Below are positions 1 through 64,000 of a DNA stretch of 64,000 bases, in pieces. The DNA is taken from IMG/VR virus record IMGVR_UViG_3300017765_000001, positions 46,338-110,337 of that record, one strand, 5' to 3'. The stretch comes from a virus. The notes under the pieces are model-generated. The model had not been told where the DNA came from and made no database searches. It saw only the letters and a program-made list of their open reading frames with translations. A program made the translations under genes and the position numbers. Position 1 is the first letter of the stretch, and the number at the start of each line of letters is the position of its first letter.

Positions 1-670
1 TAGTCTTTGGATTCACAATTGTCACCTCATGTGACAATTTTGGCATAGTTGTAAAGAAGTTCTCAATCTTCTTGAATTGTTGTGAATTCATCTGCTCAAG
101 AAAATCAGTCAGTTCTTTTTTGCTACAATCTGCTGCAGCCCAGACCTCGTCTTCATTATAAATTTTATCAATACATGCAGCAATCAAATTAAATGATTGA
201 TCCACACTTGTTTTTTCATTAAAATCAAAATTAGTTTTAATGAATTGTTCAAGTGATGGATACTTCATTTCCATAATCAGGTCATCATCCAATTTAATTT
301 TCTTGTCATGACCATCATATTCTTTGACTTCAATTTCATCAAGTGAAATTTCTACCTTCACAGATGTTTCATTGTCATCAGGTGCAATAATATTAACTTC
401 TACCTCTTCTCCCACAGACTTCCCTCTAATATTGAGAAATAGATACTCAATATCAAAGGTAGGAAGTTCCTCTACTTTTACACCTCTTGTTTTGATGCAA
501 GATTGTAATACAGATTTGATGGCAGTTGTAATATCTTTTTGATCCTCACTCTCTAATGCCAAAACAAGTAATTTTTCTTCTTTGACCAGAAAGGGTCTGT
601 ATTTTACTTCTTTCTTAGTTGATGGTAGCACCAAAGAATATGTTGGTGTTGCAATTGTTGGTAAAGGCAT
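1..670 (-). CDS. gp26: Baseplate hub subunit, T4 gp26-like (3' end outside window)
   Basis: Manual translation from ATG at 670: MPLPTIATPTYSLVLPSTKKEVKYRPFLVKEEKLL...LPTFDIEYLFLNIRGKSVGE; late promoter ATAAATA at 696-702. Confidence 0.85.
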   Translation of the reverse strand, partial: MPLPTIATPTYSLVLPSTKKEVKYRPFLVKEEKLLVLALESEDQKDITTAIKSVLQSCIKTRGVKVEELPTFDIEYLFLNIRGKSVGEEVEVNIIAPDDNETSVKVEISLDEIEVKEYDGHDKKIKLDDDLIMEMKYPSLEQFIKTNFDFNEKTSVDQSFNLIAACIDKIYNEDEVWAAADCSKKELTDFLEQMNSQQFKKIENFFTTMPKLSHEVTIVNPKT

Positions 671-695
671 AACAACCTAAAAAATTCAGTGTGAT

Positions 696-702
696 TATTT
701 AT
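696..702 (-). promoter_or_regulatory. T4-type late promoter (ATAAATA)
   Basis: ATAAATA about 25 nt upstream of the gp26 start. Confidence 0.6.
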
Positions 703-1523
703 GCCTTCTTTTTACCCTTTGGATCTTTATAAATTTCATTCTGATTGATGGCTTCAATTATTGTCATTCCTTCAGGAATATACTTAGTACCTCCAATACC
801 AGGTGGAATCTGCTTTCCACTGACTGCTCTAAATCCTTTTCCTTTTTTATTCTTAACAAGGTCACCTGGTCTCTCAAAATCAACTGAAATTGGGTCAATA
901 TTAATATCTAGGTACTCTCTTACATATCTAACATATGAAAAAGATACGGAGAATCTTAGTATATCACTTGTTTCATAACTTATGGGTATGTTATTGATTG
1001 CAACTGGGAAGGCATCAACAAATGTATGATATAACTGTCTATCAAGTAAATCTTTTTCAAACTTATTGACATGTATGTTTGTCTTATATGAATCAGGAAA
1101 ATGATTTCTAAATCCAACCTGAGTATTTTTATATGCAGAAATACCTCCAGGATTGTCACCTACACCTGATATCCAATCAATCCATCCCTCAAAGAATTCA
1201 ATAATCTTATATTTTTTATCAACATAGAAAGTCATATCAAGAGTCTCATCATATATTCTTCTATATGCTAATTTCTCTGTGACTCCCATGTAGTCATTGG
1301 TCTTATCATGAGTAGCAAGAGCACTTCCTGGCAGAGTAGTTTCATTACAAAGCAATTCTAAGAATCCATTTTCACCACTATAATTTAATCCTCTACCTTC
1401 AAGCATTGTTGCAACATCAGCAGGAGGTTGAAACTTCACCATAAATTGTGAAGACTGTGCCAAGTTCATGAACCTGGATTTCAGTGATGAAGTAGATATT
1501 CTTCCTGAGCGTGCCCCCGCCAT
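699..1523 (-). CDS. Baseplate tail-tube initiator, gp54/gp19-like
   Basis: LLCNETTLPG, YRRIYDETLDMTFYVD, FFEGWIDWI, FVDAFPVAI, FSVSFSY tail-tube-fold motifs; position between gp26 and gp4. Confidence 0.7.
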   Translation of the reverse strand: MAGARSGRISTSSLKSRFMNLAQSSQFMVKFQPPADVATMLEGRGLNYSGENGFLELLCNETTLPGSALATHDKTNDYMGVTEKLAYRRIYDETLDMTFYVDKKYKIIEFFEGWIDWISGVGDNPGGISAYKNTQVGFRNHFPDSYKTNIHVNKFEKDLLDRQLYHTFVDAFPVAINNIPISYETSDILRFSVSFSYVRYVREYLDINIDPISVDFERPGDLVKNKKGKGFRAVSGKQIPPGIGGTKYIPEGMTIIEAINQNEIYKDPKGKKKA

Positions 1524-1524
1524 C

Positions 1525-1532
1525 TATAAATA
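1525..1532 (+). promoter_or_regulatory. T4 late promoter TATAAATA
   Basis: Exact consensus just upstream of gp4. Confidence 0.7.
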
Positions 1533-1554
1533 AACGTGATTACTATAACTATGT

Positions 1555-2031
1555 ATGATTAAAGTGGCAGGATCTTACAAGAGTAGATATAAACCTAGTC
1601 ACCCTGAAAAATACAAAGGCAATTCCAGTAATATCATTTGTAGAAGTAATTGGGAAAGAACCTTTTGTAAGTATTGTGATCTAAATGAAAATGTAGTCAG
1701 TTGGGCAAGTGAAGAATTCAATATACCATATGTTTCACCAGTTGATAATAGAGTTCACAGATATTATCCAGACTTTTTGATTGAAGTGAAAGAAAACAAT
1801 AGAATTAAAAAATATGTAATTGAGATTAAACCCAAAAAACAAACAAGTCCTCCACCAAAAAAATCAAGAGTTACTAAATCATACATCTATGAGTGTAAAA
1901 CCTTTGAAGTGAATAGAGCAAAGTGGAGAGCAGCAAGGGAATTCTGTATAGACAATGGACTTGAGTTTAAAATCATAACAGAAGAAGAACTCTATGGATC
2001 AAGAGGAATACCTAGAAAGCGCAAACAATAG
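1555..2031 (+). CDS. gp4: Head completion protein gp4 (nuclease-like fold)
   Basis: YKPSHPEKYKG, CRSNWER, WASEE, HRYYPDF, IEIKP, NRAKW; start may be GTG at 1564. Confidence 0.9.
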   Translation: MIKVAGSYKSRYKPSHPEKYKGNSSNIICRSNWERTFCKYCDLNENVVSWASEEFNIPYVSPVDNRVHRYYPDFLIEVKENNRIKKYVIEIKPKKQTSPPPKKSRVTKSYIYECKTFEVNRAKWRAAREFCIDNGLEFKIITEEELYGSRGIPRKRKQ

Positions 2032-2371
2032 GTTTGAGTATATTGTGGATGACATTATCTCTGAATCGTCAGCAGATGATAGAATGCAGAAAATCTTGGA
2101 AGTTGCTACTGATGTTGAAGTTATCCCTGATGTAGGTAGATACTATACCTTCATATACGCCCCCAAAACACCCAGAATACAATATGACCAAAATCCACTG
2201 ATAGCATGTGTTGAAGTTCAAAGGTGGGGATTCAAAGGTCTTAACTATCATTGGGGTGAAGTTAGAAATTATACCTGGAATGAAGTTATAGGACAGATGC
2301 ATGTTATTTACCCAATGGAACTGACTGATTTGAGGTCTATTCCATATCAATATATTAGAATAAATAATTAA
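1994..2371 (+). CDS. DNA end protector gp2-like protein (short form)
   Basis: GRYYTFIYAPKT...YDQNPLI...GLNYH resembles the T4 gp2 core GRIYAFAYDAK...WDKFPLI...GLNLH; follows gp4. Confidence 0.6.
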   Translation: MDQEEYLESANNRFEYIVDDIISESSADDRMQKILEVATDVEVIPDVGRYYTFIYAPKTPRIQYDQNPLIACVEVQRWGFKGLNYHWGEVRNYTWNEVIGQMHVIYPMELTDLRSIPYQYIRINN

Positions 2372-2387
2372 ATAAAGTATCCTACCA

Positions 2388-4019
2388 ATGAGTCGTAAAT
2401 ATAAAAAAAATTTAGACGGGTGGGTAGCGCATTTGGATGAAGCAGGTCTCCCCACGAAAAAATGGACTGGAGAGATAAGAATCAATAAAGAATTAAAAAA
2501 GAAGAAACAGGGTCAAACTGATAAAAAGAGAAAAAAACAAACACTTAAATTAGAACTTGACACAGATCAAGGTGATTACTATGTTTATGAACCAGGAAGT
2601 GAAACACCAATATACAGATACAACCCAAGAGTTGATAAGGTAACGATAAGCGATGAAGAAAAATTTGAGGAGTATTTTGTTGGTGATAAAAACAAAGAAA
2701 AACAACTAGAAAAAATTAGAAAAAATGCACTGTCAAGTATTCTTGCTTTAGCAGAGTCTGAATATGATAGAGCAGCAGCCTTAAGGCTGAATAATGATGA
2801 ACCACGAAGAGATGATAAGAGATTGAAGAGAATACTTGAAAAACTTGAGAAGAAGAAAGGATTTAAATCTCTTAATAATACTGCTGAACCTGCTGAAATT
2901 GCTGAAGTAACATCACAAGACAAGGGTAAGAAGGACAAGGGTCCAAATACTCCAAAAGATGGTAAAGTTTCTGCCAATGTTGATGTGGAGTTAAGTATTA
3001 ATACAGCATCTGGAGGATCTGGAGTATCTGGAGGATCTGGAGGTGGTGGTGGATCTGTGCAAAATTCTGGTTCAGGAAATCGTATTGACACAGAGTCAGA
3101 TATTGTCAAAACATCAATTGTGAGTCTTGAAATGCCTATAGAGACTCCTCCAGTTGCAGCAATAAATGATGGTAGCATGAGATATCCAGTTATACCACCA
3201 CCTTTTGGGTATGACCATATCAGAATCACTGCTTATGCTTATGTTGAGTCTGGACTAAGCAAGCAACAAGCTGAAACAACAAAAGACCTTAAGAAAAGAT
3301 TTACTAAATCTTTAGGAGATGTTGTTTTACCCATGCAACCTAATCTCTCAGAAACAAACTCAATTGATTGGGGTGGAGATAAAATAAATGCTCTTCAAGT
3401 TGCTGCTGCTGGTGTAGCTATGAGTGGTATTGAAAAACTTGGTGATTTGGATGTAGTTGGAGCTGTTACAGGAATGGCTGGACAGACCATGGGAGAGATA
3501 AAAAAAGCTTTAGCTGATCCAGCAACAAAACAAGCAGTAGCAGCATACTTTGCTGGTCAGGCAGTTGGTGCAAATGTCTTGACAAGAACAACAGGAACTG
3601 TCATCAATCCCAATCTTGAGCTTCTCTTCTCTGGACCAAGATTGAGAACTTTTAACTTCAATTTCAATCTTACACCAAGATCTGATGATGAAGCAATAAT
3701 GATAAGAAGAATAATTAGATTTTTCAAAAAAACATCTACACCTTCAATTTCATCATCAGGTAATTTTTTACAGACACCATCTGTATACTTACTAGAATAT
3801 ATTTTTGATCAGGATGATGGTGGACAACATCCATATTTGAATAAATTTAAACCATGTGCATTGACTTCTTTTAATGTAAATTATACCCCTGATGGGTCTT
3901 ATTCTACATATAAAACAGGATCAATGACATCATATTCTATAACTATGTCATTTGGTGAACTTCAACCAATTTATGCAGGTGATTATATCAATAGTTCAGG
4001 GGACGACATGGGATTCTAA
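2388..4019 (+). CDS. gp48: Baseplate tail tube cap gp48 with long N-terminal extension
   Basis: C-terminal INPNLELLFSGPRLRTFNFNFNLTPRS and KPCALTSFNVNYTPDG; late promoter ATAAATA 2360-2366; precedes gp53. Confidence 0.85.
   Translation: MSRKYKKNLDGWVAHLDEAGLPTKKWTGEIRINKELKKKKQGQTDKKRKKQTLKLELDTDQGDYYVYEPGSETPIYRYNPRVDKVTISDEEKFEEYFVGDKNKEKQLEKIRKNALSSILALAESEYDRAAALRLNNDEPRRDDKRLKRILEKLEKKKGFKSLNNTAEPAEIAEVTSQDKGKKDKGPNTPKDGKVSANVDVELSINTASGGSGVSGGSGGGGGSVQNSGSGNRIDTESDIVKTSIVSLEMPIETPPVAAINDGSMRYPVIPPPFGYDHIRITAYAYVESGLSKQQAETTKDLKKRFTKSLGDVVLPMQPNLSETNSIDWGGDKINALQVAAAGVAMSGIEKLGDLDVVGAVTGMAGQTMGEIKKALADPATKQAVAAYFAGQAVGANVLTRTTGTVINPNLELLFSGPRLRTFNFNFNLTPRSDDEAIMIRRIIRFFKKTSTPSISSSGNFLQTPSVYLLEYIFDQDDGGQHPYLNKFKPCALTSFNVNYTPDGSYSTYKTGSMTSYSITMSFGELQPIYAGDYINSSGDDMGF
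3008..3043 (+). repeat. 4 x 9-nt tandem repeat (ATCTGGAGG/T) encoding a Gly-Ser linker
   Basis: atctggagg atctggagt atctggagg atctggagg = SGGSGVSGGSGG inside gp48. Confidence 0.85.
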
Positions 4020-4678
4020 TGGCAAATCAGTACTTTTCTTACTTACCAGACTTTGAGTATGTTAGCAGATTATCTGGAGCTAACATTTCAGACTATGTAA
4101 GAGTTAAAAATCTATTTAAGAGAACAAAAGTCAATGACACAATATTTGGTGATTTAACCAATTTCACCAAATATAAGATTATTGGCAATGAAAGACCAGA
4201 CCAGGTGGCTTTCAAGATTTATGGAGATTCAAATCTTGATTGGTTGGTAATGTTGACTAATAATATAGTCAATTACCAGAATGAATGGCCACTACAAGAG
4301 GATGCATTCTATAATTACCTCATTGGGAAATATGGCAGTGAAGAGAAGATCTTTGGTGTTCATCACTATGAAACTAAAGAAGTCAAATCATCACTTGGTG
4401 TGACTATTGTTCCACAAGGTTTAGAAGTGCCTTCAACTTATTCTGTGACATTCTATGATAATGGTCAGATGAAGACAGAAAGTTTATTGGATACTGTGAC
4501 AAACTATGAGTATGAACAAAAGATACAGAATGACAGAAGAAATATATTTTTACTTAAAACACAGTTTTTAAGTCTCGCACTTGAAACTGTTGAAGATGTT
4601 CTTGCTAATCAATCAGGTAGTTCACAGTATGTCTCTGATGAATTAACAAGGGGAGAAAATATAAGATTATATCAATAA
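4019..4678 (+). CDS. gp53: Baseplate wedge protein gp53
   Basis: YFSYLPDFEY, KNLFKR, ERPDQVAFKIYGD, NEWPL, HHYETKEV, VTNYEYE. Confidence 0.9.
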   Translation: MANQYFSYLPDFEYVSRLSGANISDYVRVKNLFKRTKVNDTIFGDLTNFTKYKIIGNERPDQVAFKIYGDSNLDWLVMLTNNIVNYQNEWPLQEDAFYNYLIGKYGSEEKIFGVHHYETKEVKSSLGVTIVPQGLEVPSTYSVTFYDNGQMKTESLLDTVTNYEYEQKIQNDRRNIFLLKTQFLSLALETVEDVLANQSGSSQYVSDELTRGENIRLYQ

Positions 4679-4751
4679 AAAAGGTAAAGGGGGCAAAAAA
4701 TTCTGGAGAAATTTTTTACCCCTTTTTTGGAATTAAAGGTGAATTTTAATT

Positions 4752-4820
4752 TCACCCTCTTAACAGATTAATGTATGATGCTATCACAAGAAGTGTCAAA
4801 CATATCTGATTGTATTTCAT
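4752..4820 (-). CDS. 22-aa hydrophobic micro-ORF after gp32
   Basis: MKYNQICLTLLVIASYINLLRG, starts 2 nt after the gp32 stop; not in the ORF track. Confidence 0.4.
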   Translation of the reverse strand: MKYNQICLTLLVIASYINLLRG

Positions 4821-4822
4821 CA

Positions 4823-5755
4823 TCAACTATCAGCAAGTTTAGAGAAGTAAGACATAGGATCATCGTCATCAGAAGTGGATGTTGATTCAACTTGCTTTGA
4901 TGCCTTGTAAGAATCTTCAAGTTTCTGCATAACATCTTCTTCGCTGACAGACTTCTGTTCTGTTGCTGCGTAGTTGTCATATTCAGTCTCCTCCTGTGCT
5001 ACATTACGTGTTGATTTTGATCCCAGAACATAATCAAGACGCTTCTTCAGTTCATCATAGGTTTTGAACTGATCAGCAGCAGTAAATGCACTCAGAGAAT
5101 ATTGCTTCTTCCAAAGTGCTTCAAGGGCATCATCATCATCCAGGAGAGGACCCTGACGATCAAACTCAGAGGAGTCATAATTCCAATACCCAGCAACCTT
5201 CTTCAACTTCAGTTTGAAGTTTGCACCTTGCCAGAAGTCAAAGGGGTTGATAGGAGTTTCATCTTCAAACTCAGGTTGCATGGCATCCATGATCTTGTCA
5301 AAGATCTTCTTACCAAACTTATAAAGGAATACACCACCCTCATTCTGAGGATTGGCAGGATCTTTCACAACATAGATGTTTGCATAAAAAGAAAGCTTAC
5401 GCTTTTGCTTACGAACAACATCCTTATCAGACTCATTTCCACTGTTCCAGAGTTCACGATTGAGTTCTCCAACAGGATCTTTCCCACTAACTGTTGTCAG
5501 TGAGTTTTCAATATACCATCCACCAGGTCCTTGGAATGCATGAGAATACAGTTTCACCCAGGGGAGATCTTCTCCTTCAGGTGCTGGTAGGAAGCGAATG
5601 ACTGCATATCCATTACCAGACTTGTCCATTTCTGGTTTCCAGAGGCGATCATCTGCCCCACTACCACCAGAGTTATTCATTTTTTCAACTTCTTTCACCA
5701 ACTTATTGGTGAGAGACCCAAGTGAAGATTGTTTCTTCAGGTCTGAAAAAGACAT
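4823..5755 (-). CDS. gp32: Single-stranded DNA-binding protein gp32
   Basis: DDRLWKP..DKSGNGYAVIRFLP, WYIENSLTT, FGKKIFDKI, acidic tail DDDDPMSYFSKLA. Confidence 0.97.
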   Translation of the reverse strand: MSFSDLKKQSSLGSLTNKLVKEVEKMNNSGGSGADDRLWKPEMDKSGNGYAVIRFLPAPEGEDLPWVKLYSHAFQGPGGWYIENSLTTVSGKDPVGELNRELWNSGNESDKDVVRKQKRKLSFYANIYVVKDPANPQNEGGVFLYKFGKKIFDKIMDAMQPEFEDETPINPFDFWQGANFKLKLKKVAGYWNYDSSEFDRQGPLLDDDDALEALWKKQYSLSAFTAADQFKTYDELKKRLDYVLGSKSTRNVAQEETEYDNYAATEQKSVSEEDVMQKLEDSYKASKQVESTSTSDDDDPMSYFSKLADS

Positions 5756-5825
5756 TGGATTTACCTCTTATTTGTTAGATTTGGCCTGTTCCCTTAGCTT
5801 GTGTGAGGGTTGGGTAGCCTCTTAT

Positions 5826-5853
5826 ATTCTATTGGGTTTGTGTCAGTTGTCAA
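5826..5853 (-). promoter_or_regulatory. Sigma70-type promoter for gp32
   Basis: TTGACA-N16-TAGAAT. Confidence 0.6.
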
Positions 5854-6182
5854 GAATTATTCAAAGACTTCTTCATATTCTCAATCATATTAACCATATT
5901 GGAGAAAACATAATCAAGATTCACATCTGGGGGGAACCCAAGTTGTTTTGCTTGTGATATGATGTTTTCTTTCATTTTGACAGCATCAGGATCATCAGAC
6001 AATGTAAGTCTAGTATAAAAGATTCTCTGCCTCTTCAGCAGATCTTCCATCATTTCTATATGTTCTATTTTATCCTCTTTGCTCATGGCAGGAAAAAGGA
6101 AAACAGATTTATAGACCTTCTCTTGAAGTTTCTCAATCTCTCTCATTTCCTGCTGAACAATATCAGACTTAAAATAACTCAT
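5850..6182 (-). CDS. Conserved cyanophage protein (DUF1825-like)
   Basis: MSYFKSDIVQQEM...KRQRIFYTRLTLSDDPDA; usual position between gp59 and gp32. Confidence 0.65.
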   Translation of the reverse strand: MSYFKSDIVQQEMREIEKLQEKVYKSVFLFPAMSKEDKIEHIEMMEDLLKRQRIFYTRLTLSDDPDAVKMKENIISQAKQLGFPPDVNLDYVFSNMVNMIENMKKSLNNS

Positions 6183-6781
6183 ATCCCTAGAACCTGTTTA
6201 AGAATTTTCCTATAGCGTAACACATCAATATGTAGGAAGGATTTATACTTGTCAATTCTGAGTGAAAGAAAATCCCACACAGGATCATTCATTTTATTAT
6301 CAAAATCTTTCTTGAATCCAAGAATGTTTTCAAGAATAATGAAAGTCTCTAATGATATGTTGTTCTGAAGAAGCTCTTTCACAAGAACAGGATGTTTACC
6401 ATTCTCAATGTGAAATACCTCATCAAATTTATGATCACTAAACAGTGTGTCTACCTGCTCCTTAAAGAGGTAAGACATAGACTGCATCTTCTTCTTCCAG
6501 TCTGTGTAATAGTCTTCACCATTTCTCACAATCTCACCAATCCATAAGGACTCTGGATTATCACATGCTACAAAATTAGATACAAAAAACTCAATCACCT
6601 CACTATCATTTTTTTGTCTGCTGAGTTTCTCAAAGAAATATCTATCTTTCCTTTTGTAAAAACTCTGCACAGATGCTTTTGATCTACCACAATACTTGTG
6701 GTAGTCATACTTCTGTTTTGTAAAATGATTTTTCAATCCAAGATAGGACTTGTATGTATCAAATGGTTTCACCTTGATCAT
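6179..6781 (-). CDS. gp59: Helicase loader gp59
   Basis: YLGLKNHFT..YDYHKY, FYKRKDRYFFEKL, ISLETFIIL. Confidence 0.9.
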   Translation of the reverse strand: MIKVKPFDTYKSYLGLKNHFTKQKYDYHKYCGRSKASVQSFYKRKDRYFFEKLSRQKNDSEVIEFFVSNFVACDNPESLWIGEIVRNGEDYYTDWKKKMQSMSYLFKEQVDTLFSDHKFDEVFHIENGKHPVLVKELLQNNISLETFIILENILGFKKDFDNKMNDPVWDFLSLRIDKYKSFLHIDVLRYRKILKQVLGI

Positions 6782-6953
6782 TTATCTCTTCAAAATCAAC
6801 AATTTCATCAAGTTTAACAACATGCTTATTGTCAATAAGATAGGTGTGTTCTCCATCAATCATACCCAAATACTTGAGTTGATCTTCAGGAAGATATCCC
6901 TCTCTTATTGCAGCAAGCATTCTGAGGTGTCTGAGTTCTTTGTAAGAAATCAT
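6759..6953 (-). CDS. Hypothetical protein
   Basis: 64-aa ORF overlapping the gp33 stop (ATGA). Confidence 0.6.
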   Translation of the reverse strand: MISYKELRHLRMLAAIREGYLPEDQLKYLGMIDGEHTYLIDNKHVVKLDEIVDFEEINDQGETI

Positions 6954-7210
6954 AGTGGTAACTTAGCACGAGATGTTCTTTTTAACAAGTTCAACTCCAT
7001 TGCTTCTGCTTTCAGTTTTTCCTTAAGTGGTTTTGAAACTAACTTAGGTACTGACTCAACATCCACATTGTTTTTCTCACAGAAAAAAATGATTGCATCT
7101 ATGTACTTCATGCCCTTATTTTCAAGCACAGTCTTTTCAATCTCTTCAGCAAACTTTTTAGAACTGTAGAACTTCTTCTCTATCAGTTCATTAATGTTCT
7201 CTTCAGGCAT
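6950..7210 (-). CDS. gp33: Late transcription coactivator gp33
   Basis: KFAEEIEKTV...YIDAIIFFCEKNNVDVESVPKLVSKPLKEKLKAEAMELN; start moved to ATG 7210. Confidence 0.9.
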   Translation of the reverse strand: MPEENINELIEKKFYSSKKFAEEIEKTVLENKGMKYIDAIIFFCEKNNVDVESVPKLVSKPLKEKLKAEAMELNLLKRTSRAKLPL

Positions 7211-7868
7211 AGGTTTGAAGCTTAAATTCAACAAACTCTCTAATGTATTCTGAGAGTAAGTTGATATACTTTCTCTTGTCGTATTGTTCATAAACTACAC
7301 ATTCTCCATTTTCACAAGACATTATGATGACAAACTTCTTCACCATTATACCAGTCATTTCATATAACATGCAAGCATATGCTGCACATTGTACATAATA
7401 GTGCTCAATCCACTTTTCAGGTTTTGGTTTCTTACTAGTCTTAAAATCAATCACAGCAAGTTCACCCTCATATTCAGCAATGCAATCAACTGTTCCAGCA
7501 ACACCCAATTCTTTGCTAAAGAGTGCTTGCTCAATAGCATGAATGTTATCTATCTTGTCTAGATCAGATTTAGCTTGTAGAAAGAGAAATTGCGATAGTG
7601 GTTGGACTTCAGGTAATTTAATATTGCGAAGATGGCACTCAGCAAGAGTATGCATGTCAGTGCCCCTGCTTGTGGATTGCTTTGTGATCTTGTTTGCTTC
7701 TACATTACCTACCCTTGCTCTCCATTCTCTGAAGATCTCTCTGTTGTAATGACTAATGATAGATGTAATAGAAACAAGTTTATTTCCATCTGGAGTGTCA
7801 TAGTATCTAACACCATCAATCATCTCCCTATCTAATTTAGGGTAATCAATCTCAATATGTTTGAACAT
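7203..7868 (-). CDS. PD-(D/E)xK exonuclease (RecB/Cas4-like)
   Basis: RGTDMH, AGTVDCIAEY, IDFKTS, QCAAYA. Confidence 0.85.
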   Translation of the reverse strand: MFKHIEIDYPKLDREMIDGVRYYDTPDGNKLVSITSIISHYNREIFREWRARVGNVEANKITKQSTSRGTDMHTLAECHLRNIKLPEVQPLSQFLFLQAKSDLDKIDNIHAIEQALFSKELGVAGTVDCIAEYEGELAVIDFKTSKKPKPEKWIEHYYVQCAAYACMLYEMTGIMVKKFVIIMSCENGECVVYEQYDKRKYINLLSEYIREFVEFKLQTYA

Positions 7869-8638
7869 TAGAGTCCTAATTCAAGTTTTGTTGTTATGTA
7901 CTCTTTGACAAATCCACTTCTGCAGATATCTTCAGCTTGGAATTCAATGACATCAAAGGATGGCATGTTCTTCAAGATACGCATGAAATCAATGATGCCA
8001 TTCTTCTCACTCATCTTAATAAGGTCAGTCTGTGTTGCATCACCACAGAACATGATCTTTGAACCTTCACCTACTCTGGTGATGATAGAGTCCAATTCAT
8101 GGAAATTCAAATTCTGAAACTCATCAACAATCAAAATTGAATTATCAAAGGTTGTACCTCTAATATATGATGTGCTCCAGAAACTAATAGTTCCCTGTGC
8201 CTTAAGATTATTGTAAAGCATATCAAAAGATGAGTCATCAGGCATCTCAAACATATACTTTACCATATTCTTATATGGAATTTGATAGATGTCTGATTTG
8301 TCCTCATGATCACCAGGCAGGAATCCAATCTCTCTGGTAGGCACCAAAGATCTCACAATATAGATTTTCTCATACTGAGTGTTAACATTCAATACATCCT
8401 GAAGTGCATTATATAAGGTAATGAATGTCTTGCCTGTGCCTGCACACCCATAGGCAACCATATTTTGGTTCTTCTTGTATGAATTAAAGAAAATCTCCTG
8501 GTTGTCAGTCAGTGGTTCAATTTTCTTGGCATAATCAAGATTAATTGGTTTCTTTCGCTTCATTTGTCTATTACTCATTCCAAATGGGACTGGATTGGTG
8601 CTACCAATACCTGAAGACTTTCCTCTACTCTTGGGCAT
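7868..8638 (-). CDS. phoH: PhoH-family ATPase
   Basis: GCAGTGKT Walker A, REIGFLPG, IRGTTF, VDEFQN, CGDATQTDL. Confidence 0.95.
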   Translation of the reverse strand: MPKSRGKSSGIGSTNPVPFGMSNRQMKRKKPINLDYAKKIEPLTDNQEIFFNSYKKNQNMVAYGCAGTGKTFITLYNALQDVLNVNTQYEKIYIVRSLVPTREIGFLPGDHEDKSDIYQIPYKNMVKYMFEMPDDSSFDMLYNNLKAQGTISFWSTSYIRGTTFDNSILIVDEFQNLNFHELDSIITRVGEGSKIMFCGDATQTDLIKMSEKNGIIDFMRILKNMPSFDVIEFQAEDICRSGFVKEYITTKLELGL

Positions 8639-8647
8639 AAACTCTAA

Positions 8648-8890
8648 TTAAACAGGATTAACATTTGAACCTGGCATCTTGGATACCTTATGAAGAACAT
8701 CATTCCAACCTGGATGTGACTTCTTCAGTTTATCATATGTCTCCCCTACTTCTCCCACGCCAGCACATCCAGCTGACCAATCTTTATCCCAATCAGGATT
8801 TTCATCTCTCCACTCACTATATTTAATCATAGTCATATGGAGAGTTTGTGTCTCTCCTGTCTTCATATTTTTCACTGGATATGTTGGCAT
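8648..8890 (-). CDS. Conserved cyanophage hypothetical protein
   Basis: MPTYPVKNMKTGE...GWNDVLHKV..PGS; usual position between thyX and phoH. Confidence 0.7.
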   Translation of the reverse strand: MPTYPVKNMKTGETQTLHMTMIKYSEWRDENPDWDKDWSAGCAGVGEVGETYDKLKKSHPGWNDVLHKVSKMPGSNVNPV

Positions 8891-8916
8891 ATCAACCTCA
8901 ATTGTATGTATATTTA

Positions 8917-9552
8917 TTAAACCCAGTCAAGGGCACCCCCAATGATGGGAAATTGTTCAGTAAAGAGTCTCTTACACTCATTGGCAATGTCCATATGTTC
9001 TTTCTGAGTTCCATTGGCAGATCTCAGATCAATATAGTGAATCCATGAACGAACAGATCCAGTCATGTACATTCTAGTTGGAGTTGCTAATGGTAAGACC
9101 ATACGAGCACACTCCTTTGCTACACCTCTTTCAAGCATCTGTTGATACAGTGCCATAGAAGAGTCAAACAGAGTCTGCATCTGGAGTTCCAGATTTTGTT
9201 TAACAAATGGGTCAAGATCATCAGTGGAATTCTGACGATTCTTAGTGTCCTGACGTCTCAATTCTGGAAGAGGAATCTTATCCATCAACAAAGATGAATC
9301 AGCATACCTTTGTGAAAATTCTTGATATGTGAAGCTCCTATGACGTAGCACTTGAGCCGCAATTGCTCTTGATGTTTCTATCTCAAGAGTCATGTATGCC
9401 TGTTCAAAGATGCTCCAATGCTTGTGCTTGATGCAATACTTGATAAGACCCTCAAAGGAATCATTGCCCTGGTTAGTGGGGTTACTGACCCTTGCACAGT
9501 AAGCAATGTGCTTCTCTGCATCGGGGGTGACTGATAGTAGTGTTACTTTCAT
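8917..9552 (-). CDS. thyX: FAD-dependent thymidylate synthase
   Basis: RHRSFTYQEFSQRY ThyX motif; HWSIFE; KECARMVLP. Confidence 0.97.
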   Translation of the reverse strand: MKVTLLSVTPDAEKHIAYCARVSNPTNQGNDSFEGLIKYCIKHKHWSIFEQAYMTLEIETSRAIAAQVLRHRSFTYQEFSQRYADSSLLMDKIPLPELRRQDTKNRQNSTDDLDPFVKQNLELQMQTLFDSSMALYQQMLERGVAKECARMVLPLATPTRMYMTGSVRSWIHYIDLRSANGTQKEHMDIANECKRLFTEQFPIIGGALDWV

Positions 9553-9716
9553 TTAAAATTCTTCCTCACCTTTTTTAGTTCCTTTAGTTCCTCTTTAATT
9601 TGTTGATAAGCATCCTCTGTTTTGATTTTGTCTGCCATTTCCATGGCTGTGATTATTTCAACTCTTGTTCCAAAATGTTGTAGTGCCCTTTCAAAACAAT
9701 CTAATTCTTCGTACAT
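9549..9716 (-). CDS. Hypothetical protein
   Basis: MYEELDCFERALQHFGTRVE; AGAGG SD upstream of ATG 9716. Confidence 0.6.
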   Translation of the reverse strand: MYEELDCFERALQHFGTRVEIITAMEMADKIKTEDAYQQIKEELKELKKVRKNFK

Positions 9717-9717
9717 T

Positions 9718-9942
9718 TTAACCTCTATTGAAGTATGCATTGAAATATGCACTGATACCATTGGATGTTTTATTGCCTTGAGAAATCCAGGTATCAACAC
9801 ACTCATAAATGTCTTGAGTGCTGTAAGGTGCCTCCTCTATCCTTACACCTCCATATTTATTGAGTAGAATATTAAGGCATCCTGCCCTAAGTTTCATTCT
9901 GTCCTCTGTGTATCTCCAATCTTGGTTAGTCTGGATATCCAT
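9718..9942 (-). CDS. Hypothetical protein
   Basis: DWRYTEDRMKLR...IYECVDTWISQG; start estimated. Confidence 0.55.
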   Translation of the reverse strand: MDIQTNQDWRYTEDRMKLRAGCLNILLNKYGGVRIEEAPYSTQDIYECVDTWISQGNKTSNGISAYFNAYFNRG

Positions 9943-10117
9943 CATCATCATTAAAAATTTCATCATAGTCAGAGATTGGGGCATAGTATGATGCTGGATC
10001 ATCTAAGTTTTCTCTCTTGTCAAGGTATGCAGTAGTATCAGAGTAAACTTCAGACTCTAGTGCATCTACAAGTAATTTAAGATTTCTGACAATTAGTTTG
10101 AGTTTATCCTTTTCCAT
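9926..10117 (-). CDS. Conserved cyanophage hypothetical protein
   Basis: MEKDKLKLIVRNLKLLVDALESEVYSD...DYDEIFNDDDGYPD. Confidence 0.7.
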   Translation of the reverse strand: MEKDKLKLIVRNLKLLVDALESEVYSDTTAYLDKRENLDDPASYYAPISDYDEIFNDDDGYPD

Positions 10118-10139
10118 AGGAGAATATTTACTTGTACTA

Positions 10140-10176
10140 ATTATAGATAAAAAAAGAGGACCAGTCAAGGTCCTCT
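10140..10176 (-). terminator. Intrinsic terminator fused with sigma70 promoter
   Basis: AGAGGAC-CTTGACTG-GTCCTCT plus T-tract; TTGACT(10163-10168)-N17-TATAAT(10140-10145). Confidence 0.75.
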
Positions 10177-10330
10177 AAAAAACTTTCCAATCAGATATGC
10201 CATGTGATTTAAGAAAAATCCATTTAGCATATGATACACCACGATATGTCAAAAGTCTAAAAACTTTTTCTGGATCATGGGTCTCTGGATTGTACTCTGG
10301 AAGATCATAACAAAATTTGATCTTCAGCAT
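10175..10330 (-). CDS. 51-aa DUF4278-like protein
   Basis: MLKIKFCYDLPEYNPETHDPEKVFRLLTYRGVSYAKWIFLKSHGISDWKVF; LTYRGVxY motif; not in the ORF track. Confidence 0.6.
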   Translation of the reverse strand: MLKIKFCYDLPEYNPETHDPEKVFRLLTYRGVSYAKWIFLKSHGISDWKVF

Positions 10331-10340
10331 TTGTCATCCC

Positions 10341-10436
10341 TCAGATTTTTTTTAGAAGGAGTATTTCACCATACCATAATGACATTGTCGCAAAACAAGC
10401 AAGAGTGGTGACTGCTGTGAGTTGTAGTGCTCCCAT
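10341..10436 (-). CDS. 31-aa single-TM micro-protein
   Basis: MGALQLTAVTTLACFATMSLWYGEILLLKKI; GAGG SD. Confidence 0.5.
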   Translation of the reverse strand: MGALQLTAVTTLACFATMSLWYGEILLLKKI

Positions 10437-10443
10437 AATTACC

Positions 10444-10608
10444 TCATTTGGTATAGGTACGACCACGATAGCAGAAGGTGCCATGAGGCTCCTGTCCTGC
10501 CTTACGAACTTCACACTTTACACCACGATATGCAGTGTGAGTGATTCGTGCGTCATGCAGAGCTGCTGCCTTGTTAATTTGCTTCTTAATGATTGTAAGT
10601 GTGTTCAT
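10444..10608 (-). CDS. DUF4278-family small basic protein
   Basis: MNTLTIIKKQINKAAALHDARITHTAYRGV...FCYRGRTYTK with two YRG motifs; AGGAG SD; start moved to 10608. Confidence 0.75.
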   Translation of the reverse strand: MNTLTIIKKQINKAAALHDARITHTAYRGVKCEVRKAGQEPHGTFCYRGRTYTK

Positions 10609-10641
10609 TGATTTCTCCTGAAAGTAAGGGGTTTTTAATCC

Positions 10642-10884
10642 CGTTCCTTCAGTCGTTTGCGTCCCATCTACACTCAGAAGTATAGTCCTGAATGGTTTCA
10701 ATTAATTCTAACTTCCACTCTGCTTTCAGATTCTCATGCTTTTGGATCCTAAGGACCATAGCATCAGCATCTGAACATGTAATGGTTGATGAAAGAAAAA
10801 ATTCAAACATGGGATGAACGCTCCGTTCCGCGACTTACTTGCGTCCTGAGACTGAATTTTACTTCTGACTCTTGGATGAACGAT
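10642..10884 (-). ncRNA. Glutamine riboswitch-like (glnA/Downstream-peptide type) double-aptamer leader
   Basis: Two copies of CGUUCAUCC...GGACGCAA...GGAACG, with AGUA and GAAG E-loop-like elements; upstream of DUF4278 genes. Confidence 0.7.
10649..10810 (-). CDS. 53-aa ORF nested in the riboswitch-like RNA
   Basis: MFEFFLSSTITCSDADAMVLRIQKHENLKAEWKLELIETIQDYTSECRWDAND; GGAG upstream. Confidence 0.6.
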   Translation of the reverse strand: MFEFFLSSTITCSDADAMVLRIQKHENLKAEWKLELIETIQDYTSECRWDAND

Positions 10885-10890
10885 GGTCTT

Positions 10891-10919
10891 ATTATAGACC
10901 TCATGACTTATATAGTCAA
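10891..10919 (-). promoter_or_regulatory. Sigma70-type promoter of the riboswitch operon
   Basis: TTGACT-N17-TATAAT; predicted +1 near 10884, the first base of the aptamer. Confidence 0.8.
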
Positions 10920-10926
10920 GTTTGTA

Positions 10927-10942
10927 TGTAACTTGTGATACA
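10927..10942. promoter_or_regulatory. Putative NtcA box
   Basis: TGTA-ACTTGTGA-TACA matches TGTA-N8-TACA, 7 nt upstream of the -35. Confidence 0.5.
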
Positions 10943-10954
10943 ATTTTACTATTT

Positions 10955-11209
10955 CTACAGAATTATACCTTTGTCTCTAAAAAAGTGTAGCAAATCCTTC
11001 AAACCACCCACATGTCTTGACCCATCACTATCAATTGTAATCTGAGGATACTCTGCCTTCTCTCCAAACTCGGACTTGAATCCAATCTCTGAGAAGTCTT
11101 GGCCTACATGATAGACACTAATATCATGACCACTAAACTGGACACTTTTCAGCAGACTCTCTGCTCTCTCACACTCTTGATTGTCATTTGAGTAAATGAT
11201 TGCTCTCAT
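10955..11209 (-). CDS. Glutaredoxin-fold protein lacking CxxC
   Basis: AIIYSNDNQECER...AEYPQITI...HVGGLKD. Confidence 0.6.
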   Translation of the reverse strand: MRAIIYSNDNQECERAESLLKSVQFSGHDISVYHVGQDFSEIGFKSEFGEKAEYPQITIDSDGSRHVGGLKDLLHFFRDKGIIL

Positions 11210-11523
11210 TAGTCTCTCTGTCTCCAATCGTCTGGTTTGTCCTGTTTAAACCAATCAAGAATTTCATCTGCCCCATCAAATCCATTCTTGTGATTAGATG
11301 GATCAGGATCTCCTAGTCCCATCTTATTCAAAAAGTCATCAGTGCTGCCCTCCTCAATTTCTGAAGTAGACTGACGTCTTGCTTTATTTAACCAATCTCT
11401 TGCAGTTGTGTGTGCCTTTGCTAATTTCTCTACCCAGATCATGTCTTCTAGGGGAACATTCTCTTTATTAGCAATGAGCCTACAAATAGACTCTAAACGA
11501 AGTCTGTATGCAGTAGAAAGCAT
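11209..11523 (-). CDS. Conserved cyanophage hypothetical protein
   Basis: MLSTAYRLRLESIC...GLGDPDPSNH...DDWRQRD. Confidence 0.7.
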   Translation of the reverse strand: MLSTAYRLRLESICRLIANKENVPLEDMIWVEKLAKAHTTARDWLNKARRQSTSEIEEGSTDDFLNKMGLGDPDPSNHKNGFDGADEILDWFKQDKPDDWRQRD

Positions 11524-11524
11524 C

Positions 11525-11719
11525 TTAATCTCTATGCAATTTTGCTTCTAAATCTGTTGTCCTTTGGAAATCAGCATATGCACCTTCAGATCTCTCATGA
11601 AGAATGTCCATGAGATCAGCATAAATTACATCTACCTCAACATAATCATTGAAGTATGAATCAATTGCTTCTTTGAGATACCTTTTACGATTCCACTCAG
11701 GTGAATAAGGCTTATACAT
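11525..11719 (-). CDS. Hypothetical protein
   Basis: MYKPYSPEWNRKRYLKEAID; start estimated. Confidence 0.6.
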   Translation of the reverse strand: MYKPYSPEWNRKRYLKEAIDSYFNDYVEVDVIYADLMDILHERSEGAYADFQRTTDLEAKLHRD

Positions 11720-11766
11720 GATATGAGGAATACATGATTTAATCATATTACTATTTAACCACTTTG

Positions 11767-12093
11767 TCAACGTTCTATCTGACCAATTCTATGTTTTGTA
11801 GCCTCTAGTTTATTGATGATGATGTCACATCCCAATTCAGGTATTGCATTGCCACAGGTAAAAAAGTCTACAGCAGCTTCTCCTCTCTCAGGCCAGGTAT
11901 GAATTGAGATATGACTTTCACTTAGAAGACCCAGAATGGTCACACCATGAGGCGAGAATGATTTAGATACTATTTCTAATAGATTAACTCTACTAGTAGA
12001 GCAAGCCTCTGTGACACACTGTCTAAGAAAATATTCATCATTTAGTAATCCAAATGGGCAACCATACAGATTTACAAAGTAATGCTTACCCAT
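11767..12093 (-). CDS. speD: S-adenosylmethionine decarboxylase proenzyme
   Basis: MGKH, F.PHGVT, LLSE-SHISIHTWPE autocleavage site, DFFTCG. Confidence 0.92.
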   Translation of the reverse strand: MGKHYFVNLYGCPFGLLNDEYFLRQCVTEACSTSRVNLLEIVSKSFSPHGVTILGLLSESHISIHTWPERGEAAVDFFTCGNAIPELGCDIIINKLEATKHRIGQIER

Positions 12094-12271
12094 CTACAGG
12101 ATTATCCTCCAACTCTTTGATCATATTTGAAATAACCTTTTCAGATCCATCCAGAGTTTTCAGTTCAAAGAAATTAGATTTGCGATACTTATTCAGTTTC
12201 TTATATTTTTTGATGAGTTTGTCCAAATCATCTTTGGGCAAATCAAATTCAACATCAAATCCTTTTCCCAT
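12086..12271 (-). CDS. Hypothetical protein
   Basis: MGKGFDVEF...KYKKLNKY..SNFF. Confidence 0.55.
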   Translation of the reverse strand: MGKGFDVEFDLPKDDLDKLIKKYKKLNKYRKSNFFELKTLDGSEKVISNMIKELEDNPVDG

Positions 12272-12272
12272 C

Positions 12273-12539
12273 TTACTTCTTCTTTTTCTCTTTGCTCTCA
12301 ATACCCCAAAGTTTAGGATTACTTCTTCCCTCTGCTTGGTTCATGGTAACAAAATTCTTTTTGTAAGTATCATAATAGTGATCAAATATCTCACTTTGCT
12401 TACCTGCAAAAACTAAGTCATAATGAGATGCATCATCCACTCTATACTCTACAAGGAATGCATTATTGGGTAGTGATTTATCCTGTGCATCAACAGGATC
12501 ACAATCTTCTTTAATGATCTTCAACTTCTTCCTCCCCAT
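12273..12539 (-). CDS. Conserved cyanophage hypothetical protein
   Basis: CDP...LPNNAFLVEY...IFDHYYD...GRSNPKLW. Confidence 0.65.
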   Translation of the reverse strand: MGRKKLKIIKEDCDPVDAQDKSLPNNAFLVEYRVDDASHYDLVFAGKQSEIFDHYYDTYKKNFVTMNQAEGRSNPKLWGIESKEKKKK

Positions 12540-13003
12540 TCAATATCAGGATATGCTTGTGACACAACATCCTTGGTGATTCTATACTTTGATCCTAGCA
12601 CTTTATCCTTAATAAGGCAAATAATTTCTGCCTCACCAGGATGAAGTCCTTCTAGCATTTGGATAAAGATAGACTCTCTACGGGTCTTAGAAAGTCCATC
12701 ATTGCCACCTTTCACAAAGTGATAGAGATTCCTATACTCCTTCCTCAAAGAGGTATGGTCTGTCCCAATGGGTGCCTCATTCTTATTAAAGGGAACTTCC
12801 CCCTCAGGAAGCAAAGAGATCACTGTATCATCAAAGTTCCATATCAAGATTGAAACAAGAGCATCATTTCTATGCTCCTTCAAAATCTCAATCTTCTTAG
12901 CATTAGATCGTTGCTTACTAGCAAACTCCAAAATCTCATGGATAAAAGGATTGGGGGGAAGTTTTTTAGTTACACTAAATTTCTTCTTCGTCGTCTGGGC
13001 CAT
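12521..13003 (-). CDS. Conserved T4-like hypothetical protein
   Basis: LIWNFD..LPEGEVPF, LYHFVKGGN, RESIFIQMLEGLHP.EAE. Confidence 0.75.
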   Translation of the reverse strand: MAQTTKKKFSVTKKLPPNPFIHEILEFASKQRSNAKKIEILKEHRNDALVSILIWNFDDTVISLLPEGEVPFNKNEAPIGTDHTSLRKEYRNLYHFVKGGNDGLSKTRRESIFIQMLEGLHPGEAEIICLIKDKVLGSKYRITKDVVSQAYPDIEWGGRS

Positions 13004-13193
13004 TTTCAAACCTCACTGATAAAATTTCATCTGGGATAATCTGTCCATTCTCATCAAACATTTCAGGGTGGGTGGGAATGTATGTAGCTGTTCTTTGATA
13101 TGCATACTCTCTAAGAAGATATCCAACTACACCTCCAACAACCAGAAACAATAATGAAATGACTGTAGACAGTGTTAGGGTTACTGCTAACAT
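12975..13193 (-). CDS. Small membrane protein
   Basis: N-terminal TM helix then HPEMFDENGQIIPDEI. Confidence 0.7.
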   Translation of the reverse strand: MLAVTLTLSTVISLLFLVVGGVVGYLLREYAYQRTATYIPTHPEMFDENGQIIPDEILSVRFENGPDDEEEI

Positions 13194-13194
13194 T

Positions 13195-13461
13195 TTACCT
13201 CTCCCCTCTAGGACTGTGTTTTAAGACATCCAATGAGAAGTCTAGATTAATGTGAATCTCCCTTCTTAGTAAGGAGATCACCTTACCAAACCTCACTTGG
13301 AAAGTTTTTGGTCTGGGTTTCCTCCTTTTGTTTCTTAATAGTAATTCTACACCTCTGTTCATTTTGAGGGTATCATCACTTTTGACTTTATTTAGAGGAC
13401 TTTCTTCTCCTCCCTGGTCTTTTGTCACTACTGTACCTCCATCCATCAAGAAGAATCCCAT
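13195..13461 (-). CDS. Hypothetical protein (true start probably further downstream)
   Basis: NRGVELLLRNKRRKP.PKTFQVRFGK. Confidence 0.55.
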   Translation of the reverse strand: MGFFLMDGGTVVTKDQGGEESPLNKVKSDDTLKMNRGVELLLRNKRRKPRPKTFQVRFGKVISLLRREIHINLDFSLDVLKHSPRGER

Positions 13462-13738
13462 ATAGGTATTCTTTTATTTTTCTTGCCTGAGGTTTAGATA
13501 TGAAACCATAAGCCTCTCTCAGTTGTTTGTGCTCATCATCAGCACCACCTTTGATATATTCTTCAAGTTGTAAAGTCAAATCACTCAGCTCTGCAGCAAC
13601 AGAGCTTTCATTAAAGGCATCAATCTCATGCTTCTTGATTTTGTTATCTTTAAGAAAATCATAAAACTTGAAATTTAGATTGCCCCTGAAGGCATTGTCA
13701 ATTACATGCTCAATCATATCATAGGTTTCCTCATTCAT
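13388..13738 (-). CDS. Conserved cyanophage hypothetical protein
   Basis: YIKGGADDEHKQLREAYGFISKPQARKIK. Confidence 0.7.
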   Translation of the reverse strand: MNEETYDMIEHVIDNAFRGNLNFKFYDFLKDNKIKKHEIDAFNESSVAAELSDLTLQLEEYIKGGADDEHKQLREAYGFISKPQARKIKEYLYGILLDGWRYSSDKRPGRRRKSSK

Positions 13739-13974
13739 TACACCAGTTTGTTTTCTCTGAGATATTTAACCGTATCCACACATCCACCAAGTTTCTCTTG
13801 ATCTTTGAGAACCTGAGGGAATGTGGAACCCTGTCCAAAGACATCATAGAATTGATCTCTATCAAAGTCTCTTCCTAGTTTGTACTCCACAAATTTCAAC
13901 TCTGCTAATTGTAGGACACTGATGACCTTTGTGCAATAGGGACATCCATTTTTACTGTAAACTGTGAACATCAT
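13738..13974 (-). CDS. Glutaredoxin
   Basis: CPYC active site, TFPQV, LGGC. Confidence 0.92.
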   Translation of the reverse strand: MMFTVYSKNGCPYCTKVISVLQLAELKFVEYKLGRDFDRDQFYDVFGQGSTFPQVLKDQEKLGGCVDTVKYLRENKLV

Positions 13975-14078
13975 AATAGAACTATAACTATAAAAGGAAT
14001 TGCAATTATGCTTAATGATATGAGAATGCCCCCTACAATGTCAAGTAGGGGGCGTAAACTGAATGGGTCTTCTGTCAT
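13971..14078 (-). CDS. 35-aa single-TM micro-protein
   Basis: MTEDPFSLRPLLDIVGGILISLSIIAIPFIVIVLL; ATGA overlaps at both ends. Confidence 0.5.
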   Translation of the reverse strand: MTEDPFSLRPLLDIVGGILISLSIIAIPFIVIVLL

Positions 14079-14389
14079 TTAGATTGGTGAGGGTGGGCAG
14101 GTTTGAATTCACCTTCTGGAAATGGTTTTGAAGGTTCAAAAGGACTGCGATCCAGATTCTTGATGACTATGAATGCATCCTTATTATATTTACGTGTTCC
14201 ATATGGTGCAGCCCATTTCTTGTTATAGTTTTCACCTTGATGAATACCAGAAACCTGAGTGCCACCAATCTCTACCACCACATCATCATAACATTCCCAA
14301 CCGAGAGTGGAGATTACCTCTGATAATTTTCCAGACACTGTTTTCATTACTGCTGAAGCTTTTCTACTTGAGGAAACTTGATCTGCCAT
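14075..14389 (-). CDS. Hypothetical protein
   Basis: 104-aa ORF, LGWECYDDVVVEIGGT. Confidence 0.65.
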   Translation of the reverse strand: MADQVSSSRKASAVMKTVSGKLSEVISTLGWECYDDVVVEIGGTQVSGIHQGENYNKKWAAPYGTRKYNKDAFIVIKNLDRSPFEPSKPFPEGEFKPAHPHQSK

Positions 14390-14390
14390 T

Positions 14391-14413
14391 AAAAAAGGAG
14401 GATTTCTCCTCCT
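14391..14413 (-). terminator. Intrinsic terminator
   Basis: AGGAGGA-GAAA-TCCTCCT plus T-tract. Confidence 0.7.
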
Positions 14414-14419
14414 AGCATA

Positions 14420-14638
14420 TCATTCTTTATCATCCTTGTAAAGGTCTTCTAACCTCTCTCTTGAGAGGTCCACATACATTACCTCATCACCTGGAGCAGG
14501 TGCCTCTGGATGCCTTGGTTTGGGAGGTTCATCCATCATTTTATTGATAGATTGAATGTTCCCCCACATCATTGCAAAAGCAGCTCCACCAATGGCAGCA
14601 AAGCATACAAAATAGAAAAAGACTTCAAAGTTATTCAT
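14420..14638 (-). CDS. Small membrane protein (DUF2973-like)
   Basis: TM helix then RHPEAP.PGDEVMYV. Confidence 0.6.
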   Translation of the reverse strand: MNNFEVFFYFVCFAAIGGAAFAMMWGNIQSINKMMDEPPKPRHPEAPAPGDEVMYVDLSRERLEDLYKDDKE

Positions 14639-14880
14639 GCTTCCTGTAGAGATTGAACTGTGTTATGAAGTTCTCCAATATCACGAAGACCTTCAACGCT
14701 AAACCAAGGAGCATTTGCCCAACTGAATCCTTCACCCATTGTGCTATCAGGTGCTGTGATATACCAATGACATGCTGTGTCTGGTACATCAACAGCACAC
14801 TTAGACCAATCATCACTCCACTGTGGGACTTGTACCCACATTAGAGCAGCAAACATTAAAGTGAATAGAGATTTAATCAT
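14635..14880 (-). CDS. Exported Cys/Trp-rich hypothetical protein
   Basis: Hydrophobic N-terminus; QVPQWSDDWSKCAVDVPDTACHWY; coupled to the DoxX gene. Confidence 0.65.
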   Translation of the reverse strand: MIKSLFTLMFAALMWVQVPQWSDDWSKCAVDVPDTACHWYITAPDSTMGEGFSWANAPWFSVEGLRDIGELHNTVQSLQEA

Positions 14881-15271
14881 TTGTGAGTCTTAGTTTTATG
14901 AGATGATCTAGTGAGAAGTTACCCCCACCATTGAGAAAGACACATGCTGCACCTCCCCAGTAAAGAATTAAAAGTTCTAGCAAATATATGTTAAATCCAG
15001 ATGTAACTAGAGCATGATAAATTGCGAATGATATTGTACCTAGGATTGCTAGGGCACCCAGACGAGTGCCAAGTCCAAAGATAACCAACCAACTCCCCAC
15101 AATCTCAGAGAATGCTGCGAAGTATGAGGATAAGATTGGGAATGGAAGATGCAATGGTCTTACAAATGCATCCGCAAAGTTTTCAATGTTCTCTAGTTTC
15201 TCATATCCATGATGGATGAGCATGGTGCCTAATGCTATACGAAGTAATAAGAATCCTAAAGACTGAATCAC
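14873..15271 (-). CDS. DoxX-family membrane protein
   Basis: LLLRIALG...HHGYEKL...E..G...GLGTRLGAL...G.G.FSLD. Confidence 0.85.
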
Positions 15272-16323
15272 AATGCATTACCTCTGGGAAGCACTTCCTC
15301 TGGAAACACGAAGTTCTCATGAGGTTGATCCACTGGTGCCATCCAAGCACGTAGACCTTCATTCAGAAGGATGTTCTTTGTGTAGAAGGTTTCAAATTCT
15401 GGATCCTCTGCTGCTCTGATTTCTTGGGAAACGAAATCATAAGCCCTAAGGTTGAGAGCAAGACCAATAATACCGATGGAACTTGTCCACAAACCCATAA
15501 CAGGAACAAACAGCATAAAGAAATGCAACCACCTCTTATTACTAAACGCAATACCAAAGATCTGAGACCAGAAACGGTTTGCTGTAACCATTGAATAAGT
15601 TTCTTCTTCTTGAGTGCTGTCAAATGCTTTGAAAGTATTTGCCTGATCACCATCTTCATACAGAGTGTTCTCAACTGTTACACCATGGATAGCACTCAGT
15701 AGTGCTCCACCAAGTATACCAGCAACTCCCATCATATGGAAGGGATTGAGCGTCCAATTATGAAAGCCCTGGAGGAAGAGAAGGAAGCGGAATATCGCCG
15801 CGCCACCGAAACTCGGCGCAAAGAACCAACTAGACTGTCCGAGTGGATAGATGAGGAAAACAGAGACAAAAACAGCAATAGGCCCAGAGAACGCAATAGC
15901 ATTGTAAGGACGGATTCCTATGAGACGACTAAGTTCAAACTGCCTAAGCATGAAACCAATGAGGGCAAATGCACCGTGGAGAGCAACAAAGGCCCAAAAC
16001 CCTCCAAGTTGGCACCACCTGACAAAGTCTCCTTGAGCTTCAGGACCCCAAAGTAGAAGAAGAGAATGACCCATAGCATCAGCAGGCGTTGACACAGCCG
16101 CTGTAAGAAAATTAGCACCCTCAAGGTAACTGCTTGCGAGTCCGTGGGTGTACCAGCTCGTAACAAAGGTAGTGCCAGTAAGCCAGCCCCCAATTGCAAG
16201 ATAAGCAGTGGGAAAAAGAAGTAGTCCAGACCAACCCACAAAGACAAAGCGATCCCGTTTAAGCCAGTCATCAAGGATATCAAACCATCCCCTCCTTGTT
16301 TGTTGAATTGTTGATGCAACCAT
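15268..16323 (-). CDS. psbD: Photosystem II D2 protein
   Basis: [16 protein letters not shown]...[10 protein letters not shown]...[10 protein letters not shown]. Confidence 0.99.
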
Positions 16324-16344
16324 TTTTATTTACCATTTAAGACT

Positions 16345-16370
16345 AAAAAAAGGGGTGCTGTTAACACCCC
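16345..16370 (-). terminator. Intrinsic terminator between psbA and psbD
   Basis: GGGGTG-TTAACAG-CACCCC plus T7. Confidence 0.75.
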
Positions 16371-16392
16371 ATTGTTGTGATTTTATGACAGA

Positions 16393-17469
16393 TCAACCAA
16401 TGGCTGGTGCCTGAAGTGCCACAGGAGTGGACTCAGAAGCAGCAAGGTCCAGAGGGAAGTTATGAGCATTGCGCTCATGCATGACTTCCATTCCAAGACC
16501 AGCACGGTTGAGGACATCTGCCCAAGTGTTGATCACTTTACCTTGAGACTCCACAATGGACTGGTTGAAGTTGAAACCATTGAGGTTGAATGCCATGGTG
16601 CTAACACCAAGAGCAGTGAACCAGATACCAACAACAGGCCATGCAGCTAAGAAGAAGTGCAGGGAACGGGAATTGTTGAAGGATGCATACTGGAAGATGA
16701 GTCTTCCAAAGTATCCGTGTGCAGCAACAATGTTGTAGGTCTCTTCCTCTTGTCCAAACTTGTAACCATAGTTCTGGGACTCAGTTTCTGTGGTTTCACG
16801 AACCAGCGAAGAAGTAACAAGACTTCCATGCATAGCAGAGAACAGAGATCCACCGAATACCCCAGCAACACCGAGCATGTGGAACGGATGCATAAGGATA
16901 TTGTGTTCTGCTTGGAATACAAGCATATAGTTAAAAGTACCAGAGATACCAAGAGGCATACCATCGGAGAAACTACCTTGACCGAAAGGATAAACAAGGA
17001 ATACTGCAGATGCTGCTGCTACAGGAGCAGAGTAAGCAACACAGATCCAGGGACGCATACCCAGTCTGTAAGACAGTTCCCACTCACGACCCATATAGGC
17101 AAAGACGCCAATGAGGAAGTGGAATACAACTAACTGGTAAGGACCACCATTGTACAACCACTCATCCAGAGAGGCTGCTTCCCAGATGGGATAGAAGTGA
17201 AGTCCAATAGCATTTGAGGAAGGAACAACAGCACCAGAGATGATGTTGTTACCATACATTAGAGAACCAGCAACTGGTTCACGGATGCCATCAATGTCTA
17301 CAGGAGGTGCAGCAACGAAGGCAACAATGAAGCAGATTGTGGCAGCAAGCAGGGTAGGAATCATGAGGACTCCAAACCAACCAACATACAAACGATTATT
17401 GGTTGATGTGACCCACTCACAGAAATTATCCCAGACTGACGGGGATTGTTGACGTGTAAGAGTTGACAT
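16393..17469 (-). CDS. psbA: Photosystem II D1 protein
   Basis: [41 protein letters not shown]; no intron. Confidence 0.99.
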
Positions 17470-17504
17470 TTGAAAAAGGGTTAAGTAAAAGTGCGGGGAA
17501 CACT

Positions 17505-17600
17505 AGGAAAAATATTCCAACTCTACCCTCCAGAGTTGGTATGAGAGACGTTTTTTACTTCCCTAGAGGTCTCGGTTTAAGGGGAAGAGTAAAAAGGTGA
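17505..17600 (-). ncRNA. PhotoRC-II-like structured psbA leader (boundaries approximate)
   Basis: TTCCC/GGGAA stem with GAGAC in its loop complementary to downstream GTCTC (pseudoknot), then CCAACTCT/AGAGTTGG hairpin; directly 5' of phage psbA. Confidence 0.6.
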
Positions 17601-17622
17601 GGAAACCCCCACCACTTCCACT

Positions 17623-17656
17623 TATTTATATTAAGTTAGTTTAAGTGTTTTGTCAA
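17623..17656 (-). promoter_or_regulatory. Overlapping sigma70-type and late promoters for psbA
   Basis: TTGACA(17651-17656)-N17-TAATAT overlapping TATAAATA(17623-17630). Confidence 0.65.
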
Positions 17657-17680
17657 GCACTTTGGACACTTTGAAAATTG

Positions 17681-17842
17681 TCACTGTGAATACTCATTCA
17701 ATACATCAAGCACATCATTCAAAGATTGATCTGCGCCATCCAACCATTGACCTGGTTTGTTGGCATGTTTTTCATTCAGATCATTCTTTAATTTGTATAC
17801 TCTTGCCAAGATATCAACCTTGGTCACTCTTCCTCTTGGCAT
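17681..17842 (-). CDS. 53-aa hypothetical protein
   Basis: MPRGRVTKVDILARVYKLKNDL...LNDVLDVLNEYSQ; not in the ORF track. Confidence 0.6.
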   Translation of the reverse strand: MPRGRVTKVDILARVYKLKNDLNEKHANKPGQWLDGADQSLNDVLDVLNEYSQ

Positions 17843-18104
17843 GTTTCAACTCCGTTTCAAAGGATCCGTCAATATATCCCCTACGATACTCCCAGGTTGT
17901 TCCTCCGTCAACTCCCCTCTTTGGGTTTATACACTTAGTATAATCTGGATCCTCTTTAGAAATACTATTGCAAACTAGTCCTGCTAGATCTAGTTCATTA
18001 CCTTTTGCTCCTGTTCCTGTCCATCTATGTTCTCCATTTAACCAAGTAGCTCCACATTTTTCACATACCTCTTGCTTGAGGGAAAAATTGAGTTCTTCAG
18101 ACAT
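17814..18104 (-). CDS. Cys-containing conserved cyanophage protein
   Basis: CEKCGATWLNGEHRW, DLAGLVCN, CINP. Confidence 0.7.
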   Translation of the reverse strand: MSEELNFSLKQEVCEKCGATWLNGEHRWTGTGAKGNELDLAGLVCNSISKEDPDYTKCINPKRGVDGGTTWEYRRGYIDGSFETELKHAKRKSDQG

Positions 18105-18107
18105 TAA

Positions 18108-18383
18108 TTACATTCCTGGGATAGAGGGCATGGTGACACCACCAGTCATTGGAGGAAGTGATGCACCACCAGACACACCACCTGTCATTGATGGAATTTC
18201 TGGCATCTCTGGCATCATACCTCCAACTAAGTCAGGAAGCATAGTAGAAACTTGTTCTAATACTTTTGACTTGACTCCTTCAATGATAGCACCACGACTA
18301 GTGTACACATAAATTCCACCAGCAACAGCAACGCTTGTTACACCAAATGAGAAAATTGCCATAGCATTAATAATTTTCTGCAT
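18108..18383 (-). CDS. Membrane-anchored Pro/Met-rich protein
   Basis: MQKIINAMAIFSFGV TM segment; MPEMPEIPSMTGG tail. Confidence 0.65.
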   Translation of the reverse strand: MQKIINAMAIFSFGVTSVAVAGGIYVYTSRGAIIEGVKSKVLEQVSTMLPDLVGGMMPEMPEIPSMTGGVSGGASLPPMTGGVTMPSIPGM

Positions 18384-18402
18384 AACGCGTCCAATAAAAT
18401 CG

Positions 18403-18416
18403 TATTTAGATAAATA
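18403..18416. promoter_or_regulatory. Back-to-back late promoters
   Basis: TATTTA-GA-TAAATA gives CTAAATA on minus and ATAAATA on plus, between divergent genes. Confidence 0.55.
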
Positions 18417-18442
18417 CAAAGGCAAACAATTCTTTACATAGT

Positions 18443-18934
18443 ATGAGAAAGTTAGTACCTTTTCTCATGATTTTGATGGCAGCAGGACCAGCATCTGCTG
18501 ATATTACTCATAAATTAAGTAGTTCTACACAATTGACTGTGGATGCTGCCGCCTCTCAGGCAACACGCATTGGATCCACATATAGTGTAAGTGGTTCTAA
18601 TATCACTGCTGGCACAATGGGTGGAATTACTGCTCCTGCATCTGTCACAACTGCCGCCACTCAAATTCAAGGAGCATATACAGTTACCACAGCAGGTTCT
18701 GCATTTTCCCTGAGTGAGTCTTTTACTTATGGTGATGCAATCCCCACAGGCACAACTGTTGGAACAGGTGTTGTAGGAACTCTGCCAGCATTTGGTTCAG
18801 TTACAACCACCGCAGGCGGAGTGGCAGGCACTTTAGCTGGCACCATAACCTCAGCGGGGGTAACAACCCTGACTGCAGGTGGGGCAGGAACATCTGCCAC
18901 TGGCCAATTTGTCAGTGAGATCTCTGTAGACTAG
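18443..18934 (+). CDS. Exported Gly/Thr/Ala-rich beta protein
   Basis: Signal peptide MRKLVPFLMILMAAGPASA; low-complexity beta-strand body. Confidence 0.75.
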   Translation: MRKLVPFLMILMAAGPASADITHKLSSSTQLTVDAAASQATRIGSTYSVSGSNITAGTMGGITAPASVTTAATQIQGAYTVTTAGSAFSLSESFTYGDAIPTGTTVGTGVVGTLPAFGSVTTTAGGVAGTLAGTITSAGVTTLTAGGAGTSATGQFVSEISVD

Positions 18935-18954
18935 ATATATAATGGAGAGTCTCT

Positions 18955-19425
18955 ATGTCTAAACTGCAAGAGGCAATCAGTCTTGGTCTGGTACTTGGTA
19001 TCCTACATGGACTGTCTCAATCTTCAAGGGCAGTCCCTGTGGTCCCAAATTTCAGCCAGGGATCAATGACGAGCCACACAGAGACAACATCTAAGGTAAC
19101 TGAAACAATTAATTCCATTGATTATAACACAGGATGGCAATACTCAGTGACAGGAACAAATGTTGGAAATGGAAGCAACGCACTAAACCCAAGCAGTGTG
19201 GAGAGTTCAGTGAATCTGAATCCGCTGGGAGGTATAGAGGGGCAAATTTCAAGCACTCAATCCTCAGCAAACTTAGGAACTGCACAATTCACAATAACAA
19301 ACCCTGGGGAGGCATTTCAGTTCACCCAAACTTATCAGGGTCCAGGAATTTCAAATCAGACTATAATTCAAAGGGTAACAGAAGTTACAAGCGTAACAGA
19401 TACTACAAGTATATTCTCCCAGTAA
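18955..19425 (+). CDS. Exported Ser/Thr-rich protein
   Basis: Signal-like N-terminus then VPVVPNFSQGSMTSHTET...PGEAFQFTQTY. Confidence 0.75.
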   Translation: MSKLQEAISLGLVLGILHGLSQSSRAVPVVPNFSQGSMTSHTETTSKVTETINSIDYNTGWQYSVTGTNVGNGSNALNPSSVESSVNLNPLGGIEGQISSTQSSANLGTAQFTITNPGEAFQFTQTYQGPGISNQTIIQRVTEVTSVTDTTSIFSQ

Positions 19426-20405
19426 TTGGTTGCTTATCATTTTCGTCCAATGCTTTTGCAGATGTGGGTGGTGTCTCAGCAACAGCAAACCCAATCGCAA
19501 ATAGTAGCGGGTCAGTAACCAACCAAGCTATTCAGGTTTTACAAGGTCCATATGTAACTAATTCATATGGTAATGGGATATCTTGTCAAGGTCCCACAAT
19601 GAATTTCACTCCATACGTAACTCACTCAAAAAGTTATCAGTTACCTTTTGAGAGATATCATAATGAACCTCAGTATAATGCCACAGATTTTAAAGGAAGG
19701 AAAGTAGAGATACAACAACAAGTTAAAAACTATCCATGGGAAGAGTGGTATGACAATCGTACCTACATCTCAGATGGTAGTGATGGTAATGAAGTTGGAA
19801 GTGAACAGAGATGGTTTCCAGATGGATCTGATATGACAATTGTAATTGAACAAATACAACCAGATGGAATACCTGATAAGCCAGGCCAGATCTTGTGGGA
19901 AAAACCAGTAAGGACTGGTCAGCAAGATAACTACAACACTAATATTGGATTCTCTGCCACTCTCTCATTCCCTCTTGATGGAGGACTTCAGGAAAGATGT
20001 AAGGCTGCAGCAGATACACATACTGCATTGATGAAGCAAAATCTTGCCAACAAGAGATTAGATTTTGAGATTGCTCGTCTCAAGAATTGTGGTGAATTGA
20101 TGAAATCTGGAATCAGTTTTCACCCCAAGAGTAGATACTATGCCATCTGTGCAGATGTGGTTGTGCAAAATGTCAACACTATACCACAACACAGACACTC
20201 TATCCCTTCTTCTTCTTTGCAATCTTCAAGGGTTGCAAACCCCTCTTCTCGCGATACTTATTCGCAGCAATCTCAGATGCAGACAACTTTGGGGGCTTCT
20301 TCCCCAATAAGGTCTGTACCTTCGTCAATGCTTTCTTCACAACAGGTTTCACCACTCTTAACAAAAGATCAGCAAGAGGTTTTGCAAATATTGCCGAAGA
20401 GGTAG
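19134..20405 (+). CDS. Exported/outer-membrane-like protein, start uncertain
   Basis: GGVSATANPIANSSGSVTNQAIQ, ISCQGPT, GFSATLSFPLD, DFEIARLKNCG; signal-like segment at about 19390-19460. Confidence 0.7.
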   Translation: MAILSDRNKCWKWKQRTKPKQCGEFSESESAGRYRGANFKHSILSKLRNCTIHNNKPWGGISVHPNLSGSRNFKSDYNSKGNRSYKRNRYYKYILPVIGCLSFSSNAFADVGGVSATANPIANSSGSVTNQAIQVLQGPYVTNSYGNGISCQGPTMNFTPYVTHSKSYQLPFERYHNEPQYNATDFKGRKVEIQQQVKNYPWEEWYDNRTYISDGSDGNEVGSEQRWFPDGSDMTIVIEQIQPDGIPDKPGQILWEKPVRTGQQDNYNTNIGFSATLSFPLDGGLQERCKAAADTHTALMKQNLANKRLDFEIARLKNCGELMKSGISFHPKSRYYAICADVVVQNVNTIPQHRHSIPSSSLQSSRVANPSSRDTYSQQSQMQTTLGASSPIRSVPSSMLSSQQVSPLLTKDQQEVLQILPKR

Positions 20406-21012
20406 CAACCACAGCAATTGATGCTGTGGCAGTCACTGCACCTGCTGTAGGAAGATTACCCACAATCTGTGCCACAACCTCAATCTTCTCTGTAACCTGA
20501 ATACATTCATTCCCTACAAGTCTATAGTCAGTTACTTTTTGATCACCCTTTACAAAACCAATAGGTTCTTTTAATTCCTGTGCCTCAGTGGGGCATGGGA
20601 TTTCTTCTATGGGTGTCTGAGGAACTTCTGGTGTCTGTGGGGTAGATGGCTCTGGTGCCTCTGGAGATTCAGGTGATTTTACTGGTGGAACTTCTCTTGA
20701 TTTTTTCTCAGTGATCATCTGCAATCTAGATGCATCATATTGTATGGGATTAAAGGTTGGTATTCCTGAGTCACAATATGTGACAATCCCATCTTCATCC
20801 TCTTGAGTTAGTTGTACATTCTCGTTACTATCTCTATGAGATTGAACACAGCCAGGCATATCAATAATTGGTATACCTATTTGAGAGGTTATTGGTGGAT
20901 AAATTGGCAGGGCAAGAGGGGGTGACTGAGACCAATTATGGATTGGAAGATTATAAATTGAAAGTTCTTGAATATTTAATTCAGGTATCTCCATCCAATT
21001 CCTCACAATCAT
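20200..21012 (-). CDS. Pro-rich protein with C-terminal membrane anchor and basic tail
   Basis: IGIPIIDMPGCV, PEAPEPSTPQTPEVP, TATASIAVVATSSA..AKPLADLLL. Confidence 0.7.
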   Translation of the reverse strand: MIVRNWMEIPELNIQELSIYNLPIHNWSQSPPLALPIYPPITSQIGIPIIDMPGCVQSHRDSNENVQLTQEDEDGIVTYCDSGIPTFNPIQYDASRLQMITEKKSREVPPVKSPESPEAPEPSTPQTPEVPQTPIEEIPCPTEAQELKEPIGFVKGDQKVTDYRLVGNECIQVTEKIEVVAQIVGNLPTAGAVTATASIAVVATSSAIFAKPLADLLLRVVKPVVKKALTKVQTLLGKKPPKLSASEIAANKYREKRGLQPLKIAKKKKG

Positions 21013-21541
21013 TAATAGAGGTTGCTAATTCTCCACCTACTTGTGCTCCTTGATCAGCACCAAAGAGAGCAACAAAACCAGCAAGCACTGGACCAACAAA
21101 GGGTATACCTGTCACAAATCCCGAGGCACTAGCACCAATGCTAGCTCCCACAATCCTTCCTGTTTGTTCTCCACCACCTTCCGCCTTGATGCACTCTAAC
21201 GCTTTTGCACTCAACTTTTTTCCACCACCTGCTGGAGGTGATCCTTCCATGGTATATTCAGTCTCAACATCCACAATAGATTTACCACCTACTCCAAAAA
21301 ATCCATTCTTTTTGTCAATATATTTCTTTGTGCTCATCACCTTTGGGTCATTAGCACTATACTCTATACTGTAACCCTCCTGACCTGCCTCAACTTTATA
21401 TGAGGTGTAATCACCAACAGGTAGATTGATATCAGGTAATTCTGTATTGGTTCTGGTAGCAATGATTCCTATCATTCCAATGTGACCTATGCCTAAAATT
21501 GCTCCCAATCCAAGAGCAAACCATTTGAATGTGTTTGACAT
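20981..21541 (-). CDS. Membrane protein with glycine-zipper-like C-terminus
   Basis: N-terminal TM; ECIKAEGGGEQTGRIVGASIG...GIPFVG; late promoter TATAAATA 21564-21571. Confidence 0.7.
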   Translation of the reverse strand: MSNTFKWFALGLGAILGIGHIGMIGIIATRTNTELPDINLPVGDYTSYKVEAGQEGYSIEYSANDPKVMSTKKYIDKKNGFFGVGGKSIVDVETEYTMEGSPPAGGGKKLSAKALECIKAEGGGEQTGRIVGASIGASASGFVTGIPFVGPVLAGFVALFGADQGAQVGGELATSINDCEELDGDT

Positions 21542-21573
21542 GAGATTGCCTGCGGTGGCAACTTATTTATAAA

Positions 21574-22035
21574 TTAGTCAATAAGAGTGCCGTGTGCTCT
21601 CCTAATTTCTCTTAATTCCTCAAAGTTTTTCTGCTTTGTGCCACCATCATATGGCCATGCATATCCTTGTTCAATCATTTGTTCATTCAGTGATGTCTCT
21701 GCATCTCCAATATATAACCAACCAAGAAGACGACCATACTTACCCATACCACCAACAAGTTCAGTTCTAATGATGAGATCTTCATCTCCATCTATAGCAC
21801 CTTCTAGTCTCGCTTTCATCCAGTTGGTGGCATCTATTCCAAGTGCCTTTTCTTCAAGGTCTCTTGTTCTTTTCTCTGGTGTGTCTACACCAGCAATTCT
21901 TACTCTTTCTTTTTTAAAAAGATCAAATCCAAGATCAATAGTCACATCAATGGTATCACCATCAACAACTCTATTAATCTCTACAACTCTAAAATTGTAG
22001 CATGACTTTCTACTAGGGGGAAACATTGCACCCAT
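21574..22035 (-). CDS. Thermonuclease (SNase-like) family nuclease
   Basis: RVVDGDTIDV, RVRIAGVDTPE, GKYGRLLG, LNEQMIEQGYA. Confidence 0.85.
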   Translation of the reverse strand: MGAMFPPSRKSCYNFRVVEINRVVDGDTIDVTIDLGFDLFKKERVRIAGVDTPEKRTRDLEEKALGIDATNWMKARLEGAIDGDEDLIIRTELVGGMGKYGRLLGWLYIGDAETSLNEQMIEQGYAWPYDGGTKQKNFEELREIRRAHGTLID

Positions 22036-22346
22036 TATTCTTGCTCCTCTGATGAAGGTTTAATACTGACTTCCTCAACAACATAACTAGAAATTAATTC
22101 AGTGGCACATGGAGATCCTGTCAAACTATCTTCAGTGAATGCATCTGCATCCTGTGGTATTGCTACTATGATTCCCACAAGTGTCACTGCAGCAGTGATT
22201 ACAGCTCCAGCTCTCCATACCCAACGCTCTAAATTACGAACTCTGTCACGAAGTTCTTCTGCCATCTTTTCAGCATCCTCAATCCTATGTGTCAACAATG
22301 CTATCAGTTGATCCTGATCCGCATCCTTCTGATTGATTGTGGTCAT
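22035..22346 (-). CDS. Coiled-coil plus TM hypothetical protein
   Basis: EELRDRVRNLERWVW followed by a hydrophobic helix. Confidence 0.6.
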   Translation of the reverse strand: MTTINQKDADQDQLIALLTHRIEDAEKMAEELRDRVRNLERWVWRAGAVITAAVTLVGIIVAIPQDADAFTEDSLTGSPCATELISSYVVEEVSIKPSSEEQE

Positions 22347-22482
22347 GGTTCAATTCATCAAAAGCCATACGCATTATATAGACAATATAGTATGTGACTC
22401 CAGCCAAAAATATGATCAATCCAATAATAACACTCCATGTTGGGTCATCATAATTATCATGGAGTTTAATAATATTCAACAT
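22285..22482 (-). CDS. Small membrane protein
   Basis: DPTWSVIIGLIIFLAGVTYYIVYIM. Confidence 0.6.
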   Translation of the reverse strand: MLNIIKLHDNYDDPTWSVIIGLIIFLAGVTYYIVYIMRMAFDELNHDHNQSEGCGSGSTDSIVDT

Positions 22483-22775
22483 CAGTAAAGCTCTTCTTCT
22501 GCCTCTGCTTTAATTACACAATCAGATTCAGGATATGAAACACAAAGAAGTGCAAAACCTGCCTCAATCTGATCATCATCAAGGAAGGATTGATCACTCT
22601 GGTCTAATGTTCCTGATACAATTTTTCCTGCACATGTTGAACATGCACCTGCTTTGCAAGAGTAAGGCATCAACACACCTGCCTCTTCTGCAGCATCCAA
22701 AATGTATTGATCTGTATCACACTCAAATGTATTCTTCTCACCATCTGAGGTTTCAACTGTGATTGTATAAGACAT
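22482..22775 (-). CDS. petF: Plant-type [2Fe-2S] ferredoxin
   Basis: [12 protein letters not shown]...[12 protein letters not shown]...LLCVSYP; start moved to 22775. Confidence 0.95.
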
Positions 22776-22926
22776 GTTAAAAAAGTAATGCAAATTATAT
22801 AGTTAGTTATTTCTGGGGTCAAGTCCAAGATCTTTAAGATATTCAACCCACCATTCAGGATCCTTAGTGGTTCTCCAATCAGGAATAGGAATTCCTCTCT
22901 CAACAGTGTAATACTGATAGAAAGAT

Positions 22927-23136
22927 TCATTTAAAGTCTGTGCGATCTCCATATTCTTCCTCCTTTTCGTCAACGTCTGCATATGGATCGACCACATATG
23001 GTCCTCGCTTTCTAAATGGTTCTTTTTGAACATATGATTGTTCCAAATTAACTGCAGAAATCCAAACAGCAAGTTTCATGATAATGAATATTATGGCAAG
23101 AGGTGAGAGACATGCTAATAAAATAAGTGGATTCAT
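22927..23136 (-). CDS. Small membrane protein
   Basis: N-terminal TM; PYADVDEKEEEYGD. Confidence 0.6.
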   Translation of the reverse strand: MNPLILLACLSPLAIIFIIMKLAVWISAVNLEQSYVQKEPFRKRGPYVVDPYADVDEKEEEYGDRTDFK

Positions 23137-23294
23137 ATGTTCTCTCCAATGAAATTATCGTTGTCAGATTCTTCTTCATCATCCCAGTCTGGTTCATAAA
23201 GAGGGCATGGTTCTTCAAACAAATGTTCCATTCTAAGTTGTTTAATTCTTTCCTTGAGAGACTTATAAAATTCTCTCTTTTCGTCATCTTTCAT
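23133..23294 (-). CDS. 53-aa acidic hypothetical protein
   Basis: MKDDEKREFYKSLKERIKQLRMEHLFEEPCPLYE; ATGA overlaps on both sides. Confidence 0.55.
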   Translation of the reverse strand: MKDDEKREFYKSLKERIKQLRMEHLFEEPCPLYEPDWDDEEESDNDNFIGENI

Positions 23295-23488
23295 TTATGA
23301 CTTTTGGTGAATGGTTCCCAATGTTGCCAACCATAATTATGTATAGCCCAAATTCCTATAATGGGAACAAACACAAGGCAAAATCCCATGACTCCTAAAC
23401 ACCATGGGGTTTGCATAACAGATCTAACCAGGAGCTGAATGTGATTCATTTTGGAAATGCTCGGGGAAAGGACAACCTTTAAACTCAT
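23291..23488 (-). CDS. Small membrane protein (start probably at MNHIQ)
   Basis: VMQTPWCLGVMGFCLVFVPIIGIWAIH.YGWQHWEPF. Confidence 0.55.
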   Translation of the reverse strand: MSLKVVLSPSISKMNHIQLLVRSVMQTPWCLGVMGFCLVFVPIIGIWAIHNYGWQHWEPFTKSHK

Positions 23489-23598
23489 TTAGTTCATTCT
23501 GAAATAAAACAAACATAGTAACAAATCCTAGGCAAAAAGCAAATAGCATCTGAGGGAAGTTATAGTTTCCCATATAAGCAGTAGGATCAGGCTCATCA

Positions 23599-23811
23599 TC
23601 ATGAGGATGAATCATCTTTGCTATATCTTCTGAGGACTTTTTCAATTTGTCGTCTTGTTCTGTCCCTTGCTTCTGGATTTTCTGTTTCTTTTCTGGTGTA
23701 TCCATGTTTCTGATGAAAAATGAAATGGCCTTGACATATCATAGTCAATACAAAAAAACTTGCTGTAACAATTCCAACCAATTTTAGAATTAAAGATACA
23801 GAATCATCCAC
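23599..23811 (-). CDS. Small membrane protein
   Basis: TM helix then basic tail. Confidence 0.5.
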   Translation of the reverse strand: MDDSVSLILKLVGIVTASFFVLTMICQGHFIFHQKHGYTRKETENPEARDRTRRQIEKVLRRYSKDDSSS

Positions 23812-23887
23812 GATATCTGCCAGGCCAAGTTAATTGCATTCCAGCAGTTAACAATCCAATAAAGACAAACACAAATAACAAGTTCAT
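23804..23887 (-). CDS. 27-aa TM micro-protein
   Basis: MNLLFVFVFIGLLTAGMQLTWPGRYRG; ATGA overlap with the zwf stop. Confidence 0.5.
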   Translation of the reverse strand: MNLLFVFVFIGLLTAGMQLTWPGRYRG

Positions 23888-25233
23888 GCTGGATAATCCC
23901 AATTGGTTATGATATTTGTTTTATGCACTGGACCCCATTGCCCCTCCTTGTAAATATAAGGTGCTGTTCTGATTGGACACTTATCACCTACACATAATAA
24001 ATCATCAACAATTCTCCAAGATTCCAAAACCTCTTCAGAATGAACAAAATGGGATTGATCATTATGGAGAGCATCAAATAAAAGTTTTTCATAACCATCA
24101 ACACCCAACCAATCAGGATATCGATGAGTCAGAGTTGCAGTTTCAACATCATTCTTAAATCCAGGTGCCTTCATATCAATTCTGATATCAAAGTGTGGAT
24201 GTGGTTGGAGACGCATTACGATACGATCATTATATTCATGTCCATCAAACAGTTGTTGAGGAGGTGCCTTAAGTTTAACCACAACTTCAACACATTGATA
24301 TGGCATTTTCTTTCCACTCATGAAGTGAAAAGGAACTCCCTCCCAACGCCAGTTATCAATATATAAGTCACCAGCAATATAGGTAGCAGTGTCACTGAAA
24401 GAATCAACACCGTCTTCAGATTTATAAGATTCATATTGACCAAAAATAACTTTGTGTCCTAGTCTAGTCGCTGCAAGAACTTTTGTCTTCTCTCTACGAA
24501 TCTCAGTAGCATTCATTTTACATGGTGCTTCCATGGCAATCAGTGCAAGAACCTGAAGCATGTGATTCTGAAGCATGTCTCTGACAACACCAGATCCATC
24601 ATAGTATTGTGAACGACCTTCACAACCAATTGTTTCAGTTGCAAAGATCTGAACCTCTTCTATGTACTGGCGATTCCAAAGTGGTTCAAGTAATGTATTG
24701 CTAAAACGAGTGGCAAGGATATTATTAACAGTATCTTTACCAAGATAATGATCAATCCGATATACTTGTTTTTCGCGTAAATGTCTATCCACCACTGACT
24801 GTAAATTATCAGCAGATTTATAATCGTACCCAAAGGGTTTTTCAATAACCACACGCGATCTTTCTGGGTCATCTAAGAATCCTGCTGACTTAAGATGAGT
24901 AATTGCACTAGCATAAGTGTTTGGTGGTACAGATAAGAAATATGTGGTGTCAGCACTCTGATCATGCAGTTTCATCAGACTTTCTTCACATTCCAAATCA
25001 CAAGATACAAAATCCAACCAATGACAAAAATCTTGTGGATATTCACCCAAATGACGTAACCATTCATCTCTAGAAATTTCTCTACGAGAAGAACCAACAA
25101 TTAATAACCCTGGAGGAAGCAGATTTTTTTTCCACAACTCATAGAGTGCAGGAATCAGTTTTCTTTTACAAAGATCTCCAGCAGCACCAAAGATAACTAT
25201 GTGTTTACTAATGTGCTGTTCCATTTCCATCAT
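23884..25233 (-). CDS. zwf: Glucose-6-phosphate dehydrogenase
   Basis: IFGAAGDL, IEKPFG, RIDHYLGK, RDMLQNH, NWRWEGVPF; start moved to about 25224-25233. Confidence 0.96.
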   Translation of the reverse strand: MMEMEQHISKHIVIFGAAGDLCKRKLIPALYELWKKNLLPPGLLIVGSSRREISRDEWLRHLGEYPQDFCHWLDFVSCDLECEESLMKLHDQSADTTYFLSVPPNTYASAITHLKSAGFLDDPERSRVVIEKPFGYDYKSADNLQSVVDRHLREKQVYRIDHYLGKDTVNNILATRFSNTLLEPLWNRQYIEEVQIFATETIGCEGRSQYYDGSGVVRDMLQNHMLQVLALIAMEAPCKMNATEIRREKTKVLAATRLGHKVIFGQYESYKSEDGVDSFSDTATYIAGDLYIDNWRWEGVPFHFMSGKKMPYQCVEVVVKLKAPPQQLFDGHEYNDRIVMRLQPHPHFDIRIDMKAPGFKNDVETATLTHRYPDWLGVDGYEKLLFDALHNDQSHFVHSEEVLESWRIVDDLLCVGDKCPIRTAPYIYKEGQWGPVHKTNIITNWDYPA

Positions 25234-25336
25234 ACTTGTCTGTGTCATAGTAGTCATTTTCACCTTTTCGTAACCCGAAATATACTGTGGATAGTACAAA
25301 GGGTAAAGCAATCCATTTAAGTATCTCACCTAACAT
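25208..25336 (-). CDS. 42-aa TM micro-protein between gnd and zwf
   Basis: MLGEILKWIALPFVLSTVYFGLRKGENDYYDTDKYDGNGTAH; not in the ORF track. Confidence 0.55.
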   Translation of the reverse strand: MLGEILKWIALPFVLSTVYFGLRKGENDYYDTDKYDGNGTAH

Positions 25337-26390
25337 GATGTCCCCCAAACATGTATCGCATTCCGTTTAAGATTTTATTTCCAAATTCTCCAAGTCTCCT
25401 TGAATTGAATCTTTCAAATAAAGCAGCAGATATAACTGGAGTTGGTACACCAAGATCTACAGCAGCATGAAGAGTCCAACGACCTTCACCAGAGTCTGAT
25501 ACCCCTCCATCAAATTTACTAAGATCATGATCATGTCTTAATACATCAGCAGTAAGATCAAGCAACCAACTGCCCACAACAGAACCACGACGCCAAAGCT
25601 CAGCTACTTCAGCACAGTCAATATCATATTCATAATCCTTTGGATTTTCCATTGGAGCCACCTCAGCATCACCTTCCTTGGTGTAGTTGGAACCAAGATT
25701 GCCATGATGCAAGATATTGAATCCCTCAGCATATGCCTGCATTATACCATATTCTACACCATTGTGAACCATTTTCACAAAGTGACCTGCTCCAGGACCC
25801 CCACAGTGAAGCCAACCATATTCAGCACTGGATGCTCTTGTATATGCATCTGTGCGAGGTGCAGCGGTGATACCTAGTGCAAGTGCCCTGAAAATGGGGG
25901 CACATGTAGATACTGCTGTATTTGCACCACCAACCATGAGACAGTATCCACGCTCCAGACCATAAACTCCACCACTAGTACCACAGTCAATATATTGGAT
26001 GCCCAACTTTGCCAGGTATTCTGCCCTTCTGCGAGAATCTTTAAAGTTGCTATTGCCATGATCAATAACAATATCCCCACTGCTAAGTAATGGTAGTAAC
26101 TCATTAAGTGTGTCCTCTACAAGTTCTGCTGGAATGACAAGTTGGAAGATGCCAGGTTGCTCAACATAAATTGTCTCACCAGATTTTTCCCCATAGACAC
26201 TCTCTGCTTTTTTTACTACTTGAACAAGGCTTTCCAGAGAAGTGGCAACTCCACTGACATAACCTGCTTCATACGCCTCTTGAGCTTTTTCATAGTTCCT
26301 CCTATATCCCCATGTTTCTATTCCTGCCTTCATCATACGACGAGACATACCCTCGCCCATACGACCAAGACCAATAATACCCACTTTCAT
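25326..26390 (-). CDS. gnd: 6-phosphogluconate dehydrogenase (short type)
   Basis: GLGRMG, IDHGNS, DCGTSGG, GHFVKMVHNGVEY, MRYMFGGH. Confidence 0.96.
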   Translation of the reverse strand: MKVGIIGLGRMGEGMSRRMMKAGIETWGYRRNYEKAQEAYEAGYVSGVATSLESLVQVVKKAESVYGEKSGETIYVEQPGIFQLVIPAELVEDTLNELLPLLSSGDIVIDHGNSNFKDSRRRAEYLAKLGIQYIDCGTSGGVYGLERGYCLMVGGANTAVSTCAPIFRALALGITAAPRTDAYTRASSAEYGWLHCGGPGAGHFVKMVHNGVEYGIMQAYAEGFNILHHGNLGSNYTKEGDAEVAPMENPKDYEYDIDCAEVAELWRRGSVVGSWLLDLTADVLRHDHDLSKFDGGVSDSGEGRWTLHAAVDLGVPTPVISAALFERFNSRRLGEFGNKILNGMRYMFGGHHVR

Positions 26391-26411
26391 AATTACACTC
26401 CCTTAAATTTT

Positions 26412-26564
26412 TCAATTTCTTTTACTCATTGCAAGTAATGTATCATATGGTATCCATGCTGGATCCTCATCTGCAAATTGAACCTGCACCTCAACAATAT
26501 TTCTCTCCAAATACCTAGAGTAAATTGTTCTTGTATTTTTGACGCAAGATATGATGTTTGTCAT
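26412..26564 (-). CDS. 50-aa hypothetical protein
   Basis: MTNIISCVKNTR...EVQVQFADEDPAWIPYDTL. Confidence 0.55.
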   Translation of the reverse strand: MTNIISCVKNTRTIYSRYLERNIVEVQVQFADEDPAWIPYDTLLAMSKRN

Positions 26565-26734
26565 CCTGTCCTCCTTGCAATTGCTGACATGCTTCTCCTA
26601 TTCATTTCTTTAATTAGGTCACCATACTCTTTGTGCATTCTATCTCCTACCACATATCTTGCTTGCTTTTGTTCTAATGCACACACAATCAAAGCATAAT
26701 CTTCTTGAGTGAAGTCAGGAAAATATTTTATCAT
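26561..26734 (-). CDS. 57-aa hypothetical protein
   Basis: MIKYFPDFTQEDYALIVCALE; ATGA-coupled to the next gene. Confidence 0.55.
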   Translation of the reverse strand: MIKYFPDFTQEDYALIVCALEQKQARYVVGDRMHKEYGDLIKEMNRRSMSAIARRTG

Positions 26735-26739
26735 TAATT

Positions 26740-27009
26740 CTATTGCAATTGAACAACATTAAGAACCTCTTCTTTTACTCTATCTATTATATCCTGCATC
26801 ATGTCAACATCAATACCCATGAAGGGTGGAATCATACCAATGACTCTGAAGAATCCCTCAGCAAAAAGAGCCAGGAAAATAATCCCAAGGAACATGCTAA
26901 TGATAGATGCATTACGATTGTGCTTGTTAATAGCATTGTCAATCATTTTTTCACATTCTTCTTTTGTGACATGATGAGCAGGTTTTATCTCATCCATTCT
27001 GTGTGCCAT
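26740..27009 (-). CDS. Small membrane protein
   Basis: MIDNAINKHNRNASIISM...LFAEGFFRVIGMIPPF. Confidence 0.65.
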   Translation of the reverse strand: MAHRMDEIKPAHHVTKEECEKMIDNAINKHNRNASIISMFLGIIFLALFAEGFFRVIGMIPPFMGIDVDMMQDIIDRVKEEVLNVVQLQ

Positions 27010-27556
27010 GAATCAATTCCTCACAAGAGGGCAAATCATTTGTTAATCTACCTGAATTTATTAATTCAATTGCCTCAAGTAGTTCTCTTGAATGTTCTAA
27101 TTCATCATTAAGAATCTCAAGAATTTTATCATCAGGACCATTCAAGGCAAGATACTTCCCATAAGTTTCTGCTGCATGAATCTCTACTTCGTAGGAGAGA
27201 TGGTAAGCAGAACGAGGAGCCACCCAATAATAAACCACATTCACCCAATAGTAGATAAGTACAAGGTGTCTGGCAAAAAAGCGATCAATCCAATAAGAAT
27301 TTCCACCACGACTTTCCATGTATTCTAGATGTTCTGTTTCGTTAAGAGTCTGAGCAAAATGTTCCTTCATCAAATAAATGTGTTCTGGACCTCGTAAACC
27401 CATGGATTCTCTCAAGTGCAACACACTTAAGAATGCAAAATATGGTGCTCTGGCAATCTCCTCAAGCACCCAGAATCTTTGATAGTCTCTTCCTGAATAG
27501 AGGAAGTCAATGATTGCTACAGTAATGTTTAAAGTAACTTCATTGAATTTTTTCAT
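26990..27556 (-). CDS. ptox: Plastoquinol terminal oxidase
   Basis: RFWVLEEIARAPYFAFLSVLH, NETEHL, EIHA..TY, DELEH di-iron ligands. Confidence 0.93.
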   Translation of the reverse strand: MKKFNEVTLNITVAIIDFLYSGRDYQRFWVLEEIARAPYFAFLSVLHLRESMGLRGPEHIYLMKEHFAQTLNETEHLEYMESRGGNSYWIDRFFARHLVLIYYWVNVVYYWVAPRSAYHLSYEVEIHAAETYGKYLALNGPDDKILEILNDELEHSRELLEAIELINSGRLTNDLPSCEELIHGTQNG

Positions 27557-27557
27557 T

Positions 27558-27881
27558 TTACTCTACGTGAATAGTACCTGTCATTCCAGCTCCCTGATGT
27601 GGTCCACAAAAAAAATCATAATCACCTGCGTCTGCAAATGTAATATCTTGTGATTCACCAGGTGAAAACATTAGTGCTTCTCTGGACAAGTCTGCACGAC
27701 CCCCAACAATAATATTGTGTGGCGGAAGCATCCCATTAACAAAGTGAACTGTGTCTCCTGCCTTTATTGTAATATCAGATGGATCAAAAATCAAGTTCCC
27801 ATTTGATCCCAATGTGACATCAACTGCCCATACTGGCGCAACAAAAAATAGTGTAGCCAGCAAAGCAAAAATAAACTTCAT
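27558..27881 (-). CDS. petE: Plastocyanin
   Basis: Signal peptide; PPHN; C.PHQGAGM copper ligands. Confidence 0.95.
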   Translation of the reverse strand: MKFIFALLATLFFVAPVWAVDVTLGSNGNLIFDPSDITIKAGDTVHFVNGMLPPHNIIVGGRADLSREALMFSPGESQDITFADAGDYDFFCGPHQGAGMTGTIHVE

Positions 27882-27945
27882 ATAAGTTTAGCAACTACAC
27901 TATCTAGGTGTTTATTCTTTTCTTAAAACTTTTTTTATTAGGATA

Positions 27946-28389
27946 TCATGACTCTTTTTTGGGATCAACTGCTGATGCCACAGGTGGTTCTCCAGCAATT
28001 TTAATTGGTCCTTGTTCAATCCTAATTGTTTGTGCTGGTGCAGTCTGAGCAGCAGCTGCTATCAGTCTTTCCAGATCTGCCTTACTTACTCCACCACCAC
28101 CTGAAGAACCATTTCCGTTCTTCTTAGCAGTCTGAACCCCAAAAGTAGCTAAAACCCCAGTGAAGACCGAGGCGATGAAAGTTGGGTCCAGTTTTTGTTC
28201 TGGGATTCCCAAAGCAGGGGGTAATTTGATGTACGCAAGTGTGAGAATTCCCCCACTCCAAATAAGAATACCAAGCCTAACAAAAGTAGAAAGAATCGCC
28301 AACTGTTCATCAGAGTCATCTAATTTATCCTTTAGTTTACTAATGGGACCTTTGGTCTTTGTGTCTTCCTTCTTTACTTCTGCAGGCAT
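27946..28389 (-). CDS. Conserved two-TM cyanophage protein
   Basis: STFVRLGILIWSGGILTL, DPTFIASVFTGVLATFGV; late promoter ATAAATA 28409-28415. Confidence 0.7.
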   Translation of the reverse strand: MPAEVKKEDTKTKGPISKLKDKLDDSDEQLAILSTFVRLGILIWSGGILTLAYIKLPPALGIPEQKLDPTFIASVFTGVLATFGVQTAKKNGNGSSGGGGVSKADLERLIAAAAQTAPAQTIRIEQGPIKIAGEPPVASAVDPKKES

Positions 28390-28545
28390 GGCACTAGAGT
28401 ATCTGGGTTATTTATTATGCACCCTCATAAACTGGAGACATAATTCCACCACCTGGACCATCATTATCATCATCAACATTATTTGTAAGTGCCCAGACAA
28501 CCCAGGCAAATATTAATCCTGATGATAGTGCTAACATATTCTCAA

Positions 28546-28653
28546 TCACCAGACACCTGGGATGATTTGTCCTGTAAAGGCATATGAACCAATTGCTGCT
28601 ACAACACCCAGCATGGCTGCCCAACCATTGATACGTTCTGCTTTTTCGTTCAT
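28546..28653 (-). CDS. hli: High-light-inducible protein (35 aa)
   Basis: MNEKAERINGWAAMLGVVAAIGSYAFTGQIIPGVW; not in the ORF track. Confidence 0.92.
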   Translation of the reverse strand: MNEKAERINGWAAMLGVVAAIGSYAFTGQIIPGVW

Positions 28654-28886
28654 TGTCCTGTCTCCTGTAGTGTAAGATAAAAGTTTTCGTTTGTGGGTCG
28701 TCTACCATCTAGTTCATAGATTGTAGAATCACCGTATGTTTTGTGATCTTTGTATCCAACCATTCTGCCCTTTGTATTTTGAAGGGCTGGCATGAATACA
28801 ATAAAAAAGAATACTCCTGGGGCACCAATCAAAAGGGCACCACCAATAATATAGTAAGTAAGAATTTCAAGAAGTGGTGATTGCAT
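28650..28886 (-). CDS. Small membrane protein
   Basis: Hydrophobic N-half; FMPALQNTKGRMVGYKDHK. Confidence 0.6.
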   Translation of the reverse strand: MQSPLLEILTYYIIGGALLIGAPGVFFFIVFMPALQNTKGRMVGYKDHKTYGDSTIYELDGRRPTNENFYLTLQETGQ

Positions 28887-28888
28887 AA

Positions 28889-29107
28889 TTAAACTGTGAA
28901 GTGCTTGGAAATAACTTGGATACGTTCTTCTTCTTTTGCAATTAGGTCAATCTGCTCTTGAATAGCACCTAATACATCTGAATGCTCACCAATGCCAACA
29001 GGACTATGAAGGTAGATTTCTACATTCATCTTTGCCCTTTGGATGTTGCCCTTTGATTGTTCAATCAGAGCAGTGGTGATATCATCTTTGAGTGAATGGC
29101 AAGACAT
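28889..29107 (-). CDS. Conserved phage hypothetical protein
   Basis: NVEIYLHSPVGIGEHSDV. Confidence 0.7.
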   Translation of the reverse strand: MSCHSLKDDITTALIEQSKGNIQRAKMNVEIYLHSPVGIGEHSDVLGAIQEQIDLIAKEEERIQVISKHFTV

Positions 29108-29193
29108 CAGTATGTTTCAGATAACTGTTCTACAGAATAACCCAAAAGCACAAAAAAAGCAATACTTGTGACAGTAAAGATTGTTTCTACCAT
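29107..29193 (-). CDS. 28-aa TM micro-protein
   Basis: MVETIFTVTSIAFFVLLGYSVEQLSETY; TGATG coupling on both sides. Confidence 0.55.
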   Translation of the reverse strand: MVETIFTVTSIAFFVLLGYSVEQLSETY

Positions 29194-29402
29194 CAGATCA
29201 AACCAAAGAAAAGATTTCCAGTCAGTGAATAGGAAAAGATAGCAAAAAAGAATCCTACCATGGCAGTTCTGCCATTGAGTTTCTCTGCACGCTCTGCATA
29301 TGTTTCATAACCATAACGCTCAGCATCTGATTTTGAAACATACATTTGTGGTTCCTTAGCAAAAAGATTTTGCTGACCATGCTCATTAGTTGTTACAGTC
29401 AT
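29193..29402 (-). CDS. hli: High-light-inducible protein
   Basis: QNLFAKEP...AEKLNGRTAMVGF chlorophyll-binding motif. Confidence 0.92.
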   Translation of the reverse strand: MTVTTNEHGQQNLFAKEPQMYVSKSDAERYGYETYAERAEKLNGRTAMVGFFFAIFSYSLTGNLFFGLI

Positions 29403-29428
29403 TTACCAATTGTAATGAATCTTTACAT

Positions 29429-29463
29429 ATTATATATAAAAAAAATCCCCCTGTCAAGGGGGA
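29429..29463 (-). promoter_or_regulatory. Terminator hairpin fused with consensus sigma70 promoter for hli
   Basis: TCCCCCT-TGAC-AGGGGGA plus T-tract; TTGACA(29452-29457)-N17-TATAAT(29429-29434). Confidence 0.8.
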
Positions 29464-29480
29464 GGTGTAGTAATTTATAC

Positions 29481-29669
29481 TTAGTAGTCTTCTCCTTCAA
29501 GGATATCCTGACATTTCTCAGGGTTCTTTTCACAAAATTGTCTCACATAACCATGAACATCTTCATCCATGCGATGATGATAGTTGTTGTGCATAACACC
29601 AACAAAAATAAGAAATCCAATAATTAAAAGATTGAAATAAGTTACTGGAGAGGTTAAAATTCTTTTCAT
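29481..29669 (-). CDS. Small membrane protein
   Basis: TM helix; MEEDVHGYV-like segment, FCEKNPEKC. Confidence 0.55.
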   Translation of the reverse strand: MKRILTSPVTYFNLLIIGFLIFVGVMHNNYHHRMDEDVHGYVRQFCEKNPEKCQDILEGEDY

Positions 29670-29694
29670 AAAAAAAAGGGGTCCGCAGACCCCT
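29670..29694 (-). terminator. Intrinsic terminator
   Basis: AGGGGTC-TGCG-GACCCCT plus T-tract. Confidence 0.8.
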
Positions 29695-29718
29695 ATATTA
29701 TAGCAGATATTTCAACTA

Positions 29719-30099
29719 TCAGAAGGCATATTTCACACCAACTTTAGCACCCCAATCAATGATCTCATCACCATCAGAGTCCTCACCAGCAGTCATTCCT
29801 GCAATTTCACCATAGATGCCCAGATCCTCTGTGGCAGCATAGGACAGACCAACCTTACCTGAGAGTTCAGTCTCAGTGTCATCAGCAACTTCACTGTGGA
29901 CAAAGGCAGGACCACCTTGGACATAGTATCCAACCTTACCTGAACCACCTTCAACACCTACATGAAGATCGGTAACTGCTGAAGTATACTCTCCATCAGG
30001 ATATGAAGCATTGGCCTCTACATTGACGTAGGGTCCTGCAAGGGCAGCACCAGCGAAAAGAGGAGCAGCAGCAAGAGCTGCGATTACAGATTTAAACAT
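29719..30099 (-). CDS. Small outer-membrane beta-barrel protein, picocyanobacterial type
   Basis: Signal peptide; AGPYVNVEAN; alternating strands; C-terminal GAKVGVKYAF BAM-type signal; AAGG SD. Confidence 0.8.
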   Translation of the reverse strand: MFKSVIAALAAAPLFAGAALAGPYVNVEANASYPDGEYTSAVTDLHVGVEGGSGKVGYYVQGGPAFVHSEVADDTETELSGKVGLSYAATEDLGIYGEIAGMTAGEDSDGDEIIDWGAKVGVKYAF

Positions 30100-30185
30100 T
30101 TTTTTTACCTTAGTTACTTGCGGAATGATTACCCGCAGATGGAAGAACCTCGACATGGTTCTGTTTAGAAATTTTGGATTGAATA

Positions 30186-30274
30186 GAAACTTGCTCTAGT
30201 AATTGAGGAGGTTATTTCTTTGTTAATCTACCAAAATTGAAAGACTTACTCAAGTAATTGCGGAGTTTGTCTTT
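30186..30274 (-). ncRNA. Two related hairpins with CAAUUACU loop (possible abiF-like RNA)
   Basis: AAGAC-AA-ACTC-CGCAATTACTT-GAGT-AA-GTCTT and GAAAT-AA-CCTC-CTCAATTACTA-GAGC-AA-GTTTC; CTAAATA late promoter at 30304-30310. Confidence 0.5.
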
Positions 30275-30333
30275 GGACACATATAGATTTCTTTACTTTT
30301 GTTTATTTAGTATAGATACCTACCATAATTTTG

Positions 30334-31155
30334 TCAAGACTTTGGTGTATTATCACTACTATGTGAGGGTTCCACCACTCTTCCTAGGTAGGGATCAAAA
30401 TCCATAAGATCCTGGATCTTCATTTGAGCACCTTGTTGTGACCAATAACCAAACTGAGCATTATAATTTCCCTTATGAAAAACATCAATGTGCTCTGGAT
30501 GAATACTAGATCCTAACTCAATTTTGTATAAGAGAAGAGGAATAGAATAAGTATTTCCAGAATTGTAAATCAAATCATCAGCTACTGGTCTTGGTTTGAC
30601 ACCATTATCTAGTTTGTATTTGTCACCTTTACAGTGCAATCTAATGAGTTTTTCAGCATGATGTCTGTTAATAATATAACAGGCAGTAGAAAACTCATTT
30701 ACAAATCTCTTGTGAATCTTGATATGGACATCACCAGTGCAGATAATTGCTATCTGAACAACATCCCAATCATATGGAAGTTTACAATAGAAATCCCTCC
30801 AAGTAAAGTTCCAGTACTTAACAAGGTCCAGACTGCAGTCATCCTCCATGAAGATAGCATAAGGAGAGTCAGAGGTTTCATACCAGTGCTTAATAGCTTT
30901 GAGATGTGATGTAACACATCCAATCTCACCAGAGGACATCATCTCTGGATATCTACCTTTGATGATATGACTCAGATCATCATCTCTACCATCATACCCA
31001 GAGATACGTGTGTAATTCTCAATCTCCCAATACTTGAATTGTTCCTCCATGTATTCCCATCTCTCTGGTTGTCCATCAAGATTAGTAACATAGATGGGTC
31101 CAATGCCACTGAGTTTAAATGCTGATTTATTTTTATCTACCACTGATTCTGTCAT
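30334..31155 (-). CDS. Glycosyltransferase family 25
   Basis: IYVTNLD...R, SGYDG, GEIGCVTSH, MEDD, STACYII. Confidence 0.85.
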   Translation of the reverse strand: MTESVVDKNKSAFKLSGIGPIYVTNLDGQPERWEYMEEQFKYWEIENYTRISGYDGRDDDLSHIIKGRYPEMMSSGEIGCVTSHLKAIKHWYETSDSPYAIFMEDDCSLDLVKYWNFTWRDFYCKLPYDWDVVQIAIICTGDVHIKIHKRFVNEFSTACYIINRHHAEKLIRLHCKGDKYKLDNGVKPRPVADDLIYNSGNTYSIPLLLYKIELGSSIHPEHIDVFHKGNYNAQFGYWSQQGAQMKIQDLMDFDPYLGRVVEPSHSSDNTPKS

Positions 31156-31946
31156 ATCACCTCCCAATGATCTGGATACAAGTCTTTAGTATTTAAGTGT
31201 GCATTATTAGGACCAAACCATTTCTTTGGTGCGATCACTCTTCCTCTGTTTGCTAACCATGCTCCCCACCAACTGAATGAACTGTTGGCTATAATAAAAT
31301 CATTACACTGTGTCATCATGTATAGGTCATGATATGAATCTGCCTGTTCTGAAATAATAAAACTATCTTCAGAGAATAGATCTTGTTCCATACACCAGGC
31401 AGGATCATCACTGAAGATAATAACTTGTCTACCTTTCTCAAATTTACTGAGTGCATCAGCATAGTATTCAAGACTTTGGTTATGATGATTTCCAGAGTTT
31501 GTGAGAAAATCACCTCTTCTGATGTGAAGGGAAATAGGATTATCAAAGTAATTATCAATGATATTCTTACATTCGTCAACTATGTGTTGTTTGAATGTAA
31601 ACTCTTTTCTGACTTTATCTTGGATATGAATAAAGTATTTTTCTGTTTGATAGAATCCATGGAGTGTGAAATCATCATTTTTGATATCAAAAACACTATC
31701 ATCAAATTCAAATCCAGATTGTTGATATACCTTTCCACTGTTGATGAAACCAATGTTAGGTTTGATATTGAAACAATCAAAGAGTTCTATGTGTAGTTTG
31801 TTTCCAATACCATCATCAAAGATCTCATCATGTTTGGGTATCTTAAATCCCACTCCAATTTTATCTGCTATACCCATGGTAGCAGCATATTGAAACATTT
31901 GGTTTCCCAACTGTCCCAACTTTCCAAGGTAATCAAATCCTATCAT
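31152..31946 (-). CDS. GT11 alpha-1,2-fucosyltransferase-like
   Basis: GQLGNQMFQYA, GFYQTEKYF, LHIRRGDF, IFSDD, ANSSFSWWGAWL. Confidence 0.9.
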   Translation of the reverse strand: MIGFDYLGKLGQLGNQMFQYAATMGIADKIGVGFKIPKHDEIFDDGIGNKLHIELFDCFNIKPNIGFINSGKVYQQSGFEFDDSVFDIKNDDFTLHGFYQTEKYFIHIQDKVRKEFTFKQHIVDECKNIIDNYFDNPISLHIRRGDFLTNSGNHHNQSLEYYADALSKFEKGRQVIIFSDDPAWCMEQDLFSEDSFIISEQADSYHDLYMMTQCNDFIIANSSFSWWGAWLANRGRVIAPKKWFGPNNAHLNTKDLYPDHWEVI

Positions 31947-32839
31947 TGTTTCTTAATCCAATCAAGAACATCAATCTCAGGCATCCACCCCAAGACATTT
32001 GCTATCTTACTTATGTTAGCAAATGTCATATCCATTTCACCTGACCTTTTAGGAATGTATGTTTGATTATCAGAAATTGCATCAGCAATACTTTGAACAG
32101 AGACACACTTACCACTACCCACATTGAATACCTCACCAGCATGTCCTTTGAGTGGCATGGTAGATGCAAGATAGTTTGCCCTTGCTACATCCTTGACATG
32201 AATAAAATCCCTCTTCTGTGATCCATCTCCAACAATGGTCAGTGGTTCACCAGCATCTTTCTGTCTCTGGAAAATACCTATCACAGGAGCATATTGACCC
32301 CTTGTGGGGGATCTATCGCCATACACATTGAAGTATCTCAGAACAACTGTCTCAAGACCATAGAGGTTGGTGTACATCTTACAAAACTTCTCTGCTGCTA
32401 TCTTTGATGCAGAGTAAGGATTCAAGCAATCATCAGGTTGAGTTTCAACATTGGGAACAGAATTATTTCCATAACCAGATGAAGTGGAGGAGTAGATAAA
32501 TCTTTCAACACCTGCCTCTCTTGCACACTGAAGAACAGTGGCTGTGCCTACACAGTTCCTGTGTACTGCTTGAATGGGATTTTCAATTGCTGGTTGAAGT
32601 CTTGACTCTGCAGCAAGGTGATATACATGCTTTACATTCATAAAGCAATTTCTTAACTCTTTATAGTTGCATATATCAACCTTAATATTAATTACCCTAT
32701 CACTATCACTCCAATAAAACTTATCATTATTAGCACTTTCATTGTCAACACAAATTACTCTCTCTCCTTTACTGATTAAATAATCTACAAGGTTAGATCC
32801 AATAAATCCAGATCCACCAGTAACAAGGCTATACATCAC
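31943..32839 (-). CDS. NAD-dependent sugar epimerase/dehydratase
   Basis: TGGSGFIGS, YSASK, LRYFNVYG, RDFIHV.DV. Confidence 0.92.
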   Translation of the reverse strand: MMYSLVTGGSGFIGSNLVDYLISKGERVICVDNESANNDKFYWSDSDRVINIKVDICNYKELRNCFMNVKHVYHLAAESRLQPAIENPIQAVHRNCVGTATVLQCAREAGVERFIYSSTSSGYGNNSVPNVETQPDDCLNPYSASKIAAEKFCKMYTNLYGLETVVLRYFNVYGDRSPTRGQYAPVIGIFQRQKDAGEPLTIVGDGSQKRDFIHVKDVARANYLASTMPLKGHAGEVFNVGSGKCVSVQSIADAISDNQTYIPKRSGEMDMTFANISKIANVLGWMPEIDVLDWIKKQ

Positions 32840-33690
32840 TTGATACCTCTCTTTTCCTTCATATCATTAAACACCTTAGCAATACCTTCGTCAATGGTGG
32901 TCTTGGGAAGCCACCATCCAAGAATATAATTATCAGCTTCATTTCTCTTGTCCAGTTGCACACTATCTTTAGCAATCCCTGGTATGATTTTAATTGGTTT
33001 ACTAATCAAATTAAACTGACCTTGAATAATATCTGCAATTTGTCTGATACTATTGTTGTGGAATGATGTGATATGCAGTGGGTCATCTGATTTAAAATCT
33101 GTATAACAATTCATCACAGTTTCAAGTGCCTCACAGCAATCCTCTGCATATAGGAATTGCCTTTCTTCTGTTCCATCTGTCATCATCTCAAATTCACCTT
33201 CATCAAATCCTTTATTGATAAAGTCAGTAATGACATGAGCTTTGTCCATATCATTCTCAATACCATAGACATTCCAGAACTTCACAATCAGTCCTTTCAG
33301 TGCCTTGGTGTAGAGTTCTCCAACTCTCTTGGCAACACCATAAGGGGAGTAACTCATGTTACTCATCTGGGATGATGCGAACACAAATCTCTTGTTGTAC
33401 TTCTCAAGGAGACCAAACACACTTGCCATCATCCGTGTGTTGTTATCAATGAACTTGAAGGTATGTTGATACTTCTTCAGGTATCTTGATCCACCCACAT
33501 CAAAGGCAAGGAAGAACACAAAGTCTGATTCTTTGATCAGGTGTTCAAGAGCAAGGTTTGGAATTTGTGTGAGGTCTTGAGTAGGGACACTTGCAATGTC
33601 ATACTCAAATACATGATGTCCCTTATTACTAAGATACTCAGTCAAGTAAGCACCAATCTGACCAGCAGATCCTAAAATTGTAATCTTCAT
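32836..33690 (-). CDS. NAD-dependent epimerase/reductase (extended SDR)
   Basis: GSAGQIG, YGVAK, WNVYG, RQFLYAED. Confidence 0.85.
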   Translation of the reverse strand: MKITILGSAGQIGAYLTEYLSNKGHHVFEYDIASVPTQDLTQIPNLALEHLIKESDFVFFLAFDVGGSRYLKKYQHTFKFIDNNTRMMASVFGLLEKYNKRFVFASSQMSNMSYSPYGVAKRVGELYTKALKGLIVKFWNVYGIENDMDKAHVITDFINKGFDEGEFEMMTDGTEERQFLYAEDCCEALETVMNCYTDFKSDDPLHITSFHNNSIRQIADIIQGQFNLISKPIKIIPGIAKDSVQLDKRNEADNYILGWWLPKTTIDEGIAKVFNDMKEKRGIK

Positions 33691-34415
33691 AATGCCTCAA
33701 CGATTGAATTGTAAATCTCTTTCTTTAGTTTAGTGGTTGAATAACCATGATCCTGGCGTTTAATCCAAACTATATCTATGTCAATATCTTTACCAGTGTA
33801 AGATCCATCTTCATAATCATCACCAAGGAATCTTACATCATAATCTGAGAGATAAGAAAGAAAAGTATCCTCTGCTTGATAGACTACAACATCATCAATA
33901 TACCTTATTGATTTCAGTATTTCTTTTCTATCCTCAAGAGACTGTACAGGTATCATTTTGTGTGGACGTCCCATATTAGGATTCTCATGCAGTGCAACAG
34001 TCAGATGATTACAGTAATCCTTTGCCTCTTTGAACATCCTAATATATCCAGGGTGAATAATGTCAAATGCTCCAGCCACAATACCTTTTCTTAGTGGCAT
34101 TCTTTTTTTCCATTCTTCTACACTGATACCCTTGTCATCAATAAACAAATCAGCAGTTGGTTTATGAAACATAGGTTCAAGTTCATGATACTTGTATCCC
34201 CACATTGCCAATTGATTTCTAGTAAGGTCTGAGTGATCAATACCAGAACCTCTACCTCTTGCTGTCATGAAGATAATGTGATGTCCCTCATCATATAGAC
34301 GATTGACATGCTCCACCATCCAGGTGAATGGCAGAGCATTATAGTAATCTGGTTTTCCTAGAGAATTATTAGGAGTATGACAGAGTGTGCCATCAATATC
34401 AAAACAATATCTCAT
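33687..34415 (-). CDS. HAD phosphatase fused to a cytidylyltransferase-family nucleotidyltransferase
   Basis: N-half FDIDGT..TARG..KP..FIDDK; C-half GAFDIIHPGY..LGDDY..GYSTT. Confidence 0.85.
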   Translation of the reverse strand: MRYCFDIDGTLCHTPNNSLGKPDYYNALPFTWMVEHVNRLYDEGHHIIFMTARGRGSGIDHSDLTRNQLAMWGYKYHELEPMFHKPTADLFIDDKGISVEEWKKRMPLRKGIVAGAFDIIHPGYIRMFKEAKDYCNHLTVALHENPNMGRPHKMIPVQSLEDRKEILKSIRYIDDVVVYQAEDTFLSYLSDYDVRFLGDDYEDGSYTGKDIDIDIVWIKRQDHGYSTTKLKKEIYNSIVEAL

Positions 34416-34924
34416 ACAACACCATGTAAGAATATCTGGTGTACGCATTCTACCACACCATATGACCTGCTGGCAATATAATAATTCCAGAGTGCATTAG
34501 TAGCTTCATTTCTAATAGTATTGTCAGGACTAAATCCAGTTAACACACCATAGGGGATCTGATTGTCTTCACACCAGTCCACACATTTCAGCATGTTCTT
34601 TGACTCACCCCCTGAGCTCATGATTACAACTAGAGTATCATCCTCAACATAATACTCCAGAAATTTCTTGTATGCATAATCATAACCAAAATCATTTGTG
34701 AGCATGGTAATCATTGAAGGATCAGAGAGGATAGACACCTTCTTACTATGAAACTTCATGTAATCTTGAGAGATATGAGAAGCAACTGAATTGCTTCCAC
34801 CATTACCTAGAATAATGATTCTATTGTAGTTCTCAAATGCTTTTTGATACTTCTCAAACTCACTTTCAGTATGAGCATTTTGTAAAGCATCAACATACTC
34901 GCTAAATGGATTGTTTATAGACAT
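34412..34924 (-). CDS. SIS-domain phosphoheptose isomerase (GmhA-like)
   Basis: GNGGS, NDFGY, SSGGESKN, TGF, VECVH. Confidence 0.85.
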   Translation of the reverse strand: MSINNPFSEYVDALQNAHTESEFEKYQKAFENYNRIIILGNGGSNSVASHISQDYMKFHSKKVSILSDPSMITMLTNDFGYDYAYKKFLEYYVEDDTLVVIMSSGGESKNMLKCVDWCEDNQIPYGVLTGFSPDNTIRNEATNALWNYYIASRSYGVVECVHQIFLHGVV

Positions 34925-35862
34925 TTACCTTTCACTCCATTGGGTGATACATTTATTTTAACAGAATCATATGGTATATTCAAGTCATTCTTTTTAGAAA
35001 AGACCAAGAAGAATCCACCATTACCCGCCCCACATAATTTATGTGCGATGACAGTGTCACTTTCTTCAAGAGTTTTATCCATAGTTCTGATGATCTTATT
35101 TTCTGTAATATGAGATGTTGTTTTTTTCTTCTGATCCCAACTCAGATTTAATAATTCTAAAAACTCAGGATAGTTTTCATCCAGTAGTGCATCATATGCT
35201 TTCTCCACTGTCCCAATTAGAGGAACTGCCTTATCAAGATTATCTGTCACACTTTTAAGAACGCCTCTTGAATTTCTGGTGACTCCAGTAAACACAAGTG
35301 CCATATCATAATACTTGAATAAGTCAGTAGATAGAAAATCATACTTAACTATCCCACCCCTGTAGAAATCAATCTTCTTGAAACCACCAATACCACATCC
35401 ATATGGATCTTGATATCCACAATATGGATTCATCTTCAATTCAAGTTTGTATGCCAACTTGCATATCTCCACATCAGTCATGCTCAAACCATTGAACATG
35501 GATATGGCTTTAATCAAACTAATAATGTAGGATGAAGAGGATGCAAGTCCACTTCCCTGAGAATATGCATCACTAGTCATTGAGATATTCATTGGATTAC
35601 AATTAAAGTGGTCCAATACAACCCTTACAAGTTCATTCTTGATATCTTGAATGTGTTGTACCTCCTCTCTCTTTGAATAGTTGATAATATACTTACTTGA
35701 TTCAGCATTATATCCCAACTGATCCTGATGAAGAGTAATGTAAGTCTTCAAGTTTGATGTAAAACTAATGACAGATCCTTGTCCATACTTCTCAACAAAG
35801 AATGGATTATCAGTGGATCCACCAAACAAAGACACTCTAAGTGGGCAACTAGATATTAGCAT
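34915..35862 (-). CDS. GHMP sugar kinase, HddA-like heptose-7-phosphate kinase
   Basis: PLRVSLFGGSTD, GSGLASSS, GYQD.Y..GG, FTGVTR, KLCGAGNGGF. Confidence 0.85.
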   Translation of the reverse strand: MLISSCPLRVSLFGGSTDNPFFVEKYGQGSVISFTSNLKTYITLHQDQLGYNAESSKYIINYSKREEVQHIQDIKNELVRVVLDHFNCNPMNISMTSDAYSQGSGLASSSSYIISLIKAISMFNGLSMTDVEICKLAYKLELKMNPYCGYQDPYGCGIGGFKKIDFYRGGIVKYDFLSTDLFKYYDMALVFTGVTRNSRGVLKSVTDNLDKAVPLIGTVEKAYDALLDENYPEFLELLNLSWDQKKKTTSHITENKIIRTMDKTLEESDTVIAHKLCGAGNGGFFLVFSKKNDLNIPYDSVKINVSPNGVKGKCL

Positions 35863-36676
35863 ACTTTTTAAGATACTCCTGATTAGAATAATAAGATCTC
35901 AGTTGATGTCCAGTCATTTTTTGAATCTTCTCCCATTCATCAAAGTTTTGTTTCATGTATGGATTACCTTGCACAGAATTAGGCCATGAGTTTGCACCTC
36001 TACTGTGCTCTAAGTGATATACTATATCATCTAATCTACCAACAGAATACCCCATCTTATCAAATCTATAGAATCTTTCCTTATCCTCTGGAGATGATCC
36101 CCTGAAGTTTTCATTCTCCATCCCTGCAAGAATATAAGATTTTCTATTGACAAACTGCACATGTCCATACTGTGCATCATACATTCTGGATTTCTTATCT
36201 AGGACTTCAAAATCAAAGTCTTCGTTAATAAAGTCACTCACACCATCATCATCAATGAATACTTGCTTTTGATAATTTCCAAACCCATATGGATACACAA
36301 GGTCAAATCCATCCATAATCATCTTGACTGATTCAACGTATGTTTCTTTCTTGAAGAGAACATCACAATCATAGTTTGCTATGACCTTTGTATCAACCAT
36401 ATCAATCATCTCATTCAGGATCTTCATCCTGTAGAATACAGGATCATCAGATTTCTCAAATACATGAGTAAGGTTGTTGATATTGTCACCAAGAAAATCT
36501 TCTATCTGAGGTAGAACCTGATCCTCAAATACAGATTCTACATCAACCTCTTTAAGAATAACTTTGGTATCAAAGGTTTTAAGAAGATAAGCAAGGACAG
36601 TGACAACATTTCTCATCCTATCTTCACTTTCAATCCTGATAGGAATAATGAAAGTACAGTTTTTTAAATCAATCAT
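35849..36676 (-). CDS. GT-A glycosyltransferase (GT2/GT7-like)
   Basis: FIIPIR, YDCDV, GMENENFRG..PED, YHLEH. Confidence 0.8.
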   Translation of the reverse strand: MIDLKNCTFIIPIRIESEDRMRNVVTVLAYLLKTFDTKVILKEVDVESVFEDQVLPQIEDFLGDNINNLTHVFEKSDDPVFYRMKILNEMIDMVDTKVIANYDCDVLFKKETYVESVKMIMDGFDLVYPYGFGNYQKQVFIDDDGVSDFINEDFDFEVLDKKSRMYDAQYGHVQFVNRKSYILAGMENENFRGSSPEDKERFYRFDKMGYSVGRLDDIVYHLEHSRGANSWPNSVQGNPYMKQNFDEWEKIQKMTGHQLRSYYSNQEYLKKYANI

Positions 36677-37431
36677 TTTGTGCAACAGAAGTATGCTGAC
36701 TCATCCCACCCTTTATACCCAGGGACATTACCAGAATATCCTGCTCCTCTCACAATATGTGTGAAAAGATATCCAAAGTGATTGGCATCATGTAGACCCT
36801 CTTCAAAGATCTTGAACCCTGCTGCTTCTAACTTTTCTTTCCACCATACTGCAGGAAATACTGATTGATGCAGAGTAAACAATTCTCCCTCATACCCTAC
36901 TGTTTTATCATAAGGTGCAAAAGGTGGGACCATATCCTCACCCTTCTCATTTCTTACATCTGGTACAAGAGACACACCAAATACACACAGACCACCCTCT
37001 TTCAGATGCTTAAAGATATTATCAAGCATTGGTTCAACATCATCTGGAGCAATATGTTCAAACACTTCCTCTGAGTGAATAAAATCAAACTCCATGGGTT
37101 TACCATCCTGATACAGCTGGTAATCCTTGGTGATATCACACAAGAAAAGATTCTTGTCATGATACTTATCCCAGTTCTTCTTGCCAACACCAGTCAGTGA
37201 ATTACTGCTTCCCTCTAAACCAATACCAATATCACCTCTATCAATGAAGTCAACAACAAACTGCCCACAAGCACAACCAAGATCAAGCATGGCAATCTGC
37301 TCATCATCAAATCCATCCTTAACCTCATCAATTAATCCCTGAGAGGTGAAGTTGTCTCTGATGGCACCTACTGGACAGATATGATCTGGAGAGTCATCAG
37401 CAACTGTCTTGTTTGCTTCTAATGTAATCAT
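36673..37431 (-). CDS. Class I SAM-dependent methyltransferase
   Basis: LDLGCACG, FDFIHSEEVFEHI, LKEGG. Confidence 0.85.
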   Translation of the reverse strand: MITLEANKTVADDSPDHICPVGAIRDNFTSQGLIDEVKDGFDDEQIAMLDLGCACGQFVVDFIDRGDIGIGLEGSSNSLTGVGKKNWDKYHDKNLFLCDITKDYQLYQDGKPMEFDFIHSEEVFEHIAPDDVEPMLDNIFKHLKEGGLCVFGVSLVPDVRNEKGEDMVPPFAPYDKTVGYEGELFTLHQSVFPAVWWKEKLEAAGFKIFEEGLHDANHFGYLFTHIVRGAGYSGNVPGYKGWDESAYFCCTK

Positions 37432-38192
37432 TTTTTTACGTAAATTAGATTGTTGAATTCTTCATCAAAGTTTTTTGGTTCAGGTATAATTACCTCAGCC
37501 TGACAACCACCAAACCACCATGCAACCTCATCAAACGAACTAGCATATGTACCAATAATCTTAGCACACTTAGATAGTATCAACAACTCAATGAATGCAT
37601 CAGTTGTGATCTGGATGTCATCATGATGACCAGACTCAGCTAGTTTAGGATCATTAAAAATCTTTCTGTCATACAAAATTATTCTGTCAGGATATTTTTC
37701 TGCAAAATACTTATAGACATCTGAGTTATCAGAGCAAAAGAAAAACTTTTGATCTTTTGGTAATCTATCTATCTCTCTTTCAAAGATGGAATTATCATGA
37801 AACTTCCTCCTCTGACAATACCAGGATCTAATATGCACACCAACCATATTGTCCCACGAATTCACAAACTCAGAGACATATTCAACAATTTCTGGATTGA
37901 TTTTAAGTTGTTCAATCACTCTCAAATACTTTTTGATAAAGTATTCTGGTGTTCTTTCATATAAAAGATCTATGGTTTTATAATCATCAATATATTGTTC
38001 TTCATCTGGCTGTACATATAATCTCCAGTCCTCCTCATAGATCATTTTTGGAGGATCAACTAGATCAATACCTGGAAGAAGAAAATTAGTTGTCTCATGA
38101 ATAGTGCATACCTTATCATAGACTGACATTGCACTGAGTATATTCTTTATTCTATTAGCAATGCCAGCATGACTTACTACTGTAGCATCCAT
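37428..38192 (-). CDS. NodZ/O-fucosyltransferase-like glycosyltransferase
   Basis: GIANRI, GVHIR, FFCSDN, ELLILSKC..IIGT..SSF. Confidence 0.75.
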   Translation of the reverse strand: MDATVVSHAGIANRIKNILSAMSVYDKVCTIHETTNFLLPGIDLVDPPKMIYEEDWRLYVQPDEEQYIDDYKTIDLLYERTPEYFIKKYLRVIEQLKINPEIVEYVSEFVNSWDNMVGVHIRSWYCQRRKFHDNSIFEREIDRLPKDQKFFFCSDNSDVYKYFAEKYPDRIILYDRKIFNDPKLAESGHHDDIQITTDAFIELLILSKCAKIIGTYASSFDEVAWWFGGCQAEVIIPEPKNFDEEFNNLIYVKK

Positions 38193-38977
38193 CAAATAAC
38201 CTCCCAACCTTCAGGATATAAATCATCAGTATTGATATCTGAGAGACCAGGACCATACCATGGTGTGGGGGCAATTACTTTACCATCACCCAACCATGCA
38301 CCCCACCAACTAAAAGTGCTGTTAGATATAATAAAATCTTTGCACTTTGAAATTAAACAAAGATCAAAGAATGCTTTCTCAGACACGATATTAACATCAT
38401 TATAGATAAAATTATCTCCAACAAAATGATTCTTGAATCTATCTATATCATTTGAGCAGACAATATATTTTCTATCTTTACCAAACCTTTCAATAGCTCT
38501 ATCAAAGTATTCCATTTCAATATTTCTATGATTATTACTACAATTAGGATAATCAAAATTATCATTGTAGAATCTCACGCAGATTGAAACAGGGTCATCT
38601 TTTAGGTGTTCACCAAACTTCTCCTCCACCTCTGCTTCAATTTCTTTTTTGAATCTAAAATCTAATCTGATTAATTTTTCAGCATTCTGAAAATACTTGT
38701 CAGATTGAAAATATCCGTTGAGTGTTACATGATTTGGACATCCATAAAATAAGTCCTCACAGAACTCATGTGAGTCATGAAGTTCAACTTCATCACCATC
38801 TATCATTCCAAATCTCTCTCCACAGTGTAGCATACCAAATCCTCTGACCAGATCACAGTCACTTGGAATTACAAAATCATAACCACTCTGTTTAGCAATA
38901 CCTACAAGAGCAGCATATTGGAACATTTGATTTCCAAGTCTGCCATTCTTACCAAGATTGTTCATTCCAATGGTCAT
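38192..38977 (-). CDS. GT11 alpha-1,2-fucosyltransferase-like
   Basis: GRLGNQMFQYA, GYFQSDKYF, SNSTFSWWGAWL. Confidence 0.88.
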   Translation of the reverse strand: MTIGMNNLGKNGRLGNQMFQYAALVGIAKQSGYDFVIPSDCDLVRGFGMLHCGERFGMIDGDEVELHDSHEFCEDLFYGCPNHVTLNGYFQSDKYFQNAEKLIRLDFRFKKEIEAEVEEKFGEHLKDDPVSICVRFYNDNFDYPNCSNNHRNIEMEYFDRAIERFGKDRKYIVCSNDIDRFKNHFVGDNFIYNDVNIVSEKAFFDLCLISKCKDFIISNSTFSWWGAWLGDGKVIAPTPWYGPGLSDINTDDLYPEGWEVI

Positions 38978-39807
38978 AATACTATCTCCTTATTCTGTTC
39001 CTTTAATCTATCATCAATTATATCACCAATATCTAGTGAATAAAAGGCGTGCCACCCTCTAGTGTTACCTGTGTACCAGTGATTACAATCACCTCTATGC
39101 ATCTTTACAGTTTCCCAGTACTCTCTTGATTGTAATTGATAATGATTCAATAACAACTCTGGGTCATCTGTATCCATCTTATATGAAAGATTAATTGATG
39201 GTCCATCATTGACTGCATCATGGACCATGAATGCTTTGCATCCAAAATCTGTATTAACAATACACTTAGGAGCATTCAGATTCTGCCACTCAGGTTCATT
39301 CTGTCCATTCTCAGCAGCATGACTGTAAATGGTACAGAAAACCCTGGCATCATACTCTGCTCTCTTGTTAAAATTTTTGACTATACCACCCTCTGGATGA
39401 TCAATATATTCATTAGAATTAAACCAGACCCAGTTGGTAATTACCCTACCATAGTTCTCATAGTTCACAAGAATGTCTTTAAGATTGATTGCTTTGGGAC
39501 TATATAAAAATTCATCAACATCAACCTGAGCAATCCACTTTGACTCACTAGCAATTGGAAGAAGATACTTATTGGTGATATCAATCTGTCTACCAATATA
39601 TCTCTCAGAGATATCACTTTTGAATAGTGTGACATACCCAGAATCAATATATGGTTGCAGGATAGGCATGTAATCATCATCACTGAAGTCATCCACAAGA
39701 TATACATGGTCTGCTCCATGTAACTTATAGTGCTCAATCCACTCCTTAAGACTCCAACTTTCATTCTTGAACATTGAAGCCACTGAAAAATAATACTTGT
39801 GACTCAT
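38974..39807 (-). CDS. GT92/GT2-like glycosyltransferase
   Basis: FKNE...EWIEHY..HG, DDFSDD, VDVDEF, NHYQLQSRE. Confidence 0.8.
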   Translation of the reverse strand: MSHKYYFSVASMFKNESWSLKEWIEHYKLHGADHVYLVDDFSDDDYMPILQPYIDSGYVTLFKSDISERYIGRQIDITNKYLLPIASESKWIAQVDVDEFLYSPKAINLKDILVNYENYGRVITNWVWFNSNEYIDHPEGGIVKNFNKRAEYDARVFCTIYSHAAENGQNEPEWQNLNAPKCIVNTDFGCKAFMVHDAVNDGPSINLSYKMDTDDPELLLNHYQLQSREYWETVKMHRGDCNHWYTGNTRGWHAFYSLDIGDIIDDRLKEQNKEIVL

Positions 39808-40511
39808 TTCTTTATTCCAAACTTCTTATGAACATAATCAAATTCCTGCAGTGTTTCTTCTTCTGATACATCTGCCATCAATGTGTTTTCATCTCTTACT
39901 CTATTGGCGATAAGAACATCATGATGAAGAATAGGTTCACCATATTTAAGCAGCATGGAATAGTAGAAATCTACATCTAGACACATTCTAACATTTGGGT
40001 CAAATCTGACATCAACACCATTCTTAATTGTAAGAACAGAGAGACCACCAATATAATTAAATCCTGGATCAGTGATCATTTTCTCATGAAGAAGAGGTAA
40101 CATGGGATTGAAGAATGAATGTCCATCATCCCTAGTATGAATGGCACCACAGGCATACCATTGAGCAGGTGTATCATTCATCACATCATACATCTTTTGC
40201 AGTGCTTCTGTATCATACAGAAAATCATCCTGCTGGAAGATTTTAATAATCTCTCCAGTAGAATGATCAATGGCATTATTAGTATTGACAGCAGGATTTC
40301 CTCTTGCCTATACATTACGAATGTATTTGATATTTAAATCATATTCATTCTCATCACAATATTCTTCAATCTCAGTATCAACACTGTGATCTGAAATGAC
40401 AACCTCAACATCTTTCAATGTTTGTTGTGAAATTGTGCGAAACATATCATCCAGCATTTCAACACCAAATCCATAGTATTCAAACACTGGGACTGCAATT
40501 GAAACTTTCAT
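39804..40511 (-). pseudogene. GT2 glycosyltransferase with one in-frame TAG
   Basis: ORFs 40308-40511 and 39804-40193 share a frame: ...KYIRNV*ARGNPAVNTNNAIDHSTGEIIKIFQQDDFL...; TAG at 40308-40310. Confidence 0.8.
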
Positions 40512-41296
40512 CGTGTTACAATCATTTCTCCATGAAGACCATTCCTAAGCAACTCATACTTGTAATTATTTTTATCCAACCATTCCTTACAAGCAAGTCT
40601 TTCATGCTGATCATAGTCAGGTTCATGACCATGCCAATCATCAAATCTCATGTAAATCTTTTTCCATTCACACTGATCAACAAAGTTCAGTGCTGATACT
40701 GTGGGTTCATAAATGTCCACATCAATATGTACAGCACAGATCTTTTTGATCTCATAGTCCTTAGGTTCTGTGAGATCATGAATGTCTTCTACAATCAAAC
40801 TAATATTATCAAACTGAGAGAGGTCATCAATCACTTCATCATATGTTTGACGATATTCAGGACCATCCAATGCAAATGCTCCTTCATGCCACCCAGCATA
40901 TAATGGGATAAATTGTTGTGTCTGCTCCAGTCCTTCAAAGTGATCAAATCCATGCCATCTTTTTGTTGGATTTATGAAAGCAAAGTCACGAATAGTTCCT
41001 CCACATGCAACACCAAACTCAAGAACATCACCTCTCAATTTCATGGTTTTGAGAATAGCTGCCCACTCAATGTGAGTCATTGGATGAGTTGGGACATCCT
41101 CAGGAAAAATTTTATCTGTTTCAACCCATGATGGTGGTTCATAACCAACTGCCCCTGTGTTCAGGAGAAAGTGATTTTTCTTATGATATGTGGTAAGTGC
41201 TTCAAGTGCTTTCACACCACCAGTCATGTCAGCATCACTTACATTCTGAAAAATTCCTTGAAAGTATGGAGTTGAATGGTCAAGATCGTATTTCAT
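40508..41296 (-). CDS. TylF/MycF-like sugar O-methyltransferase
   Basis: GDVLEFGVACGG, GFDHFEGL, VHIDVDIYE, FDDW. Confidence 0.8.
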   Translation of the reverse strand: MKYDLDHSTPYFQGIFQNVSDADMTGGVKALEALTTYHKKNHFLLNTGAVGYEPPSWVETDKIFPEDVPTHPMTHIEWAAILKTMKLRGDVLEFGVACGGTIRDFAFINPTKRWHGFDHFEGLEQTQQFIPLYAGWHEGAFALDGPEYRQTYDEVIDDLSQFDNISLIVEDIHDLTEPKDYEIKKICAVHIDVDIYEPTVSALNFVDQCEWKKIYMRFDDWHGHEPDYDQHERLACKEWLDKNNYKYELLRNGLHGEMIVTR

Positions 41297-41304
41297 TATA
41301 TCTC

Positions 41305-42078
41305 CTATGAAAATTGTACACCTTGTGGGAGGTTGCCATGAAACCCAAAAGGTATCATACCATAATTAATATCTAGGGTGCTCTCATGAGAGAAATGTTT
41401 TGCCACCTCCACTGGAGCAAACTTACAACCCTGGGATTCAAAGATGTGTCTGTTGTGAACACAGATGTTTCCATCTTCATTCCAATTGACACCACCAAAC
41501 ATTTTGTAGAAATCATTCATTGCCACAACATCAAATGGCACCTCAACTTTTGATGGAACATCAAGAAGTTTCTTACTCCTGAATGAGAATCCACCATTAC
41601 CAACAGAGATGTGCTCTCCAAAGGGTGTCACAAATCCCTGCTCTCTCCATGGCCATGGAGCACCAATGTAATCATAATCATAGTACTCATCTCTCCATTC
41701 ATCTGGATTAATAATAAATCCATCATGCTGAATAGTAAGAGTATAGTTTGTGTCTACATGCTCAGTCAAATGATAAATCATAAATCTAGCATAATCCTTC
41801 ATATTAGTGATAGGAATACTAGGTTCTTCACATACAATTCCATCCTGCAACAGGTCTTCACCTCTGATATCAATGACTTCTTTTGACGTGATGAACTTGA
41901 CAGAGTCAAAGTCAGCAAAGTCCATGCAGGTGTAGATAGCACGAATAGTATCCTCCACACCATTGTCAAGAGTCTTACTTTGCTCTCCATCTTGAAGGTC
42001 AGATGCAGCAATCTTACTCTTATCCCATGGCACATACATGGTTGATAGAGTAGTGTCTTTGATTCTTAATTTAGTCAT
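41305..42078 (-). CDS. DUF5672-like putative glycosyltransferase
   Basis: IQHDGF, YDYIGAPW, VGNGGFSFRS, NED, FS.E, FGFHG. Confidence 0.8.
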   Translation of the reverse strand: MTKLRIKDTTLSTMYVPWDKSKIAASDLQDGEQSKTLDNGVEDTIRAIYTCMDFADFDSVKFITSKEVIDIRGEDLLQDGIVCEEPSIPITNMKDYARFMIYHLTEHVDTNYTLTIQHDGFIINPDEWRDEYYDYDYIGAPWPWREQGFVTPFGEHISVGNGGFSFRSKKLLDVPSKVEVPFDVVAMNDFYKMFGGVNWNEDGNICVHNRHIFESQGCKFAPVEVAKHFSHESTLDINYGMIPFGFHGNLPQGVQFS

Positions 42079-42763
42079 TTGTCTCCACATATAGTGCTTT
42101 GTATCTCTTGGCAGATGTTGGAGCAAGATCTGTCAAGTAGTAGACAGCAATACTCTTTCTCATTTTGCCATCAGGACAATTGATAGGTATTGGAAATCCA
42201 TGCCATGAATTCTGTGATGTATCAAATAGAACTGCTCTGTTAAAAATAGGTTCTATTTGAGTAATCTTTTCTTTTGGTTTGTTAGTATCAGAATCATGTG
42301 ACCAAAATTCTAAACTACCTCCCCAATCAGGATTATAATCCTTCTCAAGATATACTATCAGATTCAGTTTCCTAAGCAAGTTGAGTTTAGGATGTGTGGC
42401 ATAATCAAGATGCACAGCTAAACTTCCACCTGCTCTATGCATGTGCCACCCACCACCATGCAATCCCACATCAGGATACAGAGGTTCAATATTAGTTAGA
42501 GATGATATCTCTGACGTAAATTCTGATGACAATAGTTTAGTAAAGACATCATATGTTGTGGCAGGAAATCTATTCCACACATTACATGTCTTCTTATCAC
42601 CAATCCAACCTTTGTAGTGAACAACATCTTTACCATCATCAAAGTCAATAAACTCATTGGTCATTGACTCTGCCACATCTTGATCTAAAAAATCATCAAT
42701 GATCCAATGATCAAATGGTTCGCTACAATATACAGATTTAGACAACATCTGGTTTATCATCAT
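42071..42763 (-). CDS. 2OG-Fe(II) oxygenase
   Basis: GLHGGG, HLD, WGGSLE, FNRAVLF, SWHG, RKSIA; start estimated. Confidence 0.88.
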   Translation of the reverse strand: MMINQMLSKSVYCSEPFDHWIIDDFLDQDVAESMTNEFIDFDDGKDVVHYKGWIGDKKTCNVWNRFPATTYDVFTKLLSSEFTSEISSLTNIEPLYPDVGLHGGGWHMHRAGGSLAVHLDYATHPKLNLLRKLNLIVYLEKDYNPDWGGSLEFWSHDSDTNKPKEKITQIEPIFNRAVLFDTSQNSWHGFPIPINCPDGKMRKSIAVYYLTDLAPTSAKRYKALYVETND

Positions 42764-43781
42764 AGAACTCATGTCTTTTTCTATATTCTCTATATTCTTC
42801 TTTGCAGTCAGTTCCACTCATCATTATACCAGATCTATCAATATACATCCAGTCATCCACAATATTATCATCACCTCTCCAATATCCTGTTGACCTTTTG
42901 TAATCATTCCAATACTTAGGAGCAATGATAGTTTTTGCTTTTGTATTAGTCCATGCTGGCCAGAAAGCAAATGTTGATGAGGTCAGAATAGAGTGAACTG
43001 CATTGTTCAGAATAGAATAATCAATACCAATGGGACCACCTTTATAGACATAGAATCCTGATCCCTGTAGATGTGCTAGTGGGTCAATCTGATCTGATGA
43101 TGATGCTCCAATGATTGGTGCCCAGGGAATATACTTCTTTGCATTCTCAGGGTCGTCAGTAATGACTCCAAACTTCATGTTGGGATTAATCTCAAGCATT
43201 CTATCTGCTGCCATCCTGTAATATTCAGGCGGACACCAGGCAGATGTAATTAGATATTCACCACCTCTGAATTGGATGACACAAAAATCATCACTTGAAT
43301 AATCAGTGACTGTGATATTTGGTTTCAACCATTCAATAATATCAGATCTTCTATCATTAATATATCTAAGTCTTTGAAATGTCCCATCAATTTTTGTATT
43401 ATCAGGGACAGTATTATGGAGAAGATCATCATAGATCATTGCATCTTCATTTGGTAGTTCGTGAAATCCATATGGATATTCATCCACTCTTTCTCTTCCA
43501 TAGTATTCAATACCATCTGGAAGTTCTGATGGCTCTTGACCTTCCTGGTGTGTGACACCTCCTGTGACCTCATCCCCCCAATCAATATTAGTCAGAAACT
43601 GACATCCCTTGAAAGTCTTAAGTCCTACTGTTTGTAGATTGGATGCACCTGACCCACTATTAGTGATGTCTCTACGCACTCCCCATCTAAACCCTCTGTG
43701 CTCTGCTATGCATCTAGGAGCAACAATATTCCACAACTGGTTACCCAAACCAGATCCATTATAAATTTCAGATACAATCAT
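42738..43781 (-). CDS. GT11-like glycosyltransferase (divergent)
   Basis: GLGNQLW, QFRGGEY, ITDDP, SSTFAFWPAW, IIAPKYW. Confidence 0.75.
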   Translation of the reverse strand: MIVSEIYNGSGLGNQLWNIVAPRCIAEHRGFRWGVRRDITNSGSGASNLQTVGLKTFKGCQFLTNIDWGDEVTGGVTHQEGQEPSELPDGIEYYGRERVDEYPYGFHELPNEDAMIYDDLLHNTVPDNTKIDGTFQRLRYINDRRSDIIEWLKPNITVTDYSSDDFCVIQFRGGEYLITSAWCPPEYYRMAADRMLEINPNMKFGVITDDPENAKKYIPWAPIIGASSSDQIDPLAHLQGSGFYVYKGGPIGIDYSILNNAVHSILTSSTFAFWPAWTNTKAKTIIAPKYWNDYKRSTGYWRGDDNIVDDWMYIDRSGIMMSGTDCKEEYREYRKRHEFYDDKPDVV

Positions 43782-44554
43782 TTAATCAAGTGTACATATT
43801 TTTCTTGGTTATCAATTATATATTGAGGAAAAGAATCATCAATTTCTACAGTTCTATAACTCATATTACCTCTACTCAACACATCTTTTCCATTCTTGAG
43901 ATTATCAGACACATTATCAAGAACTTGTGGCACATTGAACTGTGTGTCACAGAATGAATTGATCTTCTGTTTTACATGTTCAGCATCACCACAGTATGTA
44001 AAATGCCAACCTGCATTGGTAATAATTGAACCTGTAATCTTACTCTCGTCCTCTGTGCCTTCTCTTATATCATCCACTGTAGTTCCTTTCATGAACTTAT
44101 AAGTGGCTGCTCTTGATCCAAACCATGTATCAGAATAGAGATTGTTCAGATATCCATGATATGCAGACTGTTGAAATGTGAAATGAGTATCATCTGATAT
44201 CCACTCTGAAGCATGTTCAATTACCTCAGGACTAGGAATCTCATCCCCATCACTTAACAAAAGTAGATCATCATCCTCAAAGATATCCAAGTCCATTACA
44301 GAGTTCCTTGAGTATATCTCACGATGCCAGGGTCCTTCAAGATCAGGAATCTTGATTTGATTATGAATAATCTTATGTTCCCACTTAGCAAATCTCTCTT
44401 TGTTATTCAGATAATGACTATCCTTTGGTTTGCCAGAAAATGTAATGTCACCCTCTGTAATTACAAAGTAATCACAATACTCATCTAAGATATTGAGTCT
44501 AATCTCAAGTAGTTCAACTTCATGATTGAAGATGATGCAGTCATAAATTTTCAT
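43778..44554 (-). CDS. GT17-like N-acetylglucosaminyltransferase
   Basis: IYDCIIFNHEVELLEIRL, TFSGKPK, SDGDEIP, GWHFTY. Confidence 0.85.
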   Translation of the reverse strand: MKIYDCIIFNHEVELLEIRLNILDEYCDYFVITEGDITFSGKPKDSHYLNNKERFAKWEHKIIHNQIKIPDLEGPWHREIYSRNSVMDLDIFEDDDLLLLSDGDEIPSPEVIEHASEWISDDTHFTFQQSAYHGYLNNLYSDTWFGSRAATYKFMKGTTVDDIREGTEDESKITGSIITNAGWHFTYCGDAEHVKQKINSFCDTQFNVPQVLDNVSDNLKNGKDVLSRGNMSYRTVEIDDSFPQYIIDNQEKYVHLIK

Positions 44555-45618
44555 CAGTCCTCTAATACTCTTGATAGTGCTTTTGTTTTAGCAGCATTAT
44601 ACTCTTCTGTCTGCCATGCATTTCCATTACTAGCATTCTTGTAATGCAGCACAAATGCTTCAGTCATATCATCATCAGTTTCAAACTTTATAAGATCAAT
44701 GAATGTTGGTTTAGGAAAATTATGAGTTGCTGAGTATCTCACCATGTACTTGAAACAGTCATAAACATACTGCCAATGATTCTCTCTTTCTTTCTGATGT
44801 GGGAATGTCTGTTTGTCTGAATGTTGATAATCAAGAATGATAAATTCTTTATCATCAAGATTGACATGCATTGGTGAACAACCATTGAAACCCATCTCAA
44901 TGAATCCATCAGGAGGTGTATGTTTATCTCCTGAGTCTGCATCTCTTTGAATACTGACATGATCAAGATATTTAATTTTTAATTTATCTTTATAATCAAT
45001 CAGATATTGATAACCTTCACCACCAACATCACATGGCTGTCCATTGAATACACCCAACCCCCACTTTAATTCTGATGGATTTGGCATATTAGGAATATCA
45101 GCAATCACCAAACCATTCCAAGGATATCTGAGAGCAATCTGTCCTCTACTTTCCTCAGAGTATTTTTGTGAGTATCTGTATGATGGAATGAATGCAAGAT
45201 TATGATCCTTCATCATCTCTTCAAAAGAAATGTCTTTGATGAAAAACATATCAGAGTCAATCAAGATTGAAATGCAGTCATTGTTGACAATATAATGCTG
45301 CCACCCCCATGTGAATGCATATCCACAGACCTGACTTCCATCACCTGTAAATGAATCACCTTCAAACTGTTTATACCCATTGATGAACTGATACTCTGGA
45401 TCAAGTTCAACTCTGATGCATTGGACACCTAATGACTCACATACATCATTAATCTCCTGAACCCTCTCAGGTTTGTATCCACTAAAAGGATTTGATCCTG
45501 CTCTTTCATTGTTAAAGACAATGTATTCAAAATCATCTTTAATGTGTCTCTTCATACTCTCATACTGAGGTTTAATCAGATCAGGTCTATTATGAGAGTA
45601 GGTATAAATTTTAATCAT
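44554..45618 (-). CDS. Putative GT-A glycosyltransferase
   Basis: NRPDLI..QY, IDSDMF DxD motif, CDVGG, LHYKNASN; inside the glycan operon. Confidence 0.55.
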   Translation of the reverse strand: MIKIYTYSHNRPDLIKPQYESMKRHIKDDFEYIVFNNERAGSNPFSGYKPERVQEINDVCESLGVQCIRVELDPEYQFINGYKQFEGDSFTGDGSQVCGYAFTWGWQHYIVNNDCISILIDSDMFFIKDISFEEMMKDHNLAFIPSYRYSQKYSEESRGQIALRYPWNGLVIADIPNMPNPSELKWGLGVFNGQPCDVGGEGYQYLIDYKDKLKIKYLDHVSIQRDADSGDKHTPPDGFIEMGFNGCSPMHVNLDDKEFIILDYQHSDKQTFPHQKERENHWQYVYDCFKYMVRYSATHNFPKPTFIDLIKFETDDDMTEAFVLHYKNASNGNAWQTEEYNAAKTKALSRVLED

Positions 45619-46667
45619 TTCTTATTGTCAATTTGCTGTTTAATCCATGTATAAGTTTTTCTGATTCCTTCTTCAAGAGATTGAGAATAATCCCATCCAA
45701 GATTCTCTCTAATCAGATCATTATTAGAGTTTCTACCTCTGACACCAGTAGGTGCATCAAGTTTGTACAATTTCTTGACTACCTTACCTGATACTTTAGC
45801 AGCAGTATCAACCAATTCATTGATTGAAACCATCTCTTCTGATCCAATATTGACTGGACCCATGAAGTCAGAATCCATCAGCCTTCTAGTTGCTTCAATG
45901 CATTCATCAATGAACAGGAAGGAACGAGTCTGTAAGCCATCTCCCCACACCTCGATGCCTCCACCTGTCTCAGGGAGGTAAGCGACTTTACGGCAGATTG
46001 CAGCTGGCGCTTTCTCTCTTCCTCCCTCCCAGGTTCCTTCTGGACCGAAGATATTGTGATACCTAGCAATACGAACAGGAATAGAATGATTACGGTTGTA
46101 AGCCAAGTAAAGTCTTTCGCTAAAGAGTTTTTCCCATCCATATTCTGAGTCTGGGTTTGCTGGGTATGCTGATTCTTCACGACAGTCTGGATTGTTGGGG
46201 TCAAGTTGATTGTGTTCTGGATACATGCAGGCAGATCCAGAATAGAAAATCTTAGTGGTATTTGTTACTGTATAGTCATTAAACTCTTTTTGTGCTTCAA
46301 GCACATTAAGATTGATGCTGACAGAGTTGTGCATGATATTGGCATCATTCTCACCAGTGAATACAAATCCTGCACCACCCATATCTGCAGCAAACTGATA
46401 GATCTCATCAAAACATTGATGATACTGTTGAGGGACATCATAATAAAAATTTCCCTGATATCCCTTAAATCTGATGACCTTATTCACAAAAGTTGGATCA
46501 CGTAGATCACCATGAACAAATTCATGTGCCTCTGATTTACCAAACTCAGGGCTCTTCAAATCTACTCCACGCACCCAATATCCCTCAGCACGCAGACGTT
46601 TTACCATATGACTACCAATAAAACCACCTGCACCTAAGACAAGTGCAGTCTTTGTGTATTCAGACAT
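45615..46667 (-). CDS. GDP-mannose 3,5-epimerase-like SDR (WcaG family)
   Basis: GAGGFIG, AADMGGAG, SACMYP, YGWEK, GGREKAPAAICRK, WGDGLQTRSF, GVRGRNS. Confidence 0.9.
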   Translation of the reverse strand: MSEYTKTALVLGAGGFIGSHMVKRLRAEGYWVRGVDLKSPEFGKSEAHEFVHGDLRDPTFVNKVIRFKGYQGNFYYDVPQQYHQCFDEIYQFAADMGGAGFVFTGENDANIMHNSVSINLNVLEAQKEFNDYTVTNTTKIFYSGSACMYPEHNQLDPNNPDCREESAYPANPDSEYGWEKLFSERLYLAYNRNHSIPVRIARYHNIFGPEGTWEGGREKAPAAICRKVAYLPETGGGIEVWGDGLQTRSFLFIDECIEATRRLMDSDFMGPVNIGSEEMVSINELVDTAAKVSGKVVKKLYKLDAPTGVRGRNSNNDLIRENLGWDYSQSLEEGIRKTYTWIKQQIDNKK

Positions 46668-46694
46668 TTGATCTAAGTTTTTTACTTACTATGT

Positions 46695-46731
46695 ATTATA
46701 CAAAAAAAGATGGGGTAAGACAACCCCATCT
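46695..46731 (-). terminator. Terminator hairpin fused with sigma70 promoter for the glycan operon
   Basis: AGATGGGGT-TGTCTT-ACCCCATCT plus T-tract; TTGTCT(46718-46723)-N17-TATAAT(46695-46700). Confidence 0.75.
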
Positions 46732-46740
46732 AAAGAAATC

Positions 46741-46797
46741 CATGCACGCCACTTGTTTTTGAGAGAAGCAAGAAACTCTGGGGTATCCCGACCAGGG
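46741..46797 (-). ncRNA. wcaG-like RNA motif (boundaries approximate)
   Basis: CCCTGGTCGGG...AGAG-TTTCTTGCTT-CTCT-CAAAAA-CAAG (pseudoknot)-TGGCGTGCATG; upstream of the WcaG-family epimerase. Confidence 0.55.
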
Positions 46798-47037
46798 CTA
46801 GTTTTGAGACGATACCGAGTCTTTAACATAACAAGGAACACCCTCTGGATCTAACCACTTGGTGTATTCAAAGTCATCAATAGCAGTGAGCAACTGCATT
46901 TGATTATCAAGAAGATACATGTCCCTATACCTTTTGGTATAACTATCAGCCTTTTGAATGCGATAGTCTGGGAATCCATTTTCTAGAATCCCATTCTCAA
47001 CGTACCTGTAAGGAAAACGCTCAAGCAAAATTTTCAT
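46798..47037 (-). CDS. Conserved cyanophage hypothetical protein
   Basis: ERFPYRYVENG...PDYRIQK...MYLLDNQMQL..AIDDFEYTKWLDP. Confidence 0.7.
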   Translation of the reverse strand: MKILLERFPYRYVENGILENGFPDYRIQKADSYTKRYRDMYLLDNQMQLLTAIDDFEYTKWLDPEGVPCYVKDSVSSQN

Positions 47038-47249
47038 ACCACCTCTTTAGGATCAAGATCTTGAGCCAGATAATCCAGAAGAATATCATAATCATCAAGT
47101 GGGTCACCAGAAAATACTACACCTGTATTCTCATAATACTTGCGAATCTTTTTGTAAAGTTTTGGATTCTTTACATCAAGATAAAAATCTCCATTAACTG
47201 CAGACTGCAAAGTGCTGATGTCTTTCTTGAACTTAGTTGTGATAGTCAT
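47034..47249 (-). CDS. Conserved cyanophage hypothetical protein
   Basis: KFKKDISTL...LDVKNPKLYKKIRKYY; promoter TTGACT-N17-TAGAAT at 47272-47300. Confidence 0.7.
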   Translation of the reverse strand: MTITTKFKKDISTLQSAVNGDFYLDVKNPKLYKKIRKYYENTGVVFSGDPLDDYDILLDYLAQDLDPKEVV

Positions 47250-47322
47250 TGACTTGTGTGTTGACCTTTTTATTCTAAGGGATTTGACCTTGTGAGTCAA
47301 GTAGACAGATTTGATTCTGTCA

Positions 47323-47395
47323 TAGGGGTTGTGAGGATCGAACTCACCTTAGGCAAATTATGAGTTTGCTGCATTCACCAGATTGCTAAACCCCC
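47323..47395 (-). tRNA. tRNA with CAT anticodon (Met, or Ile2 if lysidinylated)
   Basis: Cloverleaf; GCAAA-CT-CAT-AA-TTTGC; GTTCGATCC T-arm. Confidence 0.88.
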
Positions 47396-47399
47396 AAGG

Positions 47400-47471
47400 T
47401 AGGACTGCTGGGACTTGAACCCAGATCACTCCGTTATAAGCAGAGGGCCTTTACCTTTAGGCGACAGTCCC
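47400..47471 (-). tRNA. tRNA-Ile(TAT)
   Basis: CTCTG-CT-TAT-AA-CGGAG; GTTCAAGTC; 5' end overlaps the talC 3' end. Confidence 0.85.
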
Positions 47472-48110
47472 TTGTACCTGCTTCCAATCATTCTCAAAGA
47501 TTTCCATTCCTTTATCAGTAAGGATATGATCATACATTTGCTCAAACACTTTTGGTGGCATAGTGCAAATGTGAGCACCATTATAGTATGATCTTACAAC
47601 TCTTTGAACATTTCTGATTGAAGCAGATAGGACTTGAGTTTCAATTCCTTGAACTCTATAGAGGTCTGATATAGATCTAACGACCTCCAGTCCTGCTACT
47701 GATTGATCATCCAGTCTACCCACAAAAGGAGAGACATAAGTTGCTCCTGCCTTTGCTGCCAGAATTGCTTGTGCTGCACAGAAAACAAGTGTAACATTGG
47801 TCTTGATACCTCTGTCTGCCAGATTTTTACATGCCAAGAGACCATCTCTCGTGCATGGGACTTTAATTGTTGAGCAATATCCAAACTTGTCATCAAGTCT
47901 GATGCCTTCATCAGTCATCTCTTGTGCATCACCCATGACTTCCATGCTGATATCTTCAATTCCTATCTCATCTATCTCTGCATAGACATCTTGAGGATCT
48001 CTACCACTCTTCCTAATCAGTGTGGGGTTTGTTGTCACACCATCAATCAATCCAGTCTGGAAATACTTTCTGATGACTTCTGTGTCTGCTGTATCAAGAA
48101 AAATTTTCAT
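47457..48110 (-). CDS. talC: Transaldolase (TalC/FSA type)
   Basis: IFLDTAD, GVTTNPTL, IKVP, NVTLVF, YVSPFVGRLDD, ASIR. Confidence 0.96.
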   Translation of the reverse strand: MKIFLDTADTEVIRKYFQTGLIDGVTTNPTLIRKSGRDPQDVYAEIDEIGIEDISMEVMGDAQEMTDEGIRLDDKFGYCSTIKVPCTRDGLLACKNLADRGIKTNVTLVFCAAQAILAAKAGATYVSPFVGRLDDQSVAGLEVVRSISDLYRVQGIETQVLSASIRNVQRVVRSYYNGAHICTMPPKVFEQMYDHILTDKGMEIFENDWKQVQGTVA

Positions 48111-48280
48111 GTTCCTTCGTTATTGTTATCTCTGTACATTTTAAGTATTTCATCATCAGCAGGCATCATGACTGCTGCATGTCCATCATCATTCACTATG
48201 CCAAGGTGTTCACCTTTTTCAACTCTCTCCATTAATTCATCCCATTTATCCTGAAATTCTTTGACTGTGAAAATTTCCAT
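48107..48280 (-). CDS. 57-aa Phd/YefM antitoxin-like protein
   Basis: MEIFTVKEFQDKWDELMERVEKGEHLGIVNDDGHAAVMMPADD; not in the ORF track. Confidence 0.6.
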   Translation of the reverse strand: MEIFTVKEFQDKWDELMERVEKGEHLGIVNDDGHAAVMMPADDEILKMYRDNNNEGT

Positions 48281-48307
48281 TGCACATAGGTTTTGATTAT
48301 ATAGGCA

Positions 48308-48381
48308 TCGAGGTGACAGGATTCGAACCTGCGACCCCTGCTTCCCAAAAGCAGTGCTCTACCAAACTGAGCTACACCTCG
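48308..48381 (-). tRNA. tRNA-Pro(TGG)
   Basis: CTGCT-TT-TGG-GA-AGCAG; GTTCGAATC. Confidence 0.93.
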
Positions 48382-48386
48382 ATGAG

Positions 48387-48473
48387 CGGAGAGGGTGGGA
48401 TTCGAACCCACGTTGCCCTTGCAGACAAGCTGGTTTTCAAGACCAGAGCCATAAACCACTCGACCACCTCTCC
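48387..48473 (-). tRNA. tRNA-Ser(TGA)
   Basis: CTGGT-CT-TGA-AA-ACCAG; long variable arm; G73. Confidence 0.93.
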
Positions 48474-48722
48474 TTATCTCTCTTCAAAGTCAAGTCTTCT
48501 GACTTTCCTTTGACGTCTTGCCTCCTGAAAGGCAAGGTCTTCATTTGATAGAACTCCTTTTCTTTTTTTAGGATTGTTAGATTTTACCATAACAATCTTA
48601 CTTAGGTCAACTGCAGTCACCTTATCATCAACCACTGTCATCATATTGGGACATCCACAGGATTGAGATTTGGTGGAGCTCGTGATTTCTTTTCTGCATA
48701 CTTTACATCTTACTGTAATCAT
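48474..48722 (-). CDS. Cys-rich (Zn-ribbon-like) hypothetical protein
   Basis: CKVC...CGCPN; RRQRKVRRLDFEER. Confidence 0.7.
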   Translation of the reverse strand: MITVRCKVCRKEITSSTKSQSCGCPNMMTVVDDKVTAVDLSKIVMVKSNNPKKRKGVLSNEDLAFQEARRQRKVRRLDFEER

Positions 48723-48742
48723 TGGTTTAGTTGGATACTACA

Positions 48743-48814
48743 TGGGAGATACAAGGATCGAACTTGTGACATCCTCGGTGTAAACGAGATGCTCTACCGC
48801 TGAGCTAATCTCCC
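48743..48814 (-). tRNA. tRNA-Val(TAC)
   Basis: TCTCG-TT-TAC-AC-CGAGG; GTTCGATCC. Confidence 0.93.
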
Positions 48815-48817
48815 ATA

Positions 48818-48890
48818 CTCCTCCACCTGGACTCGAACCAGGGACAAGGTGATTAACAGTCACCTGCTCTACCAACTGAGCTATAGAGGA
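48818..48890 (-). tRNA. tRNA-Asn(GTT)
   Basis: GGTGA-CT-GTT-AA-TCACC; GTTCGAGTC. Confidence 0.93.
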
Positions 48891-49097
48891 TTATTCTAAG
48901 ACACTAGTTTCTTGTTTCTTCAATCTAAAATACATCTTATAGTATTTCTTTTTGATTCCATCAAGAGTTTCCTTATCATCACCAAACCCCATCCAATTAC
49001 AGAGTTGTGCTGATCCTTCCAATTCACTAATCAGTCTCAATATATTGACTGACTGAATAGGAAGACCTCCTGGTTGATAATCTTCAATTGGGTTCAT
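48891..49097 (-). CDS. Hypothetical protein
   Basis: GGLPIQSVNILRLISELEGS...KKKYYKMYF; start moved out of tRNA-Gly. Confidence 0.65.
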   Translation of the reverse strand: MNPIEDYQPGGLPIQSVNILRLISELEGSAQLCNWMGFGDDKETLDGIKKKYYKMYFRLKKQETSVLE

Positions 49098-49115
49098 AAT
49101 ACTCCAGTAGGAGGA

Positions 49116-49187
49116 AGCGAGTAAGGGGACTTGAACCCCTGACATTCAGCTTGGAAGGCTGACGTTCTACCACTGAACTACACTCGC
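49116..49187 (-). tRNA. tRNA-Gly(TCC)
   Basis: TCAGC-CT-TCC-AA-GCTGA; U73. Confidence 0.92.
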
Positions 49188-49206
49188 ATTGTGGGAATAA
49201 ATCCCA

Positions 49207-49278
49207 AGCCAGATAACAGATTTGAACTGATGACCTTTGCTTTACAAAAGCACTGCTCTACCACTGAGCTAATCTGGC
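49207..49278 (-). tRNA. tRNA-Thr(TGT)
   Basis: TGCT-TT-TGT-AA-AGCA; GTTCAAATC. Confidence 0.88.
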
Positions 49279-49282
49279 AAGG

Positions 49283-49356
49283 CGACTCAAGTAGGATTCG
49301 AACCTACGACCGACTGCTTAGAAGGCAGTTGCTCTGTCCAGCTGAGCTATTGAGTC
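49283..49356 (-). tRNA. tRNA-Arg(TCT)
   Basis: ACTGC-CT-TCT-AA-GCAGT; GTTCGAATC. Confidence 0.93.
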
Positions 49357-49364
49357 ATGAAATA

Positions 49365-49393
49365 ATTATAGTGGCCTTTGGTTCCTCTGTCAA
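49365..49393 (-). promoter_or_regulatory. Consensus sigma70 promoter of the tRNA cluster
   Basis: TTGACA-N17-TATAAT ending 8 nt before tRNA-Arg. Confidence 0.85.
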
Positions 49394-49732
49394 CTAGGGA
49401 AGATTCTCTGATCCTCCTAGATGGACTTTGTTTTTGGTTGCCATCTCATACATGACTTCATGAATATTCTCTGATTCCTTTGTTCCATAGAACTTGTGTG
49501 CCTCTTCCTTGAAGGCATCATGCTCAATCTTCTTCTGTTTTGATTTGTCTGATAGAACTGCTGGACCAAACCATGGGTCATCTTGCAGATACTCTGGTGC
49601 TGGAACTGTCTTGTGTTATTTTTTATCCAATTCAGAATTAATCCAGGTTACAAAAGGAATTAAATTAATTGTTTTTTCTTTTCTCAAGACTTTCTTAGCA
49701 ACATTTCTGATTCTATTTAAGAGTTTCTTCAT
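49394..49732 (-). pseudogene. Hypothetical gene with one in-frame TAA
   Basis: MKKLLNRIRN...SELDKK*HKTVPAPEYLQDDPWFGPA...ENIHEVMYEMAT...LGGSENLP; TAA at 49616-49618. Confidence 0.6.
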
Positions 49733-50186
49733 CAAAGTAATCCTTTCTGTAGTAGCGTCCTAAGATATTGCTATTGTAATATGCAGGACTACCATCAGTC
49801 AAGCTTTCTGTCAGGACATTGTGGGCAAACAATTGTCTTGTTTCTTCAAAATTAGTTTTACCTAAAGTGGAGTGGAGGGAAAGTATCTGTCTTGTGAACT
49901 GTCCAATCCCATATCTCCCAAGATCCTCCTTAAGCTCAGGGCAAGACCCCCAGTAATCTCTCCAGTTGCTTTCAGATGTAACTCTTCTCCTGACTGAAGA
50001 ATCACCTTTACTTCTAGGCTTTCGTTTTTGCCAGAAGTATTTTCTACCAATATACTTTTTCTTTGTGATAGTATTGGTAATGCAATACACAAAGCCGTAG
50101 TTGTCCCCAATAAGACTCCCGTCAAAAACCCTACTCTGGTAAATCCAGGGATTGGGGTAGTCGCCATTGATTTCAACTTTTGCCAA
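49713..50186 (-). CDS. GIY-YIG family endonuclease
   Basis: GFVYCITN...KYIGRK, YWGS, YYNSNI. Confidence 0.8.
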   Translation of the reverse strand: MAKVEINGDYPNPWIYQSRVFDGSLIGDNYGFVYCITNTITKKKYIGRKYFWQKRKPRSKGDSSVRRRVTSESNWRDYWGSCPELKEDLGRYGIGQFTRQILSLHSTLGKTNFEETRQLFAHNVLTESLTDGSPAYYNSNILGRYYRKDYFDEETLK

Positions 50187-50212
50187 ATGTTCATAACAAC
50201 TTTCCTTATTTA

Positions 50213-50410
50213 TTACTCAGTAACTACTGATGCTCCTACCCAACCACCATTGGTGCCATCTGGATTGTTCAGCATAGCCTCTGTTGTAGTCTTATTGGTG
50301 TATTGCTTTCTAGCAGAATAGTCATGAGACCACTTACCACCAGCACCTGTGTAGTATGAGTCCTTAGTAGCATCAATCCTGCTAGGTCTCTTGATGTGAT
50401 AATTTGCCAT
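50213..50410 (-). CDS. Hypothetical protein
   Basis: 65 aa, YYTG..KWS...NPDGTNGGW; TAATG-coupled to nrdB. Confidence 0.6.
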   Translation of the reverse strand: MANYHIKRPSRIDATKDSYYTGAGGKWSHDYSARKQYTNKTTTEAMLNNPDGTNGGWVGASVVTE

Positions 50411-51612
50411 TAGAGTTTAAATCCAGTGAATGTGTCTTCTTTAACATCTTGTTTGATGCCCCCAACAACATAAGATTCAACTTCTGTTTCTTGAGGTGCA
50501 ACCTGGAGACCCTTAGAGGAAATCCAGTGTTCAGTCCAGGGGAGGGGATTGTTTTTTGCAGGTACATCATATACTTGCTTCATGCCAATAGACTTGAGTC
50601 TTCTATTGGCAACCCACTCAACATACTTTTTGAGTAGAGTATCATTCAGTCCTATCATTGATCCATCTTTGAAAAGATAGTCTGCCCATCTCTTCTCTTC
50701 ATTGACTGCTCTATCAAACATTGCATAAACCCACTCTTCCTCCTCTTTGGCAATTTCTGCCATTTCAGGATCATCACCCTGTCTCCATTTATTTAGGATA
50801 TTTTGTGTAATTGCAAGATGCTGGTTCTCATCTCTGGCGATAAGAGAGATGATTTTTGCGGACCCTTCCATAAGTTTAAGTTCACCAAATGCAAAGCTGC
50901 AAGCGAAACTAACATAAAAGCGAATACCCTCGAGAATGTTGACATTTGCAATTGCTCTATACAATTTGCGCTTCAGTTCTCTCCTCTCAACTCTTCCTGC
51001 TATGTGCCCCTCATTAGCAAGTTCCCACATAGTGCTGGTGTCATACATGTGAGCACTATTGATGAAGTCATCATAGGACTCTGTGACAGTCCCTGCTCTC
51101 TCAAGAATTCTTTCATCAGTCACAATTTTATCCAGAACCTCTGAAGGATCTGAATAAACATTCTTGATGACATATGTGTATGAACGACTATGGATCATCT
51201 CCATGAACCCCCAGACCTCCATACATGCCTCTAATTCAGGCAGAGAGCAGTATGGAATGAAAGCCATACCTGGTCCCCTACCTTGAACAGAATCAAGCAG
51301 AATTTGGTACTTCAGATTAGAAGTATAGATGTGTTTTTGCTCAGGTCTGAGTGTTTGATAGTCACCTCTATCTTTTTGTAGAGAGACTTCCTCTGGTCTC
51401 CAAAAGTATCCTAACTGTTGTGTTGTGAGTTTATCAAAAATACCATATTTAAATGAATCATATCTCTGTATTCCCAGTGGTTTGCCAAAGAACATTGGTT
51501 GTTTTTTGGTGTTAACCTGTTCAGAGTTGAAAACTGTCATTCTCTGAACTGGGTTCATTTTGATGCTACCTATTGGTGATGTCACGTCTCTTTTAAACTG
51601 CACAGGATTCAC
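50410..51612 (-). CDS. nrdB: Class Ia ribonucleotide reductase beta subunit
   Basis: FWRPEEV, EMIHSRSY, LEGIRFYVSF, RDENQH, VAPQETE; start GTG 51612 or ATG 51558. Confidence 0.97.
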   Translation of the reverse strand: MNPVQFKRDVTSPIGSIKMNPVQRMTVFNSEQVNTKKQPMFFGKPLGIQRYDSFKYGIFDKLTTQQLGYFWRPEEVSLQKDRGDYQTLRPEQKHIYTSNLKYQILLDSVQGRGPGMAFIPYCSLPELEACMEVWGFMEMIHSRSYTYVIKNVYSDPSEVLDKIVTDERILERAGTVTESYDDFINSAHMYDTSTMWELANEGHIAGRVERRELKRKLYRAIANVNILEGIRFYVSFACSFAFGELKLMEGSAKIISLIARDENQHLAITQNILNKWRQGDDPEMAEIAKEEEEWVYAMFDRAVNEEKRWADYLFKDGSMIGLNDTLLKKYVEWVANRRLKSIGMKQVYDVPAKNNPLPWTEHWISSKGLQVAPQETEVESYVVGGIKQDVKEDTFTGFKL

Positions 51613-53893
51613 ACTCCCCCTCCTCTACTTTTTCTAGTTCTTGCATTAATGATTCTAATTTAGAAGACTTATCATCAACAACCTCATCAGTCTTGATGTC
51701 ATATGTGTTCTGATAATAAGAAGTCTTCCAACCATACTTATATGTAGTCAAAAGGTCTTTTGCCATTTCAGAAACTGGGACCTCATTATCTGGGTAATTT
51801 TCTGGATTGTAAGACCAGTTACCAGATATAGCCTGATCAAAGAATTTCTGCATCACAGACACCACATTTATGTAACCTTTGTTGTCAGGCATCTCCCACA
51901 GAAGTGTATAATTGTTCTTCAGTGTGTTGTACTGCGGAACAATCTGCTTAAGAGGCCCTTTCTTGGATTTTTTAATGGACAGATAGTCTCTAGGTGGCTC
52001 GATTCCATTTGTTGCGTTTGACACAACGGAACTGCTCTCTGATGGCATCTGAGCAGACAGTGTTGAGTGCCTAAGACCGTGTGTGGAGATAGATGTTCTA
52101 AGATCTTCCCAATCATGTACTAACTCCTGACTAGAAATTTCATCAACATCTTTCTTGTATGTATCAATAGGAAGGATGCCATCAGCATACTTAGTTCTAC
52201 CAAAATATTCACAATGCCCCTTCTCCTGTGCAAGTTTGTTTGATGCCTTTAGGAGATAGTATTGGAAGGACTCAGCAAGTCCATGAACTGCATCCCATGC
52301 CTCCTGAGATCCATAATCAAATCCAAGTTTGGCAAGATAATGTGCCAGACCAATAAATCCAATTCCAAGGGACCTACGTGCCTTTGTAGCAATCTCTGCT
52401 GCCTTCACAGGATATTCCTGGTAGTCAATCAATTCATCAAGGGCACGCACTGAAAGATCACATAACTCCTCCAACTCATCATCAGATCTTACCTTACCAA
52501 CATTGATAGCAGATAGGATACACAGTGCAATCTCACCAAGATGATCATCAATATGTGAGATTGGATATGTGGGCAAAGTGATTTCTTGACAAAGATTACT
52601 CATCTCCACCTTATCCTTGAAGGAGGAATGAGAATTGCAGTGATCAATATTCATGATGTAAAGACGACCTGTCTCTGCTCTCTCTTTCAGGATGTCAAGA
52701 AATAGTTTTTGAGCACTGATAGTTTTTCTTGGAATAGACTCATCTGTTTCATAAGAAACATATAAGTCATCAAATCTATCAGTACCAAAAGCACCATACA
52801 GATTTGGAACGTCATGTGGAGAGAAGAGAGAAATGTCTCCTCCTTGTATGAATCTCTCATAGAAGAGTTTACTGATTTGAATACTATAATCTAACTTACG
52901 AACTCTGTTATCTTCTGTGCCCTTGTTGTTCTTGAGAACAATAATGTCTTCTATTTCTTGGTGCCAGATTGGGAAGTGGACAGTCGCTGACCCACCTCGT
53001 ATTCCATTTTGTGTACAACACCTGACAGTTGATTCAAACTTTTTAAGGAAAGGAATAACACCTGTGTGTTGAACTTCTCCACCCCTGATTTTACTGTTGA
53101 TGCCACGGATTCTGCCTGCGTTGATGCCGATTCCTGCCCTTTGAGCAACATATCTCCCAATAGCCATATCACTGCTAAAGATAGAATCGAGGGAGTCATC
53201 AACATCAACAAGAACGCAAGAAGCAAACTGTCTGAGAGGTGTTCTGACCCCAGCCATGATTGGGGTGGGGATGTTGATTTTGTGCTTGCTGATTGCGTCG
53301 TAGTATCTTTTGACATAATTCAGTTTAGTTTCTTTTGGATACTCAGAAAAAATAGTTAAGGCAATCATCATGTACATAAACTGTGGAGTTTCATAAACTC
53401 CTCCACCACTGCGATCTTGCACAAGGTACTTATCCACAACCTGGCGTAAACCAGCATAAGTAAAGAGAAAATCACGATCATGATCAATGAAAGAATTAGC
53501 TTTCTCAATTTCTTCTTTTGAATATTTAGAGTAAATATTTGCATCATAGACATCCTTGTTCACACAACTGTAAATATGTTGTTCAAGGTGTGGCAACTCT
53601 CTCATCTTGCCATACAACTGCTTTCTAAGGGCAAATAAGAGCAGTCTAGCAGCAACAAATTGATAGTTAGGATGCTCCAGATCAATCAGGTCAGAAGCAC
53701 TTTTAATCAGGATTTCTTGGATCTCCTGAGTTGAAATGCCATCATAGAACTGAATGCCAGAAGTCATTTCTACCTGGCTAGCAGATACACCAGCAAGTCC
53801 AACAGTTGCCTCTTCAACCATCAGATGCATCTTATCTAAGTCAAGAGGTTCAATTTGACCATTTCTTTTTGTTACCTTGATTCCATTACTCAT
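51593..53893 (-). CDS. nrdA: Class Ia ribonucleotide reductase alpha subunit
   Basis: ATP-cone VTKRNG, FASCVL, SNLCQEI, LCILS, CESC C-terminus; no intein or intron. Confidence 0.98.
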   Translation of the reverse strand: MSNGIKVTKRNGQIEPLDLDKMHLMVEEATVGLAGVSASQVEMTSGIQFYDGISTQEIQEILIKSASDLIDLEHPNYQFVAARLLLFALRKQLYGKMRELPHLEQHIYSCVNKDVYDANIYSKYSKEEIEKANSFIDHDRDFLFTYAGLRQVVDKYLVQDRSGGGVYETPQFMYMMIALTIFSEYPKETKLNYVKRYYDAISKHKINIPTPIMAGVRTPLRQFASCVLVDVDDSLDSIFSSDMAIGRYVAQRAGIGINAGRIRGINSKIRGGEVQHTGVIPFLKKFESTVRCCTQNGIRGGSATVHFPIWHQEIEDIIVLKNNKGTEDNRVRKLDYSIQISKLFYERFIQGGDISLFSPHDVPNLYGAFGTDRFDDLYVSYETDESIPRKTISAQKLFLDILKERAETGRLYIMNIDHCNSHSSFKDKVEMSNLCQEITLPTYPISHIDDHLGEIALCILSAINVGKVRSDDELEELCDLSVRALDELIDYQEYPVKAAEIATKARRSLGIGFIGLAHYLAKLGFDYGSQEAWDAVHGLAESFQYYLLKASNKLAQEKGHCEYFGRTKYADGILPIDTYKKDVDEISSQELVHDWEDLRTSISTHGLRHSTLSAQMPSESSSVVSNATNGIEPPRDYLSIKKSKKGPLKQIVPQYNTLKNNYTLLWEMPDNKGYINVVSVMQKFFDQAISGNWSYNPENYPDNEVPVSEMAKDLLTTYKYGWKTSYYQNTYDIKTDEVVDDKSSKLESLMQELEKVEEGECESCAV

Positions 53894-54873
53894 ATCTTTT
53901 TCCAGGTGGTAAACTTAAGTTTTGCTTCTAAACCAGAGTAGACATTTGATTCTACTAATTTTTTAACATCATGTCCAGCCAATACCATATCATTTAGGTC
54001 TTTCTCTCTGATGTTTGAGGGAAAGATAACTACTGAGTCACCTCTTTCAATTGTTCTGCTGATGCGTTGGACGATCTCTCTATTACGAGGTTCGTTATCA
54101 TAGACCCAGACAGGATTGCTAACCCCCCAGTCCCCAACATCAGCATCAGCACCACACATTGCAATCGCATTTTGAAGGAATGTGCTATCAAAAGGTCCTT
54201 CTGTGACGTATACTGGCACATCTGTAGAAATGTTGTCCAGTCCATATATCTTTGGTTCTTCATCCTCAAACATGATGGTAATGTATTTAATAGGGTTTGA
54301 AGAGAGAGCTCTTCCCTGCACCCCAATCAGGTGTTTGTTTCTATACAAAGGTATCACAATCCTTGACTCACCATAGGTGGTGTCAGGAAATGTATCAGGT
54401 TTCATAGTGTTTATGAATTCCTGAAAGTTTGCTGTATAGTAAAACTCTCCATCAAAGATTGCTCTTGTGTGGAGATACATTTTAGATTGAGTGACATCAA
54501 ATGCTGATGGTAAATCAATCTTTTTTCTGAATACTGGTTTAGAATCCAACTTCTTAAAAATGTCTTCTGGGGTTTCTGTAGTGAAGTTCTTTCCAGTATG
54601 ACCTTCTTTGAACTTCTCAAAAACATATTGTTTATGAGTAACAGGATCTATTTCTTTCAAAAAATTATTGAGAGAAATATTCACACCACAATTATGACAC
54701 TTATAGTTAGTATTGTTCTTAACTTGATAAAAATATCCTCTTGCTTTATTCTTATTCTTCTTTGAGTCTCCACAAATAGGGCATCTACAATTATATAAGT
54801 TTTGCTTTACCTTTTTGAACTTAGAGAGTCTGGAAGATATCAAATTAATATATTTGACATCAATAAAATCCAT
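53890..54873 (-). CDS. gp61: DNA primase gp61
   Basis: RCPICGDS, CHNCG Zn finger, QGRAL, TEGPFDS, DNEPRN, KDLNDM. Confidence 0.95.
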   Translation of the reverse strand: MDFIDVKYINLISSRLSKFKKVKQNLYNCRCPICGDSKKNKNKARGYFYQVKNNTNYKCHNCGVNISLNNFLKEIDPVTHKQYVFEKFKEGHTGKNFTTETPEDIFKKLDSKPVFRKKIDLPSAFDVTQSKMYLHTRAIFDGEFYYTANFQEFINTMKPDTFPDTTYGESRIVIPLYRNKHLIGVQGRALSSNPIKYITIMFEDEEPKIYGLDNISTDVPVYVTEGPFDSTFLQNAIAMCGADADVGDWGVSNPVWVYDNEPRNREIVQRISRTIERGDSVVIFPSNIREKDLNDMVLAGHDVKKLVESNVYSGLEAKLKFTTWKKI

Positions 54874-54880
54874 GCATCAA

Positions 54881-55258
54881 CTAATAACTCCTCTCAATAC
54901 TAGGTGGTTCAGTGATGTTTGTCAATATATCAGGGTTACTTGCAAACACTCTTGTTCCAAAGGTAATAACTGCCAGTCCACCAACTGCCATCCATACCCT
55001 TTTCTCTAGTCCACGTAATCTTTGCAACACACTGTCATGATCTGCGTCCATTTTATCACGGAGTTTGTCAATCTTTGTAAAGAGTACAGTGTCAATTTCT
55101 TCTTGTTTTGATAAGCGCTCTTCATGTACTGCAAGCATCCTACTCACAGTTGTATTTACCTCACTTAATTTTTCAATTGCAGTGTCAAGTTTGATGATTA
55201 TGGGTTTCAGATCTTCAAGTTTTTGATTTAATACTGCTACCTTAACTTCGTTTTCCAT
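54881..55258 (-). CDS. Coiled-coil protein with C-terminal TM
   Basis: KLDTAIEKLSEVN...MLAVHEER...LEKRVWMAVGG. Confidence 0.7.
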   Translation of the reverse strand: MENEVKVAVLNQKLEDLKPIIIKLDTAIEKLSEVNTTVSRMLAVHEERLSKQEEIDTVLFTKIDKLRDKMDADHDSVLQRLRGLEKRVWMAVGGLAVITFGTRVFASNPDILTNITEPPSIERSY

Positions 55259-55535
55259 TGGGACTAAAGTAGGGATTGAAGTCCATAACCTTTCTCATTG
55301 CTTTCTTATCCTCTCTCTTCTTTCTATTATTCATCAACTGATTCATATACTTTTTCACATACTTTCTTCTGCCATCTAACTTTACTGGAGGATCATCACC
55401 CGCTGGTTGTGTGCCAGCAATCTTTCCTCCACCAATATTATTAGCAGGAATAGCACCATCTTCATTTACTTCAAATTCACTATACATTGCAACTCTGAAT
55501 GCATCGATGAATCTATCAATTTTAGACTTTTCCAT
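55242..55535 (-). CDS. Hypothetical protein
   Basis: PANNIGGGKIAG...DDPPV. Confidence 0.65.
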   Translation of the reverse strand: MEKSKIDRFIDAFRVAMYSEFEVNEDGAIPANNIGGGKIAGTQPAGDDPPVKLDGRRKYVKKYMNQLMNNRKKREDKKAMRKVMDFNPYFSPNGKRS

Positions 55536-55908
55536 TAGTGATTCTCTCTAATTCTGAAAGACAATCATCATCTATCTCAATATCATGTATGTAACATCTG
55601 GGACTATCAGGTAGTCTTTCCAAGAAAATAATAAATGTTTTTACCATAGACCACAAGTCCTTCTCTATTTTAAAAAATAGCATTGGAGTTGTTGCCTCAC
55701 CAAAAATATTATACAGTATGATGAAGTGATTGATAAGGAGATGAGCCTTCAATTCACCAGAGGATTTATACTTTTTGAGCAACCTCTTGATATATTTAAA
55801 ATGATTCAAGTCCTTATCAAAATCCTCCTTTGTTATAGCATGGGGATTCTCATAATTTTTAATTGCGAATAAGAGGAAATTATCCTCATTCAATTCAGAA
55901 AATATCAT
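55522..55908 (-). CDS. Conserved T4-like hypothetical protein
   Basis: FAIKNYENP...FKYIKRLL...LINHFIILYNIFG. Confidence 0.75.
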   Translation of the reverse strand: MIFSELNEDNFLLFAIKNYENPHAITKEDFDKDLNHFKYIKRLLKKYKSSGELKAHLLINHFIILYNIFGEATTPMLFFKIEKDLWSMVKTFIIFLERLPDSPRCYIHDIEIDDDCLSELERITNGKV

Positions 55909-55913
55909 TTACA

Positions 55914-56978
55914 TCATACAGCAGGGTTAGAATCATATACAGGGACATTACCTGTCTGAATACCAGCAGTGCTATCTTGTGAATTGCTGCCCATTGCCAC
56001 AAGAACTTCCTTCTTAACTCTAAGGTTTCCATGTGTATCAATATATGTGGTGACACCAACCCAACCAGCATGGTCAACTTCAAATGCAGATCCAGCAGAT
56101 GCTGTCACACCAGCACCAGAAACACCATAGAGATACTTGTCATATCCTGCTTTATGTCTGGCAATGGTAATGTCAGCACCAACAAGAAGTGTTTCACCAA
56201 TGGTTGAACCCAAGCTGACCATCTTAGCACCAGGTTCAGAGAACAGAAGCACTGTTCCAAAACCAATTTCTGCAGTGGTTGCAGCATCAACTGTTACAAA
56301 TGAAGCAGCAGTAGAAACCACCTTAACACCAAGTCCACCAGTTGTAAATGTTGTTCCAGCAGTTCCAGATGAGATAACTGTGCCAGCCTGAAGTCCTGGA
56401 ACTAAACTTGTGTTGAAGAAGATTGTAGTAAATCCAACAGGAACATGGTTTCCTACTTCAAGTGTAGCAGTTCCAAGTCCAAGGATCTTATGATTTACTC
56501 CATTATTAACAACAAAATCACCAACTTTCACACCTTTATTGGCAGCAGCAAGTACTGAATCAAAACTCAGGATGCTAACACCAACACCTGCAACTGACAA
56601 ATTAGGCACTGTAGTGAATGGTTTAATAGAACCACCCTCTTGACTAAGTGTTTCACTATCACTATATGAAACATCAAGAATACTTGACTTAGGAAGTTCA
56701 CTAACCTGGAACTGCGCACCAGAGATAGCATCTCCAGAAAGACCTGCAGTTGATCCAATGGTAAGTGACTCACTATTAGCAATACTGACAATTACAGCAT
56801 CACCAAAATAATCAGTTGATCCACCATCAGTTCTTGTACCAAATCTTATTACCTGCCCCTCTGTACATCCTCCAGTAATACCAAAGGAGGTGCCAGTGCC
56901 CGTCACGACACCAGTGCCATAGTTCAGAGCAACTGTTCCAGTTGACAGAACATTATCGTTTTTACCCCAAAGTGCCAT
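55914..56978 (-). CDS. Virion structural protein (Gly/Thr/Val-rich)
   Basis: MALWG N-terminus; HAGWVG...RVKKEVLVAM C-terminus; late promoter TATAAATA 57014-57021. Confidence 0.75.
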   Translation of the reverse strand: MALWGKNDNVLSTGTVALNYGTGVVTGTGTSFGITGGCTEGQVIRFGTRTDGGSTDYFGDAVIVSIANSESLTIGSTAGLSGDAISGAQFQVSELPKSSILDVSYSDSETLSQEGGSIKPFTTVPNLSVAGVGVSILSFDSVLAAANKGVKVGDFVVNNGVNHKILGLGTATLEVGNHVPVGFTTIFFNTSLVPGLQAGTVISSGTAGTTFTTGGLGVKVVSTAASFVTVDAATTAEIGFGTVLLFSEPGAKMVSLGSTIGETLLVGADITIARHKAGYDKYLYGVSGAGVTASAGSAFEVDHAGWVGVTTYIDTHGNLRVKKEVLVAMGSNSQDSTAGIQTGNVPVYDSNPAV

Positions 56979-57020
56979 GTGACTGCCCTTGCTAAAATTT
57001 ATATGCTATAGAATATTTAT

Positions 57021-57047
57021 AAAAATGAGAGACCCCTGGGTCTCTCA
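57021..57047 (-). terminator. Intrinsic terminator running into a late promoter
   Basis: TGAGAGACCC/GGGTCTCTCA stem plus T-tract then TATAAATA. Confidence 0.75.
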
Positions 57048-57051
57048 AAAA

Positions 57052-57273
57052 CTAGACAGCAGTCTCTGGTTCTGCCTCTTCTCTTGTCTTGATTGCCTTG
57101 ATGACAACTTCTAAAAGTTGGTCATCCATGTCAGTCTTAGTAAGCTTTACTGCCTTACTAAGGATTACAAGACAAATATCAATCAACTTTTCTCCTAATT
57201 CCTCATTCTCAGGAATATTTGATACTGCATCTGAAATAATCTTTGAAGCCAATGGAAGTAAGAATGCAAACAT
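57052..57273 (-). CDS. Conserved cyanophage hypothetical protein
   Basis: FLLPLASKII...KAVKLTKTDMDDQLL. Confidence 0.7.
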   Translation of the reverse strand: MFAFLLPLASKIISDAVSNIPENEELGEKLIDICLVILSKAVKLTKTDMDDQLLEVVIKAIKTREEAEPETAV

Positions 57274-57310
57274 GATAATTCTCGCTATCTACAGACTATA
57301 TATGTATCTG

Positions 57311-57538
57311 CTATTCATCTCTGTATCTTGATTCCATCAACATCTTATCCATCTGTCTTATCATGTATTTAACATGTGCTGTAGGTTCCTGCATGTGTTC
57401 AGGTCTCTCCCCTGAACCAGGTCTATTTTTAAGATAAAAATCTACAGCATTGTGTATCAATCTAACATCTTCTTCATGAAGATGAAACCAAAATCTGTGT
57501 TGTTGGTCTCTAGGTTTTTTAGTGTTACCTGTTGGCAT
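57311..57538 (-). CDS. Hypothetical protein
   Basis: 75-aa ORF, TAATG-coupled. Confidence 0.6.
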   Translation of the reverse strand: MPTGNTKKPRDQQHRFWFHLHEEDVRLIHNAVDFYLKNRPGSGERPEHMQEPTAHVKYMIRQMDKMLMESRYRDE

Positions 57539-57933
57539 TAGGTTTTCTTCTTGCCACTAATTTCATCATATCTTGGTTTGTTATCTCTATTAGAAACATA
57601 CTGTTTCTTATCAGGATCCCATGTTTTAACTTCTCCTTTTTTTAATCTGCTCTGTGCCTCCTTTGCTTTCTGCGCAAACTTGCCAAACTTCATTCTCTTA
57701 TCTTGTTCTTTATTTCTCCTATCATTATCAGCAATTCTTTTCATTGCCTTAGGAGAAGTAAGAGCACTAGTTCTAAGTGATTCTGCCTGAGGTCCACGCT
57801 CAGCAGTCAACTTCGCAGCAACTGCCATCTGCCTTCTCTTTTCTTTTGACTTACCTTTAAATTGTGGCGCTTTAGATTTGTAAAAATCCTTTATCACATC
57901 ACCCATACTATCTTTCTTAAGATCTAATGGCAT
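57538..57933 (-). CDS. Basic protein, possible internal head protein
   Basis: IKDFYKSKAPQFKGKSKEKRRQMAVAAKL. Confidence 0.65.
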   Translation of the reverse strand: MPLDLKKDSMGDVIKDFYKSKAPQFKGKSKEKRRQMAVAAKLTAERGPQAESLRTSALTSPKAMKRIADNDRRNKEQDKRMKFGKFAQKAKEAQSRLKKGEVKTWDPDKKQYVSNRDNKPRYDEISGKKKT

Positions 57934-58853
57934 TACTTTGCCTTTTCACAGTTTGGATATCTCTTACCAAAGAGAATCTTGGTCTTTCTTTTGGGGTTTA
58001 CTCTATAACCAGGCCAGCACTTCTCATCAAGTTCATTCTCTTCTTTATTTGTCTTCATGATTGCACCTTTACCATACTTGTCAGTGATAGATTTTTTAAC
58101 AAAATCAAATGCTCTCTGTGATGCCTCTCTTGATTTTTGTCTTTCTGCATCAGAGATTGCAGCACTCTTTACATTCTTGGGTGGTTTTTTGTAATCTGCT
58201 CTTGCACCCATCCCACCACGCTCAAGGTGCCTATCCTTCATGGCATCAGACTCCTCTTCATTTACTGATTCAGTTTTGGTTGGTTCATCAGATTTTTGAC
58301 CAGCCTTTGATATACTTTGCTTTCTCTTCTTGGCAATCATCACATCAAGTTGTGCCTTTCTCTTTTGAAGCATTACTTCTTGAGGAGACATTGATGCATA
58401 CTCATCAAGTTCTACTTCTTCTTTCTTCAGTGGTTCAGGTTTAATGATATCAATAGTTTCAATCTCTAATGGTTTATAGTTTTCATCATAGTCAATCACC
58501 TCAAGCATTTCCACCACCGTACCACCAATTTTTTTAAACTCCTCAGACATTTCAGGATTAATCTTAATCTTATTCTTGATTTTCTTTTCTTTAATCTTGG
58601 GTTCCATATCATCTTCACCTATGACTTCAATCAGATCACTTCTCCAATTAGAAAACTTCTCTGACAATCCAAGACTCTTCTTAATCATTTGACGCTCAGC
58701 AGCACCAATACCACTACCAGCAGTTGACATATGATCATTGAAAGCTTTAATCATATTGCCACCTTCCTTTCTTGCCTTATACCTGATGGCTTTGGTAATT
58801 GATCTGACTCTTCCCTTTACTGCTTCAGGAGAATTGTCTTGCTCAGAAATCAT
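57933..58853 (-). CDS. Charged modular protein, possible internal head protein
   Basis: Many hydrophobic-x-E sites; KCWPGY...PNC module; late promoter 58879-58885. Confidence 0.65.
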   Translation of the reverse strand: MISEQDNSPEAVKGRVRSITKAIRYKARKEGGNMIKAFNDHMSTAGSGIGAAERQMIKKSLGLSEKFSNWRSDLIEVIGEDDMEPKIKEKKIKNKIKINPEMSEEFKKIGGTVVEMLEVIDYDENYKPLEIETIDIIKPEPLKKEEVELDEYASMSPQEVMLQKRKAQLDVMIAKKRKQSISKAGQKSDEPTKTESVNEEESDAMKDRHLERGGMGARADYKKPPKNVKSAAISDAERQKSREASQRAFDFVKKSITDKYGKGAIMKTNKEENELDEKCWPGYRVNPKRKTKILFGKRYPNCEKAK

Positions 58854-60076
58854 GACGCAACTTTCTTTTTCTTATACTTATTTATGAATTTCCTACCATT
58901 TATAACACCTGTCATCCTCATGACATAATCCCTGAGTGAATCAGTACCAACCTCTCTCTGATGAGATGGTACACCAGATGGTCCAGGATAGTTTACAGTT
59001 GCTTCTGATAAATCTCTAATCCATGACTTGAACATCACATTATCTTCTGTCACACAGATAAGATAATTAGTGCCTCTTCTGATGACTTTACCTATCAAAC
59101 CAGTATTCAAATTCTCTACAAGTTGCCCCATCTTAAAGATGGCACCTGACACAAAGTTTTCTCTAAGATTTTTCCAATCAAACTTAGGAGCAATCTCCCA
59201 AAGTTCATAACCCTCAGCAACCTTCATTCTCTTTCTAATGGTTGTCATCATCAGTTTTGCTGTCTTATCATCAATATTTGAGGGTAAACCAGACACAAAG
59301 GTTTCATAATCATCCTCTGCTGCTGCCTTTCTCATCTTAGAGGCAGACATTCCCGCTACACCTTTAGCGTCTGCATCTCTTTCTCCAGCAGATACAGTCT
59401 CCACACCAGAAAAGTCATAGAGTTTGCCATTGTAGTCTCCTGACATTTTTTCAAACTCTTTGACCCTATCACCACCCACCACAATTTTAACACTTGAATA
59501 TCCATCTTGATGTGCCTGCTTCAAAACGTCAAAAATAGTCCTTGCATTTGGATCACTCACAATGCTACCAGCATGATCTGGGAACATTCTTCTCATCAAT
59601 TCTGCCTTTTCCTCTGGATCAAGAGGATTTTTCTTAGCATCTTGTGATCTTGATGGATATACTCTAAGAGTTCCATCTCCTGCTGCAGATTTTGCCTTAT
59701 CTAATAATTTTTGATGCCCTATTGTTGGTGGATTGAATCTACCAAATGTGACTGTAAGTGGACCTAAGTCTTCTTTTGGTGTGCCATCTGCCCTTGTGGG
59801 AGGTGACATTCTCCTTGGTGTACCATCAGCAAATGCACCAAACTCTGTCTCTTGTTCTGGTGGTGCTTGTTGTGTTTGTGCCTGTGGTTCCTGTTGTTGA
59901 GCAGGTTGCTTCTTAGATAGATATGATAACTTACCTCTTTCTGTTTTGGCAACAATATTACCCTGGTTGTCAAACCAGTTGCCGTGACCATCTCCAGTCA
60001 GACCAGCACGCTCTGCTTGATCTGATATTCGTGAAGTTCTTGCCTCACTACAGAAACTTAAGAACGTTCTCATCAA
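58850..60076 (-). CDS. Cytidylyltransferase-family nucleotidyltransferase
   Basis: TFGRFNPPTIGHQKL, KNPL, VGGDRV, SAGERD, SASKMR; late promoter 60096-60102. Confidence 0.85.
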   Translation of the reverse strand: MMRTFLSFCSEARTSRISDQAERAGLTGDGHGNWFDNQGNIVAKTERGKLSYLSKKQPAQQQEPQAQTQQAPPEQETEFGAFADGTPRRMSPPTRADGTPKEDLGPLTVTFGRFNPPTIGHQKLLDKAKSAAGDGTLRVYPSRSQDAKKNPLDPEEKAELMRRMFPDHAGSIVSDPNARTIFDVLKQAHQDGYSSVKIVVGGDRVKEFEKMSGDYNGKLYDFSGVETVSAGERDADAKGVAGMSASKMRKAAAEDDYETFVSGLPSNIDDKTAKLMMTTIRKRMKVAEGYELWEIAPKFDWKNLRENFVSGAIFKMGQLVENLNTGLIGKVIRRGTNYLICVTEDNVMFKSWIRDLSEATVNYPGPSGVPSHQREVGTDSLRDYVMRMTGVINGRKFINKYKKKKVAS

Positions 60077-60098
60077 TACAAATGTGTTATAAATTTAT

Positions 60099-60875
60099 TT
60101 ATGATTGAGCTAGAGTGAACACATCTGTATCACTTTCTGCTGCAAGACCAGTCTCATCAGAGAACTTTCTGAGATCATTCTTAGATGGATTGGCAATTCT
60201 TTCTCTTGCCATGTCATGATACTCTTCAGACAAATCAAATCCAATGTAATCATGACCAAGCAGTGTTGCTACCAATCCAGTGGTGCCAGAACCACTGTAA
60301 GGATCAAAGACAATACCAGGTTCTGACATTACTGCCTGAATACACCTTGCAGGAAGTTGAATAGGATATGGTGCAGGATGAGGATTCTTCATCTCAGGAC
60401 CAAACTTCCATACACTTGTCCAGTTTGCAGAACGCCTTGGCAGTCTTGGGTGCTTTGAACCTTTACACAACCAGAAGATTCTCTCATCAGTCTGAATAAA
60501 CCTATAACCAGATATCTCTGGACCACTACCACGATTCCAGATAATCTCCTCTCTAATATTCCACTTGGTTTTAGTCAACCACTGCCAAGGAGAGATGGCA
60601 CCACCTTTATCATATCTGACCTTATGATTGTAGAAGAGTGATCCACCCTCTTTAGTCTTATCATAGATGATATCAAGCAGTTCAATCTGCTGCTCCTGAT
60701 ACTCATCTTCAGGCAGAGTATCATCAAAGTCTTGATACTTAATCTTTCTGAACAGACCACCACCAACACCTCTCTTATTGTATGGAGGAGATGTGACAGT
60801 GCAGTCAATGGATTCATCCTCCAGGTCCAGTGCCAAATTGAGGCAGCTGCCAGTCCTCAGGTCAATCATGGTCAT
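60099..60875 (-). CDS. Beta-class N4-C/N6-A DNA methyltransferase
   Basis: TSPPY, HPAPYP, DPYSGSGTT; own promoter TTGTCA-N17-TATAAT at 60892-60920. Confidence 0.9.
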   Translation of the reverse strand: MTMIDLRTGSCLNLALDLEDESIDCTVTSPPYNKRGVGGGLFRKIKYQDFDDTLPEDEYQEQQIELLDIIYDKTKEGGSLFYNHKVRYDKGGAISPWQWLTKTKWNIREEIIWNRGSGPEISGYRFIQTDERIFWLCKGSKHPRLPRRSANWTSVWKFGPEMKNPHPAPYPIQLPARCIQAVMSEPGIVFDPYSGSGTTGLVATLLGHDYIGFDLSEEYHDMARERIANPSKNDLRKFSDETGLAAESDTDVFTLAQS

Positions 60876-60903
60876 GCGCTTATATGGGAATATTATAGCA
60901 GGT

Positions 60904-62178
60904 TTATTGAATCTTGACAAATGGACCAGCAAGGTCTGCCTGAGAAATATTCATCTTTGAGGACAAGAAGTAAGCATGAGAAATCAGTTCACCTAGTTTA
61001 CCCTGCTGATTTGCTTTGATGAACATCTTAATATATCTAAGATGTCTTAACTTTGCTCTTATTTTGGTGGCAAAATTTTTACCAGATGGGACACCACTAT
61101 CCATCAAAAACATTGCTTTGATAAAATCCTCAGGTGACATAGATTGACCATCAATCTCTGGTCCAACAATGTCTACAGGAACATTAACAGATGATAATGA
61201 TAAAATATTTTTATAATAAGTTTGCCAGTATGTTATTTGAGATTTTGACGCCTTCCCAGTCAGAGGAATATTATAATTTAAATCCTCATTAGTATATTTC
61301 TTAACCAATTTTGCCATTTCTGGTCCAGGAATAGATCCATTTCTGGCAGCAGCAGTAACATATTTACCTTTGTTGTTTATTGGTCTGTCTCTTGGTTCAG
61401 TCACATCAGCAGATTTACTGCCCACTTTTGTCTCCCAGGTATATCTTTTCTTATAAGCTCCTGCTTCAAACTCCATTTCAAATCTTAAAGAATTTCCCAC
61501 AAAATCCATAGCATTTGCTCTTCTACCTGAGGTTATTTGAAATCTTGTATTCATAGCGTTGACAAAATTTCCAGACTGAACTTTCAATCCCTCAGGACCA
61601 AGAGCAATATTTGTTGGAGTAATATTGATATTTACATTTTTTGTCTTCTGCTTAAGCGATATAGGAATAAGAATCTTATCTTCCAATAAAGCAGACATGT
61701 ATCTGTTTACTGTTCCAACAAATATTGCAGGATCCACACCATTAGAAAATTCACTTTTGAGAGTATCAATGGTAGTCTTTATTTCTCTTTCTTTGTTTGA
61801 TTTAACCATATAAACATCTGCAGTATCCCAGGAGTCTTTTTTTCCTGCAAAAATTTTTTTCTGGTCAACACCAAAACTATCCCAGATGTAATTCAGTACA
61901 TCAGTTGTTGCTGATGCTGGAATAGATTTTGTCCTACCATCATAGTGAGCATACTTCCATGATGTGTCTTTAGATCCAGATCTATGTCCAATGTAAGACA
62001 TGACTGCTTCAGTGCCAGCAAGTATTCCATTCCTCCAATCATCTGACATCCTAGGATACTCTTCATCCATAGCATTAGTCATGCCAGGAGATAAACCACT
62101 GATTGGAGATAATCCATTATTGATTGCTTGATAATAAGATGCAATTGATGCTGCTTCAAATTGTGCAGTATCTGCCAT
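60904..62178 (-). CDS. Hypothetical protein, possible PD-(D/E)xK restriction-like nuclease
   Basis: E near the N-terminus, KDSWDTADVYMV...LIPISLKQ; directly upstream of the MTase. Confidence 0.5.
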   Translation of the reverse strand: MADTAQFEAASIASYYQAINNGLSPISGLSPGMTNAMDEEYPRMSDDWRNGILAGTEAVMSYIGHRSGSKDTSWKYAHYDGRTKSIPASATTDVLNYIWDSFGVDQKKIFAGKKDSWDTADVYMVKSNKEREIKTTIDTLKSEFSNGVDPAIFVGTVNRYMSALLEDKILIPISLKQKTKNVNINITPTNIALGPEGLKVQSGNFVNAMNTRFQITSGRRANAMDFVGNSLRFEMEFEAGAYKKRYTWETKVGSKSADVTEPRDRPINNKGKYVTAAARNGSIPGPEMAKLVKKYTNEDLNYNIPLTGKASKSQITYWQTYYKNILSLSSVNVPVDIVGPEIDGQSMSPEDFIKAMFLMDSGVPSGKNFATKIRAKLRHLRYIKMFIKANQQGKLGELISHAYFLSSKMNISQADLAGPFVKIQ

Positions 62179-62181
62179 AGG

Positions 62182-63309
62182 TCAGAGAGATTCAATAATT
62201 TTTAAGATTTCAGTCTCAGAAAACTTACCAGATGCCTCTAGTTGTTCTTTCATTCCTTGCTTTGCTTTTGCTGCTTTATTCTTAGCTTCAATTTCCTTAT
62301 TCTGTCTCATGATATCTTTGATGCTACCAGAGATACCAGTAAATCCTGCTTTGGAAGGATCAGTTTGCTTCTTGGAATCATCCTTATAACCACCTGCAGT
62401 ATAGGCAGCCATTCTATTCTCACCCAACTTCATATCTTCTTTGTTAAGTTGTTTGGTGATCTCATTAGATTTTTTCATTGCCTTCTGACCAGCAGATGAA
62501 TTCATGCCTGAACTAGCCATCTGTCTTCCAAGATTGCCTGCCATTCTCATCTTTGCAACCTTGGATTTCTGCATCACTCTATCTTTTGCCTCACTCGCTG
62601 GCTTATTAGGACCATCATATGCCATAGCACCCTTCTGCATTCTTGGTGCTTGCATTCCTTCACTCATCTTCTTATCTTTAGCAGCCTTCTTCATGGACTC
62701 CTTCTTATCACCATCTTTGTCAAGATCAAGGAAGTCAGGTTTACCACCACCCTTAGAATCAGACTTATCTTCTCCCTTGGAGTGTCCCTTACCTTTCTTC
62801 TCCATGTACTTTTTCAGACCTTCAGGCATCTTGCCTTCAATCATTGAAAGCAATCCAGATTTAACAGCAGCAACCTCATCAGCAACACTGGTGCCATGTG
62901 CTCTTTGTACTCTCTTTTCCTGATTGAATCTTACAGACCAGGTTTCTTGCAGTTTCTTATTATTTCTATATCTTGCAAATGACTCAAGTGCAACATCTGT
63001 AGACTTTGACTTAATTCTCTTGAATGCTTCAGCAAAGGCATCAAGGATTCTTTCTGCTTTCTTCTGTCTGCCAACAATTTCAGTTTCAGAGAAGAGTTCT
63101 GAGATGATAAATTCTGCATCAGATACAGAGGCACCTTCAGAAAAAAGATGCTCACAAATCTGCTCAGAGATCTCTCTCAGATCATTATCTGTGAGTCTGC
63201 CAATATTCATTGAGCTGAGTTCATCTTGATTCTTATAGAACTCATCTCTAACTTCTTTATTATGGACAGCTTCATAAGCTTCCATAAAGTTACGCATAGA
63301 TGCAGACAT
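62182..63309 (-). CDS. Charged modular protein with DxDxDG loop, possible internal head protein
   Basis: PDFLDLDKDGDKKESMKKAAKD; many x-x-E junctions; late promoter TATAAATA 63336-63343. Confidence 0.7.
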   Translation of the reverse strand: MSASMRNFMEAYEAVHNKEVRDEFYKNQDELSSMNIGRLTDNDLREISEQICEHLFSEGASVSDAEFIISELFSETEIVGRQKKAERILDAFAEAFKRIKSKSTDVALESFARYRNNKKLQETWSVRFNQEKRVQRAHGTSVADEVAAVKSGLLSMIEGKMPEGLKKYMEKKGKGHSKGEDKSDSKGGGKPDFLDLDKDGDKKESMKKAAKDKKMSEGMQAPRMQKGAMAYDGPNKPASEAKDRVMQKSKVAKMRMAGNLGRQMASSGMNSSAGQKAMKKSNEITKQLNKEDMKLGENRMAAYTAGGYKDDSKKQTDPSKAGFTGISGSIKDIMRQNKEIEAKNKAAKAKQGMKEQLEASGKFSETEILKIIESL

Positions 63310-63321
63310 GCTACTGATATA

Positions 63322-63528
63322 CTATTCCTTAGTTCTATTTATAGAATTTAGAAAATCTCTTTCATTCTGATATATTGAGGAGGGATTGAAATAAATTTCA
63401 ATACCCTCTCTTACACCTGGTATCAACCATTGATCAACTCTATAGCAATATTTCCAATTGACAGGTTGTATACAATTCATCACAACAACTGACCAAAAAG
63501 CAGTCAAGTGATTCACAAGTGTAAGCAT
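63322..63528 (-). CDS. Hypothetical protein
   Basis: AFWSVVVMNCIQPVNWKYC..VDQWL. Confidence 0.6.
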   Translation of the reverse strand: MLTLVNHLTAFWSVVVMNCIQPVNWKYCYRVDQWLIPGVREGIEIYFNPSSIYQNERDFLNSINRTKE

Positions 63529-63767
63529 TACAATTTACCACCTACATATGCATCTCCTATCACTCTAGTATATTGATCTAGTGTTCCCTCCTGTTCACAC
63601 TTCAGTCTCCATCTTGTCATACCAATGACATCTTCTTTCTTAAGACCTGTTGTCATTTTACGACCTTGTTTAGACATACTTGAGTAGAGTCCCAATCTTG
63701 TCTTCCACACATAAAAGACTTCATCAATTAGTTCAGCACCATCAGGCACCTTTACATCATTGTTCAT
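63528..63767 (-). CDS. Hypothetical protein
   Basis: IDEVFYVWKTR...MTRWRLKCEQEG...VGGKL. Confidence 0.65.
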   Translation of the reverse strand: MNNDVKVPDGAELIDEVFYVWKTRLGLYSSMSKQGRKMTTGLKKEDVIGMTRWRLKCEQEGTLDQYTRVIGDAYVGGKL

Positions 63768-63981
63768 CTGATTCTGTGTCTTTGTCATCTTTCTTGTTGA
63801 ATCCAAAAGGTCCTTCTTTCTTTTCTAATGCAAGTTTAAGTGCAAGTCCACCAACTGCTTCCATAACTTTGAGAACTTGTTCTGGTTTTGCATCCTCACC
63901 AAGTTCTTTAGCCACATACCAATACTTAGGCCAGAATGTTTCTCCAGCCTTTTGATAATCTTCAAGTGTAAGTAATTTCAT
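63757..63981 (-). CDS. Conserved cyanophage hypothetical protein
   Basis: YQKAGETFWPKYWYVAKELG...LKVMEAVG. Confidence 0.7.
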   Translation of the reverse strand: MKLLTLEDYQKAGETFWPKYWYVAKELGEDAKPEQVLKVMEAVGGLALKLALEKKEGPFGFNKKDDKDTESDEQ

Positions 63982-64000
63982 AGATCTCCTTCTTTACGAT

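Follow-up and report, generated by a model that had tools for sequence, protein, structure and literature searches.

The Mg2+-sensing leader of Salmonella mgtA contains mgtL, a short ORF for a regulatory peptide, inside the sensing RNA, and the group I introns of T4-type phages carry homing-endonuclease ORFs in peripheral loops. The cyanophage leader described here is like the mgtL leader in that an ORF lies within a putative sensing RNA, where ribosome occupancy and folding would affect each other, but its nested ORFs encode conserved proteins of 52-75 aa that are under purifying selection and fill the loop of an aptamer hairpin exactly, from start to stop. Like the intron endonuclease ORFs, they sit in a helix loop of a functional structured RNA and are present in some relatives and absent from others; unlike them, they encode small two-Cys proteins and not nucleases, and the RNA that carries them is no ribozyme but the leader of an mRNA, predicted to sense a metabolite. 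Riboswitches are usually seen as short non-coding leaders, whereas the sensor proposed here extends over about 240 nt with a translated gene inside it, so that folding, ligand binding and translation would be coupled in one molecule. No published description of such a nested gene-in-riboswitch layout was found in the literature.

Glutamine riboswitches have been published as ON switches for DUF4278 genes (PMC6212724), and the ligand-contacting nucleotides of the solved examples are C1, G2, the CGC strand, C39, G40 and G41 (PMC6698751). The phage leader resembles Glutamine-I (the glnA RNA, RF01739; for example the Synechocystis gifB/IF17 leader, PMC6212724) in its core, CGUUCA-hairpin-GGACG(G/C)AAGUA-P3-GAAGGAACG, in its apparent three-way junction with an E-loop, and in its position in the 5' leader of a DUF4278 gene, where the published examples are translational ON switches (PMC6212724). 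It departs from Glutamine-I in that the phage P3 is no small hairpin and instead opens into a second, permuted core with its P1 capped by a GAG loop, in that complete protein genes lie within one or both of the variable hairpins, and in that the copy in the window (the whole 64,000-nt stretch of viral DNA analyzed, to which all coordinates refer) fails the Rfam threshold (18 bits against a GA of 35). With Glutamine-II (the Downstream-peptide motif, RF01704) of marine Synechococcus and Prochlorococcus (PMC6698751, PMC6212724), the leader shares a linking strand that reads CGC and not CGG, a hairpin that surrounds GGAACGG immediately ahead of a short ORF with YRG motifs, and the host group; the NtcA site at the host gene promoter has its counterpart in an NtcA-type box at the phage promoter. 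Unlike Glutamine-II, the phage RNA has no spacer between the hairpin and GGAACGG, the hairpin competes with P3, there are two cores rather than one, and the scores are below threshold (14 bits against a GA of 33 in the window, 26 bits in a compact homologue from Syn30).

The early-gene cassette and its promoter

On the minus strand from 10942 to 10155, the window contains a box, a promoter, an aptamer-like leader, four small ORFs and a terminator. Every feature listed in the original prediction is present, and the description of the cassette as self-contained holds. The cassette is a conserved early-gene unit of ocean T4-like cyanophages with four small-protein genes. Its features are conserved across hundreds of these phages, and the nested layout was found in 418 phage records and at least 120 IMG/VR contigs, making it common to hundreds of abundant ocean viruses. 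Within the 110-kb contig, CGTTCA, GACGCAA and GGAACGG occur together at this locus only. A scan of genome contigs with the 15-mer GGAACGGAGCGTTCA returned 120 random matches in unrelated bacteria, one of them with a partial neighbouring motif; the pattern is too short. All four ORFs bear a coding signature, with codon position 3 the most variable, and the median dN/dS is 0.315 for ORF53, 0.19 for ORF54, 0.30 for ORF31 and 0.24 for ORF51. The cassette supplies a regulatory context for four widespread phage families of unknown function (phrog_504, phrog_545, phrog_6192 and phrog_6471) and a concrete handle on how cyanophages may read the nitrogen state of the host early in infection. The content of the cassette is mosaic among relatives.

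The sigma70-type early promoter, TTGACT-17-TATAAT (10891..10919, minus strand; 11 of 12 matches), is conserved in relatives, in which the aptamer starts 7-9 nt after the -10; the -10 itself is located in the loop of a small palindrome, GGTCT..AGACC. A TGTA-N8-TACA box of the NtcA type, read from the sequence (10927..10942, minus strand), lies 7 nt upstream of the -35 hexamer; with transcription inferred to start at 10884, its centre is at about -50.5. Of the 117 distinct related upstream regions, 83 (71%) carry GTA-N8-TAC, against about 0.03 expected per region. The consensus is TGTATCAyATkwTACA, and the spacing to the TTG of the -35 is fixed, at 8 nt in most cases and 2-4 nt in some. Among the contig's 37 sigma70-like promoter candidates, only 2 have a box of this kind. 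The NtcA-like box that had been predicted is thus a conserved promoter element, and its centre is indeed near -50 and not -41.5. A second GTA-N8-TAC, near the hli promoter at 29467, overlaps a TATAAAT motif and is likely due to chance.

In class II NtcA-activated promoters the box lies near -41.5 and replaces the -35, whereas here TTGACT occupies the -35, and with a near-consensus hexamer downstream of the box no activator seems to be needed. This location, 7-8 nt upstream of the -35, is the position of neither a class II activator nor a repressor, and about half of the boxes have complementary inner positions. Both observations would fit a palindrome that is not an NtcA site at all but is recognized by some other factor, of the CRP family or of the phage, or folds as a stem-loop in read-through RNA; transcription of the cassette would then be constitutively early. 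We regard this reading as rather unlikely, given the exact GTA-N8-TAC match in so many relatives and the prediction of NtcA sites both for such phages (PMC3037559) and for host DUF4278 genes (PMC6212724). The left half-site is also strongly conserved in sequence rather than freely covarying, and the box was rejected as a covarying hairpin for that reason.

Two putative sensor cores and a nested gene

Core 1 (10824..10884, minus strand), recognized by its motifs and covariation, consists of CGUUC (10882-10878), CGC-AAGUA (10843-10836), AGUCG (10835-10831) and GAACG (10828-10824), together with a UCC..GGA hairpin (10876-10844) that holds a 27-nt insert. Covariation supports this hairpin, whose helix has a mean length of 4.98 among 53 distinct compact relatives, against 2.70 with permuted partners. 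Core 2 (10641..10823, minus strand) is split by ORF53, and its two halves were read from the sequence. The 5' half has the GAG loop (10824-10821), which is also the Shine-Dalgarno sequence (SD) GGAG of ORF53, and CGUUC (10820-10816); the closing helix pairs UCCCA (10814-10810) with UGGGA (10666-10662); and the 3' half is made up of CGC-AAA (10661-10656), CGACU (10655-10651), GAAG (10650-10647) and GAACG-G (10646-10641). Position 4 of the core 2 closing helix is C-G in 77 sequences, U-A in 16 and U.G in 5, and at positions 3 and 4 of the variable hairpins C-G alternates with U-A with few or no mismatches. The ligand-pocket set (CGUUC, the CGC linking strand, and GAACG plus the next G) occurs twice in the window and agrees with the ligand-contacting nucleotides of the solved riboswitches (PMC6698751). 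These pocket nucleotides are invariant in more than 100 relatives, synonymous codon sites included. The halves of the type-I E-loop are divided, AGUA being present in core 1 only and GAAG in core 2 only (AAAG replaces GAAG in 27 of 105 relatives). The aptamer-like leader of the original prediction does belong to the glutamine-riboswitch class by its core motifs and covariation, but it is not a single aptamer, since two copies of the core were found.

Single cores score 14-26 bits in Rfam; core 1 of the compact Syn30 homologue, for example, reaches 25.8 and 26.4 bits with the two glutamine models, both below threshold. Only L099, a natural compact double form, passes (46.4 bits with RF01739 against a GA of 35), and it does so in an alignment that spans both cores by way of P3; the compact forms L249-L252 do not reach the Rfam gathering threshold. 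Rfam scans miss most cyanophage glutamine riboswitches of this putative type because only rare forms without nested genes pass the threshold. Core 2 is free of an ORF in L099, in L249-L252 and in metatranscriptome contigs, the last of which give partial cover and were used solely for natural loop-for-ORF variants. In such variants UUCG or a 9-nt loop replaces the ORF, and in nature each of the two hairpins may hold either an ORF or a compact loop, in all four possible combinations. A gene of the DUF4278/YRG-motif type follows the leader in every related locus that is complete downstream, as had been predicted from the arrangement in picocyanobacteria (PMC6212724).

ORF53 (10649..10810, minus strand; 53 aa, phrog_504) has two invariant Cys and is nested in the core 2 hairpin. 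It was originally placed as the first gene after the leader; the ORF is present and coding, but it lies within the hairpin of the second core and not simply after the leader. Its AUG is inside the core 2 closing helix, and its last five codons plus the stop UGA (10651-10649) constitute the 3' core of the aptamer. The 112 distinct homologues, of 52-66 aa, occupy the same position. Synonymous sites are frozen in the tail of the gene (GAC in 105 of 105, AAC in 97 of 97), whereas interior codons prefer GAT and AAT. Some nested ORFs end at a UAG before GGACGCA, and there the ligand-contacting nucleotides are non-coding yet invariant; the stop codon is always in, or just before, the hairpin adjoining the next SD. 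The AF2 model of ORF53 is a two-helix hairpin (pLDDT 84), so that the protein is predicted to be a two-Cys helical hairpin. A DUF4278-like identity was rejected for ORF53, which has no Pfam match and belongs to phrog_504. A Foldseek search of the model against the PDB gave no match with E <= 0.001 (best E = 3.0), and in the ESM Atlas the protein matches viral hypothetical proteins only.

Four helices are supported by covariation. One of these is P3, in which AGUCG (10831..10835, minus strand) pairs with CGACU (10655-10651) and so joins the two cores. Across about 190 nt, the distinct sequences show AGUCG/CGACU 114 times, AAUCG/CGAUU 10 times, the G.U intermediate AGUCG/CGAUU once, and AAUCG/CGACU never. 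AAUCG/CGAUU is seen together with four different nested proteins, and the covariation may trace to few evolutionary events. A platform hairpin (10618..10652, minus strand), in which CUGAAG (10652-10647) pairs with UUUCAG (10623-10618), overlaps P3 by 2 nt, C10652 and U10651. It encloses GAACGG and a small GGG/CCC hairpin and adjoins the SD of ORF54, of which GGAG itself stays unpaired. RNAalifold on 82 sequences gives 6 pairs with 0 broken, pair 3 being G-C in 37, A-U in 23 and G.U in 22; a separate count of that pair gives G-C 34, A-U 20 and G.U 17, with no mismatch. Both the P3/E-loop arrangement of type I and the GGAACGG hairpin, which corresponds to the type II P2, covary, and they probably represent bound and unbound states.

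The proposed switch and competing readings

The reading we favour, and consider probably correct, is an interlocked double glutamine riboswitch in which one core closes around a real gene and glutamine acts as an ON signal for the DUF4278 set. The host-type promoter with its upstream NtcA-type box would produce an mRNA that begins with the double riboswitch. In the architecture that the comparative evidence supports, CGUUC of core 1 would pair with GAACG of core 2, while the remaining strands, GAACG of core 1 and CGUUC of core 2, would form a small hairpin, with P3 (AGUCG/CGACU) bridging both junctions. The folded sensor would pair both the SD and the AUG of ORF53, and ribosomes on ORF53 and the folded sensor would be mutually exclusive; because one core closes around ORF53, nitrogen sensing and ORF53 translation should compete on one RNA. 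Glutamine would stabilize the fold, locking the ORF53 start site, and the fold would withdraw the CUGAAG strand from the hairpin adjoining the ORF54 SD, turning the DUF4278 protein on, and probably the two small genes after ORF54 as well. Low glutamine would thus favour ORF53 and high glutamine the DUF4278 set, while the box would add a transcriptional input from the host 2-oxoglutarate/NtcA state. Against this reading, ribosomes that reach the ORF53 stop would open the platform hairpin on their own, which could leave ORF54 on in either state of the switch.

A more elaborate version of this switch, which we put forward only tentatively, has two translational outputs and reads both glutamine and ribosome traffic. 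The fold would need a nested gene free of ribosomes, glutamine would turn that gene off and the DUF4278 genes on, and the inner permuted core would bind a second glutamine, giving a cooperative response.

The P1 strands are identical in the two cores, and by sequence alone each core could also pair with itself. Plain energy folding of the compact form does pair core 1 with its own GAACG. Two independent Glutamine-II-like aptamers, the first gating ORF53 and the second ORF54, would account for the full CGUUCA / GGACGCA / GGAACGG set in both cores and for the covarying hairpin around the core 2 GGAACGG, the defining type-II P2 helix, and tandem glnA RNAs are already known (PMC2864571). Such a plain tandem would leave AGUCG/CGACU without a structural role, however, whereas AAUCG is matched by CGAUU in 10 of 10 cases; the cross-core alignment outscores any single core; and the E-loop halves are divided between the two cores. 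Moreover, the P2 5' strand runs directly into GGAACGG in both cores, where the solved type-II fold requires a spacer of about 3 nt to bridge the pseudoknot (PMC6698751). We consider the tandem unlikely. Still less probable, and in our judgment improbable altogether, is that the RNA blocks serve mainly as recombination or translational-coupling scaffolds of a shuffled cassette, in which the split core 2 has lost glutamine sensing and ribosomes that finish ORF53 within the platform hairpin drive ORF54. This idea draws on the independent presence or absence of nested ORFs in each hairpin, on the constant placement of the stop codon in or just before the hairpin that adjoins the following SD, and on the stem-loop cassettes formed by terminator and promoter. 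It does not explain why the ligand-contacting nucleotides never vary in either half, not even at non-coding positions, why the closing helices and P3 covary, or why this locus, ahead of this same gene, also has compact forms that look canonical.

The downstream genes and terminator

The gene that the interlocked switch would turn on, ORF54 (SD plus gene 10444..10620, minus strand; 54 aa, phrog_545), has the SD AGGAG (10619-10615), an AUG at 10608 and an ORF from 10608 to 10444 with two YRG motifs, and is DUF4278/IF17-like. Its sole Pfam match is DUF4278 (PF14105), below threshold at 15.8 bits (E = 0.018) against a curated cut-off of 25.3 bits, but 95 of its 104 distinct homologues match at E <= 0.01 (best 2.3e-07). 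ORF51 (10175..10330, minus strand; 51 aa, phrog_6192), with one LTYRG motif, scores 12.6 bits (E = 0.18) against the same cut-off of 25.3 bits, and only 2 of 41 relatives match PF14105 directly; profile comparison of the ORF51 and ORF54 families gives a probability of 93% and E = 3e-07, which suggests that ORF51 is a distant DUF4278 relative. In the Pfam search called for by the original prediction, the window's own copies of both proteins are sub-threshold; ORF54 is linked to DUF4278 by its homologues, and ORF51 only by profile comparison.

The further suggestion that these peptides act against glutamine synthetase (GS) fares poorly. GS inactivation by IF17 does not require its N-terminal part, the part to which DUF4278 corresponds, and IF-type control of GS had been ruled out in marine picocyanobacteria (PMC6316151).

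ORF31 (10341..10436, minus strand; 31 aa), which is in no PHROG, directly follows ORF54 in 42 distinct relatives. The peptide is hydrophobic, but its label as a transmembrane peptide finds moderate support, the best 19-residue Kyte-Doolittle window being 1.38, and it is possibly a single membrane helix. The cassette is closed by an intrinsic terminator (10155..10176, minus strand) with an 8-bp stem followed by a U run, and the terminator loop holds the -35 of the next promoter.

Sensor cores and the nested ORF53

The box, promoter, aptamer-like leader, four ORFs and terminator that the original prediction had combined into a nitrogen-sensing operon are all present on the minus strand. The TGTA-N8-TACA box (10942-10927) is followed by the promoter TTGACT-17-TATAAT (10919-10891), a leader that begins AUCGUUCAUCC about 7 nt past the -10, ORFs of 53, 54, 31 and 51 aa, each with a GGAG or GAGG motif ahead of it, and the terminator (10176-10155). 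This observation is confirmed and its interpretation is supported in part; a second sensor core around ORF53 had been overlooked.

A second CGUUCAUCCC (10820-10811) lies directly 5' of the ORF53 AUG, and a second GGGACGCAAACGACUGAAGGAACGG (10665-10641) comprises the last five ORF53 codons, the stop codon and the bases just beyond. Since these 5' and 3' copies flank or overlap the gene, ORF53 sits within the variable hairpin of the second sensor core. Judged from sequence, the element is a variant glutamine riboswitch whose architecture, with a protein gene housed in it, is new. On the window alone, the Rfam models score below threshold (Glutamine 18 bits, Glutamine-II 14 bits). Rfam scans have already revealed glutamine riboswitches in T4-like cyanophages, such as a match in S-CREM1 of 99 nt and 44 bits (PMC9964418), the same size as the compact double form, and tandem glnA RNAs have been mentioned (PMC2864571). 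A literature search, with Ames & Breaker 2011 outside its reach, found no description of nested genes or interlocked cores.

The cassette region is matched in 418 phage records (blastn), and an exact 20-mer from the core junction in at least 120 IMG/VR contigs. In 117 of 127 sequences, CGUUCAUCC(C/U) is directly followed by an ORF of 52-66 aa, which ends either at U(G/A)A within the 3' core or at UAG immediately ahead of GGACGCA. These 117 ORFs encode 112 distinct and highly divergent proteins, with two invariant cysteines in the aligned 52-56-aa class (n=78). The core-1 hairpin likewise holds an ORF, of 65-75 aa (phrog_6471), in about 40% of relatives; its AUG pairs with a CAU preceding its stop codon, the closing forms being UCUUAUG/CAUAAGA, UCUCAUG/CAUGAGA and UCCUAUG/CAUAGGA. 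All four combinations of ORF and short loop are seen in the two hairpins, and contigs from marine RNA libraries carry a UUCG or 9-nt loop in place of ORF53.

Codon choice indicates that the RNA of the ORF53 region is constrained beyond coding. The tail codons are nearly fixed (GAC 105/105, GCA 105/105, AAC 97 with CAC 8, GAC 102 with GAT 3), whereas interior Asp codons are 78% GAT and interior Asn codons 73% AAT.

Helices, alternative pairings and proposed switching

Covariation is found in each of the helices. The mean helix of the core-1 hairpin is 4.98 in 53 compact relatives versus 2.70 with permuted partners, and 5.77 versus 3.98 in 39 ORF-containing relatives, where position 3 is U-A in 17, C-G in 22 and never mismatched. 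Position 4 of the core-2 closing helix is C-G in 77, U-A in 16 and U.G in 5. The platform hairpin, CU(G/A)AAG with (C/U)UU(C/U)AG, ends 9-11 nt 5' of the ORF54 AUG; the pair formed by base 2 of the ORF53 stop codon varies among G-C (34), A-U (20) and G.U (17), again without mismatches, and this hairpin alone forms the RNAalifold consensus, with 0 of 6 pairs broken in 82 sequences. In P3, the long-range helix between the cores (AGUCG 10835-10831 with CGACU 10655-10651, minus strand), coding leaves only one position free, GAC to GAU; this position is indeed variable and the partner base changes along with it: AGUCG/CGACU occurs 114 times, AAUCG/CGAUU 10, AGUCG/CGAUU once and AAUCG/CGACU never. 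The AAUCG/CGAUU form accompanies four different nested proteins and different core-1 forms. The platform-hairpin loop of many relatives holds an additional module, some 30 nt long (for example loci L002:707-760 and L005:700-750, and the platform of L099), made up of AACGGAUCC, a small covarying hairpin and GAGAAGGUUAA.

The P1 strands might pair across the two cores, or each core might pair with its own GAACG. Pairing across cores is favored by L099, a natural compact double form without the nested ORF, which the Rfam type-I model fits as one aptamer at 46.4 bits by combining the 5' half of core 1 with P3 and the GAAGGAACG of core 2, when single cores score only 14-26 bits. The type-I E-loop halves are divided, AGUA in core 1 and GAAG in core 2, and GAACG(1)-GAG-CGUUC(2) would form a hairpin, as energy folding of the window predicts. 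The modeled structure would then be fully nested, with two three-way junctions and P3 as the bridge. Energy folding of L099, however, puts core 1 with its own GAACG, and the platform hairpin corresponds to the type-II P2 helix, both of which argue for separate cores.

C10652 and U10651 belong to both P3 and the platform hairpin, which are therefore read as alternative states, a sensor fold with P3 or a hairpin at the ORF54 SD. Such an alternation would make the element an ON switch for ORF54; both glutamine riboswitch types have been published as ON switches (PMC6212724, PMC6698751). With the sensor folded, the SD of ORF53 (GGAG, 10824-10821) would be taken up in the inner P1, as its GAG loop and closing pair, and the AUG would lie in the closing helix, which should keep ORF53 off. 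Ongoing ORF53 translation would in turn prevent folding, and the two processes are thus probably mutually exclusive.

Both cores contain a GUUCAU (10876-10881 and 10814-10819, minus strand) complementary to the ORF54 start AUGAAC (10603-10608), for which energy folding of the window selects core 1 as partner. Relatives have AAC (85) or AAT (5) as codon 2 of ORF54, and AAC makes up 56% of the other Asn codons in those genes. Such pairing may serve as an anti-start element when no ligand is bound.

The small proteins

Sequence comparison indicates that the cassette ORFs are genes. The ORF53 family has entropies of 0.97, 0.54 and 1.33 at the three codon positions and a median dN/dS of 0.315, with 99.8% of pairs below 1; the medians for the ORF54, ORF31 and ORF51 families are 0.19, 0.30 and 0.24. 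ORF53, ORF54 and ORF51 already belong to PHROGs families without assigned function, and the 31-aa peptide is in no PHROGs family. The AF2 model of ORF53 is a two-helix hairpin (pLDDT 84), and a structural-neighbor search with it returned nothing informative.

All related loci whose downstream part is complete have a YRG-motif gene next. Of the distinct ORF54 homologues, 95 of 104 match DUF4278 at E <= 0.01; the window's own copies are sub-threshold (ORF54 E = 0.018, ORF51 E = 0.18). Profile comparison relates ORF51 to the second YRG half of the ORF54 family (93% probability). The suggestion that these are effectors against glutamine synthetase (GS) is weak, because IF17 can inactivate GS without its N-terminal part, to which DUF4278 corresponds, and because IF-type GS control had been excluded for marine picocyanobacteria (PMC6316151).

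Promoter, NtcA-type box and genomic setting

The window derives from a T4-like cyanomyovirus with Synechococcus phages as nearest blastn matches, and also contains a PhotoRC-II RNA (17504-17600, minus strand, 78 bits) and nine clustered tRNA genes (47323-49356, minus strand). The cassette promoter is conserved, with the sensor beginning at about +1 to +3. GTA-N8-TAC occurs in 83 of 117 distinct upstream regions (about 0.03 expected), mostly 8 nt 5' of the -35 and with a sequence-conserved left half-site, TGTATCA; only 2 of 37 promoter candidates of the contig have an NtcA-type box. NtcA sites are a predicted feature of T4-like cyanophages (PMC3037559), and one is also predicted for a host DUF4278 gene (PMC6212724). 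At about -50, upstream of a good -35, the box fits neither classical activator nor repressor geometry.

A small palindrome, GGTCT-ATAATA-AGACC (10886-10901, minus strand), has the -10 hexamer in its loop; its arms covary in relatives (GGTAT..ATACC, GTGCT..AGCAC, GGGGT..ACCCC) around a fixed TATAAT, and it may form a hairpin in read-through transcripts or be a feature at the DNA level. Two terminator stem-loops on the minus strand have the -35 of the next early promoter as their loop, AGAGGACC-TTGACT-GGTCCTCT followed by TATAAT (10140-10176) and CCCCC-TTGACA-GGGGG ahead of an hli gene (29429-29465), and resemble the promoter-early stem-loop cassettes of T4-type phages.

The upstream gene (10955-11209, minus strand) is annotated as thioredoxin in S-SCSM1, where it also precedes the cassette, and the window copy has no Pfam match; a similar ORF end precedes the cassette in L099. 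A thioredoxin-annotated neighbor is of note beside the two-cysteine nested protein. Downstream (9926-10120, minus strand), a gene with its own promoter follows the cassette in most relatives; its product is a small, acidic, conserved protein, MDKEKLKLIVRNL...DDDGYPD.

Follow-up and report, generated by a model that had tools for sequence, protein, structure and literature searches.

The window analyzed here is a 64,000-nt stretch of DNA from a T4-like cyanomyovirus, and the virus record behind it is a 110-kb fragment; a PhotoRC-II RNA, a nine-tRNA gene cluster, and a ThyX-like ORF are present. On the minus strand lies an RNA element flanked by a thioredoxin-like gene (phrog_22) and by four very small genes in a run (Table 1). 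Based on the spacing of the promoter that precedes it, transcription is predicted to start at ~10884, which is the first base of the aptamer. The GTA-N8-TAC box found upstream of this promoter was also identified in 148 of 203 unique upstream regions of related loci, mostly centered 51–55 nt before CGUUCA. The first gene downstream of the element encodes a protein with two YRG motifs; its score against Pfam DUF4278 (PF14105) was 15.8 bits (E = 0.018), and because this is below the gathering score of 25.3 bits, we refer to the gene only as DUF4278-like.

Table 1. Features of the leader RNA and of the small operon that follows it, in the order in which they are read on the minus strand; positions are those of the window.
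Feature	Position	Strand	Remarks
NtcA-like box GTA-N8-TAC	10928..10941	-	Upstream of the promoter; candidate by sequence
Sigma-70-type promoter TTGACT-17-TATAAT	10891..10919	-	Near-consensus, 11/12 matches
Outer P1, 5' strand CGUUC	10878..10882	-	Pair probability 0.88–0.93 with 10642–10646; invariant in 45 compact relatives
Outer-core (unit A) P2 hairpin UCC...GGA	10844..10876	-	Imperfect 27-nt insert; aligned by cmscan
Outer-core J2/3 CGCAAGUA	10836..10843	-	CGCA ligand-pocket strand and AAGUA E-loop half; fits Rfam Glutamine consensus CGGAAGUA
Shared P3, 5' strand AGUCG	10831..10835	-	Partner 10651–10655; compensatory variants among relatives
CG linker	10830–10829	-	Between AGUCG and GAACG
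Inner P1' hairpin GAACG-GAG-CGUUC	10816..10828	-	GAACG 10828–10824, GAG 10823–10821, CGUUC 10820–10816; pair probability 0.71–0.81; predicted by RNAalifold
Inner P2', 5' strand UCCCAU	10809..10814	-	Partner 10662–10667, pair probability 0.79–0.97; covaries over 166 loci
Nested ORF, 53 codons	10649..10810	-	phrog_504 over full length, E 1.4e-22
Inner P2', 3' strand AUGGGA	10662..10667	-	Falls in the final codons of the nested ORF
Inner-core J2/3 CGCAAA	10656..10661	-	CGCA kept, AAGUA E-loop half absent
Shared P3, 3' strand CGACU	10651..10655	-	Final U is the first base of the UGA stop of the ORF
GAAG (E-loop half, 10650–10647) and outer P1, 3' strand GAACG (10646–10642)	10642..10650	-	Read from sequence
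SD AGGAG (10619–10615) and 54-aa DUF4278-like gene (AUG at 10608)	10444..10619	-	phrog_545, E 4e-29
31-aa hydrophobic peptide	10436–10341	-	Operon ORF
phrog_6192 protein, 51 aa	10330–10175	-	Operon ORF
Terminator-like hairpin	10176–10155	-	Operon end (rest of operon 10155..10436)

From 10884 downward, the minus strand reads AU-CGUUC-A, a UCC...GGA hairpin of 33 nt, CGCAAGUA, AGUCG, CG, GAACG, GAG, and CGUUC-A; it then continues with UCCCAUG...ORF...AUGGGA, CGCAAA, CGACU, GAAG, and GAACG. An earlier note on this DNA had described the element as an interlocked double aptamer with a whole ORF inside one stem, and reading the sequence directly confirmed all of its motif coordinates. The note's two possible choices of P1 partner, tandem and nested, are both fully Watson-Crick, and 10810–10649 does encode 53 amino acids. 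The stop codon of this ORF lies, as had been noticed, at the junction of P3 and GAAG: UGA (10651–10649) takes its U from the end of CGACU and its GA from the beginning of GAAG. Neither unit contains a P3 of its own, and thus the two units do not constitute complete, independent aptamers.

The nucleotides that contact glutamine (the first C-G pair of P1, the C of GAACG, and the G of CGCA) are present by sequence in both cores. These contacts have been named in the type-1 structure, where P1 and the CGCA strand build the pocket and P3 points away from it (PMC6698751). Both cores of the element in the window keep P1 and the CGCA strand. The inner core is without an E-loop, and for this reason it may be a mere scaffold. 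In compact relatives, the CGCA of the inner J2/3 is invariant and the A's that follow it are nearly invariant. None of the 243 parsed loci departs from GAACG 3' of the stop codon, and the E-loop half ahead of it reads GAAG or AAAG; because this GAACG lies past the stop codon, its conservation does not come from coding.

We used BLASTN to search for relatives, and the ORF together with the downstream gene was matched in 420 phage records. The 43-nt junction between the two units was identified in 424 phage records, nearly all of them Synechococcus myoviruses, and it occurs once in each record. Two pattern scans of IMG/VR contributed 240 further loci, and ~250 loci were parsed by anchoring on invariant motifs. 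Among 252 loci scored for loop occupancy, an ORF is present in the unit B loop only in 119 (the type seen in the window), in neither loop in 51, in both loops in 50, and in the unit A loop only in 20; judged by loop length, P2 of unit A is long in 70 of the 252. In 51 parsed related loci, the loop of the unit A P2 carries an ORF of 61–75 codons, and these first-loop ORFs likewise start 4 nt past CGUUCA. One protein family is encoded in the unit A loop of two loci (L134 and L237) and in the unit B loop of another (L054), with identities of 28/42 and 30/50; therefore, the loop cassettes move between the two positions. By comparison of these sequences, the layout is widespread in cyanomyoviruses.

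A nested covariance model of our own, built from the compact forms, was run on 151 sampled cyanobacterial genomes. The nested doublet was not found in these 151 genomes, as all matches to the model were 58–66 nt long, which is the length of a single aptamer. One further cyanobacterial genome produced a 76-nt match to the nested model. A loose pattern scan of genome contigs returned almost only chance matches; one locus that it recovered (L314) is a true independent tandem, in which each unit has its own P3 hairpin.

Within the single sequence of the window, a 5-nt complement located 180 nt away is no better than chance, and so the case for P3 rests on the relatives. The earlier note had proposed looking for covariation between AGUCG and CGACU. 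Comparing the 5 nt after AAGUA with the 5 nt before GAAG, we found all five pairs intact in each locus parsed for the window class. Compensatory forms within this class include AGUCA/UGACU (five loci), AAUCG/CGAUU, AAUCU/AGAUU, and AGUCU/AGACU, plus G-U intermediates. In another large class, P3 is 8 bp long, AGCCGACN/NGCCGACU, and its end pair alternates among U-A, G-C, and A-U; a third class has GGACGG/CCGCCC. The 8-bp classes also contain one or two conserved P3 positions that are not Watson-Crick; in AGCCGACN/NGCCGACU, positions 3 and 6 are A-C or C-A mismatches.

The same helix was assessed in an alignment of 45 unique compact double aptamers, which are relatives without the ORF. Changes on both sides were detected in five of the eight P3 pairs, and the equivalent of the outer P2 covaries at all five of its pairs. 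For the nested structure as a whole, 94.1% of cells in this alignment are paired, compared with 82.8% in shuffled alignments (0 of 500 as high) and ≤52% with slid partners; the covariation score is 0.295, compared with 0.098 after shuffling. The helix between AAGUA and GAAG therefore covaries, but it is long-range and encloses ~175 nt that include the second core and the ORF, whereas the family model has a hairpin at this position. In a thermodynamic model of the window RNA, pair probabilities for P3 are just 0.11–0.24, and the model favors a shifted register that joins GCG to CGC in the inner junction strand.

For P2', the helix bracketing the ORF, we compared the bases that follow CGUUCA with those that precede the CGNA junction strand. 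The covariation that the earlier note had suggested examining for UCCCAU/AUGGGA is present: over a set of 166 unique loci with an ORF, pairing at the first five pairs of the helix reaches 96.4%, compared with 77% in shuffles (0 of 1000 as high) and ≤57% with slid partners. The forms observed include UCCCAUG/CAUGGGA, UCCUAUG/CAUAGGA, CCCCA/UGGGG, UCUAUG/CAUAGA, and GAUUAUGG/CCAUAAUC. Within the homologous family of 53-codon ORFs, the first pair of P2' is U-A in 37 members and C-G in 6, and in these six homologous ORFs the 3' base of the double change alters WDAND to WGAND. The swap to C-G thus changes the protein yet keeps the pair, and therefore pairing in P2' was selected after the ORF was already present. 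The proposal that the start codon is paired to the 3' end of its own ORF applies to the window, where the A and U of the AUG (10810–10808) fall inside UCCCAU, but it is not a general property of the element; the contiguous helix takes in one or more bases of the AUG in 140 of 164 loci, and the complete codon in 45 of 164.

Among 44 unique 53-codon members of the nested ORF family, pS is 0.68 and pN is 0.32, corresponding to dN/dS of ~0.31. Entropy at the three codon positions of the family is 1.06, 0.52, and 1.41, and the other two frames contain 4–6 stops. By these measures of sequence conservation, the nested ORF is a real, conserved protein-coding gene. The phrog_504 protein has two invariant cysteines (C12 and C47), and AlphaFold2 predicted three short helices with a mean pLDDT of 83. 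A search of Pfam gave no match, Foldseek gave no match in the PDB at E ≤ 0.001, all homologues are annotated as hypothetical, and the ESM Atlas returned only unnamed viral clusters. The note had also described the element as an attenuator. Because the ORF is a conserved protein gene, as indicated by its membership in phrog_504, its dN/dS of ~0.31, and its two invariant cysteines, a leader-peptide attenuator in the classical sense is not supported.

At both of its ends, the ORF is written into the aptamer. In the final six codons, entropy is 0.43, 0.46, and 0.39 at the three positions, and this equal conservation points to a constraint from the RNA core rather than from the protein. Of 169 ORFs, 159 stop at the UGA within GACUGAAGG, a position fixed relative to the core; the nested proteins terminate in DAND or DAKAD, encoded by the aptamer core (DAND* in the window). 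At the 5' end, the GAG triloop and the G that precedes it form GGAG, 10 nt ahead of the AUG. Within the window class, this GAG occurs in 106 of 114 ORF-bearing loci vs. 0 of 10 ORF-free loci (Fisher p = 3e-10, uncorrected for relatedness). Conserved RNA structure within the ORF was not detected among 43 ungapped members of the family. Single ORF sequences are unusually stable (z of -3.9 in the window; mean of -2.95 over 55 loci), but the downstream gene is also stable (mean of -2.19), and this stability is thus not specific to the nested ORF.

Covariation cannot separate nested from side-by-side pairing of P1, as none of the four P1 strands varies, and scans for natural variants of the closing pair of the inner P1' gave only unrelated chance matches. 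Other evidence bears on this choice. AAGUA and GAAG, the halves of the E-loop, belong to separate units and are joined canonically only if the first CGUUC pairs with the last GAACG. Compact relatives, in which the second P2 is a plain hairpin, pass the Rfam Glutamine model with 39.1–43.6 bits (gathering score, 35); in four full-length matches (39.6–43.6 bits), the model places P3 as AGU...ACU around a 38–48-nt insert that is the inner core. RNAalifold, applied to the compact alignment, recovered P1 and P2 of the outer core, the hairpin GAACG-NNN-CGUUC, and P2'. When the 245-nt window RNA was folded alone, its free-energy minimum (-70.8 kcal/mol) was essentially nested, and a forced nested fold reaches -70.5 kcal/mol; pair probabilities are ~0.9 for P1, ~0.8 for P1', and 0.8–0.97 for P2'. 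The structure that had been proposed, an outer glnA-type aptamer whose P3 encloses a permuted core with the ORF in its P2, is thus supported by covariation of P3 and both P2 helices and by Rfam, RNAalifold, and free energy. As the inner unit keeps the family order of helices and strands but has its opening at the P3 loop and its closure at P1, it is a circular permutation.

The earlier note anticipated that covariance searches would recover only fragments, and this was borne out: Rfam gave no match to the element at the gathering threshold. Using Infernal with the Rfam models, we obtained 18 bits for Glutamine (RF01739; gathering score, 35), covering the 5' unit alone, and 14 bits for Glutamine-II (RF01704; gathering score, 33). 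Across loci, unit A alone scores 18–29 bits with the Glutamine model, and ORF-bearing loci score 22–29 bits, under the Rfam threshold. Our own nested model gave 16.5 bits on the window, and the alignment was incorrect.

Among known systems, the element shares with the type-1 glutamine riboswitch (glnA, RF01739; Synechocystis gifB/IF17, PMC6212724) the CGUUC/GAACG P1, the P2 hairpin, the E-loop halves CGNAAGUA and GAAG, and a P3. Like gifB-type riboswitches, it lies in the 5' leader of a DUF4278-type gene in a nitrogen-control context, with an NtcA-type box nearby. Unlike the type-1 riboswitch, its P3 is long-range and opens into a permuted core, a 53-codon gene occupies one P2 loop, and the RNA is phage-borne; the 18 bits of the window are also well under the gathering score of RF01739. 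Glutamine binding upstream of DUF4278 genes switches translation on, and marine Synechococcus, the hosts of these phages, are reported to have the type-2 aptamer only (PMC6212724). The inner CGCA strand without AAGUA resembles that second type, Glutamine-II (the Downstream-peptide motif, RF01704). However, the inner core lacks the 3' hairpin loop that carries GGAACG and its pseudoknot with CGUUC, and the score of 14 bits is below the RF01704 gathering score of 33. The ligand pocket is identical in the two classes, and a type-2 aptamer can assemble from two pieces of RNA (PMC6698751).

Reports of tandem glnA/glutamine aptamers date back to 2010 (PMC2864571). The tandems are described as aptamers a few nucleotides apart, non-cooperative in vitro and of unknown benefit, in PMC5066625, which cites Ames & Breaker 2011, and 157 doublets and 4 triplets have been catalogued as "pseudo-cooperative" units (PMC9481103). 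The element resembles these catalogued tandems in having two cores a few nucleotides apart in one leader; whereas the tandems are treated as separate units, here P3 is shared, the inner core is permuted, and an ORF is enclosed. Weinberg's 2010 glnA alignment does hold metagenome sequences of this kind, including one with an ORF in its 3' flank, but each unit is aligned singly and the P3 columns are near-empty. The words "nested," "circular," and "interlock" do not occur in the review PMC9481103. In the literature searched, whose coverage did not extend to Ames & Breaker 2011, we found no paper that describes the sharing of P3, the permutation of a core, or the presence of a gene within P2. In the tandem glycine riboswitch, two homologous amino-acid aptamers are likewise associated before one expression platform (PMC5066625); the glycine aptamers, however, are complete, adjacent, and joined by tertiary contacts, whereas the cores described here share a Watson-Crick helix and one of them encloses a gene.

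Protein genes within the loops of folded, functional RNAs have a precedent in group I introns, which carry ORFs in peripheral loops (for example, I-TevI in the td intron of phage T4) and in which the start region is also caught in structure. Unlike these introns, the element described here is a ligand-sensing leader rather than a self-splicing RNA, and the end of its ORF is written by the conserved core.

Comparison of related loci shows that P2, P3, and P2' covary, that the ORF is coding, and that its register is fixed relative to the core. We consider it probable that this cyanomyovirus mini-operon has as its leader a single composite RNA that senses glutamine and in which two three-way junctions share P3. 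The outer part would be an aptamer of type 1 (the glnA class) with P1, P2, and both halves of the E-loop, and with a P3 in the form of a 5-bp helix opening into the permuted core; the inner core would consist of P1' closed by the GAG triloop, P2' as a long-range helix, and the CGCAAA junction, with the translated phrog_504 gene as the loop of P2'. Since both cores keep CGUUC, CGCA, and GAACG, the contacts named in PMC6698751, we propose that L-glutamine is bound by at least the outer core and probably by both.

A side-by-side tandem would instead pair each CGUUC with the GAACG of its own unit and make AGUCG/CGACU an inter-aptamer pseudoknot, or kissing helix. The 2-nt CG linker could span a 5-bp helix, like loop 1 of an H-type pseudoknot. 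Full Watson-Crick pairing is available to both P1 helices in this arrangement, and literature tandems also have glutamine aptamers a few nucleotides apart (PMC2864571, PMC5066625, PMC9481103). Yet it leaves the AAGUA and GAAG halves of the E-loop in separate units, unit A by itself scores only 18–29 bits, and the Rfam model, RNAalifold, and the free-energy minimum all select the nested fold, although none of the three can score pseudoknots. We regard this arrangement as unlikely to be the functional fold. Since transcription completes unit A ~140 nt ahead of the 3' strands of unit B, the P1 of unit A can form first, and the side-by-side pairing would most likely be a co-transcriptional intermediate.

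Two other alternatives were considered. If the cores served mainly at the DNA level, as conserved boundaries for the recombinational swapping of small-gene cassettes, they would resemble the promoter-stem-loop (PeSL) elements of T4-type phages. The existence of all four states of loop occupancy, and of one protein family in the unit A loop of L134 and L237 and in the unit B loop of L054, fits such a role, which nevertheless leaves both the covariation of P3 and P2' and the match to a ligand-binding family unexplained. As a full account it appears improbable, and it is compatible with a composite riboswitch as a side effect rather than a rival function. It is also conceivable that a former tandem riboswitch acquired an ORF in its P2 loop, that its RNA has since lost folding and sensing, and that the motifs persist as a relic, kept as the start region of the ORF and the code for its C-terminus. 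Protein constraint alone could explain the conservation of every position in the last six codons, and the window does score under the Rfam threshold. However, compensatory changes postdate the ORF and one of them alters the protein (WDAND to WGAND), P3 covaries within ORF-bearing loci, the noncoding GAACG past the stop is invariant in 243 of 243 parsed loci, and the same cores are retained in ORF-free forms. We consider a relic very improbable.

Under the favored reading, a composite glutamine sensor with a shared P3, the region from which the nested gene is initiated consists wholly of aptamer (the 5' strand of P3, CG, GAACG, GAG, CGUUC, A, and the 5' strand of P2'), and folding of the RNA should therefore hinder nested initiation. 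The ligand-stabilized fold would hide the nested GGAG and AUG in P1' and P2', such that high glutamine would lower translation of the nested gene. Judging from the ON-type gifB switch, the DUF4278-like gene would be translated more when glutamine is high. Conversely, a ribosome that starts at 10810 or stops at UGA 10651–10649 would cover P1', P2', P3, and the 3' strand of the outer P1. Because the footprint of a ribosome is ~30 nt and both the start site and the stop lie in aptamer strands, we infer, as the earlier note had, mutual exclusion between ribosome occupancy of the ORF and folding of the aptamers; translation of the nested gene would thereby unfold and reset both sensors.

This regulatory interpretation is plausible. 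Its strongest form is that one sensor toggles two genes in opposite directions, with the bound state hiding the phrog_504 start and freeing that of the DUF4278-like gene, and the unbound state allowing nested translation to erase and reset the sensor; we put this forward tentatively, as a possibility that is rather doubtful. With respect to the expression platform, RNAalifold found no consensus structure in 180 tails between the aptamer and the downstream start, and a weak hairpin between a G-run and a C-run was recognized by eye. As a separate observation, GUUCAU in the 5' strands of P1 is complementary to AUGAAC at the start of the DUF4278-like gene, and this pairing is used in the free-energy minimum of a 287-nt RNA; in many relatives, the DUF4278-like gene starts differently from AUGAAC.

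The element is a variant of a known riboswitch class, and its layout, with a shared P3 and a gene in P2, is new relative to the literature searched. Riboswitch aptamers are usually pictured as compact and noncoding; here, one from a validated class surrounds a translated gene and is fused to its own permuted copy. Standard covariance models overlook this layout, as illustrated by a 2017 survey that counted two glutamine aptamers in cyanophage genomes (PMC5473149), compared with the 424 phage records in which we identified the junction. As a natural case of circular permutation and helix sharing in aptamers, the element is also useful for RNA design. If the toggle reading is true, this would be a riboswitch whose aptamer doubles as a coding region. 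Sensing of nitrogen status should compete with translation of the nested gene on one RNA, and if the coupling is real, this competition between ribosome traffic and ligand sensing would be directly testable. It would also mean that abundant viruses of the ocean read the nitrogen status of their hosts via a sensor of their own.

The start of the downstream DUF4278-like gene, AUGAAC (10603-10608, minus strand), is complementary to the GUUCAU in the P1 5′ strands of both cores of the double glutamine-riboswitch leader, and the minimum-free-energy structure predicted for the 287-nt leader contains this pairing. Among the related loci, 87/215 (about half) have an AUGAAC or AUGAAU start. It is possible that the AUGAAC/GUUCAU pairing represents an off-state.

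In many relatives (L002, L003, L010, L012, L017, and others), an optional module of ~40 nt lies downstream of the aptamer, between GAAGGAACG and the Shine-Dalgarno sequence; it consists of AACGGAUCC, a hairpin with a covarying stem and a GNRA-like loop, and GAGAAGGUU. The module is absent from the window, and it had no match in Rfam.

The inverted repeat directly upstream of the aptamer is retained at the equivalent place in relatives with a different sequence (e.g., GGGGUAUAAUACCC, GUGUUAUUAUUAACAC). The repeat may form a stem-loop in the promoter; should the transcription start lie farther upstream, it may instead form a hairpin at the 5′ end of the RNA. An NtcA-type box of the form GTA-N8-TAC occurs in 148 of the 203 upstream regions from related loci, with its center mostly 51-55 nt 5′ of CGUUCA; relative to the canonical −41.5, the box is positioned approximately one helical turn farther upstream. 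In a terminator-like hairpin farther along the minus strand, the loop sequence includes the −35 hexamer belonging to the next near-consensus promoter (10168-10140).

Positions of features in the window
Feature	Positions	Strand	Remark
NtcA-type box GTA-N8-TAC	10928-10941	−	immediately 5′ of −35 hexamer
Inverted repeat GGUCU-AUAAUA-AGACC	10885-10900	−	−10 hexamer inside; directly 5′ of aptamer
GUUCAU, P1 5′ strands	10876-10881 and 10814-10819	−	complementary to AUGAAC
Nested ORF, stretch tested for RNA stability	10668-10807	−	
Downstream gene, stretch tested for RNA stability	10444-10605	−	
Terminator-like hairpin AGAGGACC-TTGACT-GGTCCTCT	within 10140-10176	−	followed by T-run
PhotoRC-II RNA	17504-17600	−	78 bits
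Nine tRNA genes	47323-49356	−	clustered

Across 55 related loci, the RNA of the nested ORF (a phrog_504 gene) was unusually stable compared with dinucleotide shuffles (mean z −2.95), as was that of the downstream gene (mean z −2.19); the interior of the window's nested ORF has a z of −3.9. A search for conserved pairs within the nested ORF found none.

Locus L314, on a contig labelled as a SAR86 cluster MAG, has two complete glutamine aptamers in a classical tandem arrangement, 6 nt apart, each with its own P3 hairpin; independent tandems therefore occur beside the fused form.

A family of small 2-Cys proteins is encoded in the first-aptamer loop in two related loci (L134 and L237) and in the second-aptamer loop in another (L054), with identities of 28/42 and 30/50. 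Because the same family occurs in either loop, these sequences suggest that cassettes have been exchanged at the conserved aptamer cores.
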